NCBI GenBank assembly: GCA_963817525.1 | Contig: CAWFOU010000007.1 | Span: 768,001-832,000 of the forward strand | From: an uncultured archaeon | GTDB taxonomy: Archaea > Thermoproteota > Nitrososphaeria > Nitrososphaerales > Gagatemarchaeaceae | Length of the DNA: 64,000 nt | Direction: 5' to 3' | Translations under genes and position numbers: made by a program | Part shown: positions 1 to 64,000 of the stretch, piece after piece | How positions within the stretch are numbered: position 1 is the stretch's first letter | Layout of the letters: each line of letters begins with the position of its first letter | The notes under the pieces: model-generated | Database searches by the model: none | Seen by the model: only the letters and a program-made list of their open reading frames with translations | What the model was told of the DNA's origin: nothing

Positions 1-1282
1 CGGCCTTGACGGAAGCCAGCCGCTTGCCCTTCCTCTCCCTCTCCTCGGAGTAGTCCTTCGAAAGGGCCTTCGCCCTCTCCGCGCCCGCGAGGAGCTCGTC
101 GTACTCCCTCCTGCTCTCGAGCAGGCCGTCCGTGTCGCGCAGCTCCTTGGTCAGCCGTTCTAGGTGCGCCGAGTTCCTCTTCTCTTCCGCCGTGAGGCCC
201 TCGACCTTCCCGCTGAGGACCGCGGCGTCCGCCTCGCTGTCGCAGACGGGGCACCTCCCCAGCCTGGCCACCGACTCGTACTGGCCTATCTTCGTGCCGA
301 TCTCGGCCTCCGAAGCCTTGTGCCTCGCTATCTCCTCGCGGACGGCCTCTAAGGCCGCCTTGAGCTCCCTCACCGTCTTCTCGGTGGGAGGGGGGCCCGC
401 CTCCGTGGTGGAGCCCAGCTCCTCCCTCTTCCTCTCAGCCCTCTCGACCTCCGCGGCCAGCTCGTCGACCTCCCGCCTCAGGCTCCTGACCTCCCGCATC
501 CGCGACTCGCGCTCCTTGGAGGTGCTCGCGAGCTGCACCTCCACCTCGTGAAGGCTCTGCCTCTTCTCCTCGAGCCTCACGAGGGCCTTTGTCTGCTCCT
601 CCTCCTCGCGGTCGAGCCCCGCGAGCTCCTCGTCTCCCCTGCTCGCCCTGGCGTCCAGCTCCTGTGCCTCCTTCCTGAGAGCGGGGATATCCCTCGCCGC
701 GCCCTCGAACTGCGAGCGCTTGTCGTGGACCTTTCGAGAGAGCTCCTTTGCGTTCTCCATCGCCAGCTTGTATTCCTCGACGCCGAACGCCCTGCGCAGT
801 ATAGAGAGCCTGTCGGTAGGCCTGAGGCCCAGGATGAACTTCATCTCCTCCTGCGGCGAATAGATGGCGTACTGGTAGATGAGGCTCCTCGCCTTGGGCT
901 CCGTTGACTCGCGGAACCCGAGGATGGCGAGGATGCGCTCCTTCATCTCCGTGGGCGGATAGTCCTCCTCGCCGTCGGGCCCCCTGAGTTTCCCCTCGAC
1001 CTGCTGAATGGACCCGCCCTTCTTCGCTAGGACCCTCCGCACCCAGAACTCCTTCCCTCCAGCCTCGAACTCGAGCTCCACGCTCCCCTTGCTCTCGCCC
1101 ACCCGGAGCAGCGACGATGCCCTCGCGCTCCCCAGGCCGAAGAGGGCGAACTCCACCGCCATCAGGATGGTGGACTTGCCCGACCCGATGTCCCCCGAGA
1201 ACAGAGTCCTCCCCCGAGGGAAATCGAGGTCGGCGCTCTTGTAGCTCCTGATGCACTCCATCCTCAGGCGCCTGATTATCAC
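1..1282 (-). CDS. rad50: Rad50/SMC-family ATPase (5' part; runs off window start)
   Basis: Manual translation from GTG at 1282 (overlaps mre11 stop): MIIRRLRMECIRSY...SGDIGSGKST Walker A, coiled coil, CPVC zinc hook at 242-253. Confidence 0.93.
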   Translation of the reverse strand, partial: MIIRRLRMECIRSYKSADLDFPRGRTLFSGDIGSGKSTILMAVEFALFGLGSARASSLLRVGESKGSVELEFEAGGKEFWVRRVLAKKGGSIQQVEGKLRGPDGEEDYPPTEMKERILAILGFRESTEPKARSLIYQYAIYSPQEEMKFILGLRPTDRLSILRRAFGVEEYKLAMENAKELSRKVHDKRSQFEGAARDIPALRKEAQELDARASRGDEELAGLDREEEEQTKALVRLEEKRQSLHEVEVQLASTSKERESRMREVRSLRREVDELAAEVERAERKREELGSTTEAGPPPTEKTVRELKAALEAVREEIARHKASEAEIGTKIGQYESVARLGRCPVCDSEADAAVLSGKVEGLTAEEKRNSAHLERLTKELRDTDGLLESRREYDELLAGAERAKALSKDYSEERERKGKRLASVKA

Positions 1283-2550
1283 TCGACCGCCTCCTCCAGC
1301 AGCTCCTTTGCGAGCAAGGCTTGCGCGCCCGCGTCCATGACCCTCTTGGAGTAGTCCCTCTTCGACTCCATAGTCTTCTGCCCCTGCCTGAGCAGCCTCA
1401 GGAGCTCCGCCGCGCGCTCTAGCCCGCCCTCGCCCGTGAGCTCCCTCGTCGTGAGCTTGAGGCCCCCGATGTTCTCCTTGAAGAGGCTCCTCTCGATCGC
1501 CGTCGGGTCCTCCCCGACCACCTTCACCTGGGCCTGCTCCTTTGAGGTCAGGCCGTGCCTGTTGACGTAGACGTAGAGGGCGCCCCTCCCTTCCATCCCC
1601 CTCTTTGCCGCCTGGGCGTCCACCTCGGTGGTCTTCCCGCCCGCGAGCTCTCCCACCACCCTCACCGCGACCACCTTCCCCCCGACGTCGAGTCTAGAGG
1701 CCTTCTCCAGGAGGAGCTTGTTCGCCTCCATCGAGTTCATCCCCGCCGCGTCGAACTCCAGGTAGGCGCCGGTTATGCTCTTCACTGGGACGAACCTGAT
1801 CCCCCTGAACCTATCGTCAAAGTCGACCACGTAGAACCCCCTCCTCTCTCCCCTCGCCGTCATCTCGAGGTCCTTCCCGCCGTATCCCGTGAATAGCGGC
1901 CCAGGGAAGACGACCCTCGGGTAACCGGGGAGGTGGTACTCGCCCCTCTGGTGGATGTGCCCGCCCGCGTAGTAGTCGAACCCCTTGGGTAGGCTCTCGA
2001 TGTCGAGGGTCTCCATCTCGCTGAGGTAGTCCGGCTTGAACTGGGTTATCCCGCTGTGGAAGGCGAAGACCTTGAACCCGGGCTCCTTCTCGAGAGAGTC
2101 CCTGTCGAGGATGTCGTATTGCTTGCTCTCCAGCCCGACCTTCCTCGCCGAGATCCCTGTGAGCTTCGCGCCCGTCTCGGGGTCGACGAACATCTTGAGC
2201 CTGAGCCGCCCGTCCTCCATCGAGGCCCGCATGACGTTGGTGAGGAGGCCCGCGGTGTGGAGGACGTCGATCACCGACGTGCCCGTGGGGGTGTAGTCGT
2301 GGCTCCCGTAGATTGCGTAGACCGGAATCCTCGCCTCCCTGAGCTCCCTCATCTTCCTGACCGCGTCGTTGACTATGCCCAGGTCGGGGACGCCCGTGTC
2401 GAAGAGGTCGCCTGAGATCAAGACGAAGTCCACCGCCTCGTCGATGCACATGTCCACAGCCTCCGCGAAGCACTTGCGCTCGAGGTCCCTGAGCGCCGGC
2501 TCCCTGTGCGCCCCGAGGTGGACGTCTGACATGTGGGCGAACTTGCTCAA
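1279..2550 (-). CDS. mre11: Mre11/SbcD DNA repair nuclease
   Basis: DVHLG, GDLFD, GSHD, GGHIH phosphoesterase motifs; adjacent to rad50. Confidence 0.95.
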   Translation of the reverse strand: MSKFAHMSDVHLGAHREPALRDLERKCFAEAVDMCIDEAVDFVLISGDLFDTGVPDLGIVNDAVRKMRELREARIPVYAIYGSHDYTPTGTSVIDVLHTAGLLTNVMRASMEDGRLRLKMFVDPETGAKLTGISARKVGLESKQYDILDRDSLEKEPGFKVFAFHSGITQFKPDYLSEMETLDIESLPKGFDYYAGGHIHQRGEYHLPGYPRVVFPGPLFTGYGGKDLEMTARGERRGFYVVDFDDRFRGIRFVPVKSITGAYLEFDAAGMNSMEANKLLLEKASRLDVGGKVVAVRVVGELAGGKTTEVDAQAAKRGMEGRGALYVYVNRHGLTSKEQAQVKVVGEDPTAIERSLFKENIGGLKLTTRELTGEGGLERAAELLRLLRQGQKTMESKRDYSKRVMDAGAQALLAKELLEEAVE

Positions 2551-2664
2551 GGGGAACTCCAGCGGCCACCGGCGCCGACGCTACTTAATTCTGTCACGCA
2601 CCGGAGACCGCACGCTCGGGAGATAGACGCTTGAACCACTCGCCTTTTATCTCGCACCGGCAGC

Positions 2665-3438
2665 ATGGCCCCAATGGCCAGAGGAGGATTGGCCACCGCT
2701 GCCATAGTGGGCATCGTAGTGGTCGTGCTAGTAGGCGCGGGGGTCTTCGGCTACATGTTTCTTGCGCCCTCGAGCCACAACTCTAGCACCACTACCCAGA
2801 GCACTTCGACGACCACCTCCGCGACCATCACCACCACCTCGACAACGGAGGGCAACGTGGTGATCAGCAACGCCGCGGTCTCTAACAGCAGCCTCCTGGT
2901 GACGATTCAGAACACGGGGGCGCAGCCCGTCTCAATAAGCTCCCTGCTCGTAACGCCGGGGAGCGGATGCTCCTCCACGTCCTTCTTCGGGTCCACGACC
3001 GCGTCAAGCACTTCGGCGAGCACCTCTAGCGCCTCGCAGACGAACCAGACCCGCACTGGGTTCGCGCTGCCGGCCTGCATGGAGGGTGCCGTCGTGTTCA
3101 CGGTGCAAAGCAACAGCACCCTGAAGCCGATAGCGCTAGGGCAATTCAACTTCACCCACGCCTTCAACTCCACGAAGTTCTCCCGGACGTTCTCGCGTAA
3201 TGCCTCTAGGACCTTCTCCGCCAACTCCTCGCGGACCATCTCCGGGAACTTCACCAGGGGTGGTTTCCCCGGATTTGCAGGCAACGTCACGGGGGGCGGG
3301 GTCCAGCTGGCGGCGGGCCAGTCAGTGACCTTGACTTATGTCGGGCAGATGGGGTCGGGCGTGACCGAAGGGAGCCAGTACACCATCATGGTGACAGGTC
3401 AAGGGGCGGACGCGCAGATCACCCTGAAAGCCACCTAG
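2665..3438 (+). CDS. Membrane-anchored/secreted Ser/Thr-rich protein with pilin-like N-terminus
   Basis: Basic N-terminus, hydrophobic helix, S/T linker, short SRTFS repeats. Confidence 0.75.
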   Translation: MAPMARGGLATAAIVGIVVVVLVGAGVFGYMFLAPSSHNSSTTTQSTSTTTSATITTTSTTEGNVVISNAAVSNSSLLVTIQNTGAQPVSISSLLVTPGSGCSSTSFFGSTTASSTSASTSSASQTNQTRTGFALPACMEGAVVFTVQSNSTLKPIALGQFNFTHAFNSTKFSRTFSRNASRTFSANSSRTISGNFTRGGFPGFAGNVTGGGVQLAAGQSVTLTYVGQMGSGVTEGSQYTIMVTGQGADAQITLKAT

Positions 3439-3508
3439 CCTCCCTGGGCCTAGATTTTGATTGACCGATGGAGGGGGGCTGTAGACCTCCCCTCCACCGA
3501 CTTCGACA

Positions 3509-3795
3509 CGTGTCGGCACGTAGTCCTCCTTTTGTTCTAGGCGGGATTCAGCTCAGCGGCCTACCTTGGTCTGGTGCAGGCGCGTCGTCGACCATGTTCG
3601 GCCTTGCTCTGCACGGGTCAGCCGTTTCATCCCGTTCCCGTCGACCTCGGGATCGCTCCTTCATCGCTCTTGACGGGACGGGTCTCGTTTCTGTTCTGTT
3701 GCCAGCCGTCTCCGACTACGTCTCTCGGCGTCGTGCATCCTGCAGTGAGGGAGGAACTTCCCCAGGAGATCCCCGTGGCCCACCCGCCGACTCGC
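3509..3795 (-). ncRNA. rnpB: RNase P RNA
   Basis: Minus strand has GGGGAAGTTCCTCCC, AACAGAAAC, GATGAAACGG and AGAACAAAAGGAGGACTAC conserved regions; ends pair (GTCGGC/GCCGAC). Confidence 0.92.
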
Positions 3796-3849
3796 ATCGC
3801 CTCTTGAACGAGCTCTCTTCGGAATTAAGCGTTTCTTTAGACTCGAGAT

Positions 3850-4383
3850 CTAGCCTCGGAAGGCAGTCCGCACCTCGGTGTTTTGCAGTTGTGGGAAGAA
3901 GCTCTTCTCGATTTCCTTGACCTCGTCCTCTGACTCCGCCCTCGCGTACTCCTCCAACGGGTCGTGGTTGAGCGTCTCAAAGGTGGGACCCCACTTGTAG
4001 ATGTTCAGGAACGACCTCGCATCCTCCTGCTCGCCGAGTATGAACAAGGTCGCCGCGACCGCCTCCACTGAGCTGAGGATGCCAAGCCTCGAGTAGTTGG
4101 TCGGGTTCGCCGCGAGGAGCGCGGGCAGCTGCCTGTGCTTCCCGCCTATCTTCCTGAAGAAGACCTCCTGGGCGAGGTTCCAGGAGCAGTCTATCGCCAA
4201 GATGGACTTGCAGCTCCGGTCAAGAGGGGTGAGGAGCTGGCCGGCGAAGGGGTTGAGGACGACGGTCGTGTTGGAGGCGTGGAACTTCCTGGTTACCTCA
4301 GTCGCCAGGCCCATGTGCGCCATCTTCTTGGCGGTGCACTTCGCAGGGTCGTCCTGCCCATAATCGATAACGAAGACGTTCAA
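3850..4383 (-). CDS. tsr3: rRNA aminocarboxypropyltransferase Tsr3 (DUF367)
   Basis: DDPAKCTA, IDCSW, LPALLAANPTNY, YKWGPTF motifs. Confidence 0.93.
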   Translation of the reverse strand: MNVFVIDYGQDDPAKCTAKKMAHMGLATEVTRKFHASNTTVVLNPFAGQLLTPLDRSCKSILAIDCSWNLAQEVFFRKIGGKHRQLPALLAANPTNYSRLGILSSVEAVAATLFILGEQEDARSFLNIYKWGPTFETLNHDPLEEYARAESEDEVKEIEKSFFPQLQNTEVRTAFRG

Positions 4384-4481
4384 GGTGCTAACACGAGTCC
4401 TTTGGTCAAAGAATCGACGCGAAGAGGGGCTAATATATCCTCGCGGACAGGACGCCCAGCGGAAGCCTAGATGGTGAGAGC

Positions 4482-5291
4482 GTGAGCGTCGGCAGGCCGA
4501 TCGACGTCAGAGACGTTCTCGTCAGGTCCGCGCAGATAATCCGCGCGCAGCCGCTCCTCCTCGTCCCCCAGTTGATCATCCTGGTTCCCACGGTCCTCGG
4601 CGACGCCCTGGGGGGGTCGGCGACCCTCGACGCACTCAGGCTGGTCGCGACGATACTCTCGTTCGTGTTCTTCGTGATAGCGAGCGGAGCGTACCCGCCC
4701 CTGGTCAAGACCGTCATTGAGGGAGGCCAGATATCCGTGACCGACGCCCTCGTAGGCGCGTCTCGCAAGTTCTGGACGCTCCTCCTCGCGAGCATCCTCG
4801 TCATCATCATCGTGGGGGTAGGCCTCATAGCCTTGGTAGTCCCCGGCGTGATTCTCTGGACGTGGTATGCCTACACCATCCCCAGCGTGATGCTGGATGG
4901 CAAGGGGGTGACCGGGGCAATGTCGGCGAGCAAAGCGTTCGGGGGCGACAAGAAGATGCGCACATTTCTCATTGGCCTCGCAGCCGTGGTCGTGATCCTA
5001 GTGATCCTCATCGTCGAAGCCGTATTCTCGCTGGCTTCTCCCTTTGTCGGGGACATCGTCTATGACATCCTGCTTGTGTTTCTCGGGGCGTGGCTCTCCG
5101 TGGTCTTGGCGTACACCTACCTCATCTACGGCCCGTCGCCAGTCGCCAACCAGTCTCAGCCCACAGGTTTTAGGCCGCCTCAGGTCCCGACTCAACCGGC
5201 GGTCGGGGCGTCAGGGAACTACTGCCAGTCTTGCGGCTCGCTCATCCCAGCGGGCTCGAAGAACTGCACCGCCTGCGGCAAGCCCATCTGA
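4482..5291 (+). CDS. Multi-pass membrane protein with C-terminal double zinc ribbon
   Basis: Several TM helices; CQSCG...CTACG tail. Confidence 0.8.
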   Translation: MSVGRPIDVRDVLVRSAQIIRAQPLLLVPQLIILVPTVLGDALGGSATLDALRLVATILSFVFFVIASGAYPPLVKTVIEGGQISVTDALVGASRKFWTLLLASILVIIIVGVGLIALVVPGVILWTWYAYTIPSVMLDGKGVTGAMSASKAFGGDKKMRTFLIGLAAVVVILVILIVEAVFSLASPFVGDIVYDILLVFLGAWLSVVLAYTYLIYGPSPVANQSQPTGFRPPQVPTQPAVGASGNYCQSCGSLIPAGSKNCTACGKPI

Positions 5292-5339
5292 GGTCGGCAC
5301 CCCGACAGCATGCTTTAACCCGGACCGCCCGCCCTCGCA

Positions 5340-5846
5340 ATGGCGATGCCAGCCCCCACCACCCAAGGGCCGCCGCCCCCGTCCGACCTGGTCAGGGGAG
5401 AGGGGCCCTACTGGAAGATGGCGGACGTGAAGGGCCTCATCGTGCGGCACCTCGTCACCGGATACCTGATCACCAACTACCGTTGCTTCATCTGGGACGT
5501 GGAGAGGAACGTCGTCACGGCCAACGTCCCGATAGATCTGGCCGACGTGACGGTCGAAGGGCGGAGGAAGGGGAGGAGGTCGAAGCGAGGAGGCAACTTC
5601 ATCGTGCCCCAGACGGTCAACTATTACCAGCCGACCATGGGCGAGCCGGTGGAGATAGGCGACCTCTACTTCCTGGTGAAGGGCGAGGCTGTGATGGTCT
5701 TCAAGGACGTCGCCGAGCCGCTCAACGTCAAAGCCCTGATAGACGCCCTGAAGGCGCACGCGAAGGCCCACATGAGGGCGCCCCGTGGCCTGGGAGTGGA
5801 CTCCCTCTGGAGCGAAAAAGGGCAGGCGTCTGGAGAGCGCACGTGA
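5340..5846 (+). CDS. Hypothetical protein
   Basis: Host-like codon usage, TTTAA box upstream. Confidence 0.7.
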   Translation: MAMPAPTTQGPPPPSDLVRGEGPYWKMADVKGLIVRHLVTGYLITNYRCFIWDVERNVVTANVPIDLADVTVEGRRKGRRSKRGGNFIVPQTVNYYQPTMGEPVEIGDLYFLVKGEAVMVFKDVAEPLNVKALIDALKAHAKAHMRAPRGLGVDSLWSEKGQASGERT

Positions 5847-5897
5847 GCCCGAAAAGAAAACATACGGGGTGACTGGAGTCCCATCGGTGAGCCCGCG

Positions 5898-6329
5898 TTG
5901 ATGAAGATCGAGCTTTCGTCAGAAGAGCTTGCCGAGGAGCTCCAGAAGCACCTCCAAGACAAGAGGTTCACGGGCGGGAGCTACGACCAGGCACGAAGGA
6001 CCATCGAGTTCTCCGACGACCTGAGCCCGGCACAATGGGCGAGCCTCAGAGGCACGGTCGAAAAGTGGGCGAGAGGGAAGAATCTAGGGATCGAGGAATC
6101 GCTCAAGATCCAGGCCCCCATCCCCGAGGAGCCGCAGGCCAAGGAGAGGGCGAGAGAGCAGCAGGCAGAGATGAAGAAGAGACTGGCAGGCCTGACGCTC
6201 CAGGAGGCGGAGGCGCGATTCAACTTCCTCCAGAGCAAGTCGTTCAGCGAGCTGACGGACGCCGAATACGAGGAGCGGCTCGCTTTGGCGGAGACGCTTT
6301 CGCAAAAATCCAAGGGCGCAAAGCGATGA
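5898..6329 (+). CDS. Hypothetical protein
   Basis: Charged helical protein, GGTGA SD upstream. Confidence 0.7.
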   Translation: MMKIELSSEELAEELQKHLQDKRFTGGSYDQARRTIEFSDDLSPAQWASLRGTVEKWARGKNLGIEESLKIQAPIPEEPQAKERAREQQAEMKKRLAGLTLQEAEARFNFLQSKSFSELTDAEYEERLALAETLSQKSKGAKR

Positions 6330-6370
6330 CCCTTCCCAAGCCAGCTTGGGTGAAATCGCAGGAATGTCGT

Positions 6371-6589
6371 TCACGCATATCTCGCGAAGTCATCTCTGTC
6401 TATCCTAGCGTCGTTTAGGATGGATAGCAGAGTCCCCTTGTCGAGTTCGGGATGAAGAGGGACTGTGATGAACGAGGCGTCATTGGTCAGCGTGACGTGG
6501 CTCCCCCTTTGACGAAGGACCCTGAAGCCGAAGTTCTTCGTCAGGATTTTGACCAACTTCTGACCTGAGACGACCGGCAGCCTAGCTAA
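6371..6589 (-). CDS. hicA: HicA-family toxin (mRNA interferase)
   Basis: RQRGSH...VPLHPELDKGTLLSIL; conserved RLPVVSG extends upstream of first canonical start (6556) to TTA at 6589. Confidence 0.88.
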   Translation of the reverse strand, partial: LARLPVVSGQKLVKILTKNFGFRVLRQRGSHVTLTNDASFITVPLHPELDKGTLLSILNDARIDRDDFARYA

Positions 6590-6801
6590 CTGGCCGAGAC
6601 CAACTGCCCTTCTTCTATCGCCACGTTGCCGTGTTCGATGGCGTAATCGGCCATCGCCTCCAAGTGCACCTGAATGGCCTCCCTCAGGTTCTTCTTCGCT
6701 TCTGCGCGCGTCTTGCCTTGAGTGGTGATCCCCAGCTCCGGGACCCGCGCCACAAAATACTTGCTCCCCTTGACTATCTTGACTGTGAACTTCATGGACA
6801 A
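6586..6801 (-). CDS. hicB: HicB-family antitoxin
   Basis: VPELGITTQGKTRAEAKKNLREAI motif; paired with hicA. Confidence 0.9.
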   Translation of the reverse strand: MSMKFTVKIVKGSKYFVARVPELGITTQGKTRAEAKKNLREAIQVHLEAMADYAIEHGNVAIEEGQLVSAS

Positions 6802-6858
6802 GGCTAGCGCAAATATGCTGGAATTCTATTTAAGCGAATCTGCATATCTCGGCAATGC

Positions 6859-7941
6859 TCACGGGTCGATGGTAAACGTCTGCGTCTGATTGTCCGAGAA
6901 AACCAAGGTCAGCGGAGTCGGTGGAGAGGTCGCGCTCACGAGGACGCATTTTTCAGGATAGAAGAACGCTGGATAGCCCAGTGTACCGTTGGGTGCGTAG
7001 TATCCCCAAGTATCCGACTGACTCATGCTGGGAGAGAAGAAGAAGAACTCGTTTGTGTAAGGTAAGCCGGTGAGCGTGGAGTTTCCCGTGTTGGTCAGCG
7101 CAAGTACAACCGTGTTGTCAAGCCCCGGATTCCGGTAGTATGCATCGAGCTTGAGAGGACCCGGGCCGGCCGAGCCGTTCGTGTAGCCCACGAACAAAGA
7201 ATTGGACGCGATGGTGGCGCAGTCGAGCGGGTTCTGGTTCTCGACCACCCGGAAGTGGAGGATTGTCGCCTGTCCCCACAGATCTAGGCCCTCGATCGTG
7301 TATATGCCCGGGGAGAAAGGTCGGAAGACGTCTCCCTTGTCGTAGGTCCAGTAGCCCCAATAGGTCATGTTTGCGGCTGCCGGGAACCCCCTGTCTGAGA
7401 GGTCGTTGCTCATCGGCGCAAAGGACCAGGAATTGGGGCGAAATCCGCACCCATTGACGACTTCTTCGTTAGGACTGATGAGGCCAAGAGATTCGCCTTG
7501 GGACGCGTTGCCGACATCATAGTTGCCCTGGAATATTGCGGCGCCAACGGGAAGCTGACTGCAGGTTTCGTAGGAAGATGAGGGTAAATTGCTGCCAGCA
7601 GGACGGGTGAGGTTGTTTTGCGTGGCCAACGTGTTGTTCAGCGAGAAATACAAAGAGACACCGTCGTTTTCGGACAACGTGCTCCGCGTGATGCTCATCG
7701 TCAACTCGAGGCCTAGGGACGAGTTGGAGTCGCTCGTGGTGAGAGTCGAGAGAATCGTCTGGAGGCTTGTAGTCGAGGTAGAAGCAACGGTGGAAGCGCT
7801 GGTGGCTTCGGTCGTCTTCGTAGTCTTCCCGGGGGAAGGCAGAATCACAACAGCTGCGATGACGAGCACCAGCGTCAAGGCTATGGTCGCGGCAACGATG
7901 ACCGCCCGGCGTGAAATTCTAGCTATCGATTTGGGCGTCAT
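6859..7941 (-). CDS. Secreted/membrane-anchored Cys-containing protein (PGxYT..D.WG family)
   Basis: N-terminal TM, S/T linker, GYW...FSPGIYTIEGLDLWGQ..LHF shared with 8078 and 10688 ORFs. Confidence 0.8.
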   Translation of the reverse strand: MTPKSIARISRRAVIVAATIALTLVLVIAAVVILPSPGKTTKTTEATSASTVASTSTTSLQTILSTLTTSDSNSSLGLELTMSITRSTLSENDGVSLYFSLNNTLATQNNLTRPAGSNLPSSSYETCSQLPVGAAIFQGNYDVGNASQGESLGLISPNEEVVNGCGFRPNSWSFAPMSNDLSDRGFPAAANMTYWGYWTYDKGDVFRPFSPGIYTIEGLDLWGQATILHFRVVENQNPLDCATIASNSLFVGYTNGSAGPGPLKLDAYYRNPGLDNTVVLALTNTGNSTLTGLPYTNEFFFFSPSMSQSDTWGYYAPNGTLGYPAFFYPEKCVLVSATSPPTPLTLVFSDNQTQTFTIDP

Positions 7942-8077
7942 GACCGTCTTACGCAGGAGACCGAGGCAAAATTTACGGGTTGTGGAAAAGAGTTCGTCGA
8001 CGGCAAGATCCCTTTGACAGATGAATGATTCAGAACCCTTAATGGCTGGCTTGACTAGAGAAATCTAGGGTTGGGGT

Positions 8078-9385
8078 TTGAAGGCGCCCGAGGACAGAAT
8101 TATCCTGACGAACAAGAGCCTCGCGGCGATGGGCACTGTGACCCTTCTTGTCATCGCGTCGGTAGCCCTCTACTCTAGCTATCACCCGGGTGCCAAGGCG
8201 AGCAGCACCTCCGAGACGTCTCCGACAGTCTCTATCCAGTCCTCAACCGCCTCGAGCGGCTCCACGTCAGCTAACCAATCCGCGTCCCAGACAGCCTCCG
8301 TCCAGTCTACGAACTCGACGAGTACCGCGCTCTCTTCCTCCCTCTCGACTGGATCGAGCATCAATGAGTCCTCGAGGGGTCTGGAACTCTCGGTCTCAAC
8401 GAACGCCACGATCCGAGAGGGCCAGAAGCTCACAATTGTCATGTCCCTACTCAACTCATTCCCCTCGCCTCTTATCGTCCCGGCATCAGACGGCTGGGGA
8501 GTCAATGGGTTCCCCGTTGCACTTTGGGGCTCATGCACAGGCCTTGAGCCATTGGAGTTCATGATTGTGAAAGGGAACTATACCGTTGCCGCCCTTCACG
8601 CGGCTTCTGTGAACGCCTCTGTTCAGGATGGAGGCTGCATGGAGGGGGGCTCGGTGTCCAACCTTGTCTTTCTGGGCGAAGGCAGCGATGCCAACGCGAC
8701 CGGAAAGTTTTGCGAGGCAAGTTGCTTCCCGGACAACAACCGCGTCAATCTGGACGCGAACTTCACTGTAAGCGGCTACTGGGCGTACCCCATCAACAGC
8801 TCAGAGGCCACCGACATCTTCACTCCTCCAACCCCGGAGTGCACGGACAGCGGAATACCCGACTGCATAAGTTTCCAATTTCCTGAGGTGGGACCCTTCG
8901 CCCAGCACGGGTTCATCCCTGGTTCGTACACGCTGGCTGCGGCTGACGAATGGGGGCAAACTGAGATCCTCCACTTTGCCGTCGCCATGGCAACCACAGA
9001 GGCCACTAGTTCCAACTCGTCAGGGGCACAGCCGCCCCTTGGTTGCGCCTTCGCCAGGACGGTGGACTTCGGCAACGTTCTTGAGGACATCTACATCTCG
9101 CCGGCGCCAACGCTGGGGAGCACCGTCTGCGTCTACGTCCACGCAGACACCAACCCGCCCGCGTTCCCTGCTCCGATCACCTTCGCCATAGCCAACTCCA
9201 CCGACTACATCTTCTTCACCGGTCAATGCGTGGCAATCCAGGGCGAACCTGGGTCTTGTTCGACCAGCTGGGACACGAGCCAGAACTACAAGGGGGCCTT
9301 TCCCGCCGGAGGCTCCTATCGGCTGCTCATTTCGTTCGGCGGACAGCTCATGGACACTGGGGTCACCTTCACGGTTTCTGCGTGA
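8078..9385 (+). CDS. Secreted/membrane-anchored Cys-containing protein (PGxYT..D.WG family)
   Basis: TM, S/T linker, GYW...FIPGSYTLAAADEWGQ..LHF. Confidence 0.8.
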   Translation: MKAPEDRIILTNKSLAAMGTVTLLVIASVALYSSYHPGAKASSTSETSPTVSIQSSTASSGSTSANQSASQTASVQSTNSTSTALSSSLSTGSSINESSRGLELSVSTNATIREGQKLTIVMSLLNSFPSPLIVPASDGWGVNGFPVALWGSCTGLEPLEFMIVKGNYTVAALHAASVNASVQDGGCMEGGSVSNLVFLGEGSDANATGKFCEASCFPDNNRVNLDANFTVSGYWAYPINSSEATDIFTPPTPECTDSGIPDCISFQFPEVGPFAQHGFIPGSYTLAAADEWGQTEILHFAVAMATTEATSSNSSGAQPPLGCAFARTVDFGNVLEDIYISPAPTLGSTVCVYVHADTNPPAFPAPITFAIANSTDYIFFTGQCVAIQGEPGSCSTSWDTSQNYKGAFPAGGSYRLLISFGGQLMDTGVTFTVSA

Positions 9386-9635
9386 GAGAATACCGGGCCA
9401 AGGAAGAGGGCCTGGCGGAGACGCCCTACGGCACGAAGCTTGCTCAGGCCGATGGGCTTCCCCTAAGAATATCTTACCAATCACTAGCAACTACATTCGT
9501 GTCAGTTTAGGCTATCAGTTCGCGCTCCTGCCGGCTGTGGCAGACTATGCGTTGTTGACCGGAGTCGCGGCCGCTCTCACAGGGATCACGCTGACAATAC
9601 TTCGAAGAAGACACGCCAAATGACTCGATGACCAG

Positions 9636-10349
9636 TCATCTCTGCCGATGGCGTCGCACTTCGGCTGACGTCACGCGACCCTCGCCCTCTACGAGCACGT
9701 ATCCCCTTCCTCTTCCCAGAATTCGCCGAATGGTCTCCCTGGCATACTTTGGGTGCATCCTACGGAGTTCGCTCAGGCAGCGCCCCTCTTCGAAATGCGC
9801 TCTTCTGATATTGTCGTAGTCCCTCCTGGATACCTTCGCTCTTGACTTTTCTATCGCTGCAACGATTTTTGCTCTTCTCTTATCTTTCATCAGAGCGTCG
9901 CCTTCCGGATAGGTGAACGGAACATGAATGACGACCTTCCTCTCACGCCTTTCCCTTCGACCTGCCTCAACCTCCTCTCCAAAAATCCCGAATAGGTCGT
10001 CACCTCGAACCCTTCCCTCGTAGCAGTCGATTCCGGCCTGTGCCTCAATGGCTTTCTTGAAAAGGAACGGACGCATTGCCTTCAAGCAAAACAACACACT
10101 CTCGAATCGGCTCACCGCAACCATGTAGGCTGTTCCCTTGGAGGTCTTCAGGACGTTACTCGTAATCACACCATGCTTCTCAAGGAACCCTCGGACCATC
10201 ATAATCTGATCTCCAGACTGGTCGACAAAGATTAGGCTCAGGCTGATTTTGTAAGGCTGATTGGAAGTGTCTGAAATGACTATCGTCCCGTCGCCATCGA
10301 AGTAGCCAGCTACCTGCCTCCAGGAGGTATATTCGGTCACTCTCCACAA
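9636..10349 (-). CDS. Free-standing single-motif LAGLIDADG homing endonuclease with C-terminal HTH-like extension
   Basis: QVAGYFDGDGTI motif, FVDQS, PFLFKK; lower GC than host. Confidence 0.85.
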   Translation of the reverse strand: MWRVTEYTSWRQVAGYFDGDGTIVISDTSNQPYKISLSLIFVDQSGDQIMMVRGFLEKHGVITSNVLKTSKGTAYMVAVSRFESVLFCLKAMRPFLFKKAIEAQAGIDCYEGRVRGDDLFGIFGEEVEAGRRERRERKVVIHVPFTYPEGDALMKDKRRAKIVAAIEKSRAKVSRRDYDNIRRAHFEEGRCLSELRRMHPKYARETIRRILGRGRGYVLVEGEGRVTSAEVRRHRQR

Positions 10350-10422
10350 AGGTGGAATTGTGATAAAAGGGCAACGGTTAATAGCGGATTCTCGGATACT
10401 TCGGGACAGGTGATATTTGGCA

Positions 10423-10657
10423 TTGCCAATGGCCTTTCGTCCTCATTAACGCAGATTTAGGTGCTGAAGAGGAGCTGCTGAAGTCGCTCAGAGGGTTAGA
10501 GTTCGTTCGTGACGTCTACGTTGTCTATGGCGTTTACGACATCATTGCCAGGGTCGAGGCCGACACCATGGAGAAGGTCAAGGAGACCATCACGTGGAAG
10601 ATCCGCAGGCTCGACCGCGTCAGGAGCACCCTGACGATGATCGTCGTCGAAGGCTAA
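10423..10657 (+). pseudogene. Lrp/AsnC ligand-binding-domain protein with one extra T at 10435-10437 (frameshift or read error)
   Basis: Removing one T gives MPMAFVLINADLGAEEELL...VYGVYDIIARVEADTMEKVKETITWKIRRLDRVRSTLTMIVVEG; AGGTGA SD upstream. Confidence 0.8.
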
Positions 10658-10687
10658 GTCTCCAACAAGGCGCGTCCTACTCGCCTC

Positions 10688-11737
10688 TCAGTCTTGGACT
10701 GTGAAGTGGGATAGCACAATGTCGCCCCACTCGTCTACCGCTGCCACGGTGTAGGTACCCGGAGGGAAGAGTAGGAATGTCTCCTGGGGATGGGCAGAGG
10801 CGGAGTCGGTGACCCAGTAGCCAAAGAGGGTCGCCGAAATGCTCGCGTTCACCTGCGTGGGGTTCGTCCCATACGCCGTTGCCTCGCTGCTCTGGGGTCC
10901 GAAGATGTAGTATGAGGCTGCATTTCCCCCGCAGATCGTTTTGCCCTGGCTCAGGGGCACGGGGGTGCCCTGGGTGAAGTTTCCCAGGCCGTAGTCGCCC
11001 TGGTAGACCACGAAGTCGACCCATCCGCCGGCGCAAACACCGTTGATGGTCCAGGGTGTGACCGCCCAATCCTCCCCTGTGGAGAGGTTGTTCGCACTGT
11101 CCAGCGTGTTGACATCGTAGGCCGTCACGGTGATCGTCTGGTTGGCGGTTGCCGTGAGGTTTAGGGTGAGGCTCAGATGGGTCTGTAGGTCGAGTCTCGA
11201 CACCGAAGCAGCAGGAACCTGGATGCTGGCGACCGCGGAAGAAGACTGCACCCCGGACGTGGAGGGTGGAGGCGCTGGTTCGCCAAGGATGAATGCGGTC
11301 GAGTTGAGGAGAACGCAGTAGGCTCCCACTTCGCCCGTGAACCCCAATTCGTAGGCGCAGTTGGCCCACGGTTGACTTTGGTTGTGGTAGGGAACCACGT
11401 TGATGCCGTAGGTCGGAAACGGGAAGACATCGCTCACCACGACTTTGCTGCACGATCCACCAGGCTCTGCGGGAAAGGAAGGTGGGCAGTTGAAAACGTA
11501 GGCTGGTTGTCCCCAGCAGGGCGCGTTGCCTCCATCGCAATTCCCAGACGCTGTGATGAAATCGAACCCGTAGACGGTCAAGAGAGAGCCTGTCGTGGTC
11601 ACAGTGTTGGTCGCGGTGGTTGTAGACGTGCTCGTCGATGTCAGCGTGGTCTTGGTGCCGGACTCATAGACGGTGGTCGATGCAAGGACTATCGTCAGCG
11701 CCACGAGGAGCCCAAACAGCGCGGATTTGACGTTCAA
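10688..11737 (-). CDS. Secreted Cys-containing modular protein (PGxYT..D.WG family)
   Basis: Signal/TM, T-rich linker, GYW...FPPGTYTVAAVDEWGD..SHF. Confidence 0.8.
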   Translation of the reverse strand: MNVKSALFGLLVALTIVLASTTVYESGTKTTLTSTSTSTTTATNTVTTTGSLLTVYGFDFITASGNCDGGNAPCWGQPAYVFNCPPSFPAEPGGSCSKVVVSDVFPFPTYGINVVPYHNQSQPWANCAYELGFTGEVGAYCVLLNSTAFILGEPAPPPSTSGVQSSSAVASIQVPAASVSRLDLQTHLSLTLNLTATANQTITVTAYDVNTLDSANNLSTGEDWAVTPWTINGVCAGGWVDFVVYQGDYGLGNFTQGTPVPLSQGKTICGGNAASYYIFGPQSSEATAYGTNPTQVNASISATLFGYWVTDSASAHPQETFLLFPPGTYTVAAVDEWGDIVLSHFTVQD

Positions 11738-11816
11738 CCTTAGAGGTGTTGAGTCGGCGGGAACCTCATGAAGCTTTGGATAGTTTGTTCAGGCCGCCCC
11801 CGCGGGAGCGCGAGGC

Positions 11817-11849
11817 AGCACTTTGACGATGTTCGTCGTCGAAGCCTAG
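11817..11849 (+). repeat. Degenerate direct repeat of Lrp gene 3' end (10625-10657)
   Basis: agcactttgacgatgttcgtcgtcgaagcctag vs agcaccctgacgatgatcgtcgtcgaaggctaa, 28/33 identical. Confidence 0.85.
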
Positions 11850-11900
11850 GAATATTTTGGTCAAAGAATTATATATAATAGGAATATCCATAGATAGACC

Positions 11901-12098
11901 ATGAAGCCTTCCTTCCTGGTGGTCGCAAGAAACGGTGGGATGCTAAACAAGTTCGAGCAGGACTCGATGCTAAAGTCGTCGAACCTCAAGGACTATCTCG
12001 AAGGCCTCGGCGACTACCAGGACGTCTCGATCTTCCAGTTATCCATGAACAGCGGGATCAGCAAGGATTGGGTGAAGCTGGCCGCGTTCGAGTCCTGA
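11901..12098 (+). CDS. Small hypothetical protein
   Basis: ATG start, TTATATATAA box ~25 nt upstream. Confidence 0.65.
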   Translation: MKPSFLVVARNGGMLNKFEQDSMLKSSNLKDYLEGLGDYQDVSIFQLSMNSGISKDWVKLAAFES

Positions 12099-12112
12099 GG
12101 CAGCACAAGGAC

Positions 12113-13228
12113 TTAGGAGTAAACCCTGGCGATGGCTCGAAGCTGGGCCCTCGACATCTTGACCGGAGGAGTTCCCAGAGACTGGACGAGGACCTGCTGA
12201 TGGCTTCCGGCGCTGCCCGCCTCGCTGACCCGCTCCCCGAAGGTCTCTCCGCGGGTCGCGAACATGCTAGCGAGGAAGGTCGTATACCCGTCTGGCTTCT
12301 GCCATTCTAGTTTCTTGCCGAGCTCCTGGAAGACCTCCCAGAGAAGCGAAGGCCTCGACAATGTCTGGGTCACAGGCGGGAGGGCTGCTTTTGTTTCGCC
12401 GCTCTGGTCTTTTTTGTAAGCCCCCACCGAGCGCACAAAGCCGCCTCGGGTCGCCTCGACCGTGAGCAAGTCGTAATCCATCGTCGAGAGTGACGAAGGC
12501 CATCCCTTCGCGTCGAGCCGCACGGCCTCGACCGAGATGCGCAGCGTGCTCTCGGCCTCCGCGGAGTCGACTGGGAGCAGATACGCCCCGAGCGGCGCCG
12601 AGATGCGGACCAGCTCGCCGAACCTCGCGACGAGCGACTCCTCGGCTCCTCCAATGGTGAGGGAGGCGGCCTCGAGAACCACGAAGAGAGACGGCCCGGT
12701 GTCCCCCAAGATGACCAGTAGCGTCTCGTCTACCCCGCCCAGTACCCTGCCTGCCTGCTTCGTCGCTAGCTTCACCTCCGCCAAGGCGAACCAGTGGAAG
12801 GGGTCGAGGCTGGGCCTGAGCAGGATCGAGTCTGGCACCGGCCGCAGGGCGCCGTGGCATCCCAGCCTGATCGCCGGCGTGCCCCAGAGGAGAAGGACGA
12901 GCCCGACCCCCCCGAAGACAAAGGGCGAGAGAGTCCCGCCCTCCGCTACCGCCACCGCCGCCAGGAAGAGGAAGACCAGCCCCAGCCCACGTCGCAACGG
13001 GTGGCCGACACGGCCTCTGAAGCTCACCGGGACGACGACCTGCGTCCCTTGTCGAGGGATGGTTGGAGCCGCCACCGCGGTCGGGGGGCTCCGCCGCCCG
13101 AGGCGCAGGAGGCGGACGATAAGGCCACCAAAGGCGTAGAGGAAGAGGAGAGCCGAAACAGGCCAGCCGCCGAGCGGGAGGAGCATCAGCCCGACAATGA
13201 CCGCGAGCCCCTTGAGCAGCAGTCCCAT
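12113..13228 (-). CDS. Membrane protein with N-terminal TM hairpins and soluble C-terminal domain
   Basis: Two hydrophobic hairpins; tightly spaced with upstream ATPase genes. Confidence 0.75.
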   Translation of the reverse strand: MGLLLKGLAVIVGLMLLPLGGWPVSALLFLYAFGGLIVRLLRLGRRSPPTAVAAPTIPRQGTQVVVPVSFRGRVGHPLRRGLGLVFLFLAAVAVAEGGTLSPFVFGGVGLVLLLWGTPAIRLGCHGALRPVPDSILLRPSLDPFHWFALAEVKLATKQAGRVLGGVDETLLVILGDTGPSLFVVLEAASLTIGGAEESLVARFGELVRISAPLGAYLLPVDSAEAESTLRISVEAVRLDAKGWPSSLSTMDYDLLTVEATRGGFVRSVGAYKKDQSGETKAALPPVTQTLSRPSLLWEVFQELGKKLEWQKPDGYTTFLASMFATRGETFGERVSEAGSAGSHQQVLVQSLGTPPVKMSRAQLRAIARVYS

Positions 13229-13230
13229 GG

Positions 13231-14313
13231 CTAGTGGAACCCCTCCCCGTCCACCCTCGAGTACCCGTACTTCGCGTACTCCCCCATCGCGGGGTGCCTC
13301 TGGACCCAGATGCGCCTGAGCTCCTTGTCATCGTCGTCCCTCTCCTCCGGGTTGATCTCGGCGGCGTCCTTGTTCCTCTTCGAGGCGCCCTTGGTCAGCT
13401 CGAAGCTGAACTTCGCCTCGTGCCCCAGCATCACCCCGCCGTATGGCCTCCTGTCCCACTCGTGCATTGGGTCGATGGAGACGTGGCTCACCACCACCAC
13501 GGCTATGCCGAACTCGACGCAGAGGCGCTGCGCATGGGATAGTATCATTGCCATCCCCGCACTCCTCGCGGGAAGGTCCTGCGTGTTCGGGAACGTCGAC
13601 TTGAATGGCGCGGAGATCGAGTCGTAGACGAGCAGCTTCACGTTAGTCTCTTTGATCACCTGCCTCAGGACGGACTCGTAGACCGGCGTCCGCTTCAGCC
13701 TTAGGGTGACACGCCCTCCCTCCGAGACCTCCTTATCCGCGACGACCCCGTGGAGGCTGAGGAGGTCGATGACGTCCGGCATCTGTATGACCATCGCCGA
13801 AGGCACCGTCACGTCGTCGAGCTGGAGCTGGAACTCGGGGCAGACCAGGTCGGCCATCGAGCCTATTTCGGATTCACTGTAGACTATGCCGAGCTGGTTG
13901 AGCGCGCTGCTCAGGGAGGTGATGACCTGGCTCCTGGTGGCGGGCTCCTTCTTCTTGTCGCCCCGTCCTGAGCCCGCCCTCTTTGGGACCTTCTCGAGCT
14001 TGAGGTTCTTGAGTTGGAAGTCCTGGCCGAGCTTCGCGCTCAGGCGGGGCACCCAGTAGGGGGCGAGGTAGCTGAAGTAGGACTGCTCGGTGTCGATCAG
14101 CAGGGCGCTGTGCCCGCTCGAGACCGCGGAGAGCGCGGCCTGGAGCGAGAGTATGCTCTTCCCGAGGGCCTTCTCGCCGAAGATCTGCGTGATGGTCCCT
14201 GTCGCCAGCCCGCCGTCCGTGAGGGTGTCGAGGACCTTGCAGTTGGTGGGGAGCCTCTCCAGAGCCCCCACCGGCCCCTGACCCGCCTTTTCCGACTCGG
14301 CCTCCTCCATCAC
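13231..14313 (-). CDS. RecA/RadB-like ATPase with internal insertion
   Basis: LDTLTDGGL..GTITQIFGEKALGKS, IDTE, LLVYDSIS, PYGG motifs. Confidence 0.85.
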   Translation of the reverse strand: MMEEAESEKAGQGPVGALERLPTNCKVLDTLTDGGLATGTITQIFGEKALGKSILSLQAALSAVSSGHSALLIDTEQSYFSYLAPYWVPRLSAKLGQDFQLKNLKLEKVPKRAGSGRGDKKKEPATRSQVITSLSSALNQLGIVYSESEIGSMADLVCPEFQLQLDDVTVPSAMVIQMPDVIDLLSLHGVVADKEVSEGGRVTLRLKRTPVYESVLRQVIKETNVKLLVYDSISAPFKSTFPNTQDLPARSAGMAMILSHAQRLCVEFGIAVVVVSHVSIDPMHEWDRRPYGGVMLGHEAKFSFELTKGASKRNKDAAEINPEERDDDDKELRRIWVQRHPAMGEYAKYGYSRVDGEGFH

Positions 14314-15557
14314 TTGCTCAACTCCAGGAGGCTCTTCCCCTTCTCCGTGAGCGCCAGGACGCTCATCGGTCGCCCGGACTTTAGGTCCTTCTGCACGACC
14401 TCCACGTAGCCCTCGCCCTGGAGCTTGTCCAGAGTCCTCTCGACCAGCCCCTGGTCGTATGCCTGGGAGAGGAACGCGACCACGGACTGCCTCGTCGGCG
14501 CCTCGTAGGAGTCGATGTCGAGCAGCATCTGCGAGATGAGGTCAGCCGTCTCGGCCTCGGGCTGGACGGGCTCCGTCCCCTTGGGCGGCCCGCTCTTGGG
14601 CTCGAACTCCCTCGGGATGAACGTGGTATCGTGACCGTATGGGTGGTTGCGGACCATGAACATGTTGGGGAGGAGGACTTCGTCCCGGCGCGCGCTCCCG
14701 TTCCAGACCGCGCTCGAGTGTATCCTGACGAAGCCGGTCTCCTCGAAGTGCTCGTCGAGGCCGTAGGCGGTCTCCGTCGCGAGGACCTTGGGGATGGGCG
14801 AGGCGACGAACGACGCCAGGAGCCTCTCCGTCCTCCTGAAGACAGGCCTGACCCTGAAGAGCCTCCCTGCCTGCGGGATGATCACCACGTCCGGGCGGCC
14901 TGCGGCTCCCGCCTCGAGGGTCGCGAGGAGCTTCGCGAGGACGAGGGCAGCCGCCGTCTCTACGGCCTCCGGCTGGCCTGCCCCGGCGAAGCTCAGGACG
15001 GCGCTCCTATGCAGCAGCGCGCCCATCGCCCCCGCGTCTCCGACCATGTTGAGGGAGGAGAGCGAGGCGAGCCTCGAGATGAGCCTGTCCGCCGGGCGCC
15101 CCCTGAACTTGTCGTTCTTCTCGACCATGAGGTCGGCCACCGCTGCCGGGCTGGCGACGCCGCGCTCCGAGGCGATGATCTGCATCGCGGAGTTGATTAT
15201 CCCCTCCTGCTCGAAGGAGAGGTCCAGCGCGCACGAGTAGGCGGAGGCGGCGAGCTGCCCGTGGACGCTCGCTGAGGTGCCATCCTCGTCGATCCGGAGG
15301 GCGTCGTAGAGGAAGTGCGGGAGCTCGTACGAGTCGATGTATCCAGAGAGCTTCCCCGAGACCACGCCGCCGATGTCGAGGACGAGCGTCCTGAGCCCCG
15401 CCTCGTTGCAGGCGTAGGCGACTAGCGCGGCGAGGTCCGCCGCCCCCTGCCCCAGGATTGTGATCCCTCTCCGGATGTCTTCCTGGTTGAGCTCGAACCT
15501 GCCCGCTGTGCTCCTGTACCCAAGCCTTACCGACCTTCCGCTTGACTCAGAAATCAT
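14310..15557 (-). CDS. Degenerate HerA/FtsK-like protein with C-terminal winged helix
   Basis: HerA-like start (VRLG...RRGITILG) without GKS/T; wHTH-like tail (LDKLQGEGYVE...LTEKGK). Confidence 0.6.
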   Translation of the reverse strand: MISESSGRSVRLGYRSTAGRFELNQEDIRRGITILGQGAADLAALVAYACNEAGLRTLVLDIGGVVSGKLSGYIDSYELPHFLYDALRIDEDGTSASVHGQLAASAYSCALDLSFEQEGIINSAMQIIASERGVASPAAVADLMVEKNDKFRGRPADRLISRLASLSSLNMVGDAGAMGALLHRSAVLSFAGAGQPEAVETAAALVLAKLLATLEAGAAGRPDVVIIPQAGRLFRVRPVFRRTERLLASFVASPIPKVLATETAYGLDEHFEETGFVRIHSSAVWNGSARRDEVLLPNMFMVRNHPYGHDTTFIPREFEPKSGPPKGTEPVQPEAETADLISQMLLDIDSYEAPTRQSVVAFLSQAYDQGLVERTLDKLQGEGYVEVVQKDLKSGRPMSVLALTEKGKSLLELSK

Positions 15558-15595
15558 GCGGAGAAAGGACGGAGCGGGCTTATAGAGAATTCCTC

Positions 15596-15617
15596 ACCTA
15601 AGATACTTATCTTAGGT
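15596..15617. promoter_or_regulatory. Perfect inverted repeat between divergent genes, candidate operator
   Basis: ACCTAAGATA-ct-TATCTTAGGT. Confidence 0.65.
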
Positions 15618-15624
15618 AAGTCCC

Positions 15625-15918
15625 GTGTTTTCCTTAATTACTCTCGACCCCTCTTCCCGATGGTTGAAGAGGAGGCCGAACGTCCTCATCTACATGGAGA
15701 TCCTCGATCTGCTCTTGGACGGGCCTAGGGGTCCCACGAGGCTCGCGCAAGCCATGGGACTCAACTTCAACAAGTTCCTGGAGTTCGCGACCTTCCTGAA
15801 GGCGAGGGAGCTCATCAGGAGCGTGGACCAGGAAGGACACGAGCTATATTTCATCACTCAGAAAGGCTCCGAGCTCAACAACGACTGGAAGAGGGTCTGG
15901 AACAGGCTCGCCCCCTGA
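15625..15918 (+). CDS. Winged-helix transcriptional regulator (archaeal)
   Basis: RR..LIYMEILD..PTRLAQAMGLNF...YFITQKG. Confidence 0.85.
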   Translation: MFSLITLDPSSRWLKRRPNVLIYMEILDLLLDGPRGPTRLAQAMGLNFNKFLEFATFLKARELIRSVDQEGHELYFITQKGSELNNDWKRVWNRLAP

Positions 15919-15933
15919 GGCAACTTATCATAG

Positions 15934-16350
15934 GTGAGGAAGGGTTTTATGTCAAAAGCGGACTTCGGGCCTCTCGTGGCCGAAGAGCAAGCCGATCACG
16001 CCAAGGTCGCTGTTCTCGACGCCCACGAGGAGTTCGTCCAGCACATCGAGAGCGGGCAGGCCCGGATACGCGTCCTGTCGCTTGTTACTATCGTGGTCGC
16101 CTTCATTCTGCTCGCGTCCTACTTCGACCAGGTCCTCACCCCCTTCACGACCGGGACGAAGGTCGTGACGGTGAACCTCCTCGATCCGACCCTCCTGGCG
16201 CTCGAGCTTATCCTAATCGCCGTGACCTTCGCGTGGCTCTACGTCGGGGTGGTGAACTATCTCTTCGCGTCGCGCCTCGGCAGGCAGATCAAGGAGGCCC
16301 GCGCAAAGGAGAAGGAGATCGAGGGCAGGCTAGGTCAGCCGGGGGCTTGA
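15934..16350 (+). CDS. Two-TM membrane protein
   Basis: Two hydrophobic helices; start may be downstream. Confidence 0.7.
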   Translation: MRKGFMSKADFGPLVAEEQADHAKVAVLDAHEEFVQHIESGQARIRVLSLVTIVVAFILLASYFDQVLTPFTTGTKVVTVNLLDPTLLALELILIAVTFAWLYVGVVNYLFASRLGRQIKEARAKEKEIEGRLGQPGA

Positions 16351-16417
16351 CCACCCCCAACCTGGCGACACTTCGGCCCGCATAGCCTTATCTCATCGCC
16401 GGCCCCGCTGAAACAGC

Positions 16418-17398
16418 ATGGCGCAAGACGAGGCTCCCCTCTCTTGGCAGACGGTCAGGTCCGGTGGCCGCCTGTCGCTAGTCTTGGTCTTCCTGCTCTC
16501 GATAGTGTTCGGGCTCCTCGGGACGGTCCCGTTCCTGGCCTTCGCCCTCGTCTACGGGGCTAACACCGCCGAAAGCATAGTCCAGGCAGACATGTCGGAC
16601 ATCCTGTGGCTGCTGAGGTCCTGGGAGCTCGGGTTCTTCCTGGTCTTCTACCAGCTCGGAAACCGTTTCGACCTCCGACGCCAATACCCGTACCTGGCGG
16701 CCCTGTCCATGGCCGGGGTCCTCATAGGGTCCATCCCCGAACTCGTCTCGATACAGGCCGTCCCCGGCACCTCGTCCGCCACTTTCAGCTTCGCGTTCCA
16801 GGGCGTCGGTCTCGGGGGGACTGTGGCAGTTCTCGTCGGGTACCTCGACAACGCCTTCCAAGACTTCGCCTTTCCGTTCGCCGGCCTCGCGCTGGCCTTT
16901 GTCATCGGGCAGGCACGCTTCAGAGTCCCCTCTGGGAGCCGCCTCCTCGAGGGGCGAGCCCTGGCTCTAGGGTTCGCGATCACCACGATCGCTTTCCTTG
17001 CATCAGGGATCACCTTCGTGCTCGGGTCGCGCTTGTCGAGCCTGTCCGCGTTCGTGGTATCCACTCCGTACGACTCCTACGCGTATGATTTCTTCTACCC
17101 GCTTGTCTTCTTCGTCGTCTTCTACTTCGTCGGCAAGAGGCTGCTTGACTCCAAGGGCGGAATGGTCACGTTCGCAATCTGCGTCTTCGCTGCCGGTGTC
17201 CTCGGATTCCTTGTCGGCCAGCCGCTCGCCTATTATCTCAGGACCTTCGCCTCTACAGGCCAGCCCTCCGCTCCGTTCGCCTTCGACGCTTCATTCTTGG
17301 AGACCGCGCTGGTGCGAGGCGGCTACGTGCTGACCTTGGGACTGGCGGGCGCGTGCTTGGGGTTCGTCAGGAGCATGAAGCGCCAAGCATCATGGTGA
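16418..17398 (+). CDS. Multi-pass membrane protein with internal duplication
   Basis: ~8 TM; FFLVFYQLG / FFVVFYFVG repeated halves. Confidence 0.75.
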   Translation: MAQDEAPLSWQTVRSGGRLSLVLVFLLSIVFGLLGTVPFLAFALVYGANTAESIVQADMSDILWLLRSWELGFFLVFYQLGNRFDLRRQYPYLAALSMAGVLIGSIPELVSIQAVPGTSSATFSFAFQGVGLGGTVAVLVGYLDNAFQDFAFPFAGLALAFVIGQARFRVPSGSRLLEGRALALGFAITTIAFLASGITFVLGSRLSSLSAFVVSTPYDSYAYDFFYPLVFFVVFYFVGKRLLDSKGGMVTFAICVFAAGVLGFLVGQPLAYYLRTFASTGQPSAPFAFDASFLETALVRGGYVLTLGLAGACLGFVRSMKRQASW

Positions 17399-17474
17399 CT
17401 GCCATGTCGCAATTGTCCGGGGAGCTCGCCGGATCCCCGGTCCCGCCTCAGGCTTTTATGCACCCGTCCTTCCG

Positions 17475-17867
17475 GTGAGTGAAATGGAAGCGAGGCTCAT
17501 CTATACGGGGATAAGGGTAAAGGACATGGAGAAGTCCATCGAGTTTTACACGAAGGTCCTCGGGATGAAGGTCACGGGACGGACCAAGATAGAGGCGACC
17601 AAGGGGGAGACGGTGGGACTCGTGACCGAGGAGGGCGGGCACCTCTTGGAGCTCAACTACTACGGGAAGGGGAGCGACTATGACACGAAGTACGGCGTCG
17701 GGGAAGCGTTGGACCACCTGGCCTTCCAGGTAGACGACCTGAAGAAGGCACTAGCCGAGGCGGCCAAGGCGGGCTACCCGGTGGTGCTCGACATGAAGAC
17801 GAAGACGAGTCGATGGACTTACATCAGAGACCCGAACGGGATCTACATCGAGCTTTTCGGAAAATAA
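17475..17867 (+). CDS. VOC-family glyoxalase/lactoylglutathione lyase-like
   Basis: IRVKDMEKSIEFYTKVLGM, LELNY, HLAFQV, DPNGIYIEL. Confidence 0.88.
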   Translation: MSEMEARLIYTGIRVKDMEKSIEFYTKVLGMKVTGRTKIEATKGETVGLVTEEGGHLLELNYYGKGSDYDTKYGVGEALDHLAFQVDDLKKALAEAAKAGYPVVLDMKTKTSRWTYIRDPNGIYIELFGK

Positions 17868-17874
17868 TGAGACT

Positions 17875-19227
17875 ATGAGCTTCCTCCTAGGCATCGACGA
17901 CACGGATTCCAGGTTCGGGCACTGCACGACCCACCTAGGTTATCTGATGACGTCCGAGTTGGCGAGCCTTGGGTGCACCTTCCCGGCCTACCCGCGTCTG
18001 GTCAGGCTCAACCCGAACGTCCCCTTCAAGACGAGAGGGAACGCGGCGGTCTGCATCGAGTTCGAAGCCGGCTCTGAGAGCCTGCGCGACGAGGCCTTCC
18101 GCGCCGCGGAGCGCCTGATGGAGGAGGAGGCCGACGTGGAGAACGGCGCGAACGCCGCTCTGGTGATGGCGCCGAGGGACGACCCGGATCGCCTGGATTT
18201 CTTCAGGCAGGTGTACCTGAGGGCTGTCAGCGGGATCGTGAACTACAGGGGAGTGATTCGTGCCATATCGGAGATGGGAATCCCCCACAGACTGCTGGGG
18301 AACGGGATGGGGGTCGTTGGGGCGGTCGCGAGCATGGGGTTCTCCTGCGACCTGGACGACCACACATACGAGCTCATCGCCTACAGGAGACCCGAGCGCT
18401 GCGGGACGCGCAGGGCGCTCGAGAAGGGGTCTGTCGTCGAGATGGAGGCCGATACCTTCCCGCACACTTTCAATAGCTACGACCACGAGTCGGGGCGGGT
18501 GCTCGTCGCCCCCACAGGCCCCGACCCCGTCCTCGCGGGGGTGAGGGGGGACTCTCCCAAGACGGTGCTCGAGGCGTTCAGGAAGATCCGCATCGGCGAG
18601 GAGCCCCTGGGGCACATGGTCTACGCGACCAACCAGTGCACCGACGCGCACCTGACGGGCAGGCTCGCGACGCCCCTAAAGGCGTACTCGGCCGGCTGGC
18701 TCGAGGGAGAGGTAGCCTCGGTCCGGCCATCCCAGGGCGGCCACCTCGTTCTCGAGCTGCGGGGCCAGGATTCCTCGACGTCTTCGTGCATGGTTTACGA
18801 GCCCTCTGGGGACCTCCGGCGGGCCGCCCGCCTCCTGAGGCCCGGCGACTCGGTCAGGGTCTCGGGCGGGGTGAGGAGGGCCACTTCCAAGAACCCCGCG
18901 GTCGTCAACGTCGAGAAGATTGACGTCCTCTCGACCTCTACCCAATCTATTAAGGCGAGCCTACGGTGCGCCGCCTGCGGCTCAGGGATGAAGTCAGAGG
19001 GCAAAGGGAAGGGATACCAGTGCAGGAAGTGCGGCCACAAGAGCGGAGCCGCCGGAGCGGACAGGGCGCCCAAGCCGGCCCCGTCGGGAATCCGCCCGGG
19101 CACCTATCTTCCCTCCCCGCGCGCGCAGAGGCACCTGACCAAGCAGCTGATACGCTACGGGAACGAGTCCGTGGGCGACCAGGCCGTCGTCGAGGGGTGG
19201 GTGACGCTGGGGGGACGCCCTTCATGA
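17875..19227 (+). CDS. tiaS: tRNA(Ile2) 2-agmatinylcytidine synthetase
   Basis: GIDDTDS..GHCTT, LVRLNPNVPFKTRGN, TNQCTDAH, zinc ribbon, RHLTK. Confidence 0.95.
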   Translation: MSFLLGIDDTDSRFGHCTTHLGYLMTSELASLGCTFPAYPRLVRLNPNVPFKTRGNAAVCIEFEAGSESLRDEAFRAAERLMEEEADVENGANAALVMAPRDDPDRLDFFRQVYLRAVSGIVNYRGVIRAISEMGIPHRLLGNGMGVVGAVASMGFSCDLDDHTYELIAYRRPERCGTRRALEKGSVVEMEADTFPHTFNSYDHESGRVLVAPTGPDPVLAGVRGDSPKTVLEAFRKIRIGEEPLGHMVYATNQCTDAHLTGRLATPLKAYSAGWLEGEVASVRPSQGGHLVLELRGQDSSTSSCMVYEPSGDLRRAARLLRPGDSVRVSGGVRRATSKNPAVVNVEKIDVLSTSTQSIKASLRCAACGSGMKSEGKGKGYQCRKCGHKSGAAGADRAPKPAPSGIRPGTYLPSPRAQRHLTKQLIRYGNESVGDQAVVEGWVTLGGRPS

Positions 19228-20750
19228 CATTCCACAGCATACTCTTCGAGGGGTCGGAGGACGAGACCCGGGGGCCGGGGACAGACCCCGACTACTTCGT
19301 CGACCTGAACCTCAATCAGATAGTGGACGCCATCATAGCGGGAAAGGAGGACTACGGCCTGCGCCCGTTCTTCCTCGCCCCGCTGAAGAGCGTAGACGCT
19401 ATCAAGTACCGCCACGAGGTGTTGCAGGACCTCGAGACCCCAGGCCTGCACGACGCGGCGGAGGCCTTCGCAAAGTCGATGGCCGCGATGCGGCGATTCA
19501 GGGGCATCTCCGACAGGGTCCTCAACAGGCAGGTCAAGCAAGGCTGGTTCCTGAACTCGGTGGAGGCGTACTGCGAGGGGGTGGAGCGCCTGGCGCGAGA
19601 CCTGGCCGCCCTGGGTCCAAAGTCTCGCGGCCTGTCGTCCTTCCAAGAGTACCTGAAGAAGTACGCCGAGTCGGCCGATTTCACTTCCCTTGTCGCCGAG
19701 ACCACGAAGATGAGGGCCGACCTTTCGGCTTCCAAGTACGCCGTGCTAATCAGAGGCAACCAGCTCTCCGTCCGCAAGTACGAGGGGGAGGAGCAGTACA
19801 GCGCCGCAGTGGAGAAGATCTTCGCGAAGTTCAAGCAGGGGGCGACTAAGGACTACCGCGTCCAGATCCCCGAGTTCTTGGACGTCAACCACATAGAGGA
19901 GGCGGCGCTCGAGTTCGTCGCCAAGATATACCCAGAGGTCTTCCTGAGCCTCGAGAGCTACTGCGCGAAGCACGCCGGGCACCTCGACAAGACCATCGCC
20001 ACCTTCGACCGCCAAGTCCAGTTCTACCTCTCGAGCCTAGACGTCGTGGCCAAGCTCAGGGAGACGGGGCTGCGCTTCTGCTACCCCGAGGTCTCCGAGA
20101 GCAAGGAGATCTCCAGCAGCGAGGGGTTCGACCTGGCGCTCGCCATCAAGCTCACGCGCGAAAAGGCGCCCGTCGTCACCAACGACTTTTACCTGAAGGG
20201 GAAGGAGCGGATATTCGTGGTGAACGGCCCCAACCAGGGCGGAAAGACGACCTTCGCCAGGGCCTTCGCGCAGACGCACTACCTGGCCAGCCTCGGCTGC
20301 CTCGTCCCCGGGAGGGAGGCGCAGCTCTTCTTGTTCGACAGGATTTTCACGCACTTTGAGCGCGAGGAGGACATCAACGACCTCAGGAGCAAGCTCGAGG
20401 ACGACCTGGTCAGGATCCATGCCATCCTGGACGCGTGCACGCCAAGGAGCATCATCGTCGTGAACGAGCTCTTCAGCTCAAGTGCCCTCCCCGACGCCGT
20501 CTTCCTTGGGAAGAAGGTCCTCGAGAGGGTGATAAAGCTGGACTCGCTCTGCATCTACGTCACATTCCTCGACGAGCTGTCCACCCTCGAGAAGACCGTG
20601 AGCCTCCTCAGCACGGTGAGGCCCGACAACCCCGAGGTCTGCACCTTTAAGATCGAGAGGCGGCCCGCCGACGGCCTCGCCTACGCCCAGTCGATTGCAA
20701 GGAAGTACAGGCTCTCGTACGAGAGCGTGAGGGAGCGGATAAAGCCATGA
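19224..20750 (+). CDS. MutS-related ATPase (MutS4-like), first of pair
   Basis: ATG at 19224 (MTFHSIL); GPNQGGKTT, FTHFERE, SKLEDDL, NELFSS. Confidence 0.88.
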   Translation: MTFHSILFEGSEDETRGPGTDPDYFVDLNLNQIVDAIIAGKEDYGLRPFFLAPLKSVDAIKYRHEVLQDLETPGLHDAAEAFAKSMAAMRRFRGISDRVLNRQVKQGWFLNSVEAYCEGVERLARDLAALGPKSRGLSSFQEYLKKYAESADFTSLVAETTKMRADLSASKYAVLIRGNQLSVRKYEGEEQYSAAVEKIFAKFKQGATKDYRVQIPEFLDVNHIEEAALEFVAKIYPEVFLSLESYCAKHAGHLDKTIATFDRQVQFYLSSLDVVAKLRETGLRFCYPEVSESKEISSSEGFDLALAIKLTREKAPVVTNDFYLKGKERIFVVNGPNQGGKTTFARAFAQTHYLASLGCLVPGREAQLFLFDRIFTHFEREEDINDLRSKLEDDLVRIHAILDACTPRSIIVVNELFSSSALPDAVFLGKKVLERVIKLDSLCIYVTFLDELSTLEKTVSLLSTVRPDNPEVCTFKIERRPADGLAYAQSIARKYRLSYESVRERIKP

Positions 20751-22285
20751 AGGTCTCCCTCATGCACAGGGACCGCAACTTCGACATGGCGCGGAAGCTC
20801 CCGCCCGGCGAGGTGGCGCTCACTCAAGACCTGGAGCTCAACGTCGTCCTGAACGCCATGGCGCGCGACGACAAGTTCCTCCACGAGGTCGCGAGGAGGG
20901 TCCTCCTTTCCAGCCTGGTCGACGTCGACGAGATACTCTACCGTCAGAGCGCGCTCAAGGACTGCATGAAGAACGCCGCCGAAGTCAGGGACCTCTACAG
21001 CGTCGCGGTGGAGACGACCACCGGCGAGAAGGGGATCTGGGGCTGGTACAACCCCTACAAGTCGACCGACCAGATCATGGGCAGGTCGGTGAAGGTCCTT
21101 TTGCTCTGCGTCGAGAAGCTCAAAGAGCTGAGGACCATCATCGACAAGAACGCAGGCAAGTTCGAGTCGGAAGGCTTCAGGGCGCTCTTCGCCATGCTCA
21201 AGGAGGAGCTCTCCGACCAATACCTCGCGAACGTCCAGAGGCTCCTCGAAGGCCTCGAGTCGGCAGACGGGACCCTGATCAGGGCCGAGCTGGGGGAGGG
21301 CAACAGAGGCGTCAACTACGCGCTTTGCAGGCAGCCGGAGAAGAAGCAGGGCAGGATGGGCAGGGTCTTCGGCACGGGCGAGCCCCGGTCGCTCACCTAC
21401 AGCGTCGACCCTCAGGACGACACCGGGACCGAGATGCTCTCGAAGCTCCGCGACAGGGGGATAAACGACGTCGCGAACACGCTCGCGCAGTCCTCAGACC
21501 ACGTCCTCGGGTTCTTCACCTCGCTGCGGACCGAGCTCGCCTTCTACGTCGGCTGCCTGAACCTGTACGACACGCTCGCCCAGAAGGGCGAGGCCACCTG
21601 CTTCCCCGTGCCCCTCGCGCGGGGAGGACGCTCGCAGGCCTTCGAGGGGCTGTACGACGCCTCCCTCGCGCTGAAGCTGGGGCAGAAGGTCGTGCCGAAC
21701 GACGCGGACGCCAAGGGGAAGGACCTGGTGATTATCACCGGCGCGAACAGGGGCGGCAAGTCGACCTTCCTGCGGAGCGTGGGCCTGGCGCTGCTGATGA
21801 TGCAGTCGGGCTCCTTCGTGGCGGCCAAGTCATTCTCCTCCGACGTGTGCACCGGCCTCTTCACCCACTTCAAGCGGGAGGAGGACGTGACCATGAGGAG
21901 CGGCAAGCTCGACGAGGAGCTGAAGAGGATGAGCGAGATAGTGGACCACCTGTCGCCGGACTGCGCCGTGCTCTTCAACGAGTCGTTCGCCGCGACGAAC
22001 GAGAGGGAGGGCTCGGAGATCTCGAGACAGATAGTCACCGCCCTGCTGGAGAGGCGGGTCAAGGTCCTCTTCGTCACCCACCAGTACGACTTTGCTGAGA
22101 GCTTCTACCAGAAGAATATGCCCAACGCCCTCTTCCTGCGGGCCGAGAGGAAGCAGGGAGGGGAGCGCACCTTCAAGGTGGTCCCAGGGGAGCCGCTGGA
22201 GACCAGCTACGGCGAGGACCTCTACGACCGCATATTCCTGGGGGCCGCCCCCAGCCCCGCCCCGGCGCCTCGTGTGACGACCTGA
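20747..22285 (+). CDS. MutS-related ATPase (MutS4-like), second of pair
   Basis: GANRGGKST, SGKLDEEL, NESFAATNEREG, FVTH; ATGA overlap with partner. Confidence 0.88.
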   Translation: MKVSLMHRDRNFDMARKLPPGEVALTQDLELNVVLNAMARDDKFLHEVARRVLLSSLVDVDEILYRQSALKDCMKNAAEVRDLYSVAVETTTGEKGIWGWYNPYKSTDQIMGRSVKVLLLCVEKLKELRTIIDKNAGKFESEGFRALFAMLKEELSDQYLANVQRLLEGLESADGTLIRAELGEGNRGVNYALCRQPEKKQGRMGRVFGTGEPRSLTYSVDPQDDTGTEMLSKLRDRGINDVANTLAQSSDHVLGFFTSLRTELAFYVGCLNLYDTLAQKGEATCFPVPLARGGRSQAFEGLYDASLALKLGQKVVPNDADAKGKDLVIITGANRGGKSTFLRSVGLALLMMQSGSFVAAKSFSSDVCTGLFTHFKREEDVTMRSGKLDEELKRMSEIVDHLSPDCAVLFNESFAATNEREGSEISRQIVTALLERRVKVLFVTHQYDFAESFYQKNMPNALFLRAERKQGGERTFKVVPGEPLETSYGEDLYDRIFLGAAPSPAPAPRVTT

Positions 22286-22354
22286 CCGCCCGAAATTCCC
22301 GCGACAACGTTAAGAGCGCGCGCGACTCCCACCCGGACGAGGAAAACGCCTCAG

Positions 22355-23056
22355 TTGTCAGATAGCCCGGGCCTGGGGAGGAGATGCGTCGCCGAGGTCC
22401 TCGGGACCTTCCTGTTCGTCTTCGTCGGGGCGGGCTCCGCCGTGGCCTCTCAGTATCTTGGCATCACTGATCCCGGGTCTGCGCTCCTGGTCGCCGCCTT
22501 CGCGAACGGGCTGGGTCTCGCGATTGGTATCTCGGTCACGATGGGCGTCTCTGGCGGTGCCCTCAATCCCGCGGTAACGATTGGCCTCCTGCTGGGTAGG
22601 AAGATGTCGGCCAGAGACGTGGTCCCATATATCATCGCGGAGCTCATCGGGGCCACCCTGGCGGGAGTCCTCCTGATGGCCTCGGCCCCCACTTCCGTCG
22701 GAGCGGCCGCCCACTGGGGAGCCCCGACCCTGTCCAGCGCCATCACGGTCGCCCAGGGGACCCTGCTCGAGCTCGTGATGACTTTCCTGCTGGTCCTGGC
22801 TGTCTACGGGACGATTGTCGACCCGCGCGCGCCGAAGATTGGAGGATTCGGGGTGGGCCTGATCGTGGTGGCGGACGTCCTGGTCGGCGGCCCCTTCACC
22901 GGCGCCGCGATGAACCCCGCGAGGGCGATGGGCCCGATGATAGCGAGCCTTTCCTTCCCGAGCTACTGGTACATCTACTGGATAGGGCCGATAATCGGAG
23001 CGGCGATCGCTGGGCTGGTCTACAGCAGGATCATAGAGAATCGGCACCAGAGCTGA
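22355..23056 (+). CDS. MIP-family aquaporin
   Basis: SGGALNPAV and AMNPAR NPA motifs. Confidence 0.95.
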   Translation: MSDSPGLGRRCVAEVLGTFLFVFVGAGSAVASQYLGITDPGSALLVAAFANGLGLAIGISVTMGVSGGALNPAVTIGLLLGRKMSARDVVPYIIAELIGATLAGVLLMASAPTSVGAAAHWGAPTLSSAITVAQGTLLELVMTFLLVLAVYGTIVDPRAPKIGGFGVGLIVVADVLVGGPFTGAAMNPARAMGPMIASLSFPSYWYIYWIGPIIGAAIAGLVYSRIIENRHQS

Positions 23057-23112
23057 CGATTATCAGGCCGACCTTCGAAAAGCTTAAGATTGAATCCGCC
23101 CCCCACAGCGGT

Positions 23113-23168
23113 CGGCGGTGGGGCTCGCCATAACCGCTCGCATTAGATTGTGAGCCAATAGCTCCTAC
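23113..23168 (+). ncRNA. Fluoride riboswitch (crcB motif)
   Basis: GGCGGTGGGGCTCGCCATAACCGCTC...GAGCCAATAGCTCCTAC; GGGGCT/AGCTCC pseudoknot; directly upstream of crcB. Confidence 0.9.
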
Positions 23169-23202
23169 AAGAACAACAAGAGCGAGCGGTGATGGGAACA
23201 AG

Positions 23203-23583
23203 ATGAGGCTGGACCTCCTGTACTTGTTAGCCGGGGCGGTTCTCGGCGTCCTGATTCGTTACTACGTCACGGGGGGCAACCTCTTCGTCGGAAGCCTTCC
23301 TGTCTCCGTCCTGATCGTCAACATCATCGGGAGCCTCATCCTTGGTGCGAGCGCCGCCGCGATCACCGGGCTGGGGCTGAGCCAGGACTACACACTCTTC
23401 ATAGGGATAGGGTTCTGCGGGACGCTCACGACGATGTCGACGTTTGCGTTCGAGAGCATGAACCTGGTTGGCGTGGGCGAGTTCGCCACCGCCGGGGCCT
23501 ACATCTTCCTGAACGTGGGATGCTCCTTCGGAGCCATCCTTTTAGGAAGGGCGATTGTGAATCTACTGATAGGCCTTGGCTAG
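23203..23583 (+). CDS. crcB: Fluoride channel FluC/CrcB
   Basis: GAVLGVLIRY, VNIIGS, GFCGTLTTMSTF. Confidence 0.95.
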   Translation: MRLDLLYLLAGAVLGVLIRYYVTGGNLFVGSLPVSVLIVNIIGSLILGASAAAITGLGLSQDYTLFIGIGFCGTLTTMSTFAFESMNLVGVGEFATAGAYIFLNVGCSFGAILLGRAIVNLLIGLG

Positions 23584-23920
23584 CGATAAGGACGAGGTGC
23601 CCCTCCCTCCCTCTAGGAAGATGGTGAGGCTTACCGTGATAGTCAAGGCGAAGGACTCGTTCAAGGGCAAGCCGGCGGTCGATGTCATCATCTCGCTCCT
23701 GCAGAAGGCGGGGATTTCGGGCGCGACCGTGACGCACGCGGCGAGGGGGTACGGGGCGCGGGGGGTTGCGAGGGCCGACGTCCTGGGGCTGTCCGTCAAC
23801 CTGCCGACGATAATCGAGACGGTCGCCGACAAGTCGGCGATTGACAAGGTCATCCCGGACGTTCACGAGATGATTGGGAGGAACGGACTGATAACGACGG
23901 AAGAAGTGAACGTCTACTAG
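23576..23920 (+). CDS. DUF190 (PII-like) protein
   Basis: GISGATV..AARGYG...LSVNLP..IE; usual crcB neighbour. Confidence 0.88.
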   Translation: MASDKDEVPLPPSRKMVRLTVIVKAKDSFKGKPAVDVIISLLQKAGISGATVTHAARGYGARGVARADVLGLSVNLPTIIETVADKSAIDKVIPDVHEMIGRNGLITTEEVNVY

Positions 23921-24120
23921 AAACCGTCACATTAGCGGCGAGGGAGCCTAAATAGCCAACCCAACAATTCTGTCGTGGACCCGCCCGATTTCACGCGGCT
24001 TAGCTCGGAAACGGCAGAGGTAGTCGGAGCGTCGACCATGACAAAGGCCCCCTCCTCGTCGACTGCGTTCTGCTTTCCGATGGCGTAAATAGCTTCGTCT
24101 CTCGCAGTTGTGTCTCTCAG

Positions 24121-24537
24121 CTAGTTTTCGGGCTCGTCAATTCGTTCGACCGTACCATCGAAGCCTATTGAGACTGAAGAGCGCGGGAGCTTGCCAACGC
24201 CTTTGTCCACGAGCCACCTCGAGTACTTGCTGGAGTGGTGCATGCTGCGAACGTGGCGCCTGAAAGTCTCAATCGACCTGGCCGAATGGCCGCACGTGCA
24301 AATGTTGAAACCATCGGGCATCTCGAGCGTCAACACTCCCATCATGATGCTGCAGGGAAGACATCTGACCTTGACTCCCTTTGAGTGAGACGGGGAATAT
24401 ATTATCATGCCCACGTCGAGGATCCTCTGGCAGGACCAGCATCTCATCACGCCGCCGTGTCGATGGATCATAGCGGAGGAGATGCGATAGCAGTGAGCTT
24501 CCTTAGGAATGCTCGCTGTGAAGAGAACCTCCTTCAT
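24121..24537 (-). CDS. Cys/His-rich putative zinc-finger protein
   Basis: CWSC, CLPC, CTCG...HVRSMH; lower GC. Confidence 0.6.
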   Translation of the reverse strand: MKEVLFTASIPKEAHCYRISSAMIHRHGGVMRCWSCQRILDVGMIIYSPSHSKGVKVRCLPCSIMMGVLTLEMPDGFNICTCGHSARSIETFRRHVRSMHHSSKYSRWLVDKGVGKLPRSSVSIGFDGTVERIDEPEN

Positions 24538-24768
24538 TCAGAACATCACACGAGATTTTCCACCGGTCGGCTCTGTTAGGACGTTGCCGGCGCCTGATCC
24601 ATCGAACTCTACCACGAGGGAACATCAGAAGATTTGCATTAGAAACCTCTGGTGCAAGCATCTATCAGCGTGTTCGCAGGATAGACTCTGCCCCGCTCTC
24701 TGCCCTCGGACACATCTCCTAACTATCGCCACCTGAACCAGTTTACGGGTGCCTCGCTCTAGCAAGAT

Positions 24769-24786
24769 TGGTAGCGAGGGGTGGAT
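24769..24786 (-). repeat. Orphan intronless 3' end of tRNA-iMet including CCA
   Basis: Minus strand ATCCACCCCTCGCTACCA equals the spliced 3' end of the tRNA at 25275-25395 plus CCA. Confidence 0.9.
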
Positions 24787-25309
24787 AAATATCATATCCA
24801 CTTATTTTGCAGTTGGGCACCAGAGAAGCTTGGTTCGCGGGCCTGATAGACGGGGAGGGTTGTTTCACTATCGGAATCTCGCACCAACACAAGAGAGCCC
24901 TAAAATTCAGCCTGATTTTTTCGATTTCAATGAAGAGTGGAGATTGGCAAAACGGCGCACAAGAATTGCTCAGGTTCCATGATATTCCCTTTCACACCCG
25001 GTGCCGGAAGAATCAATTCGAAATAACCGTGAGCGGCCATAAATCTGTGAAGAAATTAATTGCCGTTACCAAACGGTATCTGGTAGTGAAGAAACCAGTT
25101 GCCGAAGTCCTGGCCAGCTTTCCCGTCGCCCCTGCCAGGAATAGGTTCACCGGAGTCGATAAGCGTTATCTCCGAATTGTCTGTGAGAAAGTAGACCAGG
25201 TGAGATTCTTGAACAAGGGAAAAAACAGGAAGCACAAGTGGGATGGCAGACGAATCTGGATGTTTTATGATTAATAGCGAGGGGTGGAGTTTCAGAGGGA
25301 TATCCCTCC
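24787..25309 (+). mobile_element. Putative homing cassette: LAGLIDADG gene plus replacement intron-bearing tRNA-iMet 3' end
   Basis: AT-rich nuclease gene between two copies of the tRNA 3' end. Confidence 0.7.
24807..25274 (+). CDS. Free-standing single-motif LAGLIDADG homing endonuclease
   Basis: WFAGLIDGEGCF, YLVVKK; start may be TTG 24813; stop abuts tRNA 3' end. Confidence 0.92.
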   Translation: MQLGTREAWFAGLIDGEGCFTIGISHQHKRALKFSLIFSISMKSGDWQNGAQELLRFHDIPFHTRCRKNQFEITVSGHKSVKKLIAVTKRYLVVKKPVAEVLASFPVAPARNRFTGVDKRYLRIVCEKVDQVRFLNKGKNRKHKWDGRRIWMFYD

Positions 25310-25395
25310 TTTGAACCACCGCTCTGCGGGTTATGAGCCCGCCGGGATAACCTTGCCCCTTCGGTCGGGAGAAGGTCTGGCTTCCCCACCTCGCT
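25275..25395 (-). tRNA. tRNA-iMet(CAT) with two non-canonical BHB introns (D-loop 25352-25376; T-loop 59/60 25289-25309)
   Basis: Spliced AGCGAGGTGGGGAAGCCAGGTTATCCCGGCGGGCTCATAACCCGCAGAGCGGTGGTTCAAATCCACCCCTCGCTA; A1-U72 and GGG/CCC anticodon stem; T-loop BHB TTCA/TGAA with AAG and ACT bulges. Confidence 0.93.
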
Positions 25396-25467
25396 GAAAG
25401 AGGCGACGATTTCTGACCCTTATATCCTTCTCGCAGTCTTGGCGTTGTCAGGCTCGCGCGCTTCCGC

Positions 25468-26004
25468 TCACGGCTTGAGTATCATCGCTTCCGCGTCCCC
25501 GCCTACCGCCGCGTCGACGTCCTGCTTGAGCCGCCTGAGCCTCTGGACGTCGTGCCCCTTCTTGACGAAGCGCTTGACCTCCTCCTCGAAGGGCCTCGCC
25601 CTGTCCCCGTCGAGCATCTTGTCCGCGAAGCAGACGAGCTTCTGCTCGAGGGTCCTCGGGATGTAGTCCCCCGGCGGGAACCCCAGGGTCACCGCCTCCT
25701 CCGGCGAGATCCCCGCGCCTACGTGCCGCCTCACAATCTCCACGACGACCGGGTCGACGCCCTCCTTCTCCAATATCGCCGCGCCCACGTATCCGTGGCC
25801 CACGAGCTGGGTCCGGCTCCGCCCGATGTCGTGCAGCAGGGCTCCCGCGACCGCGGCCTCCCCGTTAACCAGGTTCCCGCGCTCGGCGGCCTTGTCAGAA
25901 AGCAGCCTCGAAATCCTGGCGCAGGCCTGGCAGTGGCCCACGACCCTTTCGTTGCTCCCGTACTTTTTGTGCAGCGCCAACGCCTGCCGCGCGTTGGGGA
26001 TCAT
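25468..26004 (-). CDS. HD-domain protein (TIGR00295-like)
   Basis: GH...ALLHDIGR...HG..RRHVGAG..CFADK. Confidence 0.9.
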   Translation of the reverse strand: MIPNARQALALHKKYGSNERVVGHCQACARISRLLSDKAAERGNLVNGEAAVAGALLHDIGRSRTQLVGHGYVGAAILEKEGVDPVVVEIVRRHVGAGISPEEAVTLGFPPGDYIPRTLEQKLVCFADKMLDGDRARPFEEEVKRFVKKGHDVQRLRRLKQDVDAAVGGDAEAMILKP

Positions 26005-26034
26005 TCGCTCACTTTCTTGGGAGGGGCAGGGCGG

Positions 26035-26550
26035 TCACTTTGCTATCGTGATGTCTTCTTCCAGCTGGTTGATCTTCCATTTCAGGGCCTCCTTCAGCTC
26101 CGTGTTGTCTATCCTGTTGAGGGGCCTCTGGCAGGTGGGGCACTTGAAGAAGGTCTCCATCGCCTCCTCGAAGGTGCGGGTGACGCAGGTGGGAGTCCCG
26201 CAGAAGTAGAACTCCCTGGTCTCCTCGTGCTCCAGGCGCTGCTTCAGCCTGTTGAGTATCTTCTTCTTCTGGGTCTGGATGAACCCGTCCGTCTGGTCGC
26301 GCTGGGCCTTCCACCTGTAGACGAACCAGCCCCTCTTGGGGTCCCTGACCCTGACGCCGGAGATTAGGCTCCTCCCGAAGAGGTCGTAGAGGGCCTTCCT
26401 CACGGTCTTTATCTTGAGCCCGGTCGCGGAGGCAATCTCCTCGTCCGTGGCGTTCTCGTTGTTGAGCAGAGCCCTGGCTACCCTCACATAGTCGGGGCCC
26501 CCAATTAGGCCCGCGACCTTCACGAAAGTGTCCTCGTACTCTATTTTCAC
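26035..26550 (-). CDS. tfe: Transcription factor E
   Basis: ATDEEIA...VRKALYDL, GWFVYRW, FKCPTC. Confidence 0.95.
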   Translation of the reverse strand: MKIEYEDTFVKVAGLIGGPDYVRVARALLNNENATDEEIASATGLKIKTVRKALYDLFGRSLISGVRVRDPKRGWFVYRWKAQRDQTDGFIQTQKKKILNRLKQRLEHEETREFYFCGTPTCVTRTFEEAMETFFKCPTCQRPLNRIDNTELKEALKWKINQLEEDITIAK

Positions 26551-27077
26551 GTTTTCTGTTCTACCCGTTTTCCTTTAGCAGAAGGGATTATCCTTAGCTT
26601 ATAATCGCCGAACACCTTCTTAAGCTCTTCCCCCTTTTGCAGGTCGTGGATGGTGATCGCGAGGGCCGCCACCTCCGAGTGGGGCTGCGAGGTCACCGCG
26701 ACGTTGTAGTCCGCCGTCCTGTAGACCTCCCCGGGCACCTTGGGCCCCCCGACTGCGATGAGGAGGCTGTCGCGCTTCCTCAGCTCGCCAATCTCGTCCT
26801 GGAGCGGCGACCCGTACATGGTCAGGTGGACTATCACCCTCCCCTCGGCCTTGGCCTCCTGGAAGACAGGCTTCCACTTCGCCTCGACCAGGGAAAAGTC
26901 CCCGCCCCAGGTCCGGTTGACCTCCGCCACGGTTTCCTGGAGCTCCTTCTCGACCTCCTCGAGGTAGATGGACTCCGCCCCCAGCGCCCTGGAGACCAGG
27001 CAGAGGTGGGTGAGGGTGCGGTAGTCGCGGACGTATCGGTGCCCGACCCTGACGACCCTGACGCTCTTCAGGCCCAA
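26547..27077 (-). CDS. trm56: tRNA (cytidine(56)-2'-O)-methyltransferase
   Basis: GHRYVRD.R..TH, VHLTMYG, QPHSEVAAL. Confidence 0.95.
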   Translation of the reverse strand: MGLKSVRVVRVGHRYVRDYRTLTHLCLVSRALGAESIYLEEVEKELQETVAEVNRTWGGDFSLVEAKWKPVFQEAKAEGRVIVHLTMYGSPLQDEIGELRKRDSLLIAVGGPKVPGEVYRTADYNVAVTSQPHSEVAALAITIHDLQKGEELKKVFGDYKLRIIPSAKGKRVEQKT

Positions 27078-27078
27078 C

Positions 27079-28176
27079 CTAGAGGGGCACCTTGCGCTCC
27101 AGCCCCTCCTCCTCGGCCACCTCGCTGAGCTTCAGGTCGGCGAGCCTCAGGAGGTTCTCCACCCCCTGCCCCGTCTTCGAGGAGACCTCCACGACGTCGA
27201 CCGGCCCCAGCTCCCTCTTCCTCTCCTCTATCAGCTCCGCTGGCGCGAGGTCGCACTTGTTGAGGACGAATATCGCCTTGGAGGGCTTCACCATCAGCTC
27301 CGTCAGGGCCTGGGCGGAGCTCTCGTAGCTCCGGATGAACTTCTCTTCGGACTGGCTGACGTCAAGGAGGAGGAAGACGGTGCTCGCGTACGAAATCTCC
27401 TCCAGCGTGGACTTGAACGACTCGACGAGGTACGCGGGGAGGTTGCTGATGAACCCGACCGTGTCCGTGAGGAGGGTCTTCCTGTCCCCGACCATCACCG
27501 CCCTCGTCGTGGGCGCGAGCGTGGTGAAGACCCCCGCGTCGACGCTCTTCGACTCGCCAGTGAGCAGGTTGAAGAGGCTGGTCTTCCCCGCCGCGGTGTA
27601 GCCCGCGAGGGCGATGGTCGGGAAGGCCAGCTTCCTCCGGTGCTCGCGGAAGATCTCCCTGCGCTTGGCCACGCCCTCGACCTTCTTCTTGAGCGTTGAG
27701 ATGCGGCTCTTCATCATCCTGGTGTACACGTCGGCCTCGTACTTGCCCAGGCCGAAGAACCCCGGCTGCTCGCGCTGCCTGGCCATGTTGACGCTCTCCC
27801 TCGCCCTGGGGAGCTCGTACTCGAGCTCCGCGAGCTGGACCTGCAGCTTGGCCTCCGCGGTGGAGGCCCTCATCGCGAATATCTCCAGGATGACCTTCTC
27901 CCTGTCCTTCACCTCCACCTTGCAGAGCTTGGCCAGCGCGTAGGCCTGCGAGGCCCTGAGGGCGGAGTCGAAGATGACCAGGTCGGCACCCTTCTCCTTC
28001 ACCTCCCCCGCCACCTCCTCGGCCTTGCCGCTTCCCACCCCGTACTTGGCGTGGTGGAGGAACCCCTGGGTCACGACGCCGACCGGCTCGTAGCCCGCGG
28101 CCTTGGCGAGGGCCTCCGCCTCCTCTATGGTGTCCCTATCGGGACGCGATACCAGCAGCGCCTTGTGGGTGCTCAG
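27079..28176 (-). CDS. hflX: GTPase HflX
   Basis: EAKLQVQLA, GYTAAGKTSLFN, DTVGF, NKCD; conserved N-terminus extends to a CTG at 28176 overlapping the mbf1 stop. Confidence 0.93.
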   Translation of the reverse strand: MSTHKALLVSRPDRDTIEEAEALAKAAGYEPVGVVTQGFLHHAKYGVGSGKAEEVAGEVKEKGADLVIFDSALRASQAYALAKLCKVEVKDREKVILEIFAMRASTAEAKLQVQLAELEYELPRARESVNMARQREQPGFFGLGKYEADVYTRMMKSRISTLKKKVEGVAKRREIFREHRRKLAFPTIALAGYTAAGKTSLFNLLTGESKSVDAGVFTTLAPTTRAVMVGDRKTLLTDTVGFISNLPAYLVESFKSTLEEISYASTVFLLLDVSQSEEKFIRSYESSAQALTELMVKPSKAIFVLNKCDLAPAELIEERKRELGPVDVVEVSSKTGQGVENLLRLADLKLSEVAEEEGLERKVPL

Positions 28177-28631
28177 ATTCCAGTCGGCCTGCCGCCCTCG
28201 AGCTCGGAGAGGGAGACTATCAGATTGATCTTTAGCTCGTGCATCAGCTTCCTGGTGAGCGTGGCGTCGGGCTTCAGCTTCTTCGACTCGACCATCTTGA
28301 TGACCGAGGGCTTCTCGTTTAGGAGCTTCCCGAGCTGCTCTTGGGAGAGGCCCAGCTTCTCCCTGGCCAACCTGATCATCAGGTGGTAGTCCGGGTCGAC
28401 GTCGTAATCCGACTCGACTGCGACCGCGACCGGCGCAGGCCTCGGCGCGCTGCTCCTCAGCCCCTTGAACACGGTCCTGGCTGGCATCGGCGCAGGCTTG
28501 AAGGGCGCCGGACCCACCTGCTTACCGAGCTTGGCGCAGTTGTTGCACACGACCATCACGGCCCCGTCTATCTCGACCCTGTTCGGAGAGGCGCGAAGAG
28601 GGGAACCGCACACCTCGCACGCGGCTTTCAT
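28173..28631 (-). CDS. mbf1: Archaeal multiprotein bridging factor 1
   Basis: CEVCG...IDGA.MVVC..C zinc ribbon plus HTH (AREKLGLSQEQLG). Confidence 0.93.
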   Translation of the reverse strand: MKAACEVCGSPLRASPNRVEIDGAVMVVCNNCAKLGKQVGPAPFKPAPMPARTVFKGLRSSAPRPAPVAVAVESDYDVDPDYHLMIRLAREKLGLSQEQLGKLLNEKPSVIKMVESKKLKPDATLTRKLMHELKINLIVSLSELEGGRPTGI

Positions 28632-28718
28632 CTTGGCGTGTGCCCCCAGGCTCGCCTTAAAAGGTTCGCGCGAGGTCGCAGATTTTTAGGTGGGCTCCGC
28701 GGCACGGGCCTCCTCCAC

Positions 28719-29198
28719 ATGAGGCTACTCGACGGCGGGAAGCAGTTCTCCATCATGCTCGACTATGAGTTCGGCGTCGGGACGAGCCGGGCGCTCCCAA
28801 AGTCCGACCTGGAGTTCGTCTACTCGAAGCGCTCCGACAGGCTCAAGCAGGTCATGCACGACGGCAAGCTCTTCGCGACGATCAGGCCAAGCGGCGTCAT
28901 AGCCCCGACCTACTACGGGGCCACGGTCCTGATAAAGTCCAAGGCCTACGCGCAGAACTCCGTGGTCGTGGACCAGGCCGCCGTGGAGTTCGTGAGCGAG
29001 GGTAAGTCGGTCTTCTGCAAGTTCGTGAAGGGCGTGGGGAGGCACGTCCTCCCCTCGGGGGAGGTCGCCATCCTCGACCCCAAGGGCAGGGTGATAGCCG
29101 TCGGGAGGGCGAGGGTCCACGGGGACTATATGCGCCAGTTCAAGCACGGCGTGGCCGTCAAGACTAGGGGGAGCGCAAGGTCGTCATCCGAGGCCTGA
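28719..29198 (+). CDS. PUA-domain protein (archaeosine TGT C-terminal-like)
   Basis: LDYEFG, EGKSVFCKFV, AVGRA, GVAVKTR. Confidence 0.85.
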   Translation: MRLLDGGKQFSIMLDYEFGVGTSRALPKSDLEFVYSKRSDRLKQVMHDGKLFATIRPSGVIAPTYYGATVLIKSKAYAQNSVVVDQAAVEFVSEGKSVFCKFVKGVGRHVLPSGEVAILDPKGRVIAVGRARVHGDYMRQFKHGVAVKTRGSARSSSEA

Positions 29199-29261
29199 GC
29201 CCACCGCGCGAACGATGACTTTAAGGCTGGACTAACCTACAGCCGAGGTCAGGCGAGCAGG

Positions 29262-29600
29262 ATGGGAATGAAGATTAACGACAGGAACGCGCGCCGAATG
29301 ATGGAGCGCATGGGGATCAACCAGAAAGAGGTCCCTGACGTCGAGGAGGTAATCATCCGGACCCGCACCAAGGACATGGTCATCGCGGGCGCCTCCGTCT
29401 CCGAGGTCAACTTTCAGGGCAACCGCGTCTTCCAGGTGGCGGGAGAGGTTGAGGAGGTCGCCAGGGAGGTCAAGAAGTACTCCGACGACGACATCGTCCT
29501 GGTCCAGCAGCAGGCGAACGTCTCGCGGGAAAAAGCGCTCGCCGCGCTGGAACAGTCCGACGGCGAGGTGGCGAAGGCCATCATGCTCCTCACGTCCTAA
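29262..29600 (+). CDS. nac: Nascent polypeptide-associated complex protein
   Basis: MMERMGI...VEEVII, UBA tail DDIVLVQQQANVS. Confidence 0.93.
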   Translation: MGMKINDRNARRMMERMGINQKEVPDVEEVIIRTRTKDMVIAGASVSEVNFQGNRVFQVAGEVEEVAREVKKYSDDDIVLVQQQANVSREKALAALEQSDGEVAKAIMLLTS

Positions 29601-29607
29601 GCAGCCG

Positions 29608-29916
29608 CTAGTCGCCGGTGTATCCTTCTGGCGCGTCGTACTTGCGCTCGGTCTTTTGGATCTCCGACCACTCGTGCCCGCAGTGCTTGCACTTGTAGGT
29701 GTACTGGAACTCGTCGATGTCCACGATGACCGGAGCGTCTTCGGTCAATGTGACCGGCATCGCCGGCCTGGCATAGAGGCTGGGGGCCGAGAGGTGCCCT
29801 TCGGGCTCGGTCTCGGAGAGGCTCTCCGAGTCCACCTCCTTCTTGCTGACGAGCTGGATCTGAAACCTCCGGCCGCAGGACGGGCAGTGGCGGAAGAAGG
29901 TCCTCGCGCCTGACAT
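29608..29916 (-). CDS. Zinc-ribbon protein
   Basis: CPSCG...YKCKHCGHEW. Confidence 0.75.
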   Translation of the reverse strand: MSGARTFFRHCPSCGRRFQIQLVSKKEVDSESLSETEPEGHLSAPSLYARPAMPVTLTEDAPVIVDIDEFQYTYKCKHCGHEWSEIQKTERKYDAPEGYTGD

Positions 29917-30063
29917 GCCTTCTGGAAAAATCCCTCGCCATTACTTATGCCTTGGGACCTCCGCTTCTCGCGGGCCCGGCGCCCGGAATTTGCGTCGAGG
30001 CTTACAATTTTGCAGATATGCATAAATACGGTTTGCCGAAGCAGCGGAAGCACAGAGACTCAA

Positions 30064-30288
30064 ATGGTAGCAGTCGATCCAGAACTTGCAATCGCGGCGG
30101 CTATTGTGATGGCCGGAGGTCTTATCGGGACTGGGCTCGCGCAGCAGGGGATTGGCGCTGCGGGCATGGGAATCATAGCGGAGAAGCCGGAGAAGTTCGG
30201 ACAGGTGCTGTTCTTCTTCGTGATCCCAGAGACCCTGTGGATCATCGGCTTCGTGCTTGGCATAATCCTACTCCTTAACATCCTGTAG
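30064..30288 (+). CDS. atpK: V/A-type ATP synthase proteolipid subunit K (c)
   Basis: GLAQQGIGAAG..AEKPE..IPETL; ATG at 30064. Confidence 0.93.
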   Translation: MVAVDPELAIAAAIVMAGGLIGTGLAQQGIGAAGMGIIAEKPEKFGQVLFFFVIPETLWIIGFVLGIILLLNIL

Positions 30289-30296
30289 AGACCGGT

Positions 30297-30863
30297 GTGA
30301 CCGAAGTGGCCGCAGAAGCCTTGCTCGGCGAGGTGGAGGAGAAGCGGAAGAAGACCATAGAGATGCTCGAGGCTGAGTACTCGGCGAAGAAGGACGAGGT
30401 CGCCAAGAAGGCCACAGAGCAAAGGTCCTACATCGTCGACTCCAGCAAGAAGCAGGCGGACTCCGTCTCGCAGAGGGAGAGGATCAGGATAGCCGGCGCC
30501 GCCAAGCTCAAGGCCAAGAAGATGGTCTTCGACGCCACGGAGAGGATGCTCGAGGCCAACGTGGAGGCCCTGAGGCAGGTCCTCGCGGACTTTGCTGACA
30601 CCGAGGACTACCAGGAGATGCTCCCCAAGATTGTCGCCTATGCCTCCAAGAGGCTCGGCGGGTCCATCAGCGTCAGGAGTAGGCAGGCCGACGCGGCCGT
30701 GCTCAAGAAGCTCGGCGTCAAGGTCGACTCCTCCGACCTGGCCAGCATGGGCGGGTTCAAGGCGACCAACCACGACGACACGCTGGAGCTCGACCTCACC
30801 TTCGAGGAGCTGCTTCGCAGCCGCGAAGACGAGGCGCGCGCCTCGATCCTAGGGAAGGAGTAG
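30297..30863 (+). CDS. atpE: V/A-type ATP synthase subunit E
   Basis: Coiled N-terminus, MGGF...DLTFE; operon context. Confidence 0.9.
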   Translation: MTEVAAEALLGEVEEKRKKTIEMLEAEYSAKKDEVAKKATEQRSYIVDSSKKQADSVSQRERIRIAGAAKLKAKKMVFDATERMLEANVEALRQVLADFADTEDYQEMLPKIVAYASKRLGGSISVRSRQADAAVLKKLGVKVDSSDLASMGGFKATNHDDTLELDLTFEELLRSREDEARASILGKE

Positions 30864-30870
30864 TTGTAGC

Positions 30871-31938
30871 GTGCAGTCCTCCTACGCCGCGAGCTTCGGT
30901 GTCCTCAAGGTCATGTCGCTCAGCTTCCTGAGCAAGAACCAGCTCTTCGAGCTCGCGAAGGCGAAGGACGCGGCGGACATCGCCCAGCGCCTTGAGTCGA
31001 CCTGGTACGGGCCGGACATCGAGGCGGCCGAGTCCGCGTACAAGCCCCCGGAGTCGATAGAGATCGCCGTCAACCGACACCTCGTGAGCGTCAACAAGGC
31101 GGCCCTGCAGGCCGCGCCGGTCTTCGGGAAGAACGCCCTCCGGGCCTATCTCTCAAAGTGGGACATCGAGAACATCGAGCTCATAATCGCCGCAAAGAGC
31201 CTGGGGAGGACCCTCGAGCAGACCGAGACCTTCCTCGTCTCGTCCAGGAACGTGCCGGTCGGCCTCTCCTTCAACACCATCCCGCTCAGCGAGCTCCACG
31301 TCCTCCTCCAGCAGCCCGACGTCGAGACGGTGATCAACTACCTGGTCAAGTTCGGCTACGGCGCGGTCCTCCTCCAGCAGCTTGGGGAGTTCAGGAAGTC
31401 AGGTGACCTCGGCGTCTTCACGGTCGCCCTCCAGACGTTGTACTACTCGCGCCTTTTCCAGGAGCTCAGGTTCCTCCAGGGGGACGAGGGGGTCCTGCGC
31501 GATTACTTCCGGACGGAGATCACGAAGAGGAACCTCCTCAACCTGCTGAAGGCCAAGGAGTCGAACCTCAGCAGGGAGACCTTCGCCAAGCACCTTATCG
31601 ACGGTGGGCTGATCAACCAGGCCGGGATTCTCGACGCCTACACCTCGCCCGAGATGGGAGACGTCGCGAAGAAGCTCGAGCCCTGGTTCGACCTCAGCGA
31701 GCCCCTGGAGAAGTACAAGCAGAGCCACGACCTCACCGAGTTCGAGGTGAGCATGGACAGGCTCGTGGTCGCCAAGTACCTCCCCAAGTTCCACAGCCTC
31801 GCGATATCCCTAACAGCGGTCTTCGCCTTCGTCCTTCAGGCGGAGTTCGAGAGGCAGAACATCAGGCGGATAACCTACGCCAGGCAGTATGGGATGACCG
31901 AAGAATACATAAAGTCAATAATTCTTGCGGGTAATTGA
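30871..31938 (+). CDS. atpC: V/A-type ATP synthase subunit C
   Basis: WDIENI, EFERQNIRRI; operon context. Confidence 0.9.
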   Translation: MQSSYAASFGVLKVMSLSFLSKNQLFELAKAKDAADIAQRLESTWYGPDIEAAESAYKPPESIEIAVNRHLVSVNKAALQAAPVFGKNALRAYLSKWDIENIELIIAAKSLGRTLEQTETFLVSSRNVPVGLSFNTIPLSELHVLLQQPDVETVINYLVKFGYGAVLLQQLGEFRKSGDLGVFTVALQTLYYSRLFQELRFLQGDEGVLRDYFRTEITKRNLLNLLKAKESNLSRETFAKHLIDGGLINQAGILDAYTSPEMGDVAKKLEPWFDLSEPLEKYKQSHDLTEFEVSMDRLVVAKYLPKFHSLAISLTAVFAFVLQAEFERQNIRRITYARQYGMTEEYIKSIILAGN

Positions 31939-32285
31939 ACTTGAGTGGAAAACTAACCGCGCACAGCGGCAAGATAGCAGTGGTCGGGGATCGCGAGCTG
32001 GTGCTCGGGTACCGCCTGCTGGGCGTGGAGGACGCCTTCATCGCGCGGAGGGAGGACTCGCAGAAGGTGCTGATGGACTTGTTCAACTCGAACGAATACG
32101 GCCTCATAGTGGCCGGGAACGAGGTCAGGAAGGGCCTCTCGGTGTCTGCCAGGGACAAGCTCGAGGCGTCGATAGTGCCCCTCGTCGTCTTCATGCCTCC
32201 CCTCGACTCGGCCGCCCCGGCTGAGGAGTCGCTCTCCAGGCTGGCGAGGCGCGTCCTCGGCGTAGACCTCAAGGTGAGCGCATGA
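31935..32285 (+). CDS. atpF: V/A-type ATP synthase subunit F
   Basis: KIAVVGDRELVLGYRLLG. Confidence 0.92.
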   Translation: MNLSGKLTAHSGKIAVVGDRELVLGYRLLGVEDAFIARREDSQKVLMDLFNSNEYGLIVAGNEVRKGLSVSARDKLEASIVPLVVFMPPLDSAAPAEESLSRLARRVLGVDLKVSA

Positions 32286-34051
32286 TGAAAGAAGGGAGAA
32301 TCATCAGGGTAACCGGGCCTGTCGTGACCTCGGAGGGGCTCGAGGGCGCCAGGATGTTCGACGTCGTCAGGGTCGGCGACCTTGGCCTAGTGGGCGAGGT
32401 CATCAAGCTCGAGGGCGAGACCGCGACCCTGCAGATCTACGAGGACACGACCGGCGTGAGGCCGGGGGAGAAGGTCATCAACACCGGCCAGGCCCTCTCC
32501 GTGGAGCTGGGCCCGGGCCTCCTGACGTCGATCTACGACGGAATCCAGAGGCCGCTCAACATCCTCAGGGAGCAGAGCGGCGACTTCATCAGCAGGGGTC
32601 TCGTCATCCCCGCACTGGACGAGAGGAAGAAATGGGACTTTGTCCCCACGAAGAAGAAGGGAGACAAGGTCGCGCCGGGCGAGATAATCGGGACCGTCCA
32701 GGAGACTCAGTTGGTCTCCCACAAGATAATGCTCCCCCCCGGAGTGAGCGGCGAGCTCAAGGAGATCAAGGAGGGCCAGTTCACGATCAGAGAAGTCGTC
32801 GCGAAGGTGAAGACCTCCGGCGGGGACGTCGACGTCTACCTCGCGCACAAGTGGAGGGTCAGGACGCCGAGGCCGATTTCGCGCAAGCTCGCGCCCGACT
32901 CGCCCCTCCTCACAGGCCAGAGGGTCATGGACACCTTCTTCCCTGTGGCAAAGGGAGGGACGGCGGCGATGCCGGGGCCTTTCGGCTCTGGCAAGACGGT
33001 GGCGCAGCAGCAGCTCGCAAAGTGGAGCGACAGCCAAATCATCGTCTACGTCGGGTGCGGTGAGAGGGGCAACGAGATGACGGAGGTCCTCGCCACCTTC
33101 CCCGAGCTTGAGGACCCCAGGTCGAAGAGGCCACTCATGGAGAGGACGATACTAGTCGCGAACACCTCTAACATGCCCGTCGCGGCCAGGGAGGCGAGCA
33201 TCTACACTGGCATCACGATAGCGGAGTACTACAGGGACATGGGGTACGACGTCGCGCTCATGGCCGACAGCACCTCAAGGTGGGCCGAGGCCCTCAGGGA
33301 GATCTCTGGCAGGCTCGAGGAGATGCCCGGTGAGGAGGGCTATCCCGCGTACCTCGGCAGCAGGCTGGCGGAGTTCTACGAGCGCGCGGGGAAGGTCGTC
33401 GCGCTCTCCCCCGAGGAGAGGGTCGGCTCTGTCACTGTCGTCGGCGCGGTCTCGCCGCCGGGCGGAGACTTCTCAGAGCCGGTGTCGCAGAACACGCTCA
33501 GGGTTACCAGGGTCTTCTGGGCGCTGGACGCGAGCCTGGCGGCGAGGAGGCACTTCCCGTCGATCAACTGGCTCACGAGCTACTCGCTCTACATCGACGC
33601 GCTGCGTGGCTGGTACCAGGCGAACGTCGCCCAGGAGTGGCCCGACATGCGGAGGGAGGCCCTCGGCATCCTCCAGAAGGAAGCCGAGCTCCAGGACATC
33701 GTCCAGCTGGTGGGCTACGACGCCCTCCCAGAGTCCGAGAAGGGAGTGATGGACGTCGCGAAGAGCATCAGGGAGGACTACCTTCAGCAGAGCGCGTACG
33801 ACGCCGTCGACACCTACACCTCCGTCCGCAAGCAGTACCTGATGCTGAACACGATACTCACCTTCGGGAGGAAGGAGGCGGAGGCGATAAAGTCGGGGGC
33901 CCAGGCGACGGAGATCGCTGCGCTCCCCGTCAAGACGAAGATAGGACGCATAAAGTGGACGCCTGAGGACCAGACCGAGGCCCTGATCAAGGAGATCGGG
34001 GGCGACATGGACCAGCAGTTCGGCGCCCTAATCCAGGAGGTACAGGTCTGA
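32282..34051 (+). CDS. atpA: V/A-type ATP synthase subunit A
   Basis: [24 protein letters not shown]. Confidence 0.98.
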
Positions 34052-35439
34052 TGCAAGAGCCCGTCTCCTACAAGACCGTCTCGCAGGTAGCCGGCCCCCT
34101 CATATTCGTGGAGAAGGTCGGGAACGCCGCCTACGGGGAGATGGTTGAGGTCACAAACGCCCTGGGGGAGAGGGTCCGCGGGCAGGTCCTCGACACGAGC
34201 TCGGGCCTCGCGGTCGTGCAGGTCTTCGGCTCGACCCTCGGGCTGAGCACCACCGGAACTTCGGTTCGCTTCCTGGGGGAGACTGCGAGGATCTCCGTGT
34301 CCGACGAGATGCTCGGGAGGGTCTTCAACGGCCTTGGGAACCCGCGCGACAGCGGCCCTGGAATAGTCTCGAAGACCAAGGTGGAGATAGTCGGCTCTGC
34401 AATGAACCCCTACAGCAGGGAGGAGCCCTCCGAGTTCATCCAAACTGGCATCTCGACCATCGACGGCATGAACACCCTGGTCAGGGGCCAGAAGCTCCCG
34501 CTCTTCTCCGGGTCGGGGCTTCCCCACAACCTCCTCGCAGCCCAGATTGCGAGGCAGGCCAAGGTCCTCAACTCTTCGGAGAACTTCTCGGTCGTCTTCG
34601 CCGCGATGGGCATCACCAGCGAGGAGGCCAACTTCTTCATGCGTCAGTTCGAGGAGACCGGAGCCCTCGAGAGGACCGTCCTCTTCCTGAACCTCTCCTC
34701 CGACCCCTCGATGGAGAGGATCCTCACCCCCAGGCTAGCGCTCACGACAGCGGAGTACCTCGCCTACGAAAGGGAGAGCCACGTCCTCGTCATACTCACC
34801 GACATGACCAACTACTGCGAGGCCCTGAGAGAGATCTCCGCGGCGCGCAGCGAGGTCCCAGGGAGAAGGGGATATCCCGGCTACACCTACACCGACCTCG
34901 CGACCATCTACGAGAGGGCGGGGAAGATCAAGGGAAGGAAGGGCTCTATCACGCAGATTCCGATCCTCACCATGCCCGCGGACGACAAGACCCACCCCAT
35001 CCCCGACCTCACGGGCTACATCACCGAGGGGCAGATCTACGTCAGCAGGGACCTCGACAGGTCGGGCGTCTACCCGCCTATCGACGTCCTCGAGAGCCTC
35101 TCCAGGCTGATGAACCAGGGCATCGGACCTAAGAGGACTAGGGAGGATCACAGGGGACTGGCGGACCAGCTCTACGCGTCGTACGCGCAGGGCAAGGACG
35201 TCCGCGCCCTGTCCGCCATCGTCGGCGAGGAGGCGCTGAGCGACGCCGACAGGAAGTTCCTCAAGGTGGCCGAGAGGTTCGAGAGCATGTTCGTCAAGCA
35301 GGGCGTCAACGAGGACCGTAGCATCGAGGAGACCCTCGACATAGGGTGGCAGGTCATAGAGCCGCTCTCCGACAGCGAGATCAAGAGGATCAAGCCCGAG
35401 CTCATCCAGAAATACAGGAGAAGAACCGCGCCGCAATAG
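34051..35439 (+). CDS. atpB: V/A-type ATP synthase subunit B
   Basis: [39 protein letters not shown]. Confidence 0.98.
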
Positions 35440-35458
35440 ACGGGGACCTCGAAGAGAA

Positions 35459-36118
35459 TTGCCAGCAGCGATAAACGTCAAGCCCACACGGATGGAGTAC
35501 CTCAAGACCATCCGCAGGATCGCCCTGTCCCGAAAGGGGCTCAAGCTGCTGAAGCTGAAGAGGTCCGCGCTCATCTTCGAGTTCTTCAAGATGAGCAAGA
35601 CCGTCGCTGACCTGAGGAGCGGGCTCCAGGCGAAGCTCATCAAGGGCTACGAGGGCATTCACGCCACCGAGATGTTCGTGGGGCCTCTGCGGCTCGAGTA
35701 TGAGTCGATGCGCATCCCCCGGATCCACGAGCTTTCCCTCAGGACCAAGAACGTGATGGGAGTGAAGATACCAGAGATCACCGAGAGTTCGGGGGGCTCC
35801 GGGAGCACTGGGCAGGAGTACCTGCTGGAGATCCCCGCGGCGGTCAACCAGGCGATAAAGGCGTTCCAGGAGGTCCACCAGATGGTCCTCGACGTGGCCG
35901 AGAAGGAGACCGCGCTGCGGAAGCTCCTCTTCGAGATAGAGAAGACCAAGCGCAGGTCCAACGCCATAGAGAACGTGCTAATCCCGAGGCTCCAGGCGAA
36001 CGCGAGGTACATCAAGTTCAGGTTCGACGAGATGGAGAGGGAGAGCTTCACCAAGCTCAAGACCGTCAAGAAGAAGATAGCGGAGCGCGAAGAGGAAGAG
36101 GCGAAGAAGAATGAGTGA
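35459..36118 (+). CDS. atpD: V/A-type ATP synthase subunit D
   Basis: KPTRME, LLKLKR, KTKRRSNAIE. Confidence 0.95.
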   Translation: MPAAINVKPTRMEYLKTIRRIALSRKGLKLLKLKRSALIFEFFKMSKTVADLRSGLQAKLIKGYEGIHATEMFVGPLRLEYESMRIPRIHELSLRTKNVMGVKIPEITESSGGSGSTGQEYLLEIPAAVNQAIKAFQEVHQMVLDVAEKETALRKLLFEIEKTKRRSNAIENVLIPRLQANARYIKFRFDEMERESFTKLKTVKKKIAEREEEEAKKNE

Positions 36119-36305
36119 AAAGTCCGAGAAGAAGCCGCTGGGCATCCCTCCCTTCTACTGGGCCAAGCCCCCCGCCAGGGTGAAGCCTGCGAACGGCTTC
36201 GTCAACAAGCAGCAGAAGCAGTTCTACTGGGTGCTGACGGCCTTCAACCTCGCCAAGATAGCCGCCGCGGCGGCGGTCGCGCTCCTGATAATCGGGATGA
36301 TTTGA
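36111..36305 (+). CDS. Small single-TM protein inside ATP synthase operon
   Basis: Overlaps atpD stop; C-terminal hydrophobic helix. Confidence 0.65.
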   Translation: MSEKSEKKPLGIPPFYWAKPPARVKPANGFVNKQQKQFYWVLTAFNLAKIAAAAAVALLIIGMI

Positions 36306-36309
36306 GAGA

Positions 36310-36642
36310 TTGTCGACCAACTACACCGAGACTCTGAAGAGGATCAAGGACGCGGAGGAGGCGAGCAACAGGGAGGTAGCCGAGAAGAAGAAGGACCTCG
36401 AGGCCGAGCTCCTCACCCTCGAGCAGGCGGCGGACAAGTCGATCGAGGCGGCGAGGAAGGACGCCGAGCTCTACGTGGAGAGGGCCGCCGAGACCGCGAG
36501 GGAGGCCGCCCAGCGAGAGGCCGACGCCCTCCTGTCCACGGCGCAGAAGAACGCCCAGGAGCTCTCCTCGAAGAGGCTGGGCAAGAAGGAGTTAGGCAAG
36601 ATAGCGGACGGCATAGTCTTCTCAGAGTTCAAGGGTGAATAG
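36310..36642 (+). CDS. atpH: V/A-type ATP synthase subunit H (G)
   Basis: LKRIKDAEE, Ala/Glu coiled coil; precedes subunit I. Confidence 0.82.
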   Translation: MSTNYTETLKRIKDAEEASNREVAEKKKDLEAELLTLEQAADKSIEAARKDAELYVERAAETAREAAQREADALLSTAQKNAQELSSKRLGKKELGKIADGIVFSEFKGE

Positions 36643-36645
36643 CGG

Positions 36646-38718
36646 TTGCTGAAGCCTGCAGCGATGCAGAGGGTAGCGGCGGTGGGGCTGCGCGAAGACA
36701 GGCAGCGCGTGGTATCGCTCCTCTACGACCTCGGCGTCGTGCAGATAGAGCCCCTGTCCAAGAGCGTCGCCGCCGTCCTGCACGCGGAGACGGACAACGA
36801 GGCTTCCAAGGACGTCTCCGAGGAGCTGCTGAGGGTGAGGGCGCTGATGTCCGCGCTCCCTCCCACCAACGCGGTGGACAGAAGGGGCTTCTCCTCCCTC
36901 TCCGAGCTCATCGACGCCTCCAAGGCTATCGGCATAGACAAGGAGGTGGCGGCGCTGAGGCAGAGCCAGGAGAGGCTGAGCTCCCAGATAGACGACCTGA
37001 AGAACAGGGCGGCCCTCGTCCGCAACCTGGACTTTTTCGGTGGAGACCTCAGCGTCCTCGACCTGGAGAGCGCCACGGCCTTCTTCGGGATCCTCTCCCC
37101 CGAGGCCTATGAGCGGCTGAAGAAGGGGATCGCGACCATCCAGGACGTGATGGTCCAGCCCTACGGTACCGACCCCGTCCGCCTGGTGGTCATCGTCCCC
37201 AGGTCGCAGCTCGAGAAGTTCGGCGCGGTCATCCAAGCGGCGGATGCCAAGCTGGAGCGCATCCCGCCGATGAAGGGCACCGCCATGGAGGTCCTCGAGA
37301 GCCTCGAGAAGGAGAGGGCGGACAAGGAGTCGGAGCTGAGCCAGGCGAACGACGGCCTCCTCCGGATCTCGGAGAAGTACTACGGGGCGCTCTCGTCCGT
37401 GGAGGAGCAGCTCTCCATAGAGGCGAGGAAGGTCGAGATAATCAACAACTTCGGGTTCACGGAGAGCAGCTTCGTCCTAGAGGGCTGGGCCCCGAAGAAG
37501 AGCGTCCAGGGCCTGAAGGACGCGCTCGCGCGTCACAGCAGCTCCACCATCCTCTTCGAGATCGGCAGCGAGTCCAAGCCACCCACGCTCATGGAGACCC
37601 CGAAGAGGCTCAGGTTCTTCGAGTCCTTCGTGAGGTTCTATTCGATGCCCCAGTCCAACGAGTTCGACCCCACGATAATCTTCGCGTTCACGTTCCCCCT
37701 CTTCTTCGGGCTGATGCTAGGAGACGTGGGCTACGGCGTGGTCATCCTCCTGATAGCGATCTGGATAATCAGGCGGGTCGAGTCTGGCATGCAGGGAAAG
37801 ACCCTCGTCCCCGCGGCGCTGCGGCGCTTCGCGAAGAACATCTTCCAGCCAGCCCAGTTCCGCAAGCTCGCCATGGCGATGGTGCCCGGTTCGATACTCG
37901 GGATAGTCTTCGGGTTCGTCTTCAACGCCTACTTCGGCTTCCACCTCAACCAGTACCTCTTCAGGGACCTCAACTCGGCGCTCAGCCTCCATCTGCCGCA
38001 GAGCCTGCTCACCAATGGGGCCATCCTCGACCCGATATCCTCAAGGGGCCTCAAGACCCTCCTCCTCCTGAGCGGCTACATCGGGCTCTTCGAGGTCTCG
38101 CTGGGCCTGGTCATGGGCATGGTCAACAAGTACTGGGAGGGCGAGACGAGGCACATCTTCGGCAAGCTAGGCTGGCTCTTCGTCGCGTGGGGGATCGTCC
38201 TCATCGGCCTGACCGTGCTCCACCACGGGACCGTGAGCCCGGAGGCCAACCCGCTCGCCGGGGTCTACATCGCCCTCGCGGTAGCCGGGATAGGGCTGAT
38301 AGGCTACGGGGAGGGCGGGCAGGCGCTCATCGAGCTCCCCTCGATAGTCAGCCACATCCTCTCATACACCAGGCTCGTCGGCATACTCCTCGCCTCCGTC
38401 GCCCTCGCGCTCGTGGTCGACACGCTGTTCCTCGCCGACGTCGCCGCGGGGCCCGCACTCGCGATAGTGGGCGTCCTGATACTCGTCGTCGGGCAGCTCT
38501 TCAACCTGGTACTCGCGCTCTTCGAGCCGGGCATCCAGGGGGCGAGGCTCATCTACGTCGAGTTCTTCTCCAAGTTCTATCATGGGCAGGGCAGGCCCTT
38601 CACTCCCTTCAGGGGGAAGAGGACGCACACGCTCAGCGAGATGGAGCTGATGGAGAAGGAGGCCGAGGCCGCGCCTCAGCGGGCCGCCGCGCCCGTCCCA
38701 GTCGTCCAGAACGCCTAA
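36646..38718 (+). CDS. atpI: V/A-type ATP synthase subunit I (a)
   Basis: DPT..FGLMLGDVGYG, SYTRL, RLIYVEFFSKFY. Confidence 0.96.
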   Translation: MLKPAAMQRVAAVGLREDRQRVVSLLYDLGVVQIEPLSKSVAAVLHAETDNEASKDVSEELLRVRALMSALPPTNAVDRRGFSSLSELIDASKAIGIDKEVAALRQSQERLSSQIDDLKNRAALVRNLDFFGGDLSVLDLESATAFFGILSPEAYERLKKGIATIQDVMVQPYGTDPVRLVVIVPRSQLEKFGAVIQAADAKLERIPPMKGTAMEVLESLEKERADKESELSQANDGLLRISEKYYGALSSVEEQLSIEARKVEIINNFGFTESSFVLEGWAPKKSVQGLKDALARHSSSTILFEIGSESKPPTLMETPKRLRFFESFVRFYSMPQSNEFDPTIIFAFTFPLFFGLMLGDVGYGVVILLIAIWIIRRVESGMQGKTLVPAALRRFAKNIFQPAQFRKLAMAMVPGSILGIVFGFVFNAYFGFHLNQYLFRDLNSALSLHLPQSLLTNGAILDPISSRGLKTLLLLSGYIGLFEVSLGLVMGMVNKYWEGETRHIFGKLGWLFVAWGIVLIGLTVLHHGTVSPEANPLAGVYIALAVAGIGLIGYGEGGQALIELPSIVSHILSYTRLVGILLASVALALVVDTLFLADVAAGPALAIVGVLILVVGQLFNLVLALFEPGIQGARLIYVEFFSKFYHGQGRPFTPFRGKRTHTLSEMELMEKEAEAAPQRAAAPVPVVQNA

Positions 38719-38724
38719 CGCCCG

Positions 38725-38982
38725 TTAGCCCTTCATCGCCTTCTCTTGGATGATGTCTATCTGCTTCTGCCTTATCTCTGTGTAGAGGTTGCACCAGTCG
38801 CGCCCGGAGACCAGCAGCTCGAAGGCCTTGAGCTTGGGGTGGACGCACATCCCCCGCTCCAAGATGTCGGCGTTGAGCGGGTCGTTCGGTGAGAACCAGA
38901 CGCACGCGAGGCAGTTCTCGTACTGCCAAGTCAGCCGCTTCAGGCTCTTCTGGGGTTCGGGCTCGTCCTTTCCGCTGCTCAT
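38725..38982 (-). CDS. Small Cys-rich hypothetical protein
   Basis: CLAC...GMC...WC; host codon usage. Confidence 0.7.
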   Translation of the reverse strand: MSSGKDEPEPQKSLKRLTWQYENCLACVWFSPNDPLNADILERGMCVHPKLKAFELLVSGRDWCNLYTEIRQKQIDIIQEKAMKG

Positions 38983-39008
38983 GCCTTCATCAGGGTGGGC
39001 GAGATTAC

Positions 39009-39437
39009 TTAAGCGTGAGTCCGCTGCCCCGTTAGCTCGGTCTCGCCGCCGGAGGAGAGCCTCTCGAGCGCGTGGACGGTCCCGCTCCTAAAGTGTCCCG
39101 CGGTCCTCCCCGACCCGATCTTGAGGAGCCCGTGGAACTCGATGTCCCACCTCGCCTCCAGCCTGTTGCCCGCGACCCTCACGGTCTGGGTCCCCGTGAA
39201 CGGGCCCGAGAGAAACCTATGGAAGAGCGTCTTGCTCGCGGGGTCGGCGGATATCTCAACCCTCCCCGACCCGCCGAAGGCGAACCTGGCGTCAGCGACG
39301 ACCTTGCCGCCCTGCCTATTCAGGACCTTGAGGGCCTTGGTCCCGTGCCAGTACTCCGGGATCCTCTCCACGTCGGACAGCCTTCCCCACACCGCCTCGG
39401 GGTCGCCCGGAAAGTCCAGGCTCGCCTCTATGAGCAC
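39009..39437 (-). CDS. SRPBCC-family protein
   Basis: PEAVWGRLSDVERIPEYW...GPFTG. Confidence 0.8.
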   Translation of the reverse strand: MLIEASLDFPGDPEAVWGRLSDVERIPEYWHGTKALKVLNRQGGKVVADARFAFGGSGRVEISADPASKTLFHRFLSGPFTGTQTVRVAGNRLEARWDIEFHGLLKIGSGRTAGHFRSGTVHALERLSSGGETELTGQRTHA

Positions 39438-39503
39438 GAAGGACAGCCAGAATGTCTTCGCCTATAACGGTTATTAGAGCCATGACCTCCCCGAATTCTC
39501 GGA

Positions 39504-39971
39504 ATGGTGCTCGTCCCCGTCCGCTACACGTTCAGCCAGAAGTTCTCGGTGCCCGTGGACGAGGCGTTCGCCTGGTCGATAGACTACGACCCGAACGACT
39601 TTTCCCTGATGGGCCAGGAGGGCAAGAGGAAGATCAACAAGCTCTCGGAGGACACTTTCATCCTCGAGGACGCCAGGCGGACCCCCGAGGGCATCGTCGA
39701 GAAGACGCGCCTCATCAGGGTCAACCACGACAAGCGCTCCTTCACCAACACTCACATCTCGGGCCCTACTCTCCACTCCCAGTTCTGGTACGAGTTCTTC
39801 CCCGAGGGCAAGCGGACGTCTAGGCTCGAGTTCACAGGGCTCCTGCTACTCCCGAGCGACAAGAAGCTGAGCACGAAGGAGGTGGCCGCCATCGCGGCCG
39901 CCGAGAAGAAGGGGGACTCGGCGATCTGGAGGCGCCTGGCGAAGGCCATGGAAGCCGAGCTGGGGAGGTAG
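39504..39971 (+). CDS. Hypothetical protein, tandem paralog 1 (SRPBCC-like)
   Basis: FSQKFSVP..EAF.W..DY.P.D..LMG shared with next ORF. Confidence 0.75.
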   Translation: MVLVPVRYTFSQKFSVPVDEAFAWSIDYDPNDFSLMGQEGKRKINKLSEDTFILEDARRTPEGIVEKTRLIRVNHDKRSFTNTHISGPTLHSQFWYEFFPEGKRTSRLEFTGLLLLPSDKKLSTKEVAAIAAAEKKGDSAIWRRLAKAMEAELGR

Positions 39972-39976
39972 TCACG

Positions 39977-40453
39977 GTGGCCGTCGTCACAATGAGGTAC
40001 GAGTTCTCCCAGCGCTTCCGCGTCCCCGCCGCCGAGGCCTTCAAGTGGCTGACGGACTACAGCCCGCGCGACCACGCGCTGATGGGTCACAAGGGCACGA
40101 GGAAGGTCACGCGGATCTCCGACGACACCATGATCCTGGACGACACGGTCTACCCCGGCGGCAGGGCTGTCCACAAGAAGAAGCTCATCAAGACCGACCA
40201 AAGGAAGCTGTGCTACTACAACGTCCACCTGACAGGCTCGACCAAGAACTCCATCTACACCTACAGGATAGTGCACGAGGGCGCGGGCGAGTCAAGGCTG
40301 GACTATACCGGGTACGAGATCTTCTACCCGAGGAAGGCCCCCACTGAGATGCAGCTCGCCGCCCAGGCGGCTGACGAGGAGGTCAACTGGACGAGGGAGT
40401 GGGGCCTCCTAGCCGAGGCGATGGAGAGCGACTTGCGCTCGAAGCGCGGCTAG
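39977..40453 (+). CDS. Hypothetical protein, tandem paralog 2 (SRPBCC-like)
   Basis: FSQRFRVP..EAF.W..DY.P.D..LMG...LAEAME. Confidence 0.75.
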   Translation: MAVVTMRYEFSQRFRVPAAEAFKWLTDYSPRDHALMGHKGTRKVTRISDDTMILDDTVYPGGRAVHKKKLIKTDQRKLCYYNVHLTGSTKNSIYTYRIVHEGAGESRLDYTGYEIFYPRKAPTEMQLAAQAADEEVNWTREWGLLAEAMESDLRSKRG

Positions 40454-40459
40454 CCCCGG

Positions 40460-40491
40460 TCACTCACACTTGTCATAGCCGCAATTCGTGC
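40460..40491 (-). repeat. Orphan copy of nrdJ 3' end
   Basis: Encodes TNCGYDKCE*; 24/32 identical to 41026-41057 (TNCGYSKCE*). Confidence 0.88.
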
Positions 40492-41091
40492 TGGATGGGC
40501 CGATAAATACGGCGAAGCTCTGCTATAACGTTGGCTTCTCTGAGACTCTGCAACAGGTGCAAGCGGGAATTACCGATTTGTGAATTCTATACTCAGCCAT
40601 CTGGAATCCGTCGCATCTGCAAAGAATGCGATAATGAATACTCGAGAAACTATCACAAAACACACCCCGAATACGATAAGCGATATGAGAAGGAATACGC
40701 GAGGAGGAACCCGAAGAGAAGATGGGCAACGGCTTGCTTGTCAGGCCATCGTAGAAATGGATACATCACCGAAATCACATCTAAGGAACTCTACCAGATT
40801 GCCTGCAAAACGGAACTTTGCTTCATCTGTGGATGTCAGATAGACTGGCAGCTGGGTAACAAGGGTCACATGCACAACAAGAGTCCAACCCTAGACAGGC
40901 TGGACAACGGAGATACGATTAGGAGCGGTAACGTCCTAATCATGTGCTACCAATGCAACGCGACGAAGCGCGACAGAACCTTGAAGGAGTTCCTAGACTA
41001 TTGCAGGGTCGTTACTGCAAATTTGCTACTCACACTTAGAATACCCGCAATTGGTACATTTATAGCAACCGCTTTCGAAGATTATTGCATT
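40492..41091 (+). mobile_element. Putative homing cassette: HNH-like gene plus recoded nrdJ 3' end
   Basis: AT-rich block between two copies of the nrdJ terminus. Confidence 0.65.
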
Positions 41092-41202
41092 CTCGTTGCA
41101 GTCGGGGCAAGTGCCTCCGCGCATCAGGGGTACGGACGACTCCTTGTTGACCTTGCCCGAGGTGAGGACCTCGAGCGCCTTGGCCACCGCGTCAGGGATT
41201 GA
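40531..41202 (+). CDS. Free-standing HNH/EndoVII-like endonuclease
   Basis: CNRC...CKEC zinc ribbon; CFIC...SPTLDRLDN...NV..MCYQCNATK; tail overlaps nrdJ antisense. Confidence 0.82.
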   Translation: MASLRLCNRCKRELPICEFYTQPSGIRRICKECDNEYSRNYHKTHPEYDKRYEKEYARRNPKRRWATACLSGHRRNGYITEITSKELYQIACKTELCFICGCQIDWQLGNKGHMHNKSPTLDRLDNGDTIRSGNVLIMCYQCNATKRDRTLKEFLDYCRVVTANLLLTLRIPAIGTFIATAFEDYCILVAVGASASAHQGYGRLLVDLARGEDLERLGHRVRD

Positions 41203-43317
41203 GAGCAGCTGGACCCCCTCCTCCCAGGAGACGTACTTGCCGCGGATGCCCTTTAGCATCTTCACGACGCTCTGGATGTCCCCGCCGTGCTGGAGGTAGA
41301 GGCTGATGAGCCTGCCTATAGCCTCGGCGTCGGCTTTCTCGTCGCCCCCTAGCTTGCCCAGGGTCACGAAGACCTCCTTCAGGGTGCCCGCCTCGTCCGA
41401 GTTGGCGGTGACGTAGAGCCCTCCCTGGGGCAGCTTGAGCTTCAGCGTCCGCCCGGTCATCACCTTGGGCCTCTCGAAGGCCGTGGGCGCCTCCTGCTTC
41501 GGCTCGGCCCTAGCGGCCGCCGCGCCCGCCTCCTTCTTCTTGTCGACGTTGGCCGTCTCGAGGATGCCCTCCCTGCTCCCCTCCCTGTAGACCGTGATGC
41601 CCTTGCACCCGAGCTTCCACGCCTGGAAGTAGATCTTGGCGACCTCCTCCGTGGAGGTGTCCTGGGCGAGGTTCACCGTGCTGGAGATGGCGGTGTCGAT
41701 GTGCTTCTGGATCGCGGCCTGCATCTTCACCCTCATCTCGGGCTTGATCTGGTGGGCCGTCACGAAGTACGAGGGCAGGGAGTTCTCGTCGGTGATGCGG
41801 AATACGCGCATGTACTCCTTCACGAGCGGGTGCCAGACCTTGAACTCGCCCTCGCTCAGCGACTTGCTCCTCCTCGTGTAGTATAGCGCGAAGACCGGCT
41901 CGACCCCGCTGGACGACCCCACGAAGATGGAGCCAGACCCGACCGGGGGCACCGTCGTGAGCGCAGAGTTCCTGATCCCCTGCGCCCTGATCTTGTCCTT
42001 GACCTTCGAGTCGAGCCTCTTGATGAAGGGCTGCGCCAGGTGCTTGTCAGCGTCGAAGGCGGGCGCCGGGCCCTTCTCCGTCGCGAGGTCGGTGGAGTAG
42101 TCGTAGATGATGTTCGTGATCCTGCTGAAGAGGCTGTCGACGAAGTCGACCGTCGCCTCGTCGTCGTACTTCATCCCCAGCTTGATCAGCATGTCCCCTA
42201 GCCCCGTCGTCCCGACGCCCACCCTCCTGGACCACAGGGAGGCCTTCTTCTGCTGGGGGAGCGGGTGCTTGTCGGCGTTGTAGTCGAGGACGTTGTCGAG
42301 GAACCTCGTGGCGTGCTGAGCAGCCATGGTGAGGCCGCTCCAGTCTATGCTGGCGCGGTCGGTGAACGCGTCCTTCACGAACGAGCTCAGGTTTATCGAG
42401 CCCAGGCAGCAGCAGCCGTAGTTCTCCAAGGTCTGCTCGCTGCACGGGTTGACGCCCTCCACCGCCATGCCGTTGTACTCGGTCGTCGAGTCCCTCTTGA
42501 TGGTGTCCCAGAAGATCAGGCCGGGCTCGTCGCTCTGCCAGGCCGCCTTTACGAGCTGATTCCAAACGTCCCTGGCGCGGACAGTCTTCTCGAACTTCAC
42601 CTTCTCGTTCTGGAACCTGAGGGTGAAGTCGGAGTCCTTCTCCACCGCGTTCATGAACTCGTCGGTGATCTTGACGGAGATGTTCGCATAGTTGACCTTC
42701 TTCAGGTCCTTCTTGACGTTGATGAAGTCGAAGATGTCGGGGTGGTCTACGCGCAGCGTGATCATCAGGGCGCCCCTCCTGCCCGCCTGCCCTATCGTCC
42801 CCGTCGTGGTCGATAGGAGCTCCATGAACGAGACCGAGCCGGAGCTGAAGATCGCCGAGTTGTTGACGGGCGTGCCGCGCGGCCTCAGCAGGGAGATGTC
42901 CGTGCCGACTCCGCCGCCGAAGCTGTAGGTCCTCGCCGCCTCCTTGCACCAGTCGAAGATGCCCTCTATCGAGTCTTCCCTGATCTTGAAGAAGTAGCAG
43001 TTGAGGAGCGTAGACCGCCTGGGCTGGCCTGCGCCGAACATTATCCTTCCGCCGGGTACAAATTTGAAATCGTCAAGTAGCCAATAGAACTTCTCCGTCC
43101 ATTCGTTCCTCTTCTCGTCGTTTACCTCAACCGAGGCGAGCTCGCGCGCCACCCTCCGCCAGAGCTGCTTCGGGGTCGTCTCGACCTGCTTGCCTGACTC
43201 GTCCCTCAGCGCGTACTTTTCGTAGAAGACCCGCGACCTGAGCTCGTCGCCGCCGAAAGCCTCGAGCGTCTCCTTTGGTAGGACGACCTCGGGCGCCTTC
43301 TGGAGCTGCTGCTCCAT
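41026..43317 (-). CDS. nrdJ: Class II (B12-dependent) ribonucleotide reductase
   Basis: FVPGGRI, LLNCY, RRGA, NPCSEQ, CCLGSINL, GVEP, KGITVYR, C-terminal CxxC..CxxCGYSKC; SD-supported ATG 43317 (ORF open to 43428). Confidence 0.96.
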   Translation of the reverse strand: MEQQLQKAPEVVLPKETLEAFGGDELRSRVFYEKYALRDESGKQVETTPKQLWRRVARELASVEVNDEKRNEWTEKFYWLLDDFKFVPGGRIMFGAGQPRRSTLLNCYFFKIREDSIEGIFDWCKEAARTYSFGGGVGTDISLLRPRGTPVNNSAIFSSGSVSFMELLSTTTGTIGQAGRRGALMITLRVDHPDIFDFINVKKDLKKVNYANISVKITDEFMNAVEKDSDFTLRFQNEKVKFEKTVRARDVWNQLVKAAWQSDEPGLIFWDTIKRDSTTEYNGMAVEGVNPCSEQTLENYGCCCLGSINLSSFVKDAFTDRASIDWSGLTMAAQHATRFLDNVLDYNADKHPLPQQKKASLWSRRVGVGTTGLGDMLIKLGMKYDDEATVDFVDSLFSRITNIIYDYSTDLATEKGPAPAFDADKHLAQPFIKRLDSKVKDKIRAQGIRNSALTTVPPVGSGSIFVGSSSGVEPVFALYYTRRSKSLSEGEFKVWHPLVKEYMRVFRITDENSLPSYFVTAHQIKPEMRVKMQAAIQKHIDTAISSTVNLAQDTSTEEVAKIYFQAWKLGCKGITVYREGSREGILETANVDKKKEAGAAAARAEPKQEAPTAFERPKVMTGRTLKLKLPQGGLYVTANSDEAGTLKEVFVTLGKLGGDEKADAEAIGRLISLYLQHGGDIQSVVKMLKGIRGKYVSWEEGVQLLSIPDAVAKALEVLTSGKVNKESSVPLMRGGTCPDCNENAIIFESGCYKCTNCGYSKCE

Positions 43318-43627
43318 CACCTCTCCTTCTTTTTTAGATTCAACCTCAGTTGTCAAATGTGAAATCGCGCACTCTCTCCAATCCTGACCTTTATCTGGTT
43401 CTTGGTGGACGATTCCTTCACCAGACATACCCTTAAATGTTATTTCGAGCGTGTGTTTCTCAAGAAAGCTACCGTTACCCGCGGCTTACGCTCATCATTT
43501 CATCGGTGAAGGAAAGATACTGGCATGCCCGAGTGAAAACTGGGGCCGGAGCCTTGGCGGGCTCACGTCAAACTCTGGCGGCGCTGGGGTCCTGGGAGTG
43601 ATCCGGGCGGTCCAAGAATCCCGATCG

Positions 43628-43655
43628 CATCCTGTCAACTCTAGTTGACAGGATG
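43628..43655. promoter_or_regulatory. Perfect 13-bp inverted repeat upstream of nrdJ
   Basis: CATCCTGTCAACT-ct-AGTTGACAGGATG. Confidence 0.65.
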
Positions 43656-43674
43656 TCAAACTGTTTTTGCTAAA

Positions 43675-45762
43675 TTATTCCGCTGTCGAATATTGCGCGG
43701 TGGCGGTCGACCTGCACTTGGTGCACCTCTCGGTCTTCGCGGGCAATTTTGACCCGCAGTTGCGGCAGAACGACACTATCTTCTCGATCCCGAAGAACTC
43801 GAGCTTGGCAGTCGCGCCCATCGTGAGGTTGTATATCCCGCGCATGTCGAGCGACGTCGCGTCGAGGTAGACCGACAGCCCTGCCGCGGCGCCCTGGCTG
43901 AGCTTCGAGATGTAGCCCATCGTCTCGGCGTTGTTGAGGTCCTCCATCGTCAGCCTGGCTGCCTGCGAGTATCCCCTCTTCTCCAGGCTCTGGAGGTTCG
44001 CCCTGCCATACCTCTCCGAGTCGAGTGCGGCCAGCCTCCCCGCCCCCTCCGCCTCGATGAGCGCTATCCCCAGGCGCTCGCTTTTCCCCGACCTCTCGGC
44101 TGCGGACTGCGCGGCGGTCCCCAGTACCTTCGCGGCGAGCTCCGCCCTGGCGCCGGGGGCTGCGTCCTTGCTCAGGCCGAAGAGGGCCTCGTCGAGCCCC
44201 ACCAGGTTCATCACTAGCGGCATCTCGTCGGAGCTCACGTTGTCCGACCCGAAGCTCAGCGCGGGCAGCAGCCCCTTGTTCATCACCCTCTCCAGGAGGC
44301 GCCTTCGCGTGATCAGCGCGTCCGACGCGACTCCCATGAGCATGGATAGCTTCGCCCTGAAGTACGTCTCGTCCTGGTTCGACTCGTAGGAGAGCCTCGG
44401 GAGGTTGATGCTCAGGTTGTGCAGGACGCTGACGTTGTCGGCCTGGTGGTCCGCCGGGAGGATGTCGAGGTTGATGCCCAGGGAGCTCCTCTTCTGCCCT
44501 GAGGGGAAGAACGCGACCTTCCCGCCGTGAAACGCTATCGCCGCCGCGTCCTTGAGGTAGGAGCTGTCTTCCGACTTGTTCGGTTTCGCCAACAGGAGGC
44601 GGACCTCCGGCCTCGGGACCTGCTCGACGTAGTCCCTGTATGCGTCGAGGGTCGCGGCGAGGGTCTTCTCCATGAGCTCCCGCCCCGCGTCGTCCTTGGC
44701 GTAGATGTCCAGCTGCAGGGTCACCGAAGGCCTCTGGGTGGGCTGGAGCACCGAGGAGACCTGGTCGAAGAACTTGACGAGCGCGTCTGCCACGTCGCGC
44801 TTCGTCCTCGACCTGGTGAACTGCGCGAGGTACTGGAGGAAGTTCCTGTAGACAATCTCCTGGTTCGCCTCCTTCTTGATGAGGGGGGTGATGTTTGAGA
44901 TGACGTTGATGGCCTCCTCCAGGTTCCCGGGGCTCTGGAGCATCGGGACGCCGGGAAGCCTCCCCTTAGGGTTGAACCCCGACGCGCGGACTGAGAGGAG
45001 GTCGAGGAATATCGTGTCGGGGAGGAGCGCCCACGTCCCCGCCTCCGAGATGTGGATGTCCCCGTTGAGGTGGGCGTCAGAGACGTCCCTGGGGAGCTGC
45101 TCGAGGAGGAGGTACTCGGAGAAGACGGACTTGCCCGTCTGGTGCAGCAGGGACTCCGCGTCCCCGCCGTCGCCCCCCGCCTTGGCGAGGAGCTGGGTGA
45201 CGTCGAACACGGGGAGGCCGAGTCGCGTGAGCTTGTGCCTGTACTCCTCGAGGTTCTGCTCGACGAGGAGCGAGTTGACCATCTCCCTGATGAGGGGGGC
45301 GGTCAGGTACTGGGTCTGGAACTTGTAGAGGCGGGACTCCGTCTCGCTGGTGATCTTCTGGGCGAGCTCGACGGGCATCCCCGCCTCCTTGACCAGCGAC
45401 TGGAGGATCTTGTCCGCGTTGAACTCCTCCATGGCCTGGCGGGTAGTCCTGACGTAGAGCTTCCCGCTCTCGATGAGCGACTGCTCCTCTATCTGCCGCG
45501 TGAGGTTGAGGACGAGCCTCCCGAGGTTGGTGACCGTGTACTTGCGCTCCTGCCTGTTGAGCTGGATGAGGAGCTGGCGGACGAGCTTCCTCAGGTGGTA
45601 GGCGAACTTGCCCGACTCCTTCTTCGACTTGAATCCGGCGAGCGACTTTAGCGCGCTGTAGGTGAGAGGGCCCTTGACGTTGAGTATCTTTAGGATCTCC
45701 AGCCTCTGCGGAGAGGCGATGACGCTGTAAATTGTCCTGACACGGCGAGGAGCGGCTTGCAT
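43675..45762 (-). CDS. wHTH-ATP cone-NrdD-like protein lacking glycyl-radical motif
   Basis: ArsR-like N-terminus (RLEILKIL...FAYHLRKL), ATP cone, TRLGLP, AHLNGDIH, SINLPR, CRNC/CTKC, no RxxGY. Confidence 0.85.
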   Translation of the reverse strand: MQAAPRRVRTIYSVIASPQRLEILKILNVKGPLTYSALKSLAGFKSKKESGKFAYHLRKLVRQLLIQLNRQERKYTVTNLGRLVLNLTRQIEEQSLIESGKLYVRTTRQAMEEFNADKILQSLVKEAGMPVELAQKITSETESRLYKFQTQYLTAPLIREMVNSLLVEQNLEEYRHKLTRLGLPVFDVTQLLAKAGGDGGDAESLLHQTGKSVFSEYLLLEQLPRDVSDAHLNGDIHISEAGTWALLPDTIFLDLLSVRASGFNPKGRLPGVPMLQSPGNLEEAINVISNITPLIKKEANQEIVYRNFLQYLAQFTRSRTKRDVADALVKFFDQVSSVLQPTQRPSVTLQLDIYAKDDAGRELMEKTLAATLDAYRDYVEQVPRPEVRLLLAKPNKSEDSSYLKDAAAIAFHGGKVAFFPSGQKRSSLGINLDILPADHQADNVSVLHNLSINLPRLSYESNQDETYFRAKLSMLMGVASDALITRRRLLERVMNKGLLPALSFGSDNVSSDEMPLVMNLVGLDEALFGLSKDAAPGARAELAAKVLGTAAQSAAERSGKSERLGIALIEAEGAGRLAALDSERYGRANLQSLEKRGYSQAARLTMEDLNNAETMGYISKLSQGAAAGLSVYLDATSLDMRGIYNLTMGATAKLEFFGIEKIVSFCRNCGSKLPAKTERCTKCRSTATAQYSTAE

Positions 45763-46013
45763 GTCTTCACACGCATGGAGTCTAAACTATATAATGATGA
45801 CATCACCGAGAGTCAAATAAAATCCACTCCCTCTGATGGAATGGCCGACGATATCGTAAGATTGGGCATAGTGTAGATTTCGCCCGCAGCACACGATGCT
45901 TACTTGACGAGTTCTTCCTCAGCTTGCTAAATGACCGAAGATTCTCAACCAGCTCCCAGAACTCATCGTAGCTCCTGCCTCTACGATAGACCTGCAAGAG
46001 CTGCTTGACAAGA

Positions 46014-46154
46014 TCACTTTCGATTTCTGCTAGTTCTTCGGCCAGAGCGTTTCTTTCCTCCCGACTTACCAATAATCGCTTCCACCGCTTTCTCCGCTAG
46101 CTTCCGTCGCTCCTCTTTGGACAAGCTGGAAATCTTCTCCTCGTCGCTTAGCAT
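46014..46154 (-). CDS. Small basic hypothetical protein (46 aa)
   Basis: MLSDEEKISSLSKEERRKLAEK...; GAAGGAGG SD and TTAAATA box upstream. Confidence 0.4.
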   Translation of the reverse strand: MLSDEEKISSLSKEERRKLAEKAVEAIIGKSGGKKRSGRRTSRNRK

Positions 46155-46218
46155 TCTTCAAGCTCCTCCTTCCCGCCTATTACTCGTGCTCGATATTTAA
46201 ACGGCATCGGCGTGAATT

Positions 46219-46371
46219 TGGTGGGGTCGCCCGGATTTGAACCGGGGGTCTCAAGCGCGCTCGGACTAAGCAAAAGCGATTTTGCCGTAGTCTCCCAAGG
46301 CTTGAAGCCTAGACCAGACTAGCCCCGCGACTCGAGCAGCAGCCCGATTATGCGGCCTAGCCGACGACCCC
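46219..46371 (-). tRNA. tRNA-Pro(TGG) with canonical intron (46258-46293) and non-canonical 15/16 intron (46319-46356)
   Basis: Spliced GGGGTCGTCGGCTAGTCTGGTCTAGGCTTCAAGCCTTGGGCGCTTGAGACCCCCGGTTCAAATCCGGGCGACCCCACCA; both introns form BHB motifs. Confidence 0.93.
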
Positions 46372-46416
46372 CGGCGTCCGCATGGATGGTTTTTATTAAA
46401 ACGATTCTAATCTATC

Positions 46417-46959
46417 GTGCGGGCTGTTTCAATACGCAGTTCCAGAATCGCAATAATGGCCTATCTAATCGGATTATTTGATGGCGAAGGCTGCCTGACA
46501 ATAAACGTCGAGAAAGACAAGAGGAAAGGAGCTATTTCAGAAGTCGGAGCATGGAGAATAATCCCATGCGTCCAATTCACCAATTCGGATAACGCCCTCG
46601 TCTTGGCGATTGACAGAATGCTCAAGACTCTTGGTCAGCATCCCACTATCCAAAGATATCCAAATGGGTCGGCTCACGTTAGACTCTGGCGTGCAAGTGA
46701 AATCGAGGCATTTTGTAGAGAAGCCATGATGTTTTCGAATGGCGCCAAATCGGCGCAGCTCTCCATATTCATCAACAAACTAATCCCCATTTTCGAATCT
46801 CGTCCTCTCATGGGCAAGAGAGGAGGAAGGATTTGGACCACGACGCTGTTTCTCCAAGCAATGACTCTGATAGATGAGATTAATCAATTCAAGAGAAGTC
46901 GAAGGACGGCTCGTCGTTACAGCCGGGCATACTTCGCAGCGCTCTGGAATTTGCAGTAG
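46417..46959 (+). CDS. Free-standing single-motif LAGLIDADG homing endonuclease
   Basis: AYLIGLFDGEGCL, VQFTNSD; AT-rich. Confidence 0.92.
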   Translation: MRAVSIRSSRIAIMAYLIGLFDGEGCLTINVEKDKRKGAISEVGAWRIIPCVQFTNSDNALVLAIDRMLKTLGQHPTIQRYPNGSAHVRLWRASEIEAFCREAMMFSNGAKSAQLSIFINKLIPIFESRPLMGKRGGRIWTTTLFLQAMTLIDEINQFKRSRRTARRYSRAYFAALWNLQ

Positions 46960-46964
46960 CCTCG

Positions 46965-46981
46965 GACTAGCCGACGACCCC
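46965..46981 (-). repeat. Orphan duplicate of tRNA-Pro 5' end
   Basis: Minus strand GGGGTCGTCGGCTAGTC equals first 17 nt of spliced tRNA-Pro. Confidence 0.9.
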
Positions 46982-47009
46982 TACGCCCCCCTCTCCGCCC
47001 ATTCGTTAG

Positions 47010-47591
47010 TTATGCATTCCTCTTTGAGACGAAGGGACTCCCCTCGACGAAGAAGCGCCACGGCAGCTCCTTCGCCTTGCTTATCCCTATCCTGGCCGAC
47101 GCCTTGACGGGCACGACCCCCTCCTTATCGACGACGTAGATCCTCTTGGAGGTCACCAGGTCCTCACCGTTGAAGCCCCCGTCGATCTCGAGGGCCTGCG
47201 TGAGGTTTCCCGGCCCGTTGGCGAGTCTCTGGAGCTCGGACACGCCTCGGTTTCTCATCATCTTCTCGACCCCCTCCATCGGCTCCAAGGCCCGGATCAA
47301 GATCCCCCCGGGCTCCCCAGGCTTCTCGGCGGTGAAGTTCAGGCACCAGTGGTTCCCGTAGGAGAAGAACATGTAGACGTGCCCGGCCTCCCCGAACATG
47401 ACGGCGCTCCTCTTGGTCGCCCTCCGATACGAGTGGCTCGCCGGGTCGTCGGTGCCCCGATAGGCCTCCGCCTCCACGATCCTCCCCGAGAGCACGCTCC
47501 TCCCCACCCTTCTCACGAGCACGCACCCCAGGAGCTCCCGCGCGACGTCGAGAGTGTATCGAGAGTAGAAGCTACGGCCGAGGCGGTCCAC
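47010..47591 (-). CDS. mpg: 3-methyladenine DNA glycosylase (AAG/MPG family)
   Basis: GRIVEAEAY..DPASH, YGNHWCLN, LIRALEP, GPGNL, RIGI. Confidence 0.95.
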   Translation of the reverse strand: MDRLGRSFYSRYTLDVARELLGCVLVRRVGRSVLSGRIVEAEAYRGTDDPASHSYRRATKRSAVMFGEAGHVYMFFSYGNHWCLNFTAEKPGEPGGILIRALEPMEGVEKMMRNRGVSELQRLANGPGNLTQALEIDGGFNGEDLVTSKRIYVVDKEGVVPVKASARIGISKAKELPWRFFVEGSPFVSKRNA

Positions 47592-47616
47592 ATGGCCCCC
47601 CGAGCTCGCCTGCTTA

Positions 47617-48192
47617 TCAGGCCTGCTTGTTGCTCAGGGGGTTGAGCCTCCAGACAAAGCGCATGGACACGGCGTACGTCACAGGGTAGGAGAGGATCGC
47701 TCCCACGATGCTCCCGAAGATCGGCGACAGGGCAATCGCCGCGAGCAGGACGAGCTGGACCAACACGATTATGATATTCCCCAGCAGCTTGGCGAGCTGG
47801 TACTTGACCCACCTCATCGACCAGCTGGCGGTGGTCCTCGAGTCGAGCTTCGTGACCGTGACCCTCTCGTTCACCAGGAAGGCCACCGTGGAGCCCGCGC
47901 CGAGGGCGAGCGCGTCGAGCCCCAAGATCGTAGGGGAGTCCGAGATGCCTGGCACCCCGATGGCGTGGTAGAGGACGAAGACCCCGAGGATAAGTATCCC
48001 CTCGGCGAAAATGAACCCGAGCCCGGTCGCGATCGCGAACTTGATTATCCTGAGGACGGCGAACCTCTCGACGAACCCGGGACGGGAGCCCTCCGTGTTC
48101 AATGCGCCCCCTGAAGACTCGCCGGGAATAAGGGTTGGGTATGCAGGATTCTCCTCCTTTTTCGAGGTCAAGAGGAGATACCTGGATTCCAT
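47617..48192 (-). CDS. GtrA-like membrane protein
   Basis: IIKFAIATGLG...FLVNERVT...RFVW; start uncertain. Confidence 0.7.
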   Translation of the reverse strand: MESRYLLLTSKKEENPAYPTLIPGESSGGALNTEGSRPGFVERFAVLRIIKFAIATGLGFIFAEGILILGVFVLYHAIGVPGISDSPTILGLDALALGAGSTVAFLVNERVTVTKLDSRTTASWSMRWVKYQLAKLLGNIIIVLVQLVLLAAIALSPIFGSIVGAILSYPVTYAVSMRFVWRLNPLSNKQA

Positions 48193-48235
48193 AAACTCTT
48201 TACGCCTCCGGAGCCTCGCGCGGGCACGTGAGAGC

Positions 48236-48844
48236 GTGAAGGGCCTGGCGGCAGTCGTCATAGTGTTCTTCGTCGCCGTCGCCGGGGCGTCCGCCTATGG
48301 CATAGCCAGCTCCGTCGCCTACACGCCTCCCTCCGCGACCCCCCCGGCGACGAACCCGGGGGCGGCCGCTGCCGAGGGCCAAAACAGCAGCGGCGCGAGC
48401 CCGTCGTGCACGGAAAAGTTGGCGAAGACCGTCAATAGCCAAGGTTACGAGCTACAGACGTTCCTCCCCTCCACGTCGGCCAAGAAGGGCGACGTCGTGT
48501 GCATCAACGTCGTCCTCCTCAACATCTACGGGAGGAACCTGACCCTCGGGTCCCATTCGGGGTACGTCACGTCCTACAACATAACCGAGAGCGACGGCGC
48601 GGTGGTCTACCAAAAGTCCTGCACCACGACGCCGCCGGTGGTCTCCTCCGGAAATGCCTCCAACTCGGGAAGCCCGATAGGCTCCTGGAGCTGCGCCGGC
48701 TATTGGTCTACGGGCATGGCCTACGACGGGATGGTCCCGAGCGCCGGGACCTACGACGTCGTGGTGACCGCCTTCGTGCCGGAGATGGTGGGGCTGGCGC
48801 AGTGGGAGGTCGGCTCCACTACCACCATCACGCTCTCCGGCTGA
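48236..48844 (+). CDS. Secreted protein
   Basis: Signal/TM then Cys-containing beta domain (W.T...VPSAGTY). Confidence 0.7.
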   Translation: MKGLAAVVIVFFVAVAGASAYGIASSVAYTPPSATPPATNPGAAAAEGQNSSGASPSCTEKLAKTVNSQGYELQTFLPSTSAKKGDVVCINVVLLNIYGRNLTLGSHSGYVTSYNITESDGAVVYQKSCTTTPPVVSSGNASNSGSPIGSWSCAGYWSTGMAYDGMVPSAGTYDVVVTAFVPEMVGLAQWEVGSTTTITLSG

Positions 48845-48882
48845 GGCTCGAGCGCGCCGATCCTCGCCCGTCGGCTTGTTTA

Positions 48883-49542
48883 TTGCCGACCCCGCTCCAA
48901 GAGCGGCGAAGGACTGAGACCACGGCCTTCGCGAGCAGAGCGCTGACAGCGGTCCTGGTTGTCGTCATCTTGGCCATTGCCGGCGCGTTTGGGATATACT
49001 ACGCCAGCACGTCAGCCACCCTCTCCGCCCAGGGGCAGTCGATTTCCGCCCTCGAATCGACCGCCAGCTCTCTCGCGTCCCACCCCGTCACCTCGACCGC
49101 CACCAGCGTCTCTACGCAGACAGAAACGACCACCTCCGTCTCGACCACCCGGACTGTGATCGGGATCACAACCACCCAATTCCCGGGCCTGCCTTGGCCC
49201 AGCGCCATTTTCCTGACCTCTTCGGATGGGGGCTGCAACGGGATCTGTCTCACCACCAGCTTGAGCGGAGCGATCGTCTTCATCTGCCCTAACCCAATCA
49301 CGACGGCTACGCAAAGTTGCCCGGTCACCTTTTACAGCACCTTAGGCGAGGAAAACATGTCTATTGTCGTCACGTACCCCGAGTACAACCAGACCAACGA
49401 GATGCCCGTCGACAACTGCGAGTACGACGCCCATTGGCTTCCGAGCGGGACGCTTGTGGCCGCAGGCCAGGGCTACGATTTCTGCCTCCAGGTCGGGTCG
49501 AACGCGCTTGTGGTCGCGCAGCAGGCCCCTGGCCCAGTCTAA
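48883..49542 (+). CDS. Membrane-anchored Cys-rich secreted protein
   Basis: TM, T-rich linker, Cys domain similar to N-half of 10688-11737; start uncertain. Confidence 0.7.
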   Translation: MPTPLQERRRTETTAFASRALTAVLVVVILAIAGAFGIYYASTSATLSAQGQSISALESTASSLASHPVTSTATSVSTQTETTTSVSTTRTVIGITTTQFPGLPWPSAIFLTSSDGGCNGICLTTSLSGAIVFICPNPITTATQSCPVTFYSTLGEENMSIVVTYPEYNQTNEMPVDNCEYDAHWLPSGTLVAAGQGYDFCLQVGSNALVVAQQAPGPV

Positions 49543-49574
49543 TTATCCAAGACTGGCGCAGTTTATGGAAAAGA

Positions 49575-49714
49575 TGGTGGGGACGGCCGGACTTGAACCG
49601 ACGGATCACAGGTATCGCCGCTCCGATGGGAAATCATCCACGCAAGCGTGTCATCAAACTTTTTGTCGTTTGACCACTGGAGCCTGTTGCCATGCCTGTC
49701 TAGGCTACGTCCCC
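49575..49714 (-). tRNA. tRNA-Trp(CCA) with 63-nt canonical intron (49614-49676)
   Basis: GGGGACGTAGCCTAGACAGGCATGGCAACAGGCTCCAG|ACCTGTGATCCGTCGGTTCAAGTCCGGCCGTCCCCACCA. Confidence 0.93.
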
Positions 49715-49800
49715 CCATCGAGACCGCCGAGACAGGGCGGGGATTAAAAGCTCAACGCAGGCGTTACGAAGAATCTTCCGAAGGGCCCCTGATTTGATTG

Positions 49801-50298
49801 TCAGGAAGTCGCCGCAACCATGCATATCAGGATGGCTATCAGCAGCACCAGCCCTATCCCGGCCGATATCTTCAGCCTCATCGCGAGCCTCTGCAGACCG
49901 GGCGGCGGAGCTGTCTGATTCTTCACGAACTCTTTGGTGATACCGATGATCTTTCTTCCAGTGGGATACGCCACCCCGAAGAAGACCGCCCAAGTCACGA
50001 GCGAGAGGAAGGCTCCCGCCGAGATGAACATCCCGTACGTCGTGGTGGGGGCGAGCGCGCTCATGCCCCCGGGGGCTGAGAACACGGTGAGCAACCCCAG
50101 TATGGGCGTCAAGCCGACGAAGATCATCATGTATCGGAGTATCCTTGGCAGCATCTTGATCACGACCTCCCCGCTGGTCGCCGGGGTGAAGTCGCCGATC
50201 GTGGGCCCCACGACCACTGCGAAGAGCAGGACCCCACCGAACCAGCTCGCTCCGCTGAAAATGTGGAGGAAAAGCAGCGCTGTGTTTAGTGTGACCAC
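49801..50298 (-). CDS. Four-TM membrane protein (CopD/DUF4149-like)
   Basis: LFLHIFSGASWFGG motif, hydrophobic helices. Confidence 0.75.
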   Translation of the reverse strand: MVTLNTALLFLHIFSGASWFGGVLLFAVVVGPTIGDFTPATSGEVVIKMLPRILRYMMIFVGLTPILGLLTVFSAPGGMSALAPTTTYGMFISAGAFLSLVTWAVFFGVAYPTGRKIIGITKEFVKNQTAPPPGLQRLAMRLKISAGIGLVLLIAILICMVAATS

Positions 50299-50348
50299 GA
50301 GGACCTTCCGCCTTCTGAACTTATGAACCTATTCGGCTATCCGTCGCC

Positions 50349-50501
50349 TCAGACCAGCCTTGAGCCGCAGTTGGGACACGACTCTCCAAACTTGGCGCTG
50401 CAGCTCGGACAATAGTGCAAGCCGCAGCCCGTGCAGGTCCTGAAGCCAACCCCGAGCTTGTGGCAGCCCGCGCATCCCGCGGGGAAGCTGACCATCCCCA
50501 T
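50349..50501 (-). CDS. 50-aa four-CxxC zinc-finger protein
   Basis: Manual translation MGMVSFPAGCAGCHKLGVGFRTCTGCGLHYCPSCSAKFGESCPNCGSRLV. Confidence 0.75.
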   Translation of the reverse strand: MGMVSFPAGCAGCHKLGVGFRTCTGCGLHYCPSCSAKFGESCPNCGSRLV

Positions 50502-50548
50502 GGCCGGTGGCTGTAGCCCGCAGATGAAAACGCTTTCCGTCCGTCGCC

Positions 50549-51118
50549 TTAGTGGACTTCGGCCGAGAGCATGTCGATCTTCGTGACTATCCCATCAACC
50601 TTGTCGCCCGTCGCGACCAGGACCGCGGGTACGAACTTGAAGAGGGAGAACAGCGCCTCGATCGGCGTGTCCGTGCTCACTATCGGGAAGGGCGGCTGCA
50701 TCACGCTCGAGATGGGCTTGGAGAGGATGGTCCGCGGGTCGTCCAGCCCGCTGAGGAGGGCCACTATCTGGTTCTCGGTTATCGAGCCCGCCAGCTTGTT
50801 GCCGGAGTAGACAGGGATCTGCGAGATGTTGCTCTTCCTCATCAGGTTGATGCTCTCGGATATCGACACCGACGATTGGACGGAGACGACCGGGGACGAC
50901 ATTACGTCCGAGGCCTTCTTCCCCTCCATCCTGATGTGGGACCTGAGGGCCTCCGAGATGGACTTCATCGTGCTGAACGAAGGGTCTACGAGGCCTGACT
51001 CGAGCTTGGCGATGAGCGACTGGCTCACGCCCGCTGCCTTTGCGAGCTCTGATTGCGTGATCCCGAGCTGGACTCTAATCTTCTTGAGCTGCTTGGGGTC
51101 TATTGTGGAGACGGACAC
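50549..51118 (-). CDS. XRE-HTH plus CBS-pair regulator
   Basis: GITQSELAKAAGVSQSLIAKLE; two CBS repeats. Confidence 0.93.
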   Translation of the reverse strand: MSVSTIDPKQLKKIRVQLGITQSELAKAAGVSQSLIAKLESGLVDPSFSTMKSISEALRSHIRMEGKKASDVMSSPVVSVQSSVSISESINLMRKSNISQIPVYSGNKLAGSITENQIVALLSGLDDPRTILSKPISSVMQPPFPIVSTDTPIEALFSLFKFVPAVLVATGDKVDGIVTKIDMLSAEVH

Positions 51119-51164
51119 AAGGAACCCGTCTTGACATTCATATATGAATTTTTTGACGCCCCGT

Positions 51165-51440
51165 TTATGAGAGGTTTACGGGCTTCCCAGCCGTCAGCGT
51201 CTCCTTGGGAAGACGGTCCTTCCATTTGCTGAGGAACTCCATGTCCTCCCTCCTGCTGCGTAGCTCGTCGGGGAGCATCACCGGGATTTCGTCGATGATC
51301 GGGTAGAACCTGCCGCAGGCCTCGCAGAGAAGCGCCCCGTCCACCACGACGTCGGGCACCTTCGCGGAGAACTCGAGGAGCTGGAGCGGATAGTGCTTGT
51401 CGATCGGGCAAGCAAGGATGTCGAGGAGCTTTCGTCGCAT
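51165..51440 (-). CDS. trm112: Trm112-family methyltransferase activator
   Basis: LLDILACPIDK..LC..CGRFYPIIDEIPVMLPD. Confidence 0.92.
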   Translation of the reverse strand: MRRKLLDILACPIDKHYPLQLLEFSAKVPDVVVDGALLCEACGRFYPIIDEIPVMLPDELRSRREDMEFLSKWKDRLPKETLTAGKPVNLS

Positions 51441-51487
51441 TCGTTTTCCCCGGCCTCTCGGTTTGATATAACGCTTGCCGAGCGCCG

Positions 51488-52165
51488 CTAGCGCTTGTCT
51501 CCGGTGACGAGCGCGACGGCGAACCCGTCGTACCCCTTGCCGCTCACCGTCTGTATCACGGTCGCGCTGACCCGCGGGTCCTTGTGGATGAGCTCGACGA
51601 GGCGGCGCACTCCGACCACGTTGGGGTCTCGGCTCTTGGCGTCGACCACCTCGCCCTCGCGCACGACGTTGTCCACGACGATGAGGCTGCCGGGGCGCGA
51701 GAGCCTGAGGGCCCACTCGAAGTAGTCGGGATTGCTGGGCTTATCGGCATCTATGAACGTCAGGTCGAACGGGCCCTCGCGGGACGCGGCGAGCTTGGGG
51801 AAGGTCTCAAGCGCCGGTCCAAGGCGGACCTCGACAGTGTCGGAGAGCCCGGCCCGTTTGATGTTTGCGCGGGCGACCTTCGCCGCGTTGGGGTCGACCT
51901 CCAGCGAGAGCAGGCGGCCTCCAGCAGGCAGTGCGCTCGCCATCCAGATGGCGCTGTACCCGCCCAGTGTCCCTATCTCGAGGATCTTGCGCGCCCCCTG
52001 CACGCGGGCGAGGAGCCATAGCAACCTCCCCTGGCTGGGGGTGACGTTGATCGGGGGCAGGCCCGCCGAGGAGCTCGCCTTGAGCGCGGCGTCCATCGCG
52101 GGGTCCGCGGGTATGAGCAGCCCGTCAAAATACCGCTCGACCTCGGTCCACAGTTTCGTTGCCAT
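51488..52165 (-). CDS. Class I SAM O-methyltransferase
   Basis: ILEIGTLGGYS, FIDADK, DNVVR; ATG at 52165. Confidence 0.93.
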   Translation of the reverse strand: MATKLWTEVERYFDGLLIPADPAMDAALKASSSAGLPPINVTPSQGRLLWLLARVQGARKILEIGTLGGYSAIWMASALPAGGRLLSLEVDPNAAKVARANIKRAGLSDTVEVRLGPALETFPKLAASREGPFDLTFIDADKPSNPDYFEWALRLSRPGSLIVVDNVVREGEVVDAKSRDPNVVGVRRLVELIHKDPRVSATVIQTVSGKGYDGFAVALVTGDKR

Positions 52166-52209
52166 GCCCCGGAGGGCGCCTCCACGACATATATGGTTGG
52201 CCGTCCCGG

Positions 52210-53898
52210 CTAGCGGCTTGTCCGGCCCCAGTAGTGGCGCACCAAGGCCGCAGCCGCCAGCAGGACCATGATTATCCCGGTGAACATCACGGAGGCGGCG
52301 GCGACCGCTCCGAACACCGACGTGTCCGAGTTGTAGTATTGCAGCAGGAGGGTCGTGAACGTGGGCGTGGCCGCGGTAGCCAGGATCACGACGCCGCCCA
52401 GCTCGCGCATCGAGTCGATGAGCGTGTAGACGAAGCTGTTGAAGAGGCCCTCCTTGATCAGGGGCATGAGGATTCTCGTGAACGTCCTGGTGAACCTCGA
52501 CCCCGCGACCTGGGACGCGTCCTCCAGGTCGTTGGAGATCTGCACCATGTTCGACGAGACTATACGCGTCGAGAACGGGAGGCGTATGAAGACCAGGGCT
52601 ATCACGAGGGGCCATATGGTCCCGTAGAGCACGCTCAGGCCCGGGATGAGGAGGAACGTCCAGAAGAGGGCCACCCCGTAGACCACCCCTGGGAAGGCGA
52701 GGGGCACCGCCGAGATGAAATCCGCGAACCTCGCACCCCTCGTCCTGCTCTTGAGGGCCATGTAGGAGAGCAGGGCGCCGATCATCGTCGCCAGCGCCGC
52801 GGCTATGAGGCCGAACGACAGCGTCGTCCGCAGAGAGTCAAAGAGAAAAGGTATCTTGAGGGCGACGAGGTAGAAGGCAGGGAAGTTGACCTGGACGCTG
52901 TTGAGGTTGGAGGCGAATATCTTCGCGCTCGAGATGAAGACCAGGCCCCCGAACGGGAGGATGAACTCGAAGAACAGGATGGCGAAGCAGACCAGGGCGG
53001 CCAAGTACCTGTAGGAGCCTAGCCTCTGGAGCCGAGCCGTCGCTGACCGGCCAGTCACGACCTGGAACTTGAAGGACTGCCGGGTGGACAGGATGTAGGC
53101 GCTCACGCAGACGATGGTGATTGCCGCGTAGAGGACGCTGACGTCCCCCGCGCTCCCGTAAGCGGGAGGGATCCTCTGCTCCGCGTAGAAATAGACCTCG
53201 GTGGCGAGGAAGCGGAGGCCTCCAGGCTCCCCGAGGACGAAGGGGAACTCGAAGGCCCCGACCCCCCCGATTATCGCGAGGATGAAGGCCGACAGGACGG
53301 CGGGCCTTACGAGCGGGACGGTCACCCTCCCGAAGGTGCTGAGCACGCCCCTGCCGGATACCCTCGAGGCCTCCTCGAGCGACGAGTCGAACGACTTCAT
53401 CGCCGCCAGCGTGATGAGGTAGACTATCGGGACGTTCGTGAACGACTGGACGAATATCAGTCCGGCCATCGTCTCTATGTTGATCACCGGCGCGCCGGGG
53501 CCGAAAGCCAGCTTCAGCAGGGAGTTGATTACCCCCGAGTTGGGGTTCAGCATGAAGTCCCACGAAAAGGCCTTGAACAGCAGGGGGACGCTCAGGCCCA
53601 GGATGGGGAGAAGCTCGAGGACGCGCTTCCCGGGGACGTCGGTCCTGGCGACCAGCCAGGCGTAGGTCGTCGCGAATATGGTGGTGAAGATGGCGCTGAC
53701 TATGCTGAACTCGAGCGTGTTCTCAATCTCGTTGAGGGTGCTCGGGAGGGTGATGTAGCGCCAGAACGTGAAGGTTGACGTGCCCAGTAGAGGGAAGAAC
53801 GAGATCCCGACGACGAGGGCGAAGACGGGGATGACGAGGAGGATGAACACGACCAGGGATATGGCGAGCAGGGTCCTGGTCCCGTACACCCGGTCCAC
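52210..53898 (-). CDS. ABC transporter permease, Fe3+/thiamine (FbpB-like)
   Basis: Two EAA-type loops (SLEEASRVSG, DLEDASQVAG). Confidence 0.9.
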   Translation of the reverse strand: MDRVYGTRTLLAISLVVFILLVIPVFALVVGISFFPLLGTSTFTFWRYITLPSTLNEIENTLEFSIVSAIFTTIFATTYAWLVARTDVPGKRVLELLPILGLSVPLLFKAFSWDFMLNPNSGVINSLLKLAFGPGAPVINIETMAGLIFVQSFTNVPIVYLITLAAMKSFDSSLEEASRVSGRGVLSTFGRVTVPLVRPAVLSAFILAIIGGVGAFEFPFVLGEPGGLRFLATEVYFYAEQRIPPAYGSAGDVSVLYAAITIVCVSAYILSTRQSFKFQVVTGRSATARLQRLGSYRYLAALVCFAILFFEFILPFGGLVFISSAKIFASNLNSVQVNFPAFYLVALKIPFLFDSLRTTLSFGLIAAALATMIGALLSYMALKSRTRGARFADFISAVPLAFPGVVYGVALFWTFLLIPGLSVLYGTIWPLVIALVFIRLPFSTRIVSSNMVQISNDLEDASQVAGSRFTRTFTRILMPLIKEGLFNSFVYTLIDSMRELGGVVILATAATPTFTTLLLQYYNSDTSVFGAVAAASVMFTGIIMVLLAAAALVRHYWGRTSR

Positions 53899-53953
53899 CC
53901 GCTTCTACGCAGAGCGGCGGGTCCGTCGCCCATCAGGATAATGGGGCACGGAG

Positions 53954-55216
53954 TTAGTAGCCCAAGAAGATGTTCTCAAAGGTGTCGCTCCAGGACCCGG
54001 GGTTCCGGAAGAGTGTGGTGTTTGAATATGTCGAAAACGCGTCGACGAGCTTGTAGTCAGCCGGGAGGTATTGGAGGAGCGGCGCGCCGACCGCAGTCTG
54101 GTATGGGAGGTGGTTGGTCTCGTAGGTGGCCTGCTGTCCTTGCGGGGAGATCAACCAGGACTCGACGAGCTTCGCCATCGCGGGATGCGGCGCGTTGGTC
54201 GTTATCGCCACCACTCCCGGGGCATACACTAGGGGCTCGATGTCGACCAGCTTGAGAGGCGCGTTCGGGTCGCCCTTGAGCGCGGTCACGTAGCTGTCCA
54301 GCGTGTCGACCCCTATCGCCGCCTGCCCGTTGAGGACGTCCGACTCGGCCGTCCCCGCAGTGCCTGGGAGGTCGGGGTGGTTCTTTGAGATGCCCTGCAT
54401 GAGGCTCGTCCACTGGCCTGATGTGTTGCCCATCGTCTCGTAGAGGTAGTAGAACTCCGACCCCGTAATGTCTAGCGCCGCCGGATTTTGGAATGACAGC
54501 TTGTTGTTGTAGATGGGGTTGTCCAGGGCCGCCCAGCTGGTGGGGACCTCGTTGGCCGGCACGAGGGTCGGGTTGTAGATCATGAAGACGATTGCGAGGT
54601 CCGTGGTGACCCAGGCCGGGCCCACGGCGTCGGCCGTGTAGTTCATGAACTGCACCTCCGGGCTCGTGTAGTTCATGAGCGCGCCGCCCTGGTAGTCAGG
54701 GATCAGCGTGGCGAGGGCGCCCGTCACGAGGTCAGCGTAGACGTTGTGGGTCTGGTAGTTGGAAAGGATGTCCGTGGTCTCGTCCGAGGCCGAGAGGCTC
54801 GTATAGGTGACCTTGCCTGCGGCCCAAGGATACTGCTGGTCGAACAGAGGCCCATAGTACTCCGCCCAGTTGCCCGCGTCCTGCGTGGTGTAGATGGTGA
54901 GGCAATTCGCCTGCCCCGAGCACTCCGCCTGCGCCGCCGCAGCTAGGCTCGCCATCACGGCGGTCTGGTTCGCACCAGAAGAGGAACTGGAGGCCGCCGA
55001 GGAGCTGGATGAGCTGGACAGGGCGCTCGAGAAGATGCTGGAGGTCGCCGCGCTGCTACTGGTCAAGCTCGAAAAGGCCGAGCTGCTCGTGGAGGTGCTC
55101 GAGGCAGACGAGCTTGTGCCCGACAGGAAGTACCCGCCGACCCCGGCGATGGCAAAGGCGATGACGATAACCACCGCTGCGACGGCCGTCGAGATCCCTG
55201 TCCTCGAAGGGCGCAC
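53954..55216 (-). CDS. ABC substrate-binding protein, Fe3+/thiamine (FbpA/AfuA-like)
   Basis: YNPTLV..PTSW..L, APHPAMAKL...LISPQGQ; pilin-like signal and Ser linker. Confidence 0.88.
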   Translation of the reverse strand: MRPSRTGISTAVAAVVIVIAFAIAGVGGYFLSGTSSSASSTSTSSSAFSSLTSSSAATSSIFSSALSSSSSSSAASSSSSGANQTAVMASLAAAAQAECSGQANCLTIYTTQDAGNWAEYYGPLFDQQYPWAAGKVTYTSLSASDETTDILSNYQTHNVYADLVTGALATLIPDYQGGALMNYTSPEVQFMNYTADAVGPAWVTTDLAIVFMIYNPTLVPANEVPTSWAALDNPIYNNKLSFQNPAALDITGSEFYYLYETMGNTSGQWTSLMQGISKNHPDLPGTAGTAESDVLNGQAAIGVDTLDSYVTALKGDPNAPLKLVDIEPLVYAPGVVAITTNAPHPAMAKLVESWLISPQGQQATYETNHLPYQTAVGAPLLQYLPADYKLVDAFSTYSNTTLFRNPGSWSDTFENIFLGY

Positions 55217-55302
55217 GGCTCAAGACCCCCCGCGACGAGGATTCATGCCGGCCAAACCGCGCTCGAAGATACTTAACTCTTGGGCTGGAATCTGTCCCCA
55301 CC

Positions 55303-56247
55303 TCAACCCGTGACGTTTACCGTTCCTTTCATTCCCGAGTAGATGTTGCAGATGTACGTGAACGTGCCGGGGGTGTTGAACGTATAGCTGAACACGCTGC
55401 AGGCGTCCGGCCCAAACGAGTCGATCACGCAAGGGTTGAGCACCGGGGACGTCACGCTGATGTTGTTGAAGACCACGTTATACTGCCCGTCCGCCGCGTC
55501 GGTGGAGGTGTCTATCCAATAGACCGTCGAGCCCGCCGTGACGTTGAGGTCGCCCGGGAAGAACGTGTTGAGGTTGACCGTGACCAAGTATTTGACCACC
55601 TGGACGTTGAACGAGTAGCTCGATGAAAATGTCCCAGACGACGAGTCGATCGTGAAGGCGTAGAGGCCGGGCGTGACGCTGGATGCCGCGTTTATCACCA
55701 GCTCCAAGCTCGTCGGGAAGCCGACCTCGACTTCGGTGTAGATCGTGCTGGTCGTCAGGTTGCTCCCAAAGAAGTGAAGGTCAAAGCCGCTGGGTGCCGT
55801 GGCGTTCACGGCGACCAACTCGTCGCCGGCTCCCACGTTCAGGCCCGCACCAGCGCCTTCGGCGGTGCTGGGGAGCGGCGTGATGATGAAGTTAGGGTAG
55901 ATGATCGTGTAATTCGCCGTCATCAATATCGTCCCCGGACCGCTGGAGACGGTGAAGTTGAAGAACGGGGGCGCCGCCGGAGGTGGGGTCTGGGTCGTGT
56001 TAAGGCTGGCAGAGCTCGACGCGACGGAGGACGTCGATGTGGCGCTCGAGGACGCAGTGACGCTCGACTGCGAGGTCGTGCTGGTCGCGGAGGTACTGGG
56101 CGTGGTCGTGCTGGTCACGCTAGTGGTCGTTGACTTGGACCCCTTTGGGACGGAGAACCCAACAACACCTCCTATGACTATGACGACAATGACGATGACC
56201 GCGAACGCCGTCGTGCTCAGACCCGGACGGCCGTTCCTGGGGGACAC
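55303..56247 (-). CDS. Membrane-anchored protein with C-terminal cupredoxin-like domain
   Basis: FFPGDLNVTAGSTVYW...FSYTFNTPGTFTYICNIYSGMKGTVNV; GTG 56247 with GGAGG SD. Confidence 0.8.
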   Translation of the reverse strand: MSPRNGRPGLSTTAFAVIVIVVIVIGGVVGFSVPKGSKSTTTSVTSTTTPSTSATSTTSQSSVTASSSATSTSSVASSSASLNTTQTPPPAAPPFFNFTVSSGPGTILMTANYTIIYPNFIITPLPSTAEGAGAGLNVGAGDELVAVNATAPSGFDLHFFGSNLTTSTIYTEVEVGFPTSLELVINAASSVTPGLYAFTIDSSSGTFSSSYSFNVQVVKYLVTVNLNTFFPGDLNVTAGSTVYWIDTSTDAADGQYNVVFNNISVTSPVLNPCVIDSFGPDACSVFSYTFNTPGTFTYICNIYSGMKGTVNVTG

Positions 56248-56401
56248 GATTCTTCCTCCACGTCTGGCCGCACTGTCTCTCTTAACCGTTCCGAGTGCGC
56301 GCCGGGAGCTCGGGTAGAGCATCCACCACCCCCTTGCAAAGCTAGGGAAGGCGTGGCGACTCACTGGGAAAGGGTTAAATTGCCTTGCGCGTGAGCGAGT
56401 C

Positions 56402-56520
56402 TCAGCCGGCCATAGCGTGTGGGTCCGACCTGGACTCGTCCGATCCCAGAAGTCAAACCACATGTCGTCACTGTGTTAGTGAGGTGCGAGAGCTCTCGTG
56501 AAGCAGTGATGTCGGCACCC
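56402..56520 (+). rRNA. rrf: 5S rRNA (stand-alone)
   Basis: GCCGGCCATAGC...GGACTCGTCCGATCCCAGAAGTCAAACC...GCGAGAGC...GTCGGC; TTAAAT box at ~56375; ends approximate. Confidence 0.9.
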
Positions 56521-56739
56521 ATTCATCCACCACCTACCCTGTTTTCCTCGAATATTCTTTTCTTGTATTCCCGGAGCCCTAGAGACCATCCAGGCATAGA
56601 ATCCTATACCGTAAGCGTATTTGAGCACACATGAGCCTAAGTGCAGGCGCCTATTTCTCTCCAAAACGCTTTGATTCCCGTCGAAGTCGAATTCGGTAAA
56701 ATGTTTAAGTCCAGGCCCTAGGGGCGTGTTGTTTACCCA

Positions 56740-57858
56740 ATGCCTGTACTGGCGAACATGACCCTCCAATTCGGGAGCGACGTGACCGGCCTCATCAACG
56801 TAGTGTGGCTGCTGTCGTTCTTCGTCTTCATAGTGTACGGGCAGCGGATCCAGGTTTACATAGTTGGAAACGACATTTCCAGAGCGCTCAACCGTCTGAA
56901 GCTCATGAAGGACAAGTCGAGGAAGGAGGCGGTCGACTACTTTGTGGGAACAGGAAAGACCAGCGCGGACCCGGCGACTAAGATCGACGAGTTCCTCGAG
57001 TACGTCACGATAATGCCGGTCGACCTCGACCCGCAGGGGATCGTCGGCAAGATAGAGCACATCACCGAGACCCGGGACGACAGGGTCAGGGGCGAGGTGA
57101 AGAAGATGCTCCCGAACGCCGAGCCCATCAAGGTCTCGGTGGCCGAGAACATTCTGGAGATCGCGAGCTCCCTGAACATGATCCACAAGATAGTCAGGCA
57201 CTACTATCTGCTTGGGAAGAAGACCAACTCCTACATCCTCCTCGTGCAGCTGCAGATGATAATGCCCCAGGTCCTGATGGAGGCCGACGCGCTCATCAAC
57301 GCGGTGGACACATTCAAGCTCGGGCAGCCCGTCGGCGACGGCATTGGGCCGATAATCGCGTCCAAGTACATGGTGAACCTTCCCAAGCAGACGGTCGCGA
57401 AGGACACGGTGATGTCCGTCACGGAGTACAAGGGGCGGACCCTCTACGTCCTAAAGGCGGAAGGCCCGATGGGATACGTGGGCGAACCCGGCCTCGCGAT
57501 CCAGAAGGTGATCGAGGAGATGAACATCCCTCTCAACGCCATCATCATGGTCGACGCCGCGCTGAAGCTCGAGGGCGAGAAGACGGGCGACGTGGCGGAA
57601 GGAATCGGCGCGGCCATCGGCGGGATCGGGACCGACAAGTTCCGCATCGAGGAGGTCTCGTCCAAGCACAAGGTGCCGGTCTACGCCATCCTGGTGAAGC
57701 AGAGCATCCTGGAGGCGATCACGGTCATGAGGAAGGACATCACCGACGCCAGCGACAGGGTGCACACCCTCATCGGGAACCTCATCGAGGAGCAGACGAA
57801 GGAAGGGGACAAGGTCCTCCTCGCTGGCATCGGCAACTCACTGGGGGTCGGGCAGTAG
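56740..57858 (+). CDS. DUF1512 family protein
   Basis: PVDLDPQG, PVGDGIGP, VDAALKLEGE, GIGNSLGVGQ. Confidence 0.88.
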   Translation: MPVLANMTLQFGSDVTGLINVVWLLSFFVFIVYGQRIQVYIVGNDISRALNRLKLMKDKSRKEAVDYFVGTGKTSADPATKIDEFLEYVTIMPVDLDPQGIVGKIEHITETRDDRVRGEVKKMLPNAEPIKVSVAENILEIASSLNMIHKIVRHYYLLGKKTNSYILLVQLQMIMPQVLMEADALINAVDTFKLGQPVGDGIGPIIASKYMVNLPKQTVAKDTVMSVTEYKGRTLYVLKAEGPMGYVGEPGLAIQKVIEEMNIPLNAIIMVDAALKLEGEKTGDVAEGIGAAIGGIGTDKFRIEEVSSKHKVPVYAILVKQSILEAITVMRKDITDASDRVHTLIGNLIEEQTKEGDKVLLAGIGNSLGVGQ

Positions 57859-57859
57859 G

Positions 57860-58081
57860 ATGAGCACCGCGCCCGCGCCGCAGCCCCAGCAGCAGCAGAA
57901 CCAGGCCAAGGCCAAGTTCACGGTCTACACCATCGAGGAGTGCCCCGCGTGCGGCCAGAAGACCAAGCGCGCGTTCCAGGTGGGCGACTACATCACGAAG
58001 GACGGCGCGGTCTGCAGCAAGTGCGGAAACGTGACCAAGATCACCCTGATCTACGCCGAGCCCGTGGTCAAGGCTAAGTAA
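57860..58081 (+). CDS. Small zinc-ribbon protein
   Basis: CPACG..RAFQVGDY..CSKCG. Confidence 0.8.
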   Translation: MSTAPAPQPQQQQNQAKAKFTVYTIEECPACGQKTKRAFQVGDYITKDGAVCSKCGNVTKITLIYAEPVVKAK

Positions 58082-58973
58082 GAATAACCAGCGAGTTCCC
58101 TTCCAGCTTCATCGTGTGCTCGAACTGCGCCACTGGAGCGTTCGACGCCTCGACGAGCGTCGGGTAGCCGCGCACTATCCTCCGACTCTCCAGCTCCGCC
58201 AGCAGCTTCGGTAGCCTCTCGCGCCCGAACTCCTTCGTGAACCACCTCGGGGTGAAAGGCAGGCTCTTCCTCGCGCCCCAGATGTGGTCGACGAGCCGGT
58301 CCAGCTCCCCTACCCCCGTCCTCTTCCGCATGATGAGAGAGTAGATCGTGACCCTCGTGTCCTTGGGGTCGTCCATCACGTACCCGGCGGCGGTGCCCAG
58401 CGTGAGGAAGGGCTCGATGGCGAAGACGTCGTCCTTCCTCAGGACGGGCTGGTTGGGCGCGTAGACGTTGGGGATGCTCTTCCCCGCGTGGACGGTGTAC
58501 TGCTCCAGCGTGTGCCCGCTCAGGTTGCTGATCGTCTTGAACCCCTCCTTGCGCGCGGCCGCCTCTATCGCCTTCCCGATCTCTCCCGTCCTAGGGTCCT
58601 TTTTGACCACGGCGATGGCCGCCTCCAGCGCCCTCTTCGTCGTCTCGAGGAGGAGCTGGTACTCGTTGTTCTCCGTGACCGTCACGGCGGTGTCGGCGAT
58701 GTAGCCGTCGAAGTGCACCCCGTAGTCTATCTTCACCACGTCCCCGCTTCCTATCCGGGTCAGGTCGCCCTCCTGGGGTGCGAAGTGCGCTGTGACGCCG
58801 TTGATGCCGATCCCCGTGGGGAAGGCGGGCTGGCCTCCCCTCCTGGCTATCTCGTCCTCGATGCTGGTCGCTATCTCCAGGCACGTCTGGGGGACCGAGA
58901 CGTTCTGGAGTATCCACTCGCGCATCTCCCTCGCGAGCCTCCCCGCCTTCACGTACTGCTCAGGAACGCCCAT
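58074..58973 (-). CDS. map: Methionine aminopeptidase type II
   Basis: AFPT...AHF, DYGVHFDGYIAD, GH, AIEPF, QFEHT. Confidence 0.95.
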   Translation of the reverse strand: MGVPEQYVKAGRLAREMREWILQNVSVPQTCLEIATSIEDEIARRGGQPAFPTGIGINGVTAHFAPQEGDLTRIGSGDVVKIDYGVHFDGYIADTAVTVTENNEYQLLLETTKRALEAAIAVVKKDPRTGEIGKAIEAAARKEGFKTISNLSGHTLEQYTVHAGKSIPNVYAPNQPVLRKDDVFAIEPFLTLGTAAGYVMDDPKDTRVTIYSLIMRKRTGVGELDRLVDHIWGARKSLPFTPRWFTKEFGRERLPKLLAELESRRIVRGYPTLVEASNAPVAQFEHTMKLEGNSLVILT

Positions 58974-59034
58974 GGGCCCTACACCTAGCCCCGACCGGAG
59001 CGATTATTATCTCCGACCCGCCCCGACCCGTGAC

Positions 59035-59541
59035 GTGGCGACCCCCTACCCAAAGTTCCCGAAGGTCGCGACAGGCGGGACCTTCGACCAGCTCCACGCG
59101 GGGCACAGGCGCCTCCTCGAGAAGGCGTTCGAGGTCGGGGACGAGGTCGTCATAGGCCTGACCTCCGACGAGTTCGCGAAGAAGGAGGGCAAGTCCCCGA
59201 AGCACCCCTACGCGACGAGGAGGGCCGACCTCGAAGCGTTCCTCAAGGCGAGGTTCCCCGGCAGGCGCTACACCATCGCGAAGCTCGACGACTACTTCGG
59301 GCCGGGGATTGCCAGCAAGGACGTCGTCGCCCTGGTCGCCAGCCCCGAGACGGGGAAGAAGGTCGACCTCGCCAACAAGACGAGGGCCCAGCGGGGCTTC
59401 CCCCCGCTCCAGCTCGCGATAGTGGACTGGGTCCTGGCCGAGGACGGGAGGCCTATCTCCTCCACCAGGATCAAGAAGGGCGAGATAGACATGGAAGGGA
59501 GGCTCATCGAGCGCAAGAGGCCAGGCGGCAGGTCGAGATGA
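59035..59541 (+). CDS. coaD: Phosphopantetheine adenylyltransferase
   Basis: GGTFDQLHAGH, GLTSD, SPET, ISSTRI; GTG at 59035. Confidence 0.92.
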   Translation: MATPYPKFPKVATGGTFDQLHAGHRRLLEKAFEVGDEVVIGLTSDEFAKKEGKSPKHPYATRRADLEAFLKARFPGRRYTIAKLDDYFGPGIASKDVVALVASPETGKKVDLANKTRAQRGFPPLQLAIVDWVLAEDGRPISSTRIKKGEIDMEGRLIERKRPGGRSR

Positions 59542-59604
59542 CGACCAAAGGCCCATCCAGGGGACAGAGGAATTAATAATCCGACCCGGCGAGTCGAGCC
59601 CAGC

Positions 59605-60735
59605 TTGGAGAAAGACAGGCTCGACCCCTGGGGCGAGACCTTCATCGGGAACTACGAGCGCCTCCACAAGGAGTTCGGGATCGAGCGGATGGACTCCATC
59701 CTGCCTAGGTTCAAGAAGCCGAGCCTCCACATCCGGCGGGGCATCGACTTTGGGCATCGGGACCTCGGGAGGGTCCTCGACGCCGTGGACAACAACAAGG
59801 ACTTCGCGGTGATGAGCGGAATCAAGCCCACGGGGAACTTCCACCTGGGCACGAAGATGACCGCGGACGACATGGTCTACTTCCAGTCCCTCTCGAAGAA
59901 GGCGACAGTCTTCTACTGCATCGCCGACGTCGAGGCCTATAACGACAACGGGCTCTCCTTCGCCGAGAGCTCGAAGATAGCCGTCCAGAACGTGGCGGAC
60001 ATCCTCGCGCTGGGGCTCGACCCTGAAAGGGCCGTCGTCTACAAGCAGAGCGAGGAGGTCAGGGTGATGAGGCTCTCCGCCATCTTCGGGAGCAGCGTCA
60101 CCAACAACATGCTCAGGGCGATCTACGGGGAGAGGCAGATAGGCCTCTACATCTCGGCGCTCATCCAGGTCGGGGACATACTCATGCCGCAGCTGAAGGA
60201 GTTCGGCGGGCCCAAGCCCGTGCTCGTCCCCGTAGGGGCGGACCAGGACCCGCACCTCAGGCTCGCCCGGGACATCGCGAACGCCTACCACCAGGACTTT
60301 GGGTTCATCCCGCCCTCGTCGATATATCACAAGCTCCTCAAGAGCCTGGACGGGAGCACCAAGATGTCGAAGAGGAGCGCCGCGTCGTCCTTCACTCTCG
60401 ATGAGCTGCCCGCCTCCGCCGCGAAGAAGGTGATGTCGGGCTTCACCGGAGGGAGGGCGAGCGTAGAGGAGCAGAGGAAGCTCGGCGGGGAGGCCGACAA
60501 GTGCCCCATCTACGACCTCTACCTCTTCCACTTTGCCATGGAGGACGAGTACGCGAAGAGGGTCTACGACGAGTGCTACAAGGGCGTGAGGATGTGTGGC
60601 GAGTGCAAGCAGGAGCTCGCGACGATCGTCAAGCGCTATCTGGAAGAGCATCGCCGCAAGCGCGACTCCCTGATGAAGGACGCCGAGGAGCTTTTGAAGA
60701 GCAGCAAGAAGAGGCTGGCCGCCCTAGCGAGCTAG
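59605..60735 (+). CDS. trpS: Tryptophan-tRNA ligase
   Basis: PTGNFHLG, GADQDPH, KMSK, CGECK. Confidence 0.96.
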   Translation: MEKDRLDPWGETFIGNYERLHKEFGIERMDSILPRFKKPSLHIRRGIDFGHRDLGRVLDAVDNNKDFAVMSGIKPTGNFHLGTKMTADDMVYFQSLSKKATVFYCIADVEAYNDNGLSFAESSKIAVQNVADILALGLDPERAVVYKQSEEVRVMRLSAIFGSSVTNNMLRAIYGERQIGLYISALIQVGDILMPQLKEFGGPKPVLVPVGADQDPHLRLARDIANAYHQDFGFIPPSSIYHKLLKSLDGSTKMSKRSAASSFTLDELPASAAKKVMSGFTGGRASVEEQRKLGGEADKCPIYDLYLFHFAMEDEYAKRVYDECYKGVRMCGECKQELATIVKRYLEEHRRKRDSLMKDAEELLKSSKKRLAALAS

Positions 60736-60740
60736 TTCAC

Positions 60741-62240
60741 ATGGAGAAGACCCCGCTTCACCCGATCGAGCGCAAGGTCCTCGCCTCCCTCACGGACGGC
60801 CCCAAGGTCTTCGACGCGCTCGTCTCCTCCTCTGGCCTGCTCGCGGACCAGGTGAGGCGCTCCATCTCCTGGCTCTCCTCGAAGGGCCTGGTCACCACGA
60901 CGGATGTCTCGAGCGTGGAGCTCAAGCTGGTCACTTCCCCGCCCGAGCTCGTCTTCCTGGAGAGCCTGCGCGAAGGCGGCGGCGAGTCGTCGGTCGCGCG
61001 ACTCAGGAACGTACTCGGCGAGGACCGCGGCTTCTCCGCCGCGATGGGGCGGGCCGTCTCGGCGGGCTGGGTCGAGGTGAAGGACGGGATGATGGGGCAG
61101 ACTGTGATCCTAAAGGACAAAGAGGCGGGGAGGGACCTCGAGCGCTTGGCCTCGCTCCTCAAGAAGGCCGTGGACGAGGCGAGCGTCAAGGAGGCGCAGA
61201 GGGCCACCGTCGCGGACCTCGTCAAGAGGGGGCTCGTCGAGAGGAAGGAGTCCAAGACTGTGAGCGTCACGATTACCCCCGATGGGGTCGAGGCGCTGAG
61301 ATCGGCCGATGACCAGGGCTTCGAGAGGCTCACCCCTGAGATACTCTCGTCCCTCAGGGCGACCGGGATCGACGTGAAGCTGAGGCCCATCGACGTGAGC
61401 GCAGAGGCCCCCACCTTCCACCCAGGGAGGAGGCACCCAGTCAAGGAGCTCATCGCCGAAGTGAGGGAGGTCTACGTCTCTATGGGGTTCCAGGAGATAA
61501 CCGGGGAGTCGGTCCAGTCCGCGTTCTGGAACTTCGACGCGCTCTTCACGCCGCAGAACCACCCCGCGCGCGAGCTGCAGGACACCTTCTACGTGAAGGG
61601 CATGAGCGACCAGAAGATCTCTAGGACGGGGGTCGTGGCGGACGTCGCGGCCGCGCACGAGGCGGGGTGGCAGACGGGGAGCAAGGGCTGGCGATACAAG
61701 TGGAACGTGGAGGAGGCGCGACGTCTAGTCCTCAGGACCCACAATACCGCGGTCACCGTCCAGGCTACGCGGGATTCGGGCGGCGCCGAGACCAGGGTCT
61801 TCAGCGTGGCGAGGGTCTACCGGAACGAGAGCCTCGACTACAAGCACCTCGCGGAGCTCCACCAGATGGAGGGGATAGTCATCGGCGAGGGCCTGAACCT
61901 CCGCCACCTCATGGGCATCCTCACCAAGTTCTACGGGAAGCTGGGGATGAGCGGCGTCAAGCTCTGGCCCTCCTACTTCCCGTACACGGAGCCCTCCATG
62001 CAGGTGATGGTGTACTACGACAAGGTGGGCAAGTGGCTGGAGATGGGCGGCTCGGGGATCTTCAGGCCCGAGGTGACGTGGCCTCTGGGCGTCAAGAAGC
62101 CCGTTATAGCGTGGGGCTGCGGCCTCGAGCGCCTCCTTATGCTGAGGCTCGGCATGGAAGACATCAGGGAGCTCTACAACAACGACCTAGGCTGGCTGAG
62201 GGAGAGAAAAGAGATTGCCGGTACTCAAGATATTCTTTAG
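60741..62240 (+). CDS. pheS: Phenylalanine-tRNA ligase alpha
   Basis: WNFDALF.PQNHPARELQDTF, YRNE, YFPYTEPS. Confidence 0.97.
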   Translation: MEKTPLHPIERKVLASLTDGPKVFDALVSSSGLLADQVRRSISWLSSKGLVTTTDVSSVELKLVTSPPELVFLESLREGGGESSVARLRNVLGEDRGFSAAMGRAVSAGWVEVKDGMMGQTVILKDKEAGRDLERLASLLKKAVDEASVKEAQRATVADLVKRGLVERKESKTVSVTITPDGVEALRSADDQGFERLTPEILSSLRATGIDVKLRPIDVSAEAPTFHPGRRHPVKELIAEVREVYVSMGFQEITGESVQSAFWNFDALFTPQNHPARELQDTFYVKGMSDQKISRTGVVADVAAAHEAGWQTGSKGWRYKWNVEEARRLVLRTHNTAVTVQATRDSGGAETRVFSVARVYRNESLDYKHLAELHQMEGIVIGEGLNLRHLMGILTKFYGKLGMSGVKLWPSYFPYTEPSMQVMVYYDKVGKWLEMGGSGIFRPEVTWPLGVKKPVIAWGCGLERLLMLRLGMEDIRELYNNDLGWLRERKEIAGTQDIL

Positions 62241-63852
62241 ACGGTTCGAGCGGCTTACGGGGCTCTCGAAGGACAAGATCCTCGACAGGCTCCCCTACCT
62301 GGGCCTGGACATCGAGGGCACGGAGGAGGACTCCGTCAGGGTGGAGTACAACCCCAACAGGCCGGACTTTTCCACCGACTATGGAATCGCGAGGGCGATG
62401 AGGGGGCTCGTCGGGAAGGAGGTGGGGTTGGAGCCCTACCGCGCCCACGCGGGGAAGGGGAAGGTGCTCGCGGACAAGAGCCTGGCCAAGGTGAGGCCGT
62501 TCATCGCCTGCGCGGTGGCTAGGAAGCTCAAGCTCGACGAGGAGACCATCAGGCAGCTCATCTCCATGCAGGAGGACCTCCACAACGGGCTGGGGAGGAA
62601 GAGGAGGACGGTCGCCATCGGGCTCCACGACCTCGCCGCCGTGACGTTCCCCGTCTACTACGCCGCGAAGGACTCCGCGTTCGCGTTCACTCCCCTAGGC
62701 TCGGACGAGCAGATGACCGTCGCGGACATCCTCCAGAAGACGGAGACGGGGCAGGCCTACGGGCACGTACTCGCGGACACCTCGGCGTACCCCTTGCTAT
62801 ACGACTCGAAGGGGGTCGTCCTCTCGTTCCCCCCGATAATCAACGGCACCGAGACCAAGGTGGAGACCACGACGCGCGACCTCTTCGTCGACATCACCTC
62901 GACCGACGCAAGGCTCGGGGACGAGGCGCTCGCCATAGTCTGCTCGGCCCTCGCGGACGCCGGCGGAGAGCTCGAGACTGTGACGGTGAGCTACGGGAAG
63001 AAGAAGGTCGTCACGCCCTCCCTCGCGCCCTCGAAGATGAAGTTCGACCCGGAGCTTACCGAGGCGCTGACTGGCCTCCCCCTCACCAGGAAGGAGATGA
63101 AGGACTCGCTGAGGAGGAGCAGGCTCGACCTCGACGCCAAGGGCTTCGCCGTCATCCCGAGCTACAGGGTGGACATCCTCCACCAGGTGGACCTCGCGGA
63201 GGAGGTGGTCATCGGCTACGGGCTGGACAAGATGACGGCCTCATACCCGCCGAGCGCCGACGCGGGGCAGGCCGCCCCAAGCATCGAGTTCCTCGAGGCC
63301 CTGTCCCTGACGATGGCCGAGTCGGGCTTCGACGAGACGATGGGCTTCGACCTCGTGGACGCCCCCACGCTCTACGCCAACTTCGGGAGGGTCGCGGACG
63401 CCAAGCTCGAGGTGGACAACCCGCGGACCGCGGAGCACAGCCTCCTGCGCGACTCCCTCCTCCCCTCGCTAACCTCGGTCCTGGGGCGCAACACCAAGAA
63501 CGAGTACCCGCAGCGGGTCTTCGAGGCGGGGAAGGTCTTCGCGAGGGGCGAGTCGGGCGTCGTCGAGGGCTTCTCGATCGCTGCGCTCTCCGCGCACACG
63601 TCCTCCTCCTTCACCGAGGCGAAGAGCTACCTCGAGGCGCTGGTCAAGAAGCACTTTGGGCAGGAGGCTGACACGCGCCCCGGGTCGCACTGGGCCTTCG
63701 CGGAGGGGAGGTGTGCAGAGGCGCTCATCAAGGGGGTCTCGCTAGGCTATCTGGGAGAGGTGAAGCCGAGCGCCCTTGCGGCCTTCGGGGTCGACGTCCC
63801 CGTCTGCGGGTTCGAGCTCGACCTCTCGAAGAGAAGCAAGCCTCGGGCATAG
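62215..63852 (+). CDS. pheT: Phenylalanine-tRNA ligase beta
   Basis: NRPD, QEDLH, IGLHD, SFPPIIN, RVDILH..DLAEE. Confidence 0.96.
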   Translation: MPVLKIFFRRFERLTGLSKDKILDRLPYLGLDIEGTEEDSVRVEYNPNRPDFSTDYGIARAMRGLVGKEVGLEPYRAHAGKGKVLADKSLAKVRPFIACAVARKLKLDEETIRQLISMQEDLHNGLGRKRRTVAIGLHDLAAVTFPVYYAAKDSAFAFTPLGSDEQMTVADILQKTETGQAYGHVLADTSAYPLLYDSKGVVLSFPPIINGTETKVETTTRDLFVDITSTDARLGDEALAIVCSALADAGGELETVTVSYGKKKVVTPSLAPSKMKFDPELTEALTGLPLTRKEMKDSLRRSRLDLDAKGFAVIPSYRVDILHQVDLAEEVVIGYGLDKMTASYPPSADAGQAAPSIEFLEALSLTMAESGFDETMGFDLVDAPTLYANFGRVADAKLEVDNPRTAEHSLLRDSLLPSLTSVLGRNTKNEYPQRVFEAGKVFARGESGVVEGFSIAALSAHTSSSFTEAKSYLEALVKKHFGQEADTRPGSHWAFAEGRCAEALIKGVSLGYLGEVKPSALAAFGVDVPVCGFELDLSKRSKPRA

Positions 63853-63951
63853 GATATAAGGGGCCGCGGGCGTCCCGCGATCGGCTTCCGTCCTACTGCA
63901 CGCAACAAACGGCCACCCGCGAAGGCGACCAAAAGTTGCTATCATGAACGG

Positions 63952-64000
63952 ATGGTTTACCCAGTCGTGCTACAGACGGAAGCCATTTTAGAGACGAAGG
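63952..64000 (+). CDS. Possible start of a CDS truncated by window end
   Basis: MVYPVVLQTEAILETK; too short to assign. Confidence 0.3.
   Translation, partial: MVYPVVLQTEAILETK

Follow-up and report, generated by a model that had tools for sequence, protein, structure and literature searches.

Gene and domain architecture of the locus

The window analysed here is a 64,000-nucleotide stretch of DNA from an uncultured archaeon, whose 2.82-Mb genome assembly is 95% complete with 8.75% contamination. On the minus strand of the window lies a gene for a 695-residue protein, which we call the regulator, with nrdJ as the next downstream gene on the same strand. The genes and protein domains are as follows.

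43675..45762, minus strand: regulator gene, 695 aa (ORF and translation, Pfam, AF2 model)
45508..45732, minus strand: winged helix-turn-helix (wHTH) of the ArsR/SmtB type, residues 11-85 (Pfam DUF7347)
45241..45456, minus strand: ATP-cone, residues 103-174 (PF03477)
43702..45147, minus strand: NrdD-like alpha/beta barrel, residues 206-687, predicted to be catalytically dead (PF13597)
43714..43767, minus strand: Cys4 zinc ribbon near the protein end (C666, C669, C680, C683), nearly invariant in the regulator family
41026..43317, minus strand: nrdJ, class II B12-dependent ribonucleotide reductase (RNR) with TSCPD and a C-terminal Zn finger, 763 aa (NrdJ_Z TIGR02504)

The regulator begins with a wHTH of the ArsR type, followed by an ATP-cone, a barrel of the class III RNR (NrdD) kind and, last, a zinc ribbon with four cysteines; the translation ends in CRSTATAQYSTAE, followed by the stop codon. 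The AF2 model has a pLDDT of 85.8 and a pTM of 0.73. The initial annotation had proposed a wHTH, an ATP cone and an NrdD-like barrel, and all three were found above their Pfam cut-offs: DUF7347 at 37.1 bits (cut-off 27.6), PF03477 at 28.0 bits, barely over its cut-off of 25.8, and NRDD (PF13597) at 93.7 bits (cut-off 26.2), covering profile positions 13-531 of 562. A further wHTH model, HTH_20, scored 23.3 bits, under its cut-off of 27. Across the family, DUF7347 and the ATP-cone are each present in 38/38 members and NRDD in 37/38.

The profile of the regulator family matched chains of HlyU, NmtR, CadC, ArsR and NolR with E values of 1e-3 to 3e-2, and Foldseek superimposed the N-terminal model on NolR, ArsR, CzrA, SmtB and CadC (TMt 0.62-0.80, rmsd 1.8-3.7 Å). 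For the barrel, Foldseek returned 9dca_A (E 1e-21) and 4col_A (E 2.7e-20). The ten-stranded barrel fold of RNRs and glycyl radical enzymes was recognized in the comparison with T4 NrdD (1h78; VIA Z 31.1, 2.9 Å, 453 residues). According to the alignment, true NrdD also has three of the zinc-ribbon cysteines (C666, C680 and C683).

The regulator gene had been described as lying directly upstream of nrdJ, which agrees with our assignment of the next gene on the strand as a TIGR02504 match (544.9 bits, cut-off 399.95). We revised the nrdJ start to the ATG at 43317: the longest ORF carries a 37-codon 5' extension that is non-coding in relatives, with an in-frame stop in one of them (L062), and at the revised start a GGAG precedes the conserved ATGGAGCAG. 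The co-occurrence with nrdJ that the initial annotation had wanted checked extends to related loci, with nrdJ directly 3' in 26/29 same-order loci and, under a strict gap rule, in 67/74 closer loci. The seven exceptions among the 74 comprise four adjacent pairs with overlapping stop-to-stop frames, one fragmented locus, one convergent arrangement and one contig end. Outside this nrdJ-linked group the regulator gene adjoins a true nrdD or pyrB/pyrI in some loci; among 19 loci of other families, true nrdD is adjacent in three and nrdJ in one. A search of the intergenic regions for riboswitches and other known RNAs gave a sub-threshold tRNA match only.

Loss of class III RNR chemistry

We scored 22 regulator family members against a reference alignment of 21 true NrdD from the same phylum. 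Three replacements in the regulator stand at positions conserved in NrdD.

45013..45015, minus strand: Thr250, replacing the conserved beta-A cysteine of NrdD (alignment)
45043..45054, minus strand: HISE, residues 237-240, replacing HxHD (alignment)
44473..44475, minus strand: Ile430, at the position of the finger-loop thiyl-radical cysteine (alignment)

As the initial annotation had noticed, the protein ends without the RxxGY loop: the alignment places the stop at the beginning of SRxxGY, with S692-T693-A694-E695 aligned to S-R-(V/I)-x. The stretch of the PF13597 profile that contains the glycyl-radical loop, its last ~30 positions, is absent. The glycine is found in 21/21 true NrdD and in 2/22 family members, and a further 18/18 true NrdD carry SR[IV]xGY. 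The beta-A cysteine is likewise universal in the reference set (21/21) and occurs in 0/22 members. The finger loop, for which the motifs MGCR and MCCR are given in the literature (PMC9669993), reads QCCR or QCCA in true NrdD and LGIN in the regulator, where Ile430-Asn431 occupy the two CC columns; these two cysteines are kept in 0 and 1 of the 22 members, respectively, versus 21/21 true NrdD. No member examined has all three radical residues together. Thus, the alignment to NrdD that had been suggested as a check found the beta-A cysteine, the finger-loop cysteine and the glycine all lost.

The HxHD motif, described as the substrate-triphosphate motif of NrdD (PMC11226230), reads HIHD in neighbouring true NrdD and HISE in the regulator, and an alignment with S. 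thermophilus NrdD concurs. Overall, 19 of the 59 NrdD-invariant columns are retained, and the regulator scores 77.9 bits with the NCBIfam NrdD model TIGR02487, under the equivalog cut-off of 326.35.

The genome also appears to lack the partners of such an enzyme. The absence of nrdG next to the gene had been remarked on, and a scan of 14 neighbouring ORFs found no radical-SAM gene. Across the genome as a whole (95% complete), the best match to the NrdG model TIGR02495 reached 44.8 bits against a cut-off of 131.15, and the two top NrdG-profile matches were a viperin-family protein and MoaA. A radical domain encoded elsewhere, which would have spoken against the initial proposal, was also looked for: the genome holds no PF01228 match at E<=0.1. 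The NRDD profile has one match in the genome and no second.

Could the protein still be an enzyme, either a class III RNR with a radical donor supplied in trans or a radical enzyme with unknown chemistry? The entire barrel and the zinc ribbon are under purifying selection, and N453-P455-R456, E525, D581 and Y598 also occur in true NrdD. We nevertheless regard this as very improbable, given that both cysteines, the glycine and HxHD are gone, that the genome lacks NrdG, a PF01228 domain and a second NRDD match, that no family member examined combines the three radical residues, and that relatives of the regulator occur in 43/43 genomes of one family that yielded no true NrdD. Taken together, these sequence comparisons indicate that the regulator is catalytically dead as a class III RNR.

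Selection and distribution of the regulator family

Nine pairwise comparisons gave dN/dS values of 0.01-0.05 in the wHTH and 0.01-0.08 in the ATP-cone, the two domains under the strongest selection, and of 0.13-0.35 in the barrel; residues 20-187 contain 33 invariant columns. The gene is not decaying, and every domain is under purifying selection. The divergence of the barrel, with its 19/59 retained columns, might suggest a decaying pseudogene or an annotation artefact; this reading, to which we give practically no credence, is refuted by the open 695-aa frame, dN/dS far below 1 and a confident AF2 model. Dozens of relatives have the same length of 695 aa.

Of 301 genomes from the phylum, 215 contain homologues. 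The family is phylum-wide and not restricted to nrdJ-bearing aerobes. In a provisional tree built from an alignment that included the wHTH columns found only in regulators, one branch separates regulators from true NrdD (SH-aLRT 100). Short stand-alone proteins with a wHTH and an ATP-cone gave 507 matches; the 120 listed are mostly short-contig fragments or labelled 'partial'.

The initial annotation had suspected that such proteins are misannotated as anaerobic RNR. Public records do carry the names 'anaerobic ribonucleoside-triphosphate reductase' and 'ribonucleoside-triphosphate reductase (formate)', while others read 'ArsR family transcriptional regulator'. Such systematic misannotation credits aerobic archaea with an 'anaerobic RNR' that they do not possess, and thereby distorts metabolic and oxygen-tolerance inferences from metagenomes.

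The ATP-cone as a candidate sensor

The ATP-cone is modelled by AF2 as a beta-hairpin with helices, and Foldseek placed an NrdR chain (9a6n_B, E 3.8e-3) first among its matches to the N-terminal model. A PDB search with the family profile returned no ATP-cone chain at E<=0.1, nor did a search with the single sequence. Its motif VRTSxxxxEEF...LIRE...YRxxLTR is invariant in the regulator family and common to the true NrdD next door; it is unlike the Lys7/Arg8 pattern of P. copri NrdD (PMC11226230). Read by eye, the regulator has T-T where the hairpin canonically has K-R, with an invariant Arg one position before, and nucleotide binding is therefore not assured.

The regulator is the sole ATP-cone match in its genome, and Pfam found no ATP-cone in NrdJ. 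One explanation is control at the protein level, in which the dead NrdD would dock on the ATP-cone-less NrdJ and lend it dATP/ATP control, the wHTH being secondary or otherwise used. The tight pairing of the two genes would suit this, and ATP-cones on a separate subunit are already known (PMC5794259). This explanation leaves the extreme conservation of the wHTH unaccounted for, as well as the conserved inverted repeats at both promoters (described below), and the family also adjoins nrdD or pyrBI or is unlinked to any RNR. We consider it quite unlikely.

Inverted repeats at the nrdJ and regulator promoters

Inverted repeats of the half-sites GTCAA/TTGAC, which were derived in this analysis, lie on both sides of the regulator gene.

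43634..43659, no strand: site A, a composite inverted repeat (TTGAC-N5-GTCAA-N6-TTGAC) that lies 16 nt past the regulator stop
43405..43421, no strand: site B, GTGAA-N7-TCCAC, located 9 nt before the TATA-like box of nrdJ
43388..43395, minus strand: putative nrdJ TATA-like box GATAAAGG, conserved in the close-relative alignment
43352..43363, minus strand: TTCACATTTGAC, another two half-sites within the putative leader of nrdJ, conserved in the close-relative alignment
45798..45827, no strand: site C, GTGGA-N6-TTGAC-N10-GTCA, in the regulator's own promoter, ending 3 nt before the TATA box
45788..45794, minus strand: putative regulator TATA box TTATATA, ~26 nt before the ATG

Site A overlaps a perfect 13+13 palindrome at 43628-43655. 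The two core patterns of site A occur twice each in the 2.82-Mb genome and overlap solely at site A. The counts in relatives use a motif that was first derived from the window, and these relatives are not independent; on this footing, GTCAA-N6-TT[GC]AC is present at the site A position in 28/42 loci, the background rate being 0.0019 per 130 nt. The site B block is conserved in 8/8 aligned close relatives, and the counterpart of the nrdJ TATA-like box in more distant relatives is GATATATA. Site C is conserved in the window and its seven closest loci, and was also a genome-wide motif match (C7:813812).

Similar repeats occur further afield. Of 27 loci in the AOA-like family, 13 carry GTCAA-N5-TTGAC, one mismatch being allowed, at ~+120 nt (0.016 expected); spacers of 4, 6 and 7 gave the motif in 0/27. 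In a distant member (L057), GTCAA-N6-TTGAC adjoins the TATA box of the regulator promoter. The repeats could also be bound by another factor.

We also looked for a wider regulon. The loose motif GT[CG]AA-N6-7-T[TC][GC]AC has 73 matches in the window's own genome versus 31 in a reversed-sequence control, and the 17 scanned ORFs that flank such matches are unrelated to nucleotide metabolism; they include a glycoside hydrolase, Usp, L16 and an ELP3-like protein. The perfect GTCAA-N5-TTGAC was not enriched in five AOA-like genomes, with 4, 0, 4, 2 and 8 matches versus 12, 1, 12, 5 and 4 in the controls. Among 12 AOA-like match loci inspected, the one at the nrd locus (L175) is in a clearly intergenic, promoter-like setting; one other match (L182) sits at the boundary of two ORFs and most of the rest lie inside ORFs. 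Upstream regions of unlinked nrdD contained the motif in 0/18 cases, a weak test with regions of just 59-353 nt.

A DNA-binding regulator need not act on RNR or respond to nucleotides, and the ATP-cone and barrel could be relics, with the linkage to nrdJ being historical. The weak ATP-cone match fits this, as do 7 of the 19 other-family loci, where no nucleotide-metabolism gene lies within 3.5 kb. Against it, conservation of the ATP-cone matches that of the wHTH (dN/dS 0.01-0.08, with 33 invariant columns across residues 20-187), the repeats are located at the nrdJ promoter, and a nucleotide-metabolism gene does lie within 3.5 kb in 11/19 distant loci (12 if an ambiguous carbamoyltransferase is counted). 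We hold this to be an unlikely account.

Proposed role of the regulator

We propose that the regulator is probably a nucleotide-sensing transcription regulator of nrdJ, analogous to NrdR and unrelated to it in architecture. The idea of an enzyme repurposed as a regulator came from the initial annotation, and the predictions that could be tested on the sequence bore it out: loss of the cysteines and glycine, no activase, selection, synteny and repeats. We infer that the regulator binds DNA and nucleotides, and likewise its dimeric state and the direction of its effect on transcription.

In the proposed scenario, a class III RNR bearing an ATP-cone would, after duplication, have acquired a wHTH of the ArsR type at its N-terminus and ceased to perform radical chemistry. 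The barrel of true NrdD is a dimer, and ArsR/SmtB repressors are dimeric readers of inverted repeats. The dead barrel may have been retained as a scaffold that positions two wHTH domains on the GTCAA/TTGAC inverted repeats, the targets being site A past the stop codon and, beside the TATA boxes of nrdJ and of the regulator gene, sites B and C, respectively. The ATP-cone would report the ATP/dATP state and thereby alter DNA binding or oligomerisation, so that transcription of both nrdJ and the regulator gene would be set by nucleotide state. As the sites abut or overlap BRE/TATA, high dATP is more likely to lead to repression than to activation.

A broader version is possible but doubtful: an ancient, Thermoproteota-wide family in which a whole allosteric RNR has turned transcription factor, the ATP-cone reading ATP/dATP and the barrel dimer reading dNTP effectors at the old specificity site. 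Such a family might re-use the allosteric logic of RNR itself to set the transcription of nrdJ or nrdD, and in other lineages of pyrBI, and could be the missing archaeal counterpart of NrdR.

To our knowledge, the transcriptional control of archaeal RNR is largely unknown. We found no NrdR in the host genome; NrdR is described in most bacteria and just some archaea (PMC9110341). Within the literature searched, which took in sources other than subscription journals, we found no description of an archaeal NrdD that bears a wHTH or lacks the glycine, and term look-ups within PMC3019208, PMC9531940, PMC9669993 and PMC11226230 turned up none. The regulator is a conserved and abundant candidate in ammonia-oxidising archaea and their relatives, for which one protein and three short DNA sites suffice for a test. 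If the proposal is true, the regulator would clearly exemplify how a complex radical enzyme can persist as a pseudoenzyme sensor.

Comparison with known systems

The closest functional parallel would be NrdR, the bacterial RNR-specific repressor of about 150 aa, which consists of a Zn ribbon and an ATP-cone. Like NrdR, the regulator fuses an ATP-cone to a DNA-binding domain, and its gene lies directly upstream of an RNR gene, comparable to the S. coelicolor nrdRJ operon (PMC9110341). NrdR also has palindromic boxes at RNR promoters and at its own promoter; here the repeats are in place and their binding is presumed. Unlike NrdR, whose N-terminus is a Zn ribbon, the regulator begins with an ArsR-type wHTH, has its sole Zn ribbon at the C-terminus, where it is homologous to that of NrdD, and carries a dead NrdD barrel of 490 residues. 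In NCBIfam, 11 families match the regulator at E<=1, none of them an NrdR family. As judged from its sequence, the regulator arose independently of NrdR and descends from NrdD.

Residues 100-695 resemble NrdD of S. thermophilus (9d3x/9dca), P. copri (8p2s) and T4 (1h78) with Z of 28-32, and the ATP-cone, the Zn ribbon, the NLPR motif and several barrel residues of ATP-cone-bearing NrdD are kept. The regulator differs from NrdD in its extra wHTH, its degenerate HxHD and the lack of the glycyl loop, the finger-loop cysteines and the beta-A cysteine.

The wHTH fold and profile are those of the ArsR/SmtB repressors (NolR, HlyU, CzrA, SmtB and CadC); unlike in these, the wHTH makes up just the first 95 of the regulator's 695 residues. 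A precedent of another kind is NrtR, the Nudix-related regulator of NAD genes (PMC2330246), which likewise joins an effector domain derived from a pathway enzyme to a wHTH and is annotated as an enzyme. NrtR differs in enzyme fold and pathway, and the regulator has, in addition, a separate sensor module in its ATP-cone.

Architecture and fold of the proposed regulator

The 695-residue product of the minus-strand ORF 43675-45762 (C-terminus ...CRSTATAQYSTAE), here called the regulator, gave the following Pfam matches:

Residues 11-85: winged helix-turn-helix (wHTH) DUF7347, 37.1 bits (cut-off 27.6)
Residues 103-174: ATP-cone, 28.0 bits (cut-off 25.8), marginal
Residues 206-687: NRDD domain, 93.7 bits (cut-off 26.2), profile positions 13-531 of 562
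Residues 663-687: zinc ribbon, weak matches

Against TIGR02487, the curated equivalog of the class III RNR subunit NrdD, the regulator scored 77.9 bits, below the cut-off of 326.35. The AlphaFold2 model, built from a 38-sequence alignment, was confident (pLDDT 85.8, pTM 0.73), and its best structural matches were all class III RNRs. Foldseek returned 9dca_A (1e-21), 4col_A (2.7e-20), and 8p2s and 1h79 (~1e-17). VIA-align gave Z 32.0 for S. thermophilus NrdD, spanning model residues 102-695, and Z 31.1 for T4 NrdD (rmsd 2.9 Å, 453 residues), followed by class I RNRs (Z 19-22) and PflD (about 19). Modelled alone (pLDDT 87.9), residues 1-190 matched, with weak E-values, the NrdR chain 9a6n_B in its ATP-cone part (E 3.8e-3) and the ArsR/SmtB-type repressors NolR, ArsR, HlyU, CzrA, SmtB and CadC (TMt 0.62-0.80); the family profile matched these wHTH repressor chains at E 1e-3 to 3e-2, and no solved ATP-cone chain at E<=0.1. 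The initial annotation had described a wHTH, an ATP cone and an NrdD-like barrel upstream of the class II RNR gene nrdJ. Given the Pfam domains, the model with its structural matches and the downstream nrdJ, this description was right in every part.

Loss of the reductase chemistry

The alignment comprised 22 family members and 21 true NrdD of the same phylum; of the latter, 3 are neighbours of family members and 18 were fetched separately, all 18 with the SR[IV]xGY loop. Fifty-nine columns do not vary among 20 or more of the 21 true NrdD, and the regulator retains 19 of them. At the catalytic Cys and Gly, the check proposed with the initial annotation, we found:

Beta-A cysteine: Cys in true NrdD, Thr250 in the regulator, kept in 0/22 family members
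Finger-loop cysteine pair: QCCR or QCCA in true NrdD, Ile430-Asn431 in the regulator, kept in 0/22 and 1/22 in the alignment
Radical glycine: Gly in true NrdD, kept in 2/22 family members; the regulator chain stops just short of it, so the RxxGY loop is missing as annotated

By eye, a GC[RK] finger loop is kept in two distant family members, and none of the members examined combines the beta-A Cys, finger-loop Cys and radical Gly. The HxHD motif, a substrate-triphosphate binder in P. copri NrdD according to PMC11226230, reads HISE in the regulator versus HIHD in true NrdD. Judged from its sequence, the regulator cannot be a reductase and is not a functional NrdD.

Degenerate tails at the former loop position (SRLFDRY, SRVSAKH, ARTENMF) are common in members outside the order; the glycyl loop was therefore lost gradually, and the window's lineage trimmed it fully. 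In a quick maximum-likelihood search, on an alignment that kept wHTH columns found only in regulators, one branch split the 22 regulators from the 21 NrdD (SH-aLRT 100). By alignment and tree, the regulator is a descendant of NrdD.

The window's genome (2.82 Mb, 95% complete, 8.75% contamination) contains a single NRDD match, the regulator gene, and no glycyl-radical domain at E<=0.1. No NrdG, the activase of NrdD, exceeded its cut-off in this genome (best 44.8 bits versus 131.15); the two top radical-SAM matches were a viperin-family protein and MoaA. Exactly one ATP-cone was detected, that of the regulator; hence no NrdR was found there.

Two observations from outside the window came with these searches. 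The prokaryotic viperin-family protein (C7:333134-333991; L002:1150-2007, minus strand) scored 241 bits to NF038283 (cut-off 180). Three 572-aa radical-SAM-like ORFs (G000 C7:44932, C10:9033 and C14:5943; L005-L007) had near-equal NrdG2 scores (33.3-33.7 bits) and an identical 17-mer nearby (C7:43169, C10:12490, C14:7968); they reflect either a segment present in several copies or redundancy of the assembly, in this genome with 8.75% contamination.

Selection and conservation

Nei-Gojobori comparisons of the window with nine relatives, with some dS near saturation in the more distant pairs, gave the following ranges:

wHTH: dN/dS 0.01-0.05, identity 94-100%
ATP-cone: dN/dS 0.01-0.08, identity 87-100%
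Barrel: dN/dS 0.13-0.35, identity 50-88%
Zinc ribbon: dN/dS 0.04-0.39, identity 50-95%

All 32 invariant columns of the 38-sequence alignment lie within residues 20-234. The barrel retains N453-P455-R456, G522, E525, D581, Y598 and the four zinc cysteines. The gene is under maintenance, most strongly at the N-terminus, and the pattern fits a wHTH and ATP-cone that form the business end on a constrained barrel scaffold. The catalytic columns are lost, yet the gene is maintained (dN/dS 0.01-0.39 across domains), in agreement with the earlier proposal of a repurposed enzyme.

Distribution and gene neighbourhood

The protein search found more than 5000 relatives. Nearly all of the best 120, which come from Nitrososphaerales or Thaumarchaeota MAGs, have 694-707 residues and carry the same three Pfam domains. 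They are named 'anaerobic ribonucleoside-triphosphate reductase', 'ribonucleoside-triphosphate reductase (formate)' or 'ArsR family transcriptional regulator'; the suspected misannotation as anaerobic RNR is thus present in the databases. Ca. Gagatemarchaeum is the closest named genus-level relative (74% identity). In the 301 genomes searched within the phylum, a regulator match occurs in 215 and a true NrdD (E<=1e-70 to TIGR02487) in 162, and the two are uncoupled by taxonomic family:

f2: regulator 43/43, true NrdD 0/43
f11: regulator 11/11, true NrdD 0/11
f17: regulator 18/18, true NrdD 3/18
f4: regulator 0/13, true NrdD 13/13
f27: regulator 1/8, true NrdD 8/8

In other genomes of the phylum, two frames narrowly exceeded the TIGR02487 cut-off of 326.35, G240:C4:18648-20324 (772 aa, 329.9 bits) and G264:C9:33387-35009 (782 aa, 327.4 bits); the 782-aa frame of L050, without the radical glycine, reached 325.6 bits. 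Judged by score, the G240 and G264 frames are probably regulator-family members to which the equivalog rule would give the name of true NrdD.

The linkage to nrdJ is conserved in related loci. A same-strand nrdJ directly follows the regulator in 26 of 29 same-order loci and, under a strict gap rule, in 67 of the 74 closer loci whose downstream DNA extends for 900 nt or more. The seven exceptions are four adjacent genes with overlapping stop-to-stop frames, one fragmented, one convergent and one at a contig end. The window's nrdJ, the next gene on the minus strand, encodes a B12-dependent RNR; its product matched Ribonuc_red_lgC (362 bits) and NrdJ_Z (544.9 bits versus 399.95) and has a TSCPD domain.

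At 19 loci from other families, true nrdD adjoins the regulator in three (two with a glutaredoxin gene), nrdJ in one, an amino-acid-kinase-fold gene in two and dCTP deaminase in one. Eight have pyrB, pyrI or both no more than 3.5 kb away, with one further ambiguous carbamoyltransferase, and seven have no nucleotide-metabolism neighbour.

Candidate operator sites

The nrdJ start and three candidate operators were located as follows:

43317: nrdJ ATG, conserved ATGGAGCAG with GGAG before it
43318-43428 (minus strand): 37 excess codons of the longest nrdJ ORF, which starts at 43428
43628-43655: site A, perfect 13+13 palindrome 16 nt past the regulator stop codon; core TTGAC-N5-GTCAA-N6-TTGAC at 43634-43659
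43405-43421: site B, GTGAA-N7-TCCAC, 9 nt upstream of conserved GATAAAGG (43388-43395)
45788-45827: site C at the regulator's own promoter, GTGGA-N6-TTGAC-N10-GTCA, 3 nt short of TTATATA

The 37 codons are non-coding, since in the alignment of the eight closest sequences L062 has an in-frame stop and DNA rather than protein is conserved; site B lies in this stretch.

TTGAC-N5-GTCAA and GTCAA-N6-TTGAC each occur twice genome-wide and overlap at site A only. GTCAA-N6-TT[GC]AC is a motif taken from the window and then counted in relatives that are kin rather than independent samples. At 28 of 42 loci (window plus 41 relatives) it stands within 130 nt past the stop, against a background of 0.0019 per 130 nt (12 matches in 819 kb). 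Most of the remaining 14 carry one-mismatch variants. More distant relatives show the site B arrangement as GTCAA-N7-TCAGC, 8 nt, GATATATA. Site C is kept in the window and its seven closest relatives; in other clades TTGAC directly follows the regulator TATA box, as TTAAATACATTTGACC, and in the distant member L057 GTCAA-N6-TTGAC adjoins its own promoter's TATA box. At 13 of the 27 loci of the AOA-like family (proteins of 42-44% identity), GTCAA-N5-TTGAC with one mismatch or none is found ~120 nt past the stop, against 0.016 expected per 230 nt; with spacers of 4, 6 or 7 the count is 0/27. The motif searches detected no regulon outside the nrd locus.

Other elements were seen in these flanks. 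Between sites A and B lies a ~70-nt block (43455-43535, minus strand; CACTCGGGCATGCCAG...GTAAGC...GGTAACGG). L061 and L132 conserve it, L065 does so in part, and it is absent from L062 and L064 and has no Rfam match. AOA-like loci L012-L039 carry other palindromes (TATGAAGTTCATA; GATCA...TGATC) between regulator and nrdJ, upstream of GTCAA-N5-TTGAC, and a second factor may act at nrdJ promoters of this family. The 15-mer GTCAACTATGTTGAC, present as such or in closely similar form in AOA-like genomes (L183, L186, L184 and L174), was rejected as an operator: in three genomes it recurs within ORFs longer than 900 aa and reflects coding-sequence conservation.

Upstream of the regulator, a tRNA-like element (46230-46325, minus strand) reached 20.2 bits against Rfam tRNA (gathering score 29) and was not called by ARAGORN. 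Its 3' part, GGTTCAAATCCGGGCGACCCCA, occupies the same place in many related loci, and the element may represent an archaeal tRNA with an intron. Beside it is a 180-aa LAGLIDADG endonuclease-like ORF (46417-46959, plus strand; PF14528, 31.7 bits).

Proposed mechanism and comparison with NrdR

The most economical reading is that the regulator would form a homodimer, as in NrdD, whose paired wHTH domains would meet inverted GTCAA/TTGAC half-sites, and that its ATP-cone would make occupancy of the DNA or the oligomeric state depend on the ATP/dATP ratio. Since sites B and C adjoin the BRE/TATA region or overlap with it, we favour repression and autorepression; activation is a possible, less favoured sign. 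It is also possible that the regulator acts on the NrdJ protein, alongside or instead of binding DNA, and the domain search, which found no ATP-cone in the window's NrdJ, speaks for such a role.

We found no description of the family in the largely non-subscription full-text literature covered, RNR phylogeny and structure papers included. In bacteria, PMC9110341 describes an NrdR tetramer, loaded with dATP and ATP, that binds two palindromic boxes, and places nrdJ directly downstream of nrdR in S. coelicolor. The regulator is outside the NrdR family and its DNA-binding domain is unrelated to that of NrdR, but by analogy it may work like NrdR, with a similar coupling to the nucleotide ratio.

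What the first reader, a model, noticed from the sequence alone, without database searches (positions are those of the whole stretch)
46219..46981. tRNA-Pro with two alternative 5' ends around an antisense LAGLIDADG gene
Seen: the inner 5' exon has its own TTTAATAA box and a 38-nt 15/16 BHB intron. Beyond the nuclease lies GGGGTCGTCGGCTAGTC, matching the spliced tRNA 2 nt past the junction. The intron interrupts pseudo-palindrome CTAGTCTGGTCTAG. The outer copy can also form a BHB with the distal intron end (CCG-A-GGCT pairing with AGTC-G-CGG), which would define a ~650-nt intron holding the antisense ORF. Inference: either the cassette delivered promoter, exon and immunity intron, or it invaded an existing intron and duplicated exon 1.
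Basis: partly seen in the sequence, partly recalled or inferred. Interest (0 to 1): 0.9.

Follow-up and report, generated by a model that had tools for sequence, protein, structure and literature searches.

The report
Nuclease cassette inside archaeal tRNA-Pro gene
A selfish nuclease gene has landed in the proline-tRNA gene of a soil archaeon together with its own promoter and an intron-bearing new front end of the tRNA, leaving the old front end stranded, and relatives carry comparable cassettes at the same kind of gene, which hints at one way tRNA introns may spread.

Summary
Upstream lie a TTTAATAA box, an antisense 167-aa I-CreI-like LAGLIDADG gene (46456-46959) and a second copy of tRNA nt 1-17 (46981-46965).

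Relatives show that the outer copy sits at the ancestral tRNA start, just after a methylpurine-glycosylase gene and behind the conserved promoter motif CATAACTAA. The 593 bp between the copies are foreign: 47% GC against 61%, and no close homologue in 40 relatives or 400 genomes of the order.

A second, distantly related LAGLIDADG lineage (HEG-B) abuts exon 1 of a tRNA-Pro gene in 9 of 9 close homologues in this family. Four of these loci keep a stranded 5' fragment whose intron content or sequence differs from the working copy.

Best reading (0.72): a homing-endonuclease cassette that carries a promoter and an intron-bearing replacement 5' part. The outer copy is then the remnant of the old gene.

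Intron immunity is inferred. It is a new variant of a known kind.

The parts
47006..47014 (-). Ancestral tRNA promoter element CATAACTAA. It overlaps the stop codon of the methylpurine-DNA glycosylase (MPG) gene and lies 25 nt upstream of the outer exon-1 copy.
   Evidence: Conserved at the same place in the relatives read. The same motif, CATAACTAG or TATAACTAG, lies 22-23 nt upstream of three other tRNA genes of this genome.
46965..46981 (-). Outer copy of tRNA-Pro nt 1-17. It is the stranded 5' fragment of the pre-insertion gene. As a 19-nt repeat with one mismatch it spans 46963-46981.
   Evidence: It aligns with the start of the orthologous tRNA genes and their upstream 45 nt in G006, G022, G008, G018 and G020.
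46372..46964 (.). Inserted cassette between the two exon-1 copies: 593 bp, 47.2% GC. Its right-hand limit inside the tRNA gene is not defined.
   Evidence: Genome mean is 60.7% GC (SD 4.7). Only 0.5% of 4759 windows of 593 bp are as GC-poor. It is absent at this locus in the relatives read.
46456..46959 (+). HEG-A: a single-domain LAGLIDADG homing-endonuclease gene of 167 aa, antisense to the tRNA. The motif is LIGLFDGEG at residues 4-12. The stop codon lies 5 nt from the outer copy.
   Evidence: Pfam matches above cut-off. AlphaFold model with pLDDT 83. Best Foldseek matches are I-CreI, I-CvuI, I-MsoI and archaeal I-Vdi141I, TM 0.65-0.73. Four metagenome homologues are full-length or partial and end at the same place.
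46390..46402 (.). A+T-rich box in the 84-bp divergent spacer. It reads TTTTAATAAAAA towards the tRNA and TTTTTATTAAAA towards the nuclease gene. It is the likely TATA box for the inner tRNA, and possibly for both genes.
   Evidence: TTTTAATAA and TTTTAATCC boxes precede tRNA-Ala(cgc) and tRNA-Trp in the same genome. Use of the box in either direction is inferred.
46357..46371 (-). Inner exon 1 (tRNA nt 1-15).
46319..46356 (-). D-loop intron of 38 nt at position 15/16, with a relaxed BHB motif.
   Evidence: The same register holds in 11 of 11 related introns with covarying inner helices.
46294..46318 (-). Exon 2 (tRNA nt 16-37, including anticodon TGG).
46258..46293 (-). Canonical 37/38 intron of 36 nt, with a strict hBHBh' motif.
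   Evidence: central helix 4 of 4, inner helix 5 contiguous pairs, outer helix 7 pairs.
46219..46257 (-). Exon 3 (nt 38-76, CCA encoded).
   Evidence: Thirty-nine nt are identical to the tRNA-Pro(CGG) paralogue.
47010..47591 (-). Methylpurine-DNA glycosylase gene, the conserved upstream neighbour that anchors the synteny.
   Evidence: Pfam PF02245, E 3.5e-65. Matched in 30 of 41 genomes searched.

Best explanation
A small homing-endonuclease cassette has inserted into the D-loop region of the only tRNA-Pro(UGG) gene of this archaeon. The titles of two related records name Nitrososphaerales and Nitrososphaerota MAGs.

What the cassette carries:
- an intact I-CreI-like LAGLIDADG gene, read away from the tRNA;
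- a TATA box;
- a fresh exon 1 followed by a BHB intron.

The working gene is therefore the inner one (46371-46219). It is transcribed from the cassette's promoter and matured by the cell's splicing endonuclease, which removes the 15/16 and 37/38 introns. The outer 17-19 nt are what is left of the old gene. They still sit behind the old promoter.

Mobility is inferred, not shown. The nuclease would cut tRNA-Pro DNA whose D-arm is uninterrupted. The break would be repaired from a cassette-bearing genome, using the stranded fragment plus upstream DNA as one homology arm and the 3' part of the tRNA as the other. The intron beside the cut site would keep the carrier's own copy uncut.

Shown: the anatomy, the synteny, the foreign composition, the nuclease fold, and the recurrence of comparable cassettes at tRNA-Pro genes. 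Inferred: cleavage specificity, immunity, which promoter is used, and the fate of the outer transcript.
For: The tRNA.
- The joined exons fold as tRNA-Pro(tgg). They equal the intron-free gene of relative G006 read.
- Both introns sit in BHB motifs.
- The genome has two splicing-endonuclease catalytic-domain genes (PF01974).

The outer copy is ancestral.
- Its upstream 45 nt, including CATAACTAA and the MPG stop codon, align with the tRNA-Pro upstream region of G006, G022, G008, G018 and G020. The inner copy's upstream region does not align.

The cassette is foreign.
- It has 47.2% GC, in the lowest 0.5% of genome windows.
- No close homologue of the nuclease turned up in 40 relatives, in 400 genomes of the order, or in the first genome-contig scan. 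Among 1.84 billion representatives only 8 reach E<=1e-10.

The nuclease.
- Pfam matches are above cut-off. The fold matches I-CreI and I-Vdi141I. The acidic motif is conserved in the 4 of 5 aligned sequences that include the N-terminus.

The inner promoter.
- TTTAATAA lies 21 nt upstream, like other tRNA genes of this genome.

Recurrence in a second lineage, HEG-B (double-motif LAGLIDADG).
- hhalign to HEG-A gives 94.8% probability. The best PDB matches are I-HjeMI and I-AniI at E about 0.01.
- All 9 of 9 family loci with E<=1.6e-62 abut exon 1 of a tRNA-Pro gene. One of them is this genome's own CGG paralogue, where the nuclease gene is frameshifted.
- Weaker family members are free-standing: ARAGORN called a tRNA in 0 of 19 such loci.
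- Four of the 9 keep a clear outer fragment. It ends at nt 26 in G314, 29 in G010, 31 in G018 and 35 in G263. Each fragment differs from the inner copy in introns or sequence.
- Those outer fragments pair poorly with the inner 3' splice sites: at most 3 contiguous inner pairs in 3 combinations tested.

No other gene.
- No ORF other than the nuclease gene of 60 aa or more lies wholly in the 593 bp.

Assembly.
- Contigs of three public runs bridge both junctions without differences. They come from one study and may be the source samples.
Against: - No RNA or biochemical data were available. The nuclease's target is unknown.
- HEG-A is seen in genomic context only here. The contigs of its four homologues could not be fetched, so its association with tRNA-Pro rests on one locus plus analogy with HEG-B.
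- The outer copy is not obviously dead. It keeps a promoter motif used by three other tRNA genes. Only one TTTT run lies between it and the inner gene. Its flank forms 7 of 8 inner-helix pairs with the 3' splice site.
- The end of the outer copy fits an intron-free allele (TC) and an intron start (T-CCG) equally well. The state of the recipient allele is therefore open.
- The immunity idea is not clean. The invaded allele of G263 already had a 29/30 intron. The inner copies of G010, G191 and G196 lack 29/30 and have only 37/38. Introns are frequent in nuclease-free copies too: 7 of 9 read have at least one. The contrast of 0 of 10 against 2 of 9 intron-free copies is not significant.
- Five of 9 HEG-B loci show no significant outer fragment.
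Confidence: 0.72

Rival explanations
1. Long-intron reading. The gene is read from the ancestral promoter. The outer copy is the real exon 1. A 648-nt BHB intron (46966-46319) holding the antisense nuclease gene, an internal promoter and a pseudo-exon is cut out. The inner exon 1 is a by-product or a second, redundant start.
For: - The outer copy forms a BHB with the 3' splice site: central helix 4 of 4, two AGT bulges, inner helix 7 of 8, longer than the 4 pairs of the inner copy.
- Duplex energies of the isolated strands are similar: -25.7 against -27.0 kcal/mol.
- The ancestral promoter motif is intact.
- There is no run of 5 or more T between the copies.
- Splicing from either copy gives the same mature tRNA.
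Against: - The inner copy has its own well-placed TATA box.
- The nuclease gene is antisense, unlike intron-borne archaeal nuclease genes as I recall them.
- RNAfold of the 766-nt precursor gives zero probability to the outer helix. Long-range folds are unreliable, so this is weak evidence.
- In the HEG-B loci the outer fragments end where the inner copy has no matching intron, or they pair poorly. Such fragments are therefore remnants as a rule.
- Once the shared CCG is discounted, the extra pairing has a chance of 0.02-0.07.
Confidence: 0.13
2. Integration by recombination on a short repeat. A small circular element carrying the nuclease gene, a promoter and a 19-bp tRNA-Pro segment integrated by site-specific or homologous (Campbell-type) recombination. 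This duplicated the 19 bp as attL and attR. The nuclease plays no part in insertion. Everything from the intron onwards is the original gene.
For: - The only repeat is a 19-nt direct repeat flanking the insert. This is the signature of integrative elements at tRNA genes, as described for SSV1 and pNOB8 in passages of PMC3293823.
- The element supplies the promoter, as elements that target the 5' end must.
Against: - There is no integrase or other recombinase. The only substantial ORF in the 593 bp is the LAGLIDADG gene.
- In the parallel HEG-B loci the two tRNA copies are not simple repeats. The outer one is intron-free where the inner one has introns, or the anticodon differs.
- A 19-bp homology is short for homologous integration.
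Confidence: 0.1
3. Chance repeat or assembly artefact.
For: - The 13-mer GGGGTCGTCGGCT also occurs by chance inside coding regions of several genomes.
- The genome is a MAG with 8.75% estimated contamination.
Against: - The outer copy is 17-19 nt long, lies exactly at the syntenic tRNA start, and continues the conserved upstream alignment.
- Both junctions are bridged by contigs from three runs.
- The contig is 1.28 Mb long.
Confidence: 0.02

Closest known systems
tRNA-Thr(GGU) locus of Caldiarchaeum subterraneum (Sugahara et al. 2012, PMC3293823; abstract, section 6 and passages read)
   Same: A 5' tRNA fragment (nt 1-27) is stranded upstream of a 1.87-kb insertion. The insertion ends in an 813-bp ORF directly adjacent to, and on the same strand as, a complete tRNA copy that has one more intron than the uninvaded allele. 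The authors proposed intron gain through a mobile element.
   Different: There the ORF was called a putative DNA-binding or recombination protein by SVMProt, and the element was likened to pNOB8-type integrative plasmids. Here the ORFs are LAGLIDADG nucleases, the cassettes are 0.6-1.3 kb, the target is tRNA-Pro, and the case recurs across genera.
Mobile endonuclease ORFs (mORFs) with a duplicated gene end in fungal mitochondria: Allomyces atp6; Glomus atp6, atp9, cox2 and nad3 (Beaudet et al. 2013, PMC3630166; passages read)
   Same: A LAGLIDADG (or GIY-YIG) gene travels with a foreign copy of the part of the host gene it displaces. The native part stays behind as an unexpressed remnant.
   Different: Those are protein genes whose 3' end is replaced in frame. 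Here an RNA gene has its 5' end and promoter replaced, in an archaeal chromosome, and the replacement carries BHB introns.
Collaborative homing of a free-standing endonuclease and an ORF-less intron: F-CphI and the psbA intron of cyanophages (described in the background of PMC6083498; passages read)
   Same: The nuclease gene lies beside, not inside, a gene whose intron interrupts the presumed target. The intron would protect the carrier and would be carried along.
   Different: That case has a group I intron, a phage and a different nuclease family, and cleavage was shown by experiment. Here the intron is a BHB intron and cleavage is untested. In addition a gene fragment is duplicated.
LAGLIDADG genes inside archaeal rRNA BHB introns, such as I-DmoI (recalled) and I-Vdi141I (PDB 3e54 title)
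   Same: Same nuclease superfamily. The single-domain form resembles I-Vdi141I. The host gene is a stable RNA gene with BHB splicing.
   Different: There, as I recall, the ORF lies within the intron on the sense strand and no exon is duplicated. Here it is antisense, has its own promoter, and lies inside an intron only under the long-intron reading.
Integrative elements with a duplicated tRNA segment at their borders: SSV1 and pNOB8 types (passages of PMC3293823)
   Same: Direct repeats of part of a tRNA gene flank the insert, and the tRNA gene is reconstituted.
   Different: There is no integrase, the insert is only 593 bp, and in the sister loci the two tRNA copies are not identical repeats.
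Split and multiple-intron tRNA genes of Archaea, and the idea of Randau and Soll that gene disruption protects tRNA genes from invaders (cited in PMC3293823)
   Same: There are non-canonical introns at 15/16 and 29/30. A 5' piece with its own promoter has a flank complementary to the partner strand.
   Different: The 5' piece here is redundant with an intact copy. Trans- or long-range splicing is not shown.

Membership tests
LAGLIDADG homing endonuclease (HEG-A, 46456-46959) | Profile match to a LAGLIDADG family above the curated cut-off | tested here: met
   PF14528 31 bits against a cut-off of 22.5; PF00961 26.7 against 23.1.
LAGLIDADG homing endonuclease (HEG-A, 46456-46959) | LAGLIDADG helix motif ending in an acidic residue | tested here: met
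   LIGLFDGEG at residues 4-12. GLFDGEGC is shared by the 4 aligned sequences that include the N-terminus. Which residue is catalytic is recalled from I-CreI, not tested.
LAGLIDADG homing endonuclease (HEG-A, 46456-46959) | Alpha-beta-beta-alpha-beta-beta-alpha fold like I-CreI | tested here: met
   Model pLDDT 83. Foldseek gives E about 1e-6, probability 1.00 and TM 0.65-0.73 to I-CreI, I-CvuI, I-MsoI and I-Vdi141I. The N-terminal 10 residues are modelled poorly.
LAGLIDADG homing endonuclease (HEG-A, 46456-46959) | Site-specific DNA cleavage and homing | not testable with these tools
   Needs enzyme assays or crosses.
LAGLIDADG homing endonuclease (HEG-B lineage at tRNA-Pro of relatives and of the CGG paralogue) | Profile or structure-based match to LAGLIDADG enzymes | tested here: inconclusive
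   - Pfam PF14528 reaches only E 0.02-0.05, below cut-off.
- A profile against the PDB has I-HjeMI and I-AniI as best matches, at E about 0.01.
- hhalign to the HEG-A alignment gives probability 94.8%, E 5e-8.
- Two motifs are visible: GLRAGDLN and AG(L/Y)SDS(D/E)G.
Archaeal BHB intron | Two 3-nt bulges separated by a 4-bp helix at the splice sites | tested here: met
   The 37/38 intron has a strict hBHBh' motif. The 15/16 intron has the central helix, both bulges and the inner helix, but no outer helix. Eleven of 11 related introns fit the same register.
Archaeal BHB intron | Removal restores a canonical tRNA | tested here: met
   ARAGORN calls tRNA-Pro(tgg) on the joined exons.
Archaeal BHB intron | Splicing endonuclease present; splicing observed | tested here: inconclusive
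   Two PF01974 loci are present in the genome. No RNA run holds the locus, so splicing itself is not observed.
Mobile nuclease-bearing BHB intron (rRNA-intron type) | Nuclease ORF inside the intron, on the strand of the host RNA | tested here: not met
   The ORF is on the opposite strand. It lies within an intron only if the outer copy is taken as the exon.
Integrase-type integrative element at a tRNA gene | Integrase or recombinase gene in the element | tested here: not met
   The 593-bp insert holds only the LAGLIDADG ORF.
Integrase-type integrative element at a tRNA gene | Direct repeat of part of the tRNA gene at both borders | tested here: met
   19 nt, 95% identical, spacing 610.
Endonuclease mORF with a duplicated host-gene part | Nuclease gene plus a foreign copy of the displaced gene part, with the native part left as a remnant at the ancestral place | tested here: met
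   Here it is the 5' part of an RNA gene. That the inner part is foreign is shown for four HEG-B loci and only inferred for this locus.
Collaborative homing | The nuclease cuts the intron-free allele at or near the intron insertion site, and the intron blocks cutting | not testable with these tools
   Only positional evidence exists. The fragment ends at nt 17-19 with the intron at 15/16 here. In HEG-B loci the fragments end at nt 26-35 with introns at 29/30 or 37/38.

The most novel reading that the evidence does not exclude
LAGLIDADG cassettes are a working vehicle of tRNA-intron gain in these archaea. They cut tRNA-Pro genes whose D-arm or anticodon arm is uninterrupted, and they install a promoter plus an intron-bearing 5' part that is immune. 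Intron-free alleles (the outer fragments of G018 and G314) are thereby replaced by interrupted ones. The window's locus would be a step further. Its stranded exon keeps a live promoter and a BHB-competent flank. Loss of the inner exon would then leave the first nuclease-carrying BHB intron in a tRNA gene, and a rearrangement would leave a split tRNA gene.
Probability: 0.3. Interest if true: 0.85.

Novelty: new variant of a known kind. Interest (0 to 1): 0.66.

Why it matters
How archaeal tRNA genes acquire their many non-canonical introns, and how split tRNA genes arise, is unsettled. A 2026 preprint on Asgard tRNA introns states that how the introns arrive remains open (passages read). The one published locus that suggests a mobile-element route (Caldiarchaeum, PMC3293823) had an ORF of unclear nature.

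Here the agent can be named, and it recurs. There are two LAGLIDADG lineages and ten tRNA-Pro genes in nine genomes of one family. Some loci keep before-and-after states in one place: an intron-free stranded fragment next to an intron-bearing working copy.

This makes two ideas directly testable:
- that selfish nucleases spread intron-bearing tRNA alleles;
- that introns shield tRNA genes from invaders (the idea of Randau and Soll).

The test is a simple cleavage assay on synthetic tRNA-Pro DNA with and without introns.

There is also a practical point. Standard tRNA finders miss or miscall these genes.

Tried and rejected
Gene finders.
- ARAGORN with default settings found 0 tRNAs in the window.
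- Rfam at E<=1 over 44000-49000 gave 0 matches, so no tRNA, group I or group II model matched.

Context of HEG-A homologues.
- The first genome-contig scan confirmed no relative.
- The metagenome-contig scan with alignment A1 confirmed none.
- The viral-contig scan confirmed none.
- An exact search for the 22-nt outer junction in metagenome contigs gave 0 matches.
- The flanks of P0002-P0005 therefore remain unseen.
- Weak HEG-A-like matches in G020, G011, G018, G029 and G000:C2 (E 1e-7 to 1e-2) are other LAGLIDADG proteins. ARAGORN called no tRNA in the 7 loci checked.

Extra copies of the 13-mer.
- Extra copies of GGGGTCGTCGGCT in G000:C1, G007, G009, G008, G011, G005 and G013 are chance matches inside coding regions.
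- In one search, 24 matches were not listed, so further tandem pairs may exist (for example in G289, G308, G340).

Outer fragments upstream of HEG-B.
- None is significant in G002, G191, G015 or the G000 CGG locus. G196 is borderline, with 0.015 of shuffles reaching its score.

Folding.
- RNAfold does not predict the central BHB helix even for the short precursor. It prefers GGCUAG/CUAGUC pairing, so thermodynamic folding alone is a poor judge here.

Dimer prediction.
- Two copies of HEG-A: no verdict.

RNA and reads.
- No RNA holder was listed among public runs.
- Laying four DNA runs showed no joint that lacks the cassette. Coverage is thin, and one X1 contig runs on unlike the window past 46219, where exon 3 is shared with the paralogue.

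Tools and files not available.
- The look-up of encoding contigs was not called because it is declared closed.
- Supplementary files of PMC3293823 (alignments of its regions a and b) could not be seen. They may bear on whether its ORF 'b' is a LAGLIDADG protein.

Loci not followed.
- The G014 locus, where MPG and tRNA-Pro lie 11 kb apart, was fetched (L041) but not read.
Full report
What is there.

Read on the minus strand, the region holds the following, in order:
- the end of a methylpurine-DNA glycosylase (MPG) gene (47591-47010; Pfam PF02245);
- the motif CATAACTAA (47014-47006);
- a 17-nt copy of the start of a tRNA (46981-46965);
- an ORF on the opposite strand (46456-46959);
- an A+T-rich box (TTTAATAA, 46400-46393);
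- a split tRNA gene (46371-46219).

The tRNA exons are 46371-46357, 46318-46294 and 46257-46219. Joined in a script, they are called tRNA-Pro(tgg) by ARAGORN. The product equals the intron-free tRNA-Pro gene of relative G006. Default ARAGORN and Rfam miss the gene, and ARAGORN with introns allowed miscalls it.

The genome has one gene each for the GGG, CGG and UGG isoacceptors. This locus is therefore the only UGG gene.

The introns.

The 36-nt intron at 37/38 has a textbook hBHBh' motif.

The 38-nt intron could be cut in seven registers because GGCTAG is repeated. Only 15/16 gives two 3-nt bulges around a 4-bp helix and a 4-bp inner helix. There is no outer helix.

The same register holds in 11 of 11 related D-loop introns, and their inner helices differ in sequence. 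This is the best evidence that the intron is real and is placed correctly. Two genes with the catalytic domain of the splicing endonuclease are present. That a two-subunit enzyme accepts relaxed motifs is recalled from the literature, not tested here.

The nuclease.

The 167-aa product matches two LAGLIDADG Pfam families above cut-off. It carries the motif LIGLFDGEG. It folds like the single-domain enzymes I-CreI, I-CvuI, I-MsoI and archaeal I-Vdi141I.

It is rare:
- 4 homologues at 44-63% identity among 5.8 billion clustered proteins;
- 8 representatives with E<=1e-10 among 1.84 billion;
- no close homologue in 40 relatives or 400 genomes of the order.

A dimer prediction gave no verdict.

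Which copy is the old one.

A 1.5-kb query found the MPG gene next to tRNA-Pro in most genomes of the genus.

In the relatives I read, the tRNA starts about 25-30 nt after CATAACTA, which overlaps the MPG stop codon. These relatives are G022, G008, G007, G015, G011, G006, G020, G009, G017, G018, G002 and G010. In G006 and G020 a 0.38-kb insert separates MPG from this promoter, and in G009 a 2.3-kb insert does.

The window's outer copy and its 45 upstream bases align with that region. The upstream bases of the inner copy do not.

The 593 bp between the copies have 47.2% GC. The genome mean is 60.7%, and only 0.5% of windows are as low. So the outer copy is ancestral, and the nuclease gene, the A+T box and at least inner exon 1 are newcomers.

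CATAACTA(G) also precedes three other tRNA genes of this genome at the same distance. The old promoter is therefore probably still active.

Contigs of three public runs from one study bridge both junctions.

The same theme elsewhere.

An exact scan for the first 13 nt of the tRNA in 97 genomes of the family found tandem pairs 0.6-1.3 kb apart in G000, G018, G010, G263 and G314. Twenty-four matches were not listed.

Between the copies in G018, G010, G263 and G314 lies a 255-400-aa ORF on the tRNA's strand. I call it HEG-B.
- It has two LAGLIDADG-like motifs.
- It is related to HEG-A by profile comparison at 94.8% probability.
- Its best PDB matches are I-HjeMI and I-AniI, weakly.
- Its Pfam match is below cut-off.

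In the family-wide search, 9 loci score E<=1.6e-62. All 9 end on exon 1 of a tRNA-Pro gene.
- UGG genes: G018, G002, G010, G191 and G196.
- CGG genes: G263, G314, G015 and this genome's own CGG paralogue, where the nuclease gene is frameshifted.

More distant family members (E>=1e-52) are free-standing. ARAGORN called a tRNA in 0 of the 19 other loci checked. In the 17 whose downstream flank I also printed, no T-loop-like motif lay just downstream of the ORF.

G017 keeps only the last codons of HEG-B, with the TATA box, in front of its tRNA-Pro.

What the sister loci say about history.

The stranded fragments end at different positions:
- nt 26 in G314;
- nt 29 in G010;
- nt 31 in G018;
- nt 35 in G263.

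The fragments of G018 and G314 are intron-free, while the working copies downstream carry introns at 15/16 and 29/30. The G263 fragment has a UGG anticodon start and two introns, while its working copy is CGG with one intron. The two copies in G010 differ by a base. The working 5' part therefore came with the cassette. This is intron gain by allele replacement.

These fragments pair poorly with the 3' splice sites downstream, so they are remnants.

Five of the nine HEG-B loci show no significant fragment, as expected if remnants decay.

Back to the window.

By analogy, the outer copy is the remnant and the inner gene works.
- the live-looking old promoter;
- the lack of a strong T-run before the inner gene;
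- the flank CCGAGGCT, which pairs 7 of 8 with the strand before the 3' splice site in exactly the register a BHB needs.

By my own calculation, the chance of that pairing is about 0.006 if the flank were unrelated sequence. It is 0.02-0.07 if the CCG belongs to the 19-nt repeat.

Two of the seven pairs use the reverse complement of the nuclease's stop codon. Homologues end at the same residue, so the stop codon belongs to the cassette.

The end of the outer copy fits exon 2 (TC) and an intron start (T-CCG, as in G002's intron) equally well. I therefore cannot tell whether the invaded allele was intron-free or was hit inside an intron.

Either transcript would give the same mature tRNA.

Mechanism proposed (inferred).

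The nuclease cuts an uninterrupted D-arm. The best local pseudo-palindrome of the D-arm is centred at nt 18/19, but it has only 6 of 11 matches and is tied with two other centres.

Repair copies the cassette from a carrier. The 15/16 intron, 2 nt from the fragment's end, splits the site in the carrier's own copy.

For HEG-B the fragment ends (nt 26-35) and the introns at 29/30 or 37/38 in all nine working copies fit a site over the anticodon arm.

Against a clean immunity story:
- the invaded allele of G263 already had a 29/30 intron;
- introns are common without nucleases;
- the contrast of 0 of 10 nuclease-linked against 2 of 9 nuclease-free intron-less copies (G006, G157) is not significant.

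Comparison with what is known.

The nearest published case is the tRNA-Thr locus of Caldiarchaeum. It has a stranded 5' fragment, a 1.87-kb insertion with an adjacent 813-bp ORF, and one more intron. It was interpreted as a plasmid-type integration (PMC3293823).

In logic the cassette resembles two other systems:
- fungal mitochondrial endonuclease ORFs that carry a replacement gene end (PMC3630166);
- collaborative homing of a free-standing nuclease with a protective intron (PMC6083498).

Searches for LAGLIDADG together with tRNA introns, Thaumarchaeota or Nitrososphaer* found no paper describing such cassettes. Archaeal group I introns with LAGLIDADG genes are all in rRNA in PMC6125680 (passages read). 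These searches cover only the held library.

I file the locus as a new variant of a known kind.

Taxonomy.

The two HEG-B loci returned from named records carry titles of Nitrososphaerales and Nitrososphaerota MAGs. The runs that hold the locus are soil metagenomes.

Noticed in passing
G000 contig C7:608113-609420 (outside the window): The tRNA-Pro(CGG) paralogue has three introns (15/16, 29/30, 37/38). It is preceded directly by a HEG-B gene with an N-terminal double HTH that is broken by a frameshift near C7:608600. So both the UGG and the CGG tRNA-Pro genes of this genome carry LAGLIDADG cassettes, from different lineages.
   Followed up: partly
L003 2040-2400 (G006) and L007 reverse strand 2060-2445 (G020): A roughly 0.38-kb insert with a small hydrophobic ORF lies between the MPG gene and the tRNA-Pro promoter. 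In G020 it is flanked by a duplicated 15 nt, GAAGAGGAACGCATA, which is the MPG end and promoter. This is another small insertion at the same hotspot.
   Followed up: no
L042 reverse strand (G017), about 60 nt upstream of tRNA-Pro, and 394-991: Only the last codons of HEG-B (the AEIQYN region with the TATAATA box) remain in front of the tRNA, a relic of a lost cassette. A separate ORF with the LAGLIDADG-like motif AIFDGEGS lies upstream of the MPG gene.
   Followed up: no
The default run finds no tRNA in the whole 64-kb window, so annotation of this genome will under-count tRNAs.
   Followed up: no
Genome-wide; tRNA upstream regions: At least four tRNA genes (Arg-ccg, Ser-cga, Thr-tgt and the ancestral tRNA-Pro start) share the unusual promoter element (A/T)CATAACTA(G/A) 22-25 nt upstream, in place of a TTTAAA-type box.
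   Followed up: partly
G000 C8:60612-61349, C2:4199-4897, C1:1099998-1100306, and about 80 places in 58 of 97 family genomes: There is a large family of free-standing proteins of 350-410 aa, with an HTH region plus LAGLIDADG-like domains, related to HEG-B but not next to tRNA genes. Several lie beside the same conserved neighbour gene (see the downstream flanks).
   Followed up: partly
window 43675-45762 (minus strand): A 695-aa protein combines an N-terminal HTH (DUF7347), an ATP-cone and an anaerobic ribonucleotide-reductase-like (NrdD) domain with a C-terminal zinc ribbon.
   Followed up: no
window 46219, run X1 record 2: A 591-nt contig matches 46219-46671 exactly and then runs on for 138 nt unlike the window, beyond the tRNA 3' end. 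Exon 3 is identical over 39 nt to the CGG paralogue, so this may be an assembly switch. A strain with another downstream flank is not excluded.
   Followed up: no
L041 (G014:C9:45500-58500): In G014 the MPG gene and tRNA-Pro lie 11 kb apart, which may be a larger insertion at the same site. The locus was fetched but not read.
   Followed up: no
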